The notes: generated by a model not told the origin, from the sequence alone. A stretch of 14,937 nucleotides of DNA from Sulfolobales archaeon (GCA_038867615.1 JAWBYA010000015.1:1-14937); one strand, 5' to 3'; shown: positions 1 to 14,937, counted from the stretch's first letter. Numbers and translations: made by a program.

Positions 1-15
1 AATCCAAAACAGCAG

Positions 16-573
16 CTACATGAGGCAACGTCCACCGGGCTCTAACAATATGCACGGTACAGGGCCGCCACCACCAGGATATTGTATGATATAGTAGATT
101 ACCATTGATGCTATTGAAGCCATCTTCATAACATCAGAGACCATCTTCGATGTCAGGGTGCATGATTCCGAACCAGTATATGCAACGCATATGTATTTGT
201 CATAATTTGTCGAAGATATTGATGCACATGAGAACTTTATATAATTAATAGAGCCGGGTCTTACAATCGTATCTCTCGATGCATAGCATTGAAATAGTGC
301 TACCGACGCGGTGTTTGGCCCGTTGAAGATGATGAGTGCATCTGCCTTGTTTATCGTTACACTGTATGTGAGTGGGTTCGCAACCCTCAGATATACAGTT
401 ATTGTGTATATTGAACCAGATAGTTCGAGCTCCAAATCGCTTGCTAGCGATATCGCTATACCTCCAGAGGGTCTGGAGATGAGGGGACTCACAACTGAGA
501 AATAGATCGCTGCGGCTCCAGCAGCTACTATCATGAGTGCTAGTGCAGCAACTATCTGTGATATAGCTCTCAT
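16..573 (-). CDS. Archaeal type IV pilin-like protein (class III signal peptide)
   Basis: N-terminus MRA|ISQIVAALALMIVAAGAAAIYF fits the [KR][GA]|hydrophobic PibD/FlaK cleavage pattern followed by a ~20-aa hydrophobic helix. The rest is beta-rich with 6 Cys. ATG at 573 is preferred; GTG at 585 is possible. Confidence 0.75.
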   Translation of the reverse strand: MRAISQIVAALALMIVAAGAAAIYFSVVSPLISRPSGGIAISLASDLELELSGSIYTITVYLRVANPLTYSVTINKADALIIFNGPNTASVALFQCYASRDTIVRPGSINYIKFSCASISSTNYDKYICVAYTGSESCTLTSKMVSDVMKMASIASMVIYYIIQYPGGGGPVPCILLEPGGRCLM

Positions 574-604
574 CCTGAGACCCACAGGGATATCTACATA
601 GTAA

Positions 605-620
605 AAGCATAGCTATGCTT
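605..620. promoter_or_regulatory. Perfect 16-bp palindrome AAGCATAGCTATGCTT (possible operator or hairpin)
   Basis: The sequence is its own reverse complement. It lies in the spacer between the 619..942 gene and the pilin start. Function is inferred only. Confidence 0.35.
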
Positions 621-942
621 ATTTCTTGAGCAATTCATCTTTTCTCGTAAGCCACCACCTGTGGATCTTCGATGCGTTTGCCCTCTCCTCCTCCTCCAGC
701 TCCTCGTGGGATGCTGGGGCACCTGCTGATGATATATCCACGGCTGCTCCGCCAGAGATAACAACCAATATGCATGTATCCTCATCGCATGCGAGGATTA
801 GGGCTGGGTCTGGCACATCCTGCTTGCAGAATGAGATCTCGCCTCTGTCTTTCCTGACCTCAAGCTGGATCTCGGATGGGTTTGATAGATAGTCGAATAT
901 GATGTAATAGTGTGTTCTGAAGAACCTGGCACAGAAGATCAT
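619..942 (-). CDS. Hypothetical protein (~107 aa, 4 Cys, acidic C-terminal patch)
   Basis: ATG at 942 overlaps the TGA of the upstream peptidase (ATGA overlap at 939-942), which suggests translational coupling. It fills the gap in a co-oriented cluster. The ORF track start at 978 is probably too long. Confidence 0.7.
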   Translation of the reverse strand: MIFCARFFRTHYYIIFDYLSNPSEIQLEVRKDRGEISFCKQDVPDPALILACDEDTCILVVISGGAAVDISSAGAPASHEELEEEERANASKIHRWWLTRKDELLKK

Positions 943-1364
943 CGAGATCTCCCCATACACCTGATAACAGCTATACATGCAGCGGCTATGATGAAGATAA
1001 GGATGAAAGATCCAAACGGGATCACCGCAATTGCCTTTCCTTTTATTGCCTGTGCTGATATCGGCTCATCCGGCACTAGATTTGCATCTCCCTTGGTAAC
1101 AACCGATGACCCGTTGATCTCTATGATCCTGTGGACAACGCAGAAGAGGGCGGAGGAGCACCAGATAACAACATCGCCTACCCTGGGCTCTGCCCTCGAT
1201 ATGATCAGAAGATCTCCTGGGTATATGGTTGGAACCATGCTATATCCTACAACAGGTGCTATGAACACGGGTATCTCTATGAATCTCCACAGCAACATTA
1301 GAAGGATCAATGCTATCAATGCTACGATGAAGGTGGTTGCAAATAACCTACATATCCTAATCAT
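939..1364 (-). CDS. Signal peptidase I, S26 ER-type (Sec11/SipW-like)
   Basis: N-terminal TM helix, catalytic Ser box VVGYSMVPTIYPGD, GDVV, His box VVHRI, TKGDAN..PD box and a C-terminal TM helix. Confidence 0.92.
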   Translation of the reverse strand: MIRICRLFATTFIVALIALILLMLLWRFIEIPVFIAPVVGYSMVPTIYPGDLLIISRAEPRVGDVVIWCSSALFCVVHRIIEINGSSVVTKGDANLVPDEPISAQAIKGKAIAVIPFGSFILIFIIAAACIAVIRCMGRSR

Positions 1365-1393
1365 CGCCTGCCCTGAAAAATATCTTGGAACAT

Positions 1394-1951
1394 CTATATC
1401 TTTATGAAGTATTCGTTTTTATCGCATCCGGTACAGATGATTCTTAGGGCGGCAATGCCCTTGGGCAGCTCTGACCCTGCTGTGACTATGCATACAACTA
1501 TGACAACAGATCTATCTGGATCTACTGTTATCTTGTTAGGTGGTGTTGGCGAGCATATACCGGCATCATTATATATGTATACGAGCCCCGATCCCGTTAT
1601 TATGTTCGACCATGATGCATATGATGAGCTAATGCCGTATAGCGTTCTATCTATTGAAACATCTATGGGTGACCTATATTTGTTTGTAACAATGATGGAC
1701 ACGGTATTCAGATAGACGGGGTTTGATGGTGCTGATATGAACTTGCCATAGATATAGACTGGGTTTGTTTTGAGGTAGTAGTTGCTATACCCAGCCACCC
1801 TTATAGAGATTGTCGATTCTGTGAACAGCCCCAGACCAGGGTATATTATAGACGCTGCTATGACTGCTAGGACAACCGTTGCTGTTATCAGCAATGCAGT
1901 AACAACTATATCCGAGATCCCCTTCGAAACTGCTCTAGCAATGCTTGGCAT
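1394..1951 (-). CDS. Archaeal type IV pilin/archaellin-like protein (class III signal peptide)
   Basis: SKG|ISDIVVTALLITATVVLAVIAASIIY is a typical class III signal peptide, followed by a beta-rich domain with 4 Cys. The start is either ATG 1951 or ATG 1975; the ORF track gives TTG 1984. Confidence 0.8.
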   Translation of the reverse strand: MPSIARAVSKGISDIVVTALLITATVVLAVIAASIIYPGLGLFTESTISIRVAGYSNYYLKTNPVYIYGKFISAPSNPVYLNTVSIIVTNKYRSPIDVSIDRTLYGISSSYASWSNIITGSGLVYIYNDAGICSPTPPNKITVDPDRSVVIVVCIVTAGSELPKGIAALRIICTGCDKNEYFIKI

Positions 1952-1984
1952 GGAGGCTCCATCTAGTCTCTGCATCCAGAGCAA

Positions 1985-2017
1985 AAGGATTTAGAGTATA
2001 ATATATGGTGTAAAAAG
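1985..2017. promoter_or_regulatory. AT-rich divergent promoter region
   Basis: Short spacer between divergent genes. It contains TATAATATA (about 1997-2005) and GGTG (2007-2010) ahead of the GTG at 2018. Confidence 0.45.
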
Positions 2018-5000
2018 GTGAGGGCTGCGATATATATAGCCCTGATCCTCGCTCTGATATCCATCGCATCACCTGCAGAGCAGATCTATGCCCAGAACCC
2101 GCAGCAGTGGATATCCCAGCCACTGAATTCGAGGAAGATATGGGTTGATAGTGTAAACGGTACCGTTGTTGGTGCGAGTGGCAACCTCATAGCTATATAC
2201 TCCGATGCTGATAAGAAGCTCTACTTCATAGATGCGATGACAATGGATAAGATCTATGAGTTCCCTGTAAGCATACTCCTGATGGATAATGTATCTAGGG
2301 TGATAGATCTCTCCGCTGTGAATAGAGAGTGGAGCGGCTTCCTAGTCCTCTCAAGATCTTCAGCAGCCATTGTAGACCCTAGGAGCGGGTATATATATGC
2401 CAGGTTCGGGCTACCGGGGAGCATAGTTGGTTTCAGCGACAACGCGGTATATCTATATAACCCCGAGGCTGTTGTGTGCCTCGATATGAAGAGCCTGAAG
2501 CCCGTTGGAACCATGCCGGTGAAGCTCGGAGCCGCATCCGTGATTATGAATCCACAGGCCTATGGCATAGACCCATGGTCATCCCTGGTGAGGTATTCGC
2601 GGGGAGCTGGCACAGATCCCTCATCACCTCCCTCAGCAACCACCACCGCTTCTAACTATTTCAGAATGATTGTTGATTGGCTGAACAAGACACTCTCAAC
2701 ATCTGGCCTCGTGCTCAGCGATGTTAGTGGGGAGTCTATATACATACCATATAGATCTGGTTCCCTCGATTTCAGGGATATATACAGTATAATATCTACT
2801 GAGGTGAACGGTGCATGGTGCAGAGTATCGGAGCTGAAGACATATGTAGCTGCATCTTATAACGTTCTATCGCCGTTCACGATATCCTTCACAGCCACAG
2901 CCCATGTGATCAACAGCTCATCCGGCGAGACACTGACACTCCTCGTAGACTATATAGCCAGGGATGACGGTACACAGATACTCGTAAATGGAACAGATAT
3001 ATTCACAGCACTGAACATAACAGCCACAGCTGGTGGCGGCGGTGTGCTATCGACAGCTAGGATCCTGATAGGTGTTGTCGAGATGCGGATGATAACAAGT
3101 GTCAGCATTAACACGATCATGAGGATAGCTGTTGTGAGGGCAGGATCAGCAGGTGGGTTCGACAGCTTCGCAGCAATATACCAGCCATACGGTGGGCTGC
3201 CAACCCTTGCAACATACACGGAGAACGGGGTCATAGGATCAGTAACGCCCCCGCTAGACCCATTTGAATATCGTGTGGTGGGCTCCAGCTGGTCATCTGT
3301 TGCCCTCTGGAAGCATGTACTTATGCCCGGTCAGAGCCACTTCGCCATATATGACACATCTAAGCCAACATATCTAAGCCTCATATACGCTGTTAAAGCC
3401 GATGCTCTTGAGCTCTACCCTAGTTCCGATGGTAGCTTCCTCTTCACAGCCGCCACAGGGGGTGGCGGGGTTGTTGAGATCGGATATGTCTTCAGATCAT
3501 CGGCTGTTAGCACGAGAATTGTTGGTGCTGCAGTTACAAATGCATTCATAGTCTCAGCATCTAGATATGTCTCTGGCAATACTACCTTCTTCTTCGTAGC
3601 ATCCACAGATCCTTCGATGATAAACACAACCATAGCTTCGTTTGCGTTACAGGTGGAGCTTGGAACACTATCCATCGTGTCCGCCTCGCCCGTTAGTGTT
3701 CTCTTCGAGTGGAACGGATTCTCAAGGTCTTTCCAGATGCAGCCAAACACATCTATCCAGCTACCCCTTGGAGCCTCTGTAAAGCTATTCATATCTGGCA
3801 AGCAGGTTTTCACAGGTGTTGTGACTAAGAACCTCGTAGTAGATCTGATGCCCTTCGCAACAGCATCTAACGAGACCAGGGTTGTTCAGCAGATACCCCC
3901 GGAGCTCTATGTGCCGAGACCAGCCCAGGAGATCGGTATTGAGAAGGGGCTATTCCTATTTGTAAATCTAAGCTCAGTTACTCTTAAGAGGCTCTCGCAG
4001 GAGGGTCTTGATCTTGCTATGAACGACTTCTACATAGCCGTTGCGGAGAGGGGCTGGGCATCTATATTCAACAGGTCTGGTGATATGGTGTGCAGGGTGG
4101 CTACTGGTGAGCAGCAGCCAACCAGGGTAGAGATGATCGGTAGAAGCGTAGCAGCTATATACGGCTTCTGGGGAGTCTCGCTCATCGACGCATCGACATG
4201 CACGATCATGGCATCGTATATGGGGCCAGCATCCGTCTCACCACCAGATCTCCTGCTAGCATCGTGGGGCGGAACCCTCGTGAAGATCCTAAGCATGTCC
4301 ACGGGCGAGGTATACTCGGTGCTACAGTCACCTGATAGCATTATATTCGCATACCCAGTGACCAAGGGGACTGCGATCGTTGTTGCGGGGTCTGCCGCAT
4401 ATGTTATCACACCATCCTCTGCAGCCAGGCTTGTACCCCCGAACGAATCGGTTGTATCATATGCATCGAGCCCAGGCGGGGTTGCCATCTCAACCCAGAG
4501 ATCCATGATAGTATATACACCCTATACAGGGCTTATCACATCAAACATAAGCGATCCAGTGACTGGTTTCTACTGGCTCAACGGATACTCCGTGGGAGGC
4601 GTTGTAGCTGTTGTTGTTGGTCAGAGCTGGGTATGGGCTGTCAAGGCTACTGGGGAGATAACTCCTATAATGCCTCTACAGGGCAGGCAGGTTCTCGGTG
4701 TTAGCAGGAGCGGCATAGCCGTTGGATCTGCTAACTCATCCATTGTTCAGCTCTATGACTTCAGCGGATCACTCAGAGCATCTATATTAATGCCGTTCCA
4801 ACCATCCAAGGCGATCATCATTGGGAGGAGCCTATCAGCCATAGGGGGATCTGCATACTATGCACCAGATATAGGAGAGGCTATATATAGCCTCTCGATT
4901 CTATATGCATCGCCAAGCGATGGAATGCCAGCGAACGTGTCAATACCGGAGATATCCTATGAACGAGTGCTGAGACCGGGCGAGTCGGCTACGATATATC

Positions 5001-5986
5001 TGGCATACAGGACTAACCTCACAGTAATAGCCACAGCCCCATATATGGAGGTTTTCAGAGCATCTGTGGAGATATCTGACAGGAACAGATACCCTGCGAT
5101 CCCGATCAATATGAGGTGGACGCTATACCCGGTGAACATATCTGTCTACGTTGTGAAGGCCAACAATATGACTGAGCTGGCACCGAACGCCTCTGGCTAT
5201 ATAGAGGTGGCTGGGCCTGGCGGGAGATACAGGCTAGACGCACCCGGTGGCGTGCTAATGCTCAGATATGGTAACTACAGCATTTCATTCATATCGAGCT
5301 ACTATGCGAACTACACAGACTACTATGTAATAGACTCCCCAAGATCTATATCGATCAACACGTCGAAGCTATATACCGACATATTCTTCGAGGTTCTGGA
5401 CGAGGCTAACAACCCGATCCGGGGTGCCAAGATCGCTGTGGAGGGCTTCGGATCCGCTGTTACGGATGCCAGGGGCAGGGCATCGATCCAGATGATTCCT
5501 CTGGGCTCCCTCGTCAATGTGAGCATCGGTGCCCCAGGGTTCTACACATCCGAGAAGCAGATACCAGTATCTGATATGGCTATATACAGGGAGATCCTCA
5601 GGAGGATAACATGCCAGCTCACCATAACAGTCACAGATGCTAATGGCATGCCATCATCTGCAACAGTGTTTATAATGAGTGAGAACGGGACACAGCTATT
5701 ATCATCAACAGTTGCCTTCACAGGGAACTTCACAATACCATATGGCAGGTATGTTGTTAAAAGCCCGGTATCGCAGGATCAGCCGATAGCCTGTGCCTCC
5801 GGGGAGAACATATCTGTGAACATAGTCACCCCACCCCCGCCAACCCCAACTATTACGCAGACACAGCGGCCCGGAGGCATACCGATCATAGGTAGCCAGC
5901 AGAACCTAGCACTAATAATACTGATCATAACCATTGCATCAGCGATGGGTGTGATCGTATATAGGCTGCATAGGAGAAGGATCTAG
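2018..5986 (+). CDS. Large secreted, C-terminally anchored surface glycoprotein/adhesin (beta-propeller-like regions plus PEGA/carboxypeptidase-regulatory-like beta-sandwich repeats)
   Basis: Sec signal MRAAIYIALILALISIASPA. Propeller-blade-like segments such as KLYFIDAMT, VSLIDASTC and VQLYDFSGS. Transthyretin-like stalk motifs VLDEANNPIRGAKIAV..TDARG and ITVTDANG. About 25 N-x-S/T sequons counted by eye, a Pro/Thr linker, a C-terminal TM helix and the basic tail RLHRRRI. Confidence 0.85.
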   Translation: MRAAIYIALILALISIASPAEQIYAQNPQQWISQPLNSRKIWVDSVNGTVVGASGNLIAIYSDADKKLYFIDAMTMDKIYEFPVSILLMDNVSRVIDLSAVNREWSGFLVLSRSSAAIVDPRSGYIYARFGLPGSIVGFSDNAVYLYNPEAVVCLDMKSLKPVGTMPVKLGAASVIMNPQAYGIDPWSSLVRYSRGAGTDPSSPPSATTTASNYFRMIVDWLNKTLSTSGLVLSDVSGESIYIPYRSGSLDFRDIYSIISTEVNGAWCRVSELKTYVAASYNVLSPFTISFTATAHVINSSSGETLTLLVDYIARDDGTQILVNGTDIFTALNITATAGGGGVLSTARILIGVVEMRMITSVSINTIMRIAVVRAGSAGGFDSFAAIYQPYGGLPTLATYTENGVIGSVTPPLDPFEYRVVGSSWSSVALWKHVLMPGQSHFAIYDTSKPTYLSLIYAVKADALELYPSSDGSFLFTAATGGGGVVEIGYVFRSSAVSTRIVGAAVTNAFIVSASRYVSGNTTFFFVASTDPSMINTTIASFALQVELGTLSIVSASPVSVLFEWNGFSRSFQMQPNTSIQLPLGASVKLFISGKQVFTGVVTKNLVVDLMPFATASNETRVVQQIPPELYVPRPAQEIGIEKGLFLFVNLSSVTLKRLSQEGLDLAMNDFYIAVAERGWASIFNRSGDMVCRVATGEQQPTRVEMIGRSVAAIYGFWGVSLIDASTCTIMASYMGPASVSPPDLLLASWGGTLVKILSMSTGEVYSVLQSPDSIIFAYPVTKGTAIVVAGSAAYVITPSSAARLVPPNESVVSYASSPGGVAISTQRSMIVYTPYTGLITSNISDPVTGFYWLNGYSVGGVVAVVVGQSWVWAVKATGEITPIMPLQGRQVLGVSRSGIAVGSANSSIVQLYDFSGSLRASILMPFQPSKAIIIGRSLSAIGGSAYYAPDIGEAIYSLSILYASPSDGMPANVSIPEISYERVLRPGESATIYLAYRTNLTVIATAPYMEVFRASVEISDRNRYPAIPINMRWTLYPVNISVYVVKANNMTELAPNASGYIEVAGPGGRYRLDAPGGVLMLRYGNYSISFISSYYANYTDYYVIDSPRSISINTSKLYTDIFFEVLDEANNPIRGAKIAVEGFGSAVTDARGRASIQMIPLGSLVNVSIGAPGFYTSEKQIPVSDMAIYREILRRITCQLTITVTDANGMPSSATVFIMSENGTQLLSSTVAFTGNFTIPYGRYVVKSPVSQDQPIACASGENISVNIVTPPPPTPTITQTQRPGGIPIIGSQQNLALIILIITIASAMGVIVYRLHRRRI

Positions 5987-6010
5987 AAGCTAAACAGCAT
6001 ATCAGATCTC

Positions 6011-6022
6011 TTTCCCTTTTTT
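6011..6022 (+). terminator. Oligo-T/pyrimidine tract, probable archaeal terminator
   Basis: TTTCCCTTTTTT lies 25 nt after the stop of the 1322-aa gene. Confidence 0.5.
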
Positions 6023-6024
6023 CC

Positions 6025-7470
6025 ATGCATTTTGTTCATTGCAAATATCCGCTGTGTTTTTGGTGTGGTGTTCTGCTTAGAGCGGAGATAGTGCCGATAG
6101 AAGGTGGGAAAAGAAGGCTTCTCGGGATAAGGGCTTTTTTCAGCGTATCCACGTACATGCCATCCCTGATCAGGGATAGGCTTCTCCTCTGGAGCAGGCA
6201 TGGTGTGTTCATAGCATCGTCTAGGAGGGAGGGTGAGGTTATCAAGAGAATGATCATGGCCGGTGTTGTGTTCACAAACGCACCATCGCTTCACTCAACA
6301 GTTAAAAGGGTCTTCAGAGGATCTCTCAGGGATTACCAGGAGGAGGCTCTCTCAACATGGATATCGAGGGGTTATAGAGGCATCATCTCCCTACCAACAG
6401 GCTCTGGGAAAACCGTTGTAGGTGTTGCTGCAATAGCATCTATAGAGCTGCCAGCCCTCGTAGTTGCATCGACGGTCGAGCAGGTTAGGCAGTGGAGCGA
6501 GCATCTCTCGAGGCTAGCATCTATATCCCCTGTCGTGGTTCACTCGAAGGTCAAGAGACAGCCTAGCCTGGAGGAGATTCTCTCCGCCGATGTCGTGGTA
6601 ACCACATACGCCACATGTGCAAAGAGGATCGAGATACCTGCTACGAGGAGGGCCCTGGTGATAGACGAGGTTCACCACCTGCCGGCACCGTATTTCAGGA
6701 GGATTGTGCAGGCAAGCCCTGCTAGCATTGTTCTAGGGCTATCAGCTACACCGCATAGGGAGGATGGGAAGCACGAGGAGCTATTCCCGATGATAGGCGG
6801 TGTCATATATCATAGATCTGCTGAGGAGCTCGCCTCGAAGGGATACCTAGCAATGTATAGAGTCTACAGCGTCCCCGTGAAATTGCACCCGAGCGAGAGG
6901 AGGGAGTATGAGGAGGCTGTCAAGATGTATGAAGAGTTGAAGGGTGATCGAAGCTTCGAGGAGCTCGTGGAAGACGCCAAATGGGATGAGACAGCTAGAG
7001 AGGCTCTGAGGATGAAGTCAATAGCAAGGCAGATAGCACTCATGAGCGAGTCGAAGATATCGGCTATAAAGAGGATCGTATCGAGACACCTGATGCTAGG
7101 CGATAAGGTGATAGTGTTCACAGAGTATGTTGATCAGGCCAAGAGGCTTGCTGAGGAGCTCGGAGCACTCCTGATAACAGGCGATACACCCGCCAGAAAG
7201 AGGGCCGAGGTCTTCAACAGATTCAGGGAGATGCAGAGCGGTGTGCTAGTAATAACGAGGGTGGGTGATGAGGGTATAGATATTCCGGATGCGAATGTGG
7301 GGATAATAGCTAGTGGGACTGGGAGTAGGAGGCAGTATATACAGAGGATAGGCAGGCTCCTCAGGCCAAAGCCCGGGAAAACAGCTGTTATCTACGAGGT
7401 ATTCACAGCGGATACAACCGAGAAGTTCGAGGTTAGAAGGAGAAGAGGTATAACTACTACACAGGGGTGA
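6025..7470 (+). CDS. xpb: XPB/Rad25-like superfamily 2 DNA helicase
   Basis: Q motif LRDYQEEAL, Walker A LPTGSGKT, DEVH, motif III LSATP followed by the XPB-type RED motif (HREDG), a helical thumb-like insert, EGIDIPDA and motif VI QRIGRLLR. The true start is uncertain and probably downstream (CTG 6073 after GGTG, or GTG 6091). Confidence 0.88.
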   Translation: MHFVHCKYPLCFWCGVLLRAEIVPIEGGKRRLLGIRAFFSVSTYMPSLIRDRLLLWSRHGVFIASSRREGEVIKRMIMAGVVFTNAPSLHSTVKRVFRGSLRDYQEEALSTWISRGYRGIISLPTGSGKTVVGVAAIASIELPALVVASTVEQVRQWSEHLSRLASISPVVVHSKVKRQPSLEEILSADVVVTTYATCAKRIEIPATRRALVIDEVHHLPAPYFRRIVQASPASIVLGLSATPHREDGKHEELFPMIGGVIYHRSAEELASKGYLAMYRVYSVPVKLHPSERREYEEAVKMYEELKGDRSFEELVEDAKWDETAREALRMKSIARQIALMSESKISAIKRIVSRHLMLGDKVIVFTEYVDQAKRLAEELGALLITGDTPARKRAEVFNRFREMQSGVLVITRVGDEGIDIPDANVGIIASGTGSRRQYIQRIGRLLRPKPGKTAVIYEVFTADTTEKFEVRRRRGITTTQG

Positions 7471-7477
7471 GATATGG

Positions 7478-9019
7478 CTACGAGAGGATGCTTCTCTTAT
7501 TCTTCTTACTATTCACGATCTGCATGAGCCTCTCTATCTCGTTCAGAACCATCGTGGGTGCTCCGAGCATCTTGGATGTCCTGTGCATGGATTCCAGATC
7601 CGATGCCCTTGTAACAAGGTCTACCGTGAAGCTCTCCACAGCAGTATATAGATCTGTTATGCTCAGGGTATCTCTCCCGCTAGCCACAGCGGCTATCACC
7701 GCGTGCTTAGCTATAGCCTCGATCTCCCTCGGTGTGTATCCAACTATGGCCTCTGATATATAGTTTATAGCGTTCTCCATCTTCTGATCCCTGTTCACCG
7801 AGACACCGACCTCGGCGGTATATCTCTCTATAAAAGATGTTAATAGTGCTTTGACATGCTCCTTGCTCGGGGGCGGCGGGATCGGGATCTTTATGTTGCC
7901 GAATATAGGGTCTTTGACCAGGTACTCGGGGAGCTTAGATATCGATGAAACTGTTATGACCATCACGACGTTCTCAGCACCCTCCATGATCTTGTTCACA
8001 AGGATCTCCCTGGTTCTCGCCATGGTGCTGTCCTCACCACCAGTACCTGTATTGTGCTGTACAAATATAGACTCTATATTCCTTATGATGAGGAAACCGC
8101 CGCCGCTCCTCGAAAACCCATCTAGGGCTGCACCCATGTTCCTCTCGGTCTCTCCGAACCACTTGCTCAGCATACCCTCTATATTCAGCTTGGCGGCCCT
8201 CACACCGAGCTCATAGGCTATTGATGATGCTAGCGTTGTCTTCCCACCCCCGGGAGGGCCGAAGATCATGATTGATTTGAAGAAGTGGGGGTTCCTGGAG
8301 AGGGGCTTCAGAATAGCCCTCGATATTATATCTGCTATGCTCTGGCTGAGAACAAGCTCCGAGAACCTCTTCGTCCTCCTGATCGGCGAGAGCCCCTGTG
8401 GGAGCAGTGCTTGCGAGGATATCTCAGGCTTCTTGAGGCTACGTATGGAGGAGCTGATCTGGGGTGCGACGACGAGATCTGCTAGTGTGAAGAATATAGA
8501 TGTGTTCGCAAGCCTCTCGGGCATCGACGTGAGGATCGCCATCTTATATCTATAACCCCTTATCGCTGAGAACCCGTAGAACCTTGCCACAGCAGATATG
8601 AATCTCTGTATGCCTGACTGCCCGGGCTGTGCTGACTCCTGCTCCAACGCTATATCTACATCTGTTATGAACGCCACCACGTGGAGGTTACCCGGGGCTC
8701 TGCCATGGTACATGGAGATCTCGGAGTGGAGCTCCTCCTCAGCTGTGAGTGTATGTGCCTCGCTATAGCTCCTCACAGTAACATATATCTTATCATCTAT
8801 GATGTAGCCGCTGAAGAGCCTCAGGATATTCCATGTTAACGATAGGGAGGCTGGGTCTTGTATTTTGATAACGACTATTGGGGATTTAGATGCAGCTGCT
8901 ATCCTTGCTAGTGTTGCTATGTAGTTCATCGCCTCCTCATCGCTTATCGATATGTCTCTCCAGATATCCTCCCTCTCCTCGTACTCCTCCCTCTCAACCC
9001 TCCTTACCCTGTGGCTCAA
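7478..9019 (-). CDS. AAA+ ATPase-like protein, Ycf46-like architecture, with a degenerate Walker B
   Basis: Walker A GPPGGGKT (8237-8260) and pore loop SKWFGETERN are present. The Walker B position reads FLIIRNIE and the SRH region reads TVSSISKLPEYLVKDPIF. The N-terminal half resembles a decayed AAA domain. TTG start with AGGAGGT 6 nt upstream. Confidence 0.85.
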   Translation of the reverse strand: MSHRVRRVEREEYEEREDIWRDISISDEEAMNYIATLARIAAASKSPIVVIKIQDPASLSLTWNILRLFSGYIIDDKIYVTVRSYSEAHTLTAEEELHSEISMYHGRAPGNLHVVAFITDVDIALEQESAQPGQSGIQRFISAVARFYGFSAIRGYRYKMAILTSMPERLANTSIFFTLADLVVAPQISSSIRSLKKPEISSQALLPQGLSPIRRTKRFSELVLSQSIADIISRAILKPLSRNPHFFKSIMIFGPPGGGKTTLASSIAYELGVRAAKLNIEGMLSKWFGETERNMGAALDGFSRSGGGFLIIRNIESIFVQHNTGTGGEDSTMARTREILVNKIMEGAENVVMVITVSSISKLPEYLVKDPIFGNIKIPIPPPPSKEHVKALLTSFIERYTAEVGVSVNRDQKMENAINYISEAIVGYTPREIEAIAKHAVIAAVASGRDTLSITDLYTAVESFTVDLVTRASDLESMHRTSKMLGAPTMVLNEIERLMQIVNSKKNKRSILS

Positions 9020-9025
9020 CCCACT

Positions 9026-9032
9026 ACCTCCT
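9026..9032 (-). promoter_or_regulatory. Shine-Dalgarno site for the AAA+ gene
   Basis: AGGAGGT on the minus strand, 6 nt before the TTG at 9019. Confidence 0.65.
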
Positions 9033-9056
9033 AATGCTTTCGATGCCCTGAAAAAG

Positions 9057-9539
9057 CTATCTCTCTATCTTCTGGATCACTGCCTCGGCCATCTTGGTAT
9101 CGAGGAGGATCTTTCTCGGGCTTCTCCACGGGGATCTATCTGCTATGGTCTCTGCACCCTTCTCTAAAAGCTCCTTCTCAAGCCTCTGTGCAGCCCTCCT
9201 TATCAGTGGTAGCCCAGCCTCTGTAACCACTATTAGTGGGTCTTGCCCATCGACGTATATCGCTAGCCCCAGCTTCTCCAGCCTCTCACCTATTTTTCTA
9301 AAGTATTTAGCCCCTATACTCATCCCAAGCTCCCTAGAAATCGATATCTTCCTCACATACCCCCTCCTAGCTAGGAGCAGGATCACTGGTACTCCTCCCC
9401 TGACATCGCATGCTAGGGATACTATTGCCTCTACATCCGGGTCTACACCGCCAGCCTTCTCCCCCTCGATAGCTCCCTCACCTCCCTCCCAACAACGTAC
9501 TCTATGCCTCTGACCCTCATCAGCTGCATAGCATCCCAC
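9057..9539 (-). CDS. Probable winged helix-turn-helix DNA-binding protein
   Basis: The pattern VILLLARRG..ISISRELGMS..FRKIGERLEKLGLA..IVVTEAG matches a MarR/ArsR/PadR-like wHTH (L..LGL..wing..T..G). The start is uncertain because of a 97-nt overlap with the upstream gene. Confidence 0.65.
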   Translation of the reverse strand: MGCYAADEGQRHRVRCWEGGEGAIEGEKAGGVDPDVEAIVSLACDVRGGVPVILLLARRGYVRKISISRELGMSIGAKYFRKIGERLEKLGLAIYVDGQDPLIVVTEAGLPLIRRAAQRLEKELLEKGAETIADRSPWRSPRKILLDTKMAEAVIQKIER

Positions 9540-9709
9540 CTACTGATCTCACCAGATGCCACCATGTTCTCCAGGGCCCTGTATATCTCCTCCCTATCAA
9601 TCCAGTCCCCGGGGTCGAAGCCAGATGACACAACAAGCTCATAGACCGTTCGAGCCTCATCCTCACACCTCCTCACAATCCTCCTAATAGCCTCCTCAAC
9701 ATCTCCCAT
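9443..9709 (-). CDS. Hypothetical protein (88 aa, charged, helical)
   Basis: ATG with GAGGTG SD-like motif upstream. Codon use (AGG/GAG/ATA) matches the neighbours. It is the first gene of the minus-strand cluster. Confidence 0.75.
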   Translation of the reverse strand: MGDVEEAIRRIVRRCEDEARTVYELVVSSGFDPGDWIDREEIYRALENMVASGEISRWDAMQLMRVRGIEYVVGREVRELSRGRRLAV

Positions 9710-9769
9710 CTACCCACACCTCTCAAAATACAGTCTAGCATAAGGGTTAGATTCTGGATATTAGATCGA

Positions 9770-9777
9770 TTTATAAG
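9770..9777. promoter_or_regulatory. TATA box in divergent intergenic region
   Basis: TTTATAAG on the plus strand, about 25 nt before ATG 9802, a geometry that fits a leaderless transcript. It reads TTATAAA on the minus strand. Confidence 0.55.
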
Positions 9778-9801
9778 GCTGTTAAGAAATAACAATTGAT
9801 A

Positions 9802-11217
9802 ATGGGGATGGATATGTTGATTAGAAATGTGGGTGCTAGGATTGCTCCCATCCTCATCGTATCCCTGGTCATACTCTCCGCTATACAGGCTCCTCATAGG
9901 CAGGGGCTTATGCAGGGAGGGATCCAGGGTCTGTATTTCTATTCCGAGGAGGGCTCGTGGGTATCCCAGTTCACATTGAGAACTGGTACATATACATATC
10001 CGAATGGATCCACAATGGTTTATAACTATATCGATGTATCTCCATTCAGGGTCTTCGCATTGAGGGCGGCCGATCCTAGGTTCTCTAACTTCAGCATAGA
10101 GGCCAGCAGCGACTATATATCTCCACCCAACTCCCTAGAGCTTAGATTCGGCAGCGGGGTCTCCGAGGACTTCTCATTATATCTCGGGCTGCGTAGCGGG
10201 AGTGCACCCAACCTCTCCAACGGGATTGTATATGGTGCTGAGTTCTACATAAAGATCTCGGATCTCTATGTAGACCCGCAATACATCGATCCGAGTGGTG
10301 TTTCTAAGACGCTCCGCCTAACCCTCTCGATCTGCCCCCTAAGCTCTGTTACCATGAACATGTCTGCCTGCATAGTATACTCGGATATCTATATTATTGC
10401 TATATATAATGGTAGTGGCTATGTACTCCAGGTCTTTCCGGCACTAATCAACACAAAATATCAATATGAGCCCTATGTAAATATCCAGTATATGTTTAGG
10501 AAAGAGTATAACACAACCGTCGGCTCCTGGCTGAACCTCAGGCTATTGATGATCTACAACGCTTCTACCGGGAGAATCCTGGTGGCTGTCGAGGCCGATG
10601 GAAAGACTGTACAGGCTGTGCTGCTCAACCCCTTAGACCAGAGGTTCCTAGACCTCCTAGCCTCGGATCCAATTGCCGGGATAGGGTTTGAAATGTCCAA
10701 TGTAGTCCCATATCTCGCGGGGAACACAACCATCAGGATCGATGACTTCGGCCTCTTCTACGGAAAGGGGTGGTTCTCGGAGGAGGCACTGCTAGGATAT
10801 ACCCAGACCACCACAGAGTACTACCCGCCCCCACCAGCGACAACGACTAACACGCAGCAGCCAACGTGGACGTGGACGCCACCGCAGATCTATACTGTGA
10901 CTGTTACAGAGAGGGTCTATATAACCGTGCCAACCCCAGTATATATCACAGCATCATATCCATACACACCAATGCCCCAGTCAATACCGATGGCGACGGT
11001 CACCGCTACAGCGGCTGAGACAAAGACACAGTACATAACCGTTGAGAAGAGATACACAGAGGCGTTATCAACAACAACAATAACCATATCGAGGCTGATA
11101 ACACAGCAGATCCGGAGCGAGGGAGGAATAACAGACACAGGACTAATAATAGCCACAGCAATCACAGCAATCGCAATAATAACAGCATCAATGATCAGAA
11201 CAAGAAAGAAACAATAG
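9802..11217 (+). CDS. Secreted, C-terminally anchored surface glycoprotein with a possible ConA/LamG-like jelly-roll domain and Thr/Pro-rich stalk
   Basis: Signal peptide RIAPILIVSLVILSAIQA and 8 N-x-S/T sequons. GSWLNLRL..YNASTGRILVAVEADG and IRIDDFGL resemble ConA-like strands. A long Thr-rich linker precedes a TM helix and the basic tail RTRKKQ. The start lies in 9796-9814. Confidence 0.8.
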   Translation: MGMDMLIRNVGARIAPILIVSLVILSAIQAPHRQGLMQGGIQGLYFYSEEGSWVSQFTLRTGTYTYPNGSTMVYNYIDVSPFRVFALRAADPRFSNFSIEASSDYISPPNSLELRFGSGVSEDFSLYLGLRSGSAPNLSNGIVYGAEFYIKISDLYVDPQYIDPSGVSKTLRLTLSICPLSSVTMNMSACIVYSDIYIIAIYNGSGYVLQVFPALINTKYQYEPYVNIQYMFRKEYNTTVGSWLNLRLLMIYNASTGRILVAVEADGKTVQAVLLNPLDQRFLDLLASDPIAGIGFEMSNVVPYLAGNTTIRIDDFGLFYGKGWFSEEALLGYTQTTTEYYPPPPATTTNTQQPTWTWTPPQIYTVTVTERVYITVPTPVYITASYPYTPMPQSIPMATVTATAAETKTQYITVEKRYTEALSTTTITISRLITQQIRSEGGITDTGLIIATAITAIAIITASMIRTRKKQ

Positions 11218-11232
11218 AACCGGTTAGCGAGG

Positions 11233-11305
11233 CTGCGGTAATTACTGATACTGCGGTAATTACTGATACTGCGGTAATTACTGATACTGCGGTAATTACT
11301 GATAC
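11233..11305. repeat. Perfect tandem repeat, 4 x 18 bp (CTGCGGTAATTACTGATA)
   Basis: Units start at 11233, 11251, 11269 and 11287. Each contains the palindrome GTAATTAC. The array is intergenic and has no spacers. Confidence 0.97.
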
Positions 11306-11330
11306 GCTATGTGATTAATGTGGCATTTTA

Positions 11331-11338
11331 TTTATATA
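11331..11338 (+). promoter_or_regulatory. TATA box of the three-gene operon
   Basis: TTTATATA lies 31 nt before ATG 11370, with a GGTG SD-like motif at 11361-11364. Confidence 0.65.
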
Positions 11339-11369
11339 CCACGTTAGCAATGTATGTTTTGGTGGGTAG

Positions 11370-12050
11370 ATGATTAAAGATCTCCTCGGGTACAGGTTAA
11401 TCGATTCTCAATACCTATCTGCTTCACCACGGAGGGCTGAGCTGTTTGTGCAGGGGATACTCGCTGATCATTATAACGAGCTAAAAGCATACCTCTTCGA
11501 GCACGGATTTACATTGCTCGGCGAATTCCTCGAGAGCGATGTCGAGAAGGTATCATCTGTCTTCTCATATATTGCACTTACAGCTGCCCTACCACTACGG
11601 CTCGTGAAAATAGATAAAGATAACATAAAAAGGTTTGCGAGGAGAGCTACGGATGTTTATGAGTGGCTATATGGTACATATGAAAAGCAGCAACATGCTG
11701 CGACACATGTTAGTGTGTTCCTGAGGTTCTCACTAATGCGTGTTATAAATCTACTTGATATGCTGGCAGATGGGAAAATAGGCCCTGACGATATCAGGAG
11801 TATGGATGTCTACAACGCGTTCGTGGTCGGATCCTTTTTAAAGTCTGTAGCGATATGCGATATATACGAGAAGATCAGCAATTACATGGGGAGCGGGGGT
11901 TCATGCTTGCCACCAGATATAGCTATTTTGTTCTCGTACGCCCTGGGAGAGCCACTTACAAAGACGATCCCAGAGATAGTTAGTGTTAGGCTTGTGAAGT
12001 CAGATGTAGTGCTAAGGCTATATATTATTGACATGGGGGTGAGGAGATGA
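11370..12050 (+). CDS. Hypothetical protein (226 aa, mostly helical), apparent paralogue of the next gene
   Basis: Long ORF with an upstream TATA box and SD motif. Its stop overlaps the next start (ATGA at 12047-12050). No family motif was recognised. Confidence 0.85.
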   Translation: MIKDLLGYRLIDSQYLSASPRRAELFVQGILADHYNELKAYLFEHGFTLLGEFLESDVEKVSSVFSYIALTAALPLRLVKIDKDNIKRFARRATDVYEWLYGTYEKQQHAATHVSVFLRFSLMRVINLLDMLADGKIGPDDIRSMDVYNAFVVGSFLKSVAICDIYEKISNYMGSGGSCLPPDIAILFSYALGEPLTKTIPEIVSVRLVKSDVVLRLYIIDMGVRR

Positions 12051-12748
12051 TCGAGCTGAAGATACATGATATACTCAGGTATTCGTGGATAAGATTTGTT
12101 GATGATACAGATATATTTAGCATAACAGCGAAGGACAAGATCTTCTACACAGCACCGACCGATATATATTCCGCAGTGGTCAGGGATCTCTTCTTCGAAA
12201 CATCTCTACACCTACACAGGTATAAACTAGGTATGGTGGAGGGTGTGGGAGATGATCTGATATCAACGTTAAAGGACACATCGATAACAAAGACAGCCGG
12301 GCTCGCCATGGCAGCGGTATATTGCCTGATGAACCTCGGCGTTGCAAAATCCGTGGTCAGGGCTGACGAGCTTTTGAAGGAGGTTCTGTCGATCTACGAT
12401 GCACTCGGGGACTATAGGTATATATTCGATCGCAGGACGGGATTTGTTGTACCTATTCTTTCGAAGAAGGGGAGGGATGCCAGGGATAGTCTCAATATGC
12501 TGAGACTCGGCATAGCAATCAGATCACTTGTACTCGCGAACATGTTAAAAGAGACACTTTGGGAGAAACTCAGCATGGATCTCGGTGTGCTTGCACTCGA
12601 GCTATTGAATAGCCTAGTCAATAGCCCGACACCAAGGGTTAGGGATCTATTCAGGCACTATACATTCGAAATCAGGTTTAAAGACGAAAACAAAAGAAGA
12701 TTATATGCACATACATATATATTGAAACTAGCAACACAGCTGGGATAA
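12047..12748 (+). CDS. Hypothetical protein (233 aa, mostly helical), apparent paralogue of the previous gene
   Basis: ATGA overlap with the upstream gene and GGGGTGAGG SD motif. No family motif was recognised. Confidence 0.85.
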   Translation: MIELKIHDILRYSWIRFVDDTDIFSITAKDKIFYTAPTDIYSAVVRDLFFETSLHLHRYKLGMVEGVGDDLISTLKDTSITKTAGLAMAAVYCLMNLGVAKSVVRADELLKEVLSIYDALGDYRYIFDRRTGFVVPILSKKGRDARDSLNMLRLGIAIRSLVLANMLKETLWEKLSMDLGVLALELLNSLVNSPTPRVRDLFRHYTFEIRFKDENKRRLYAHTYILKLATQLG

Positions 12749-12795
12749 GCTTTGGACTTCAACAATAATTCGGCTTAATCTTTAGGGGTGGTTGG

Positions 12796-14916
12796 TTGAA
12801 GGGCCCAACTATATGTGTTGAGAGCCTCTCCGGATCCGCCGCTGAGAATCGACAGCCACTATGTGTTCCATTCAGAATAGACCCCGGGGTCACTCTTGTG
12901 CTTGCGGGGAATAGCTATGGTAAGTCCTTTGCCGCGAGGATCATCCACGAGATCTTCGCATATACAGGGAATCTACAGAGCAACGTCCTGGTCGAGGAGC
13001 ACAGGGTAGAGGTTGAGAAGGGTAAAGAGGTTACGGTGGCGAGGGTCAGGGTTCACAACCCAGGCGAGATCCTGGATCTCTTCAAGAGGTACATGCTCTT
13101 CAACTTCGACCAGGATAACCAGTACAGCGGTCTCGGGATCTTCGTATCTGAGGATGCGATGAGATATGTTGCTAGAAACAAACCAGCCCTTACAATGTTT
13201 CCGGAGACACCGAGCACGTTCCTTGATAGGATGATCGATGGTGCGTTGAAGACCTTCGATATTCTTGGATTCGATAAGGAAGCAAGTGCTAGGATTAAGA
13301 AACTGCTTGAGAGAAAGAAGAGGATATTAGATGCATTTGCAACAGAGCCAGGGAAGAGGAGGATAAAGCCACGGGACGCGGATGAGGTTGCTGCACAGAG
13401 ATTGCTTGAGGAGCTGAAGGAAGAGGCTGATGAGCTGAGCAATAGGTTGGATGAGCTTAGGTCTGAGCTCGCAGCGATATCCGAGATCGATATAAACACT
13501 ATATCGAGGGAGCTTGAGAGGAGGAAGATGAAACTTAACGAGCTGAGGAATGAGAAGAGAAGGATTGAGGAGGAGCTGAATAGCGTGGCATCGAAGCTCG
13601 GGATCAGCGTAGATTATAACAATCTGGGGGCATTCGCAGACACAGTATCTGTGTATAGATCTAGCATTGAAAAGAAGCGGAGGGAGATAGAGGAGGAGAT
13701 CACAACAGTAGAGTCTATAATGGCGAGGGTGAAAAATGCCTCGGACACGGTATCAAACATGGTTGGAAATGTTGTTATAGATGATAAGGAGAAGAGGGTA
13801 AAAATACCGCAGCTCGAGACAACGATTGCTGTGATCAAGAGTAAGATCAACGAGATATCGAACATAAAGCTATACGGTGGTGATGCTGAAACGATTAGCG
13901 ATGTTAAGAAAAGCATTGATGACGCTGCATCTATGTGCACAAAATATGGGGATGCATGCAGAGGTCTTGATTCACTTGCAACGTTATTAACAGTTGTTGC
14001 CGATATGCTGGGTAGAGCTGAGATAAATACCAGAGATCTTGACAATGCTGTGATCAGGCTGAGGTCAGCTGTTGATGATCTTGAGAAGGCTGCTGAGAGG
14101 CTTGGGAGAGAGCTGTACACAAAGATCTACAGGGATGTCATTGCAATCAAGAAGGAAGCCCAGATTGTGCTATCTAGCATCGAGACCGTGCTGTATTCGC
14201 TGAGGAATGAGAAGGGGAAGCTTGAGAGCAACAAGATCGATGTTGATGTCTCCTCACTGGTGGATAGATATAGCACGCTGACAACGGAGATCAGCAGGGT
14301 TGAGGAGGAGGTAAAGCGTCTCGAGGAGGAATATAGGAAAGCCCTAGCTAGTGCTAGCGATGACAGGAGGACGAGGATTGTGAATGAGATAGAGTCGATC
14401 GAGAGGAGGCTTAAAGAGATCGAGAGCCAGATAGCGAAGATCGAGGCTATGAGGTCACCGAAGGATGAGGAGGCAATAACAGATGAGGATCTCGGGAGCA
14501 TCAAATCATATGTGGACGGCTGTAAAGCTATATTCGAGAGGTTCTATGAGACGCTTCTGGCAAGATATATTGAGAGCAACAGGGAAAGGGTTCTCAGCCC
14601 GAGGATCATGAGCACGAGCACATATATATCGTACCTAGTATCTGTGTCGGTTGCGTTCAACTATCTCCTGAACCGCTTCCTATCAGACTATATAAGGATC
14701 CGCTGGGGCTTTGGCGAATCAATACCCCTGATCATCGACATACCAGCTGCATATGATACAGAGCATCTGAAGACCCTTGTAGAGCTGCTATACAGATACG
14801 CAGTCGAGAACAACGTGAGGGTATATATATTCTATGTCAGCGACAGGCCATTGGTGATCAATATAGGGAGTAAGGAGGAGCTGGATGAGGCTCTAAACAC
14901 CCTCCAGACGATCTAA
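12796..14916 (+). CDS. SMC/Rad50/SbcC-superfamily coiled-coil ABC ATPase-like protein with divergent motifs
   Basis: N-terminal P-loop GVTLVLAGNSYGKS, then two long heptad coiled-coil arms. The C-terminal signature position reads MSTST and the Walker B/D-loop reads PLIIDIPAAYDTEH. TTG start after GGGGTG. Confidence 0.85.
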   Translation: MKGPTICVESLSGSAAENRQPLCVPFRIDPGVTLVLAGNSYGKSFAARIIHEIFAYTGNLQSNVLVEEHRVEVEKGKEVTVARVRVHNPGEILDLFKRYMLFNFDQDNQYSGLGIFVSEDAMRYVARNKPALTMFPETPSTFLDRMIDGALKTFDILGFDKEASARIKKLLERKKRILDAFATEPGKRRIKPRDADEVAAQRLLEELKEEADELSNRLDELRSELAAISEIDINTISRELERRKMKLNELRNEKRRIEEELNSVASKLGISVDYNNLGAFADTVSVYRSSIEKKRREIEEEITTVESIMARVKNASDTVSNMVGNVVIDDKEKRVKIPQLETTIAVIKSKINEISNIKLYGGDAETISDVKKSIDDAASMCTKYGDACRGLDSLATLLTVVADMLGRAEINTRDLDNAVIRLRSAVDDLEKAAERLGRELYTKIYRDVIAIKKEAQIVLSSIETVLYSLRNEKGKLESNKIDVDVSSLVDRYSTLTTEISRVEEEVKRLEEEYRKALASASDDRRTRIVNEIESIERRLKEIESQIAKIEAMRSPKDEEAITDEDLGSIKSYVDGCKAIFERFYETLLARYIESNRERVLSPRIMSTSTYISYLVSVSVAFNYLLNRFLSDYIRIRWGFGESIPLIIDIPAAYDTEHLKTLVELLYRYAVENNVRVYIFYVSDRPLVINIGSKEELDEALNTLQTI

Positions 14917-14937
14917 ACAGCTAGTTTATATCCCCTG

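Follow-up and report, generated by a model that had tools for sequence, protein, structure and literature searches.

A rare operon with strain-variable upstream repeats suggests an undescribed DNA-tethering or maintenance module in a Sulfolobales archaeon

The main finding in the 14,937-nt stretch of DNA analysed (the window), from a hot-spring Sulfolobales archaeon, was a three-gene operon encoding two small proteins, P1 (226 aa) and P2 (233 aa), and a 706-aa Rad50/SMC-like protein, all co-oriented and preceded by a tandem-repeat array and a TATA box. The rarity of the operon and the variability of its repeats between strains suggest an undescribed module by which a mobile element tethers DNA or is maintained. 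The explanation that we tentatively prefer, while rating it somewhat below an even chance, is that the element is maintained by a Rad50-like tether with poor hydrolysis, which is brought in by P1 and/or P2 bound to the array. The operon is lineage-restricted and located on an accessory, probably mobile, region of the genome.

An earlier description made from the DNA sequence without database searches (the sequence-only reading) had listed the array, the TATA box, two ATGA-coupled ORFs, and the 706-aa ORF in a common orientation, and all of these are present. Its picture of a self-contained operon was also borne out, and no library describes such an operon. The features are as follows.

9796..11217, + strand: upstream neighbour, 473-aa protein (translation)
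11233..11305, no strand: tandem direct-repeat array, proposed cis site (18-bp period, 4.1 copies, 100% matches)
11331..11338, + strand: TATA-like box TTTATATA (read from sequence)
11370..12050, + strand: P1, 226-aa orphan protein (ORF)
11406..11433, no strand: micro-inversion of 26-28 bp inside P1 codons 13-21
12047..12748, + strand: P2, 233-aa orphan protein (ORF)
12796..14916, + strand: 706-aa diverged Rad50/SMC-like coiled-coil P-loop protein (ORF and alignments)
12904..12927, + strand: Walker A, AGNSYGKS, residues 37-44 (family alignment)
13936..13959, + strand: Cx6C (C381...C388) at the midpoint of two helical arms (invariant alignment columns)
14608..14757, + strand: conserved C-terminal head segment (family alignment)

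Repeat array, promoter, and upstream gene

The array occupies the gap between the preceding gene and the predicted promoter of the operon. Its unit is CTGCGGTAATTACTGATA, and every unit contains a perfect 8-bp palindrome (GTAATTAC) within an imperfect 12-mer (10/12). The unit is unique to the array in the 2.22-Mb assembly, as all four matches found with up to two mismatches were the array itself. Seventeen arrays with a period of at least 12 and at least three copies were found in the genome, and only the module array and one on contig C28 were 100% perfect. The C28 array, which also has an 18-bp repeat, sits before an unknown gene, so that operators of this kind may be more widespread in the organism or element, a point against the preferred explanation. 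The TATA-like box lies 26 nt downstream of the array and 32 nt before the P1 ATG at 11370, with GGTGGG at 11361-11366 in between. A TATA-like element also precedes the P1-like gene in the related loci L047, L048, L044, and L052.

At the same intergenic spot, L048 carries 4.1 × 18 bp of TAACTACCGAGCAGGTAG, L047 carries two copies of TATAAACCAG with 17-bp spacing within the palindrome GGTTTATAAACC, and both L044 and L052 carry two copies of AAGTGATATCACC with 17-bp spacing. The repeat sequence is entirely different between strains; what is kept is the tandem, palindrome-bearing character and the period of 17-18 bp. Since the proteins of these strains are 71-88% identical to each other and yet the repeats differ, it was deduced that turnover of the repeats far outpaces that of the genes. 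A tandem-repeat scan of 177 kb of related loci gave 10 rows in all at a period of at least 14 and at least 85% matches. Arrays with a 17-18 bp period, at least 2.1 copies, and at least 94% matches occurred only at the intergenic position of the module, and the remaining rows (about two copies, 86-88% matches) were located elsewhere. The sequence-only reading had named the array as the cis site of the module, and these different palindromic repeats at the equivalent spot in a distant lineage give that idea real weight. We propose the array at 11233-11305 as a candidate cis site, either an operator or a centromere- or iteron-like element.

The G001/X5 variant of the array has three full units and a diverged fourth, and the micro-inversion in P1 sets the G000/X1/X2 type apart from the G001/X5 type, with 28 nt matching at 100% on the opposite strand. 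The N-terminus of the P1-like proteins co-varies with the repeat type, a correlation inseparable from physical linkage, and this counts against the preferred explanation.

The 473-aa neighbour has a hydrophobic segment at the N-terminus, contains a Thr/Pro-rich stretch, and ends in a membrane anchor, and it matched no family in Pfam, NCBIfam, or PHROGs. A 79% identical counterpart is present in G001, and none was found in G002-G005. In L047, the P1-like gene is preceded by a 456-aa ORF with 37% identity to the 473-aa protein (E = 2e-47). Because it is kept directly upstream in the distant lineage, the gene was treated as context that is possibly linked to the module.

The Rad50/SMC-like protein

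The 706-aa ORF has a TTG start after GGGGTGG. The Walker A pattern PGxTxxLAxNxxGKS is invariant in all four aligned family members, and comparison of the N-terminal region (eight-row alignment) with a Rad50 alignment placed the P-loop at the equivalent position with an hhalign probability of 90% (E = 1.4e-6; reversed control, E = 0.24). The C-terminal part was in register with the Rad50 Walker B in hhalign at a non-significant E of 0.29-0.34, which counts against the preferred explanation. Here the segment PLIIDIPAAYD is Walker-B/D-loop-like, with D648 invariant and I649 replacing the catalytic Glu in four of four members. An LSGG-type signature before Walker B was absent from the family alignment; MSTSTY occupies the expected position, with T607 and S608 alone invariant. 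The split ABC ATPase of the sequence-only reading was therefore confirmed in part, with support from Walker A and the N-terminal Rad50 match and none that is significant from the C-terminal half, where both the catalytic Glu and the signature are missing.

Helical arms of about 200 residues flank the invariant Cx6C, which lies between helices 364-380 and 385-405 in the AF2 secondary structure. In the AF2 model, long helices extend over residues 162-594; pLDDT reaches 92 in the arms and stays below 50 in the heads. Judged from sequence, the Cx6C is proposed to be a candidate hook-like dimerisation or metal site. Sequence searches of Pfam, NCBIfam, PADLOC, PHROGs, and the PDB matched only the coiled coil or nothing, and the head pieces gave nothing in Pfam or PDB phmmer searches.

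The protein resembles Rad50/SbcC in its N-terminal strand, GxNxxGKS P-loop, and helix at the same alignment position, in having a Cys pair midway between two long arms of helix, and in its C-terminal hydrophobic strand ending in Asp and followed by a D-loop-like AAYD. Unlike Rad50/SbcC, it has Ile for the catalytic Glu, Cx6C for CxxC, and no LSGG-type signature, its operon has no Mre11/SbcD-type nuclease partner, and neither head matches the Pfam and NCBIfam models strongly matched by the genome's own Rad50.

P1, P2, and the genomic setting

The P2 start overlaps the P1 stop (ATGA). For P1 and P2, no Pfam family was found at an E of ≤1, no NCBIfam or PHROGs family, no PDB match, and no PADLOC family at an E of ≤1. 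A search of 5.8 billion proteins with P1 returned only itself, and P2 has one homologue (P0005, 55% identity). The two had been taken for paralogues in the sequence-only reading, which the comparison did not support (BLASTP E = 0.076, not colinear; hhalign E = 0.42 and 0.087). AF2 on P2 gave a mean pLDDT of 38.9, and the Atlas models were poor. No DNA-binding fold was found for P1 or P2 in the AF2 and Atlas models or in family and PDB searches, which also counts against the preferred explanation. P1 is proposed as a candidate array-binding or adaptor subunit and P2 as a candidate second DNA-binding or adaptor subunit.

In a distant metagenomic lineage, the genes for the surface protein, the P1-like and P2-like proteins (overlapping), the ATPase, and a 170-aa protein follow one another in this order. 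The three module genes co-occur there with their arrangement retained, even though the ATPases share only 25% identity over the full length (E = 2e-42). P1 and P2 are the fastest-evolving members, showing no significant BLASTP match in that lineage, where the ATPase reaches 25% identity and the surface protein 37%. The positional counterpart of P1 in L047 has 214 aa (BLASTP E = 0.37; hhalign E = 0.069, colinear), and that of P2 has 244 aa (BLASTP E = 0.02; hhalign E = 0.0025, colinear from 135-209 to 133-205). As the whole syntenic block between the two lineages covers at least 14 kb, the conserved gene order may reflect common descent rather than selection for linkage.

The sequence-only reading had allowed for an effector or kleisin past the right edge of the window, which was not supported; the next gene in G001 encodes a convergent 170-aa coiled-coil protein. 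A PLDc_2 nuclease-like gene is found two genes downstream on the other strand. In three contigs a common 3,017-bp deletion has removed most of the ATPase gene, and L050 and L052 have a split P2-like gene. These variants point to dispensability of the module and were counted in favour of the preferred explanation.

Of 351 genomes of the class, two were found to carry the module. The surrounding region extends for at least 60 kb across G001 contigs C19, C79, and C27 and is ORFan-rich, with replication and DNA-transfer genes. Only 9 of its 44 ORFs have a Pfam family, including Prim-Pol, PolB, T2SSE, AAA_10/DUF87 (VirB4/HerA-like), ParA-like, and KaiC-like proteins, and a UpsF/BasF-like protein is also encoded. 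The GC content of the region's contigs is 48.5-50.9% versus 44.9-46.9% in the six largest contigs, and the XPB gene in the window is a second copy. The ParA-like protein already encoded in the region counts against a role in partition.

Proposed function and alternatives

In the preferred explanation, P1 and/or P2 would recognise the repeats sequence-specifically as dimers, and their binding would repress their own promoter and assemble a nucleoprotein complex that recruits the Rad50-like protein. The latter would bind ATP, hydrolyse it poorly, and dimerise via its heads and/or the Cx6C apex; we propose that poor hydrolysis and dimerisation would make it a clamp or tether rather than a motor. 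This tether could link copies of the element with one another or anchor the element on the chromosome, and inheritance would thereby be stable, with strain-specific repeats giving each variant its own specificity, as for iterons and plasmid centromeres.

Plasmid partition cassettes likewise have tandem repeats immediately upstream of the operon and a location on accessory elements. The gene order in pNOB8 is aspA-parB-parA. The excerpted text of PMC9178275 describes this three-component system as a centromere binder (AspA), an adaptor (ParB), and a motor (ParA), and the division of labour proposed for the module (site binder, adaptor, NTPase) is the same. Unlike in these cassettes, the NTPase of the module resembles Rad50/SMC proteins and matched no ParA, actin, or tubulin family in Pfam or NCBIfam, and P1 and P2 have no similarity to the AspA, ParB, ParR, or TubR families detectable with the same libraries. 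We know of no partition system that uses a Rad50/SMC-like NTPase, and this too counts against the preferred explanation. Its most far-reaching form, which we consider rather doubtful, is a new class of segregation and incompatibility system of archaeal mobile elements, in which a fast-evolving, site-specific pair would load a hydrolysis-deficient, Cx6C-hooked Rad50-like tether on strain-specific iteron-like arrays. If true, a partition-type system would for the first time be seen to rely on an SMC-superfamily protein in place of ParA, ParM, or TubZ.

SMC-superfamily proteins are known to organise chromosomes and to act in repair, and more recently they have become known as immune sensors; to our knowledge, none is directed to a dedicated, rapidly diversifying cis array beside its own operon. 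The inheritance of crenarchaeal mobile elements, like the elements themselves, is poorly understood. If P1 and P2 target a Rad50-like tether to the repeats, DNA partition and maintenance would gain a fourth kind of NTPase, and the module would provide a simple model for the site-specific loading of SMC-like proteins. Natural variants whose differences are confined to the repeat sequence and a few segments of the proteins constitute a ready-made specificity-swap experiment.

The foremost alternative, which we judge unlikely, is that the operon serves defence or conflict in the manner of Lamassu (ABC three-component) systems. The 706-aa protein would then be a counterpart of LmuB, derived from Rad50/SbcC and sensing foreign DNA, with P1 in a role like that of LmuA (partner or effector) and P2 in one like that of LmuC (HTH-type specificity factor), and the array would serve solely as an autoregulatory operator. 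The layout of two small genes and an SMC-like gene is that of LmuA-LmuC-LmuB (DdmABC), with LmuC just before LmuB, and both have small fast-evolving partners, a patchy distribution, and a coiled-coil ATPase that derives from Rad50/SbcC and whose Walker B is non-canonical, as far as the excerpts of PMC12663957 describe Lamassu. According to the same excerpts, short LmuB proteins have a diversified Walker B, hhhhD[Q/S/T/E], and LmuC models resemble HTH factors; the D-I of the present Walker B falls outside the quoted set. The best PADLOC matches of the ATPase were LmuB models (E = 1.2e-8 and 2.9e-7). Five such models matched in all (E = 1.2e-8 to 0.056), every one within coiled-coil residues 164-557, and the LmuB, JetC, DndD, and PbeC matches together were confined to residues 164-593, leaving the heads without an LmuB match. 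P1 and P2 matched neither LmuA nor LmuC models nor any other PADLOC model at an E of ≤1, and the 226-aa P1 has no effector domain recognisable in Pfam, NCBIfam, or PHROGs. The distribution (2 of 351 genomes), the deletion variants, and the nearby PLDc_2 gene would suit defence. It leaves unexplained the two to four palindromic repeats that are kept in place while their sequence is replaced between strains; no upstream repeat array is mentioned for Lamassu in the excerpts of PMC12663957. The wider link to MukFEB, Wadjet, or Lamassu drawn in the sequence-only reading thus found nothing specific beyond layout. Wadjet, MksBEF, and MukFEB combine a JetC/MukB-type SMC longer than 1,000 aa with kleisin and KITE partners. 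JetC profile lengths are 1097-1472 versus 706 aa, with JetC matching the coiled coil only, and P1 and P2 gave no JetA, JetB, or JetD match in PADLOC. If the module is Lamassu-like after all, that family would be extended to hyperthermophilic archaea, with an unrecognised effector.

Less likely still is that the operon processes DNA in aid of the machinery by which the element replicates, recombines, or is transferred, for instance by tethering ends during conjugative or pilus-mediated DNA transfer. A strain-specific repressor would then control the operon from the array, which would act as an operator only and would not contribute to inheritance. This would fit the Rad50-like architecture, the membrane-anchored surface protein that always adjoins upstream, and the neighbouring Prim-Pol, PolB, helicases, T2SSE ATPase, UpsF/BasF-like platform protein, and VirB4/HerA-like ATPase. 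The sole tie to the transfer genes is location within tens of kilobases, however, and the operon has no nuclease partner detectable in Pfam or NCBIfam, the catalytic Glu is missing in all four aligned members, and some strains have lost the operon while retaining its neighbours.

That the 706-aa protein is an ordinary Rad50, ClsN/ASRP, or arcadin-4 orthologue with two unannotated neighbours is very improbable: weak coiled-coil matches to ASRP, SMC, and Rad50 models and two Rad50 chains as best Foldseek matches (E = 1.6e-5, TM 0.13) speak for it, and it is contradicted by the Rad50-Mre11 pair on contig C2, the low ASRP score, the absent CxxC hook, and a distribution limited to 2 of 351 class genomes when Rad50 relatives occur in 24 of 41 order genomes (E ≤ 1e-20). 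The 706-aa protein is not the genome's own Rad50, which has 777 aa (SMC_N, AAA_23, Rad50_zn_hook, and SbcC_Walker_B) and adjoins a Metallophos Mre11-like gene. ASRPs (ClsN/coalescin, Sph) are similar in being archaeal, about 600-700 aa, and of head-coiled coil-head architecture with a Cys-containing apex. In the excerpts of PMC9389158 they are given Walker A, Walker B, and a zinc hook and a spread over broad archaeal lineages, unlike the present protein with its very narrow distribution and no CxxC. Membership was excluded with NCBIfam NF045487, for which the curated cut-off is 300 bits: the 706-aa protein scored 34.4 bits over residues 205-558 only, and its L047 homologue scored 29.6 bits.

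Anatomy of the operon and its repeat array

The assembly studied (G000) comprises 2.22 Mb in 28 contigs, and the window is its entire contig C15 (14,937 bp). The array, TATA box, two ATGA-coupled ORFs, and 706-aa ORF named in the sequence-only reading were all found to be present, as follows.

11233-11305: array of 4.1 perfect copies of the 18-bp unit CTGCGGTAATTACTGATA
11331-11338: TATA-like box TTTATATA
11370-12050: P1, 226 aa
12047-12748: P2, 233 aa; its ATG start and the stop codon of P1 overlap within ATGA
12796-14916: 706-aa ORF encoding a Rad50/SMC-like protein (the ATPase); TTG start, preceded by a 47-nt gap with GGGGTGG

Every repeat unit of the window array contains the perfect palindrome GTAATTAC. 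With up to two mismatches allowed, the matches to the 18-bp unit in the assembly were the array itself (4/4). Among the 17 tandem arrays of G000 (period of at least 12, at least 3 copies), perfection was observed only for the window array and for one on contig C28. Since the array holds the only copies of the unit in the assembly and perfection is rare among the 17 arrays, the window array is no chance feature. The array on C28 (locus L071, 4954-5072) also has an 18-bp period, with 6.6 copies of AACTAGCTATATTTCTGG, and is followed by a TATA-like box and GGTGGGT at the very contig end, the gene behind it being unassembled. That gene was not found, as no contig end in G000 overlaps and the region is absent from the close relative G001.

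Neither the window nor locus L004 (contig C27 of G001) had a match when scanned for tRNAs and Rfam families, and a sigma-70-type promoter scan is inapplicable to an archaeon. The metatranscriptome contigs, from one run, cover just 11240-11428 and 12331-12553, which is not proof of expression since DNA is possible in such libraries.

The operon in a distant metagenomic lineage

The first pattern scan found no locus in metagenome, genome, or viral contigs; its patterns were N-terminal words absent from the database homologue P0006, which was miscalled. The gene call for P0006 began too late, the start codon being ATT in locus L042 and ATG in locus L047. A second metagenome scan, seeded with P0006, yielded 11 loci. 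In L047, the gene for a 456-aa membrane-anchored protein is followed by two overlapping ORFs of 214 and 244 aa, then by the genes for a 732-aa ATPase homologue and a 178-aa protein. The ATPase homologue can be aligned with the window protein over its full length (25% identity, E 2e-42), and its Walker A motif is intact. The upstream protein and the 473-aa protein of the window share 37% identity. P1 and P2 have positional counterparts in the two small ORFs, with similarity that is marginal but colinear (BLASTP E 0.02 and hhalign E 0.0025 for P2; BLASTP E 0.37 and hhalign E 0.069 for P1). The conservation of the neighborhood that had been proposed as a check was therefore observed, the triple occurring in the same order in a lineage with an ATPase of 25% identity. 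By itself, this gene order is weak evidence of linkage because synteny between the lineages extends over the entire block, which measures at least 14 kb.

The distant-lineage loci carry tandem repeats with palindromic cores, of different sequence, in the intergenic stretch that separates the surface-protein gene from the TATA-like box.

L048: 4.1 copies of an 18-bp unit, TAACTACCGAGCAGGTAG
L047: two copies of TATAAACCAG, spacing 17 bp, within GGTTTATAAACC
L044 and L052: two copies of AAGTGATATCACC, spacing 17 bp

Arrays with a period of 17-18 bp, at least 2.1 copies, and at least 94% matches were found at this position alone in 177 kb of related loci. Since the position, period, and core are kept and the sequence differs in strains whose proteins have 71-88% mutual identity, it was concluded that the repeat period, palindromic core, and position are conserved and the sequence is replaced. 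By analogy with plasmid iterons and centromeres, this would be the behavior of binding sites with specificity under diversifying selection. We regard this repeat turnover as the strongest evidence for the array being a functional cis element of the operon. The N terminus of the P1-like protein co-varies with the repeat type, a covariation confounded by adjacency.

The encoded proteins and a proposed mechanism

The matches to the 706-aa protein in Pfam, NCBIfam, PADLOC, and PHROGs were weak and confined to its coiled-coil middle (residues 162-593). Searched alone, the head pieces matched neither an ABC nor an SMC family in Pfam or PDB, and the rows returned were at chance level (DnaB_2 for the C piece in Pfam, E 0.13; PDB rows, E 0.47-2). 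Nothing meaningful was obtained from PDB sequences with the protein query P0018 or with the P2-family profile. The sequence-only reading had left room for the ATPase to be the orthologous Rad50, and this assignment was rejected: the organism has a 777-aa Rad50 (SMC_N, AAA_23, Rad50_zn_hook, SbcC_Walker_B) on contig C2, where it adjoins a Metallophos (Mre11-like) gene. An assignment to ASRP/ClsN was also rejected, at 34 bits versus a cut-off of 300; the ASRP features used for comparison were those in the excerpted text of PMC9389158.

In the family alignments, the Walker A motif PGxTxxLAxNxxGKS is invariant, as are C381 and C388 (Cx6C) midway between both helical arms, T607 and S608 at the place expected of the signature motif, and D648 followed by I649 and then AAYD. 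When an 8-row family alignment was compared to an alignment of 13 Rad50 proteins of the same order, the N-terminal region matched the Rad50 P-loop region at the equivalent position (probability 90%, E 1.4e-6; reversed control, E 0.24). The C-terminal region was in register with the Rad50 Walker B and D-loop at a level that was not significant (E 0.29-0.34). In our reading of these motifs, the protein probably belongs to the Rad50/SMC-like clade and has diverged strongly, with nucleotide binding kept and the catalytic Glu and canonical signature lost. These losses point to a slow or non-hydrolysing clamp.

The AF2 model of the ATPase (mean pLDDT 56.7) has long helices at 162-594 with confident arms, and its heads, below 50, provide no basis for a fold search. 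Foldseek placed Rad50 chains at the top (TM 0.13), followed by dynein stalks, axonemal proteins, and the MukB elbow; these matches (TM 0.07-0.16, normalised by query) were deemed coil-driven. The AF2 model of P2 (mean pLDDT 38.9) was unsuitable for a fold search. In the ESM Atlas, the first match scored 0.90 for both small proteins, falling for P1 in a cluster with vATP-synt_AC39 in 61% of members and for P2 in an unnamed cluster, and each is a lead only. P1 and P2 had no match in Pfam, NCBIfam, PADLOC, or PHROGs, and, chance-level short matches aside, neither they nor the ATPase head pieces had a paralogue elsewhere in G000 (tblastn, E <= 5). A four-chain complex prediction (N and C head/neck pieces of the ATPase, P1, and P2) scored 0.00 and is uninformative either way.

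The most likely reading, which we hold tentatively, is array recognition by P1/P2 combined with a Rad50-like tether for stable inheritance. From the observed anatomy, conservation pattern, motif states, and context, we infer a scheme in which dimers of P1 and/or P2 would bind the repeats, control expression of their own operon, and bring the Rad50-like protein into a complex. This ATP-binding, hydrolysis-poor protein, with a Cys-pair apex that may bind metal, could then tether or bridge DNA copies, leading to their stable inheritance, and the repeat sequence would determine strain specificity. An analogy may be drawn with the pNOB8 partition system, whose gene order is aspA-parB-parA. The roles in that three-protein system, according to the excerpted text of PMC9178275, are site binder, adaptor, and NTPase.

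The main rival is a Lamassu-like conflict module, which we consider unlikely. The excerpted text of PMC12663957 gives the layout LmuA-LmuC-LmuB, with LmuC just before LmuB, which matches two small genes ahead of an SMC-like one, and describes LmuC as HTH-like and LmuB as having SbcC/Rad50 ancestry and a variable Walker B; however, neither P1 nor P2 matches a model of LmuA or LmuC, an effector domain is not visible, and the repeat turnover is left unexplained. A DNA-processing role in the transfer or replication of the element is a further, slightly less likely reading.

Distribution, natural variants, and surrounding region

The word-indexed search covered 5.8 billion proteins. For the 706-aa protein, 2 of 7,999 scored candidates had E <= 0.001, namely P0001 (the G001 copy, 99%) and P0002 (51%); P1 found itself alone among 330 candidates, and P2 found itself and P0005 (55%) among 391. 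When 1.84 billion representatives were searched exhaustively with HMMER, two proteins were likewise obtained, P0002 and P0006 (E 2.3e-38). Within the class, the 706-aa protein occurs in 2/351 genomes (E <= 1e-6), G000 and G001, which we count as one lineage because their operons are 98% identical in DNA. A match in G031, among 41 relatives, was judged not to be a homologue (E 1.6e-4, 125 coiled-coil residues). At least 73% of sampled words were present in 5 of the 16 public runs listed, all hot-spring metagenomes, from four studies. No match was found in plasmid or virus records (viral contigs; IMG/VR with the queries P0016 and P0018; tblastn against PLSDB plasmids and INPHARED phages). The literature titles and abstracts listed on SMC-like/Sulfolobales/plasmid or archaea-specific SMC-related proteins did not describe a module of this kind, which falls short of proving it unpublished.

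Both G001 and the public run X5 carry three full repeats with a diverged fourth unit, and in both an insertion of 4 nt precedes the start of the ATPase gene; runs X1 and X2 have the window's form. A micro-inversion of 26-28 bp at P1 codons 13-21 (window 11406-11433) is inverted in G001 and X5 and has the window form in runs X1 and X2; it rewrites nine residues with the frame kept, and the flanking inverted repeat is at most 1 nt. The differences between G000 and G001 were too few for dN/dS to inform. In the distant lineage, L049, L050, and L051 have a common 3,017-bp deletion (L047 6155-9173) that takes most of the ATPase gene together with the 178-aa gene and one with an RHH domain, and in L050 and L052 the P2-like gene is broken into two ORFs. 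This deletion and these split genes show that the module is dispensable and decays as a unit in some strains.

The surrounding region extends over at least 60 kb, on contigs C19, C79, and C27 of G001, and is split in G000 over C16, C25, C15, C24, C20, and C27. It consists mostly of ORFans, a Pfam family being assigned to 9/44 ORFs of the flanking G001 contigs, including Prim-Pol, a family-B DNA polymerase (PolB), a DEAD helicase, and a T2SSE ATPase. Also among these nine are a VirB4/HerA-like ATPase (AAA_10/DUF87) and proteins resembling ParA and KaiC, and the region also holds an UpsF/BasF-like membrane protein and a PLDc_2 protein. The genome has one XPB helicase on contig C2 and a second in the window, 51% identical to it, and contig C14 of G000 (L055) is a paralogous block of window 2018-9019. 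The GC content is 48.5-50.9% in these small contigs versus 44.9-46.9% in the six largest. We infer that the region is an accessory, probably mobile, element.

An effector or kleisin had been suggested to lie beyond the right edge. In the G001 continuation, the next gene is instead a convergent one for a 170-aa coiled-coil protein, and no fourth co-oriented gene follows the ATPase. The 170-aa protein is 56% identical to the product of the co-oriented 178-aa gene of L047 and has relatives of 21-34% in 33/41 genomes of the order. Between G001 (C27 3770-4279, minus strand) and G000 (C24 6704-7198) it is 85% identical, versus 99% for the ATPase, and the G000 contig breaks precisely at the junction of these genes, a pattern suggestive of a boundary of recombination or strain variation.

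Several minor observations were made in these contigs. The surrounding genes include a TFIIB-type zinc ribbon (L059-L061 on G001 C19 and C27; G000 C20), and the G000 assembly has no counterpart of a 7.6-kb stretch of G001 that carries the genes for T2SSE and PolB. A GC-rich element of ~110 nt, without a tRNA or Rfam match, lies at L004 10070-10187 (the same in G000 C24); several contigs of the relatives G003, G004, and G005 carry copies of it, 35-110 nt long and 81-95% identical. Contig C14 encodes a 1342-aa CarboxypepD_reg protein (46% identical to the 1322-aa protein of the window), an AAA ATPase (42%), a 484-aa surface-like protein (27%), and a DEAD helicase. A family-less ORF of 311-334 aa, at L047 1955-2956 (minus strand) and C14 10646-11578, is 84-92% identical where its neighbors are merely 25-56% identical, which suggests recent exchange or very strong constraint.
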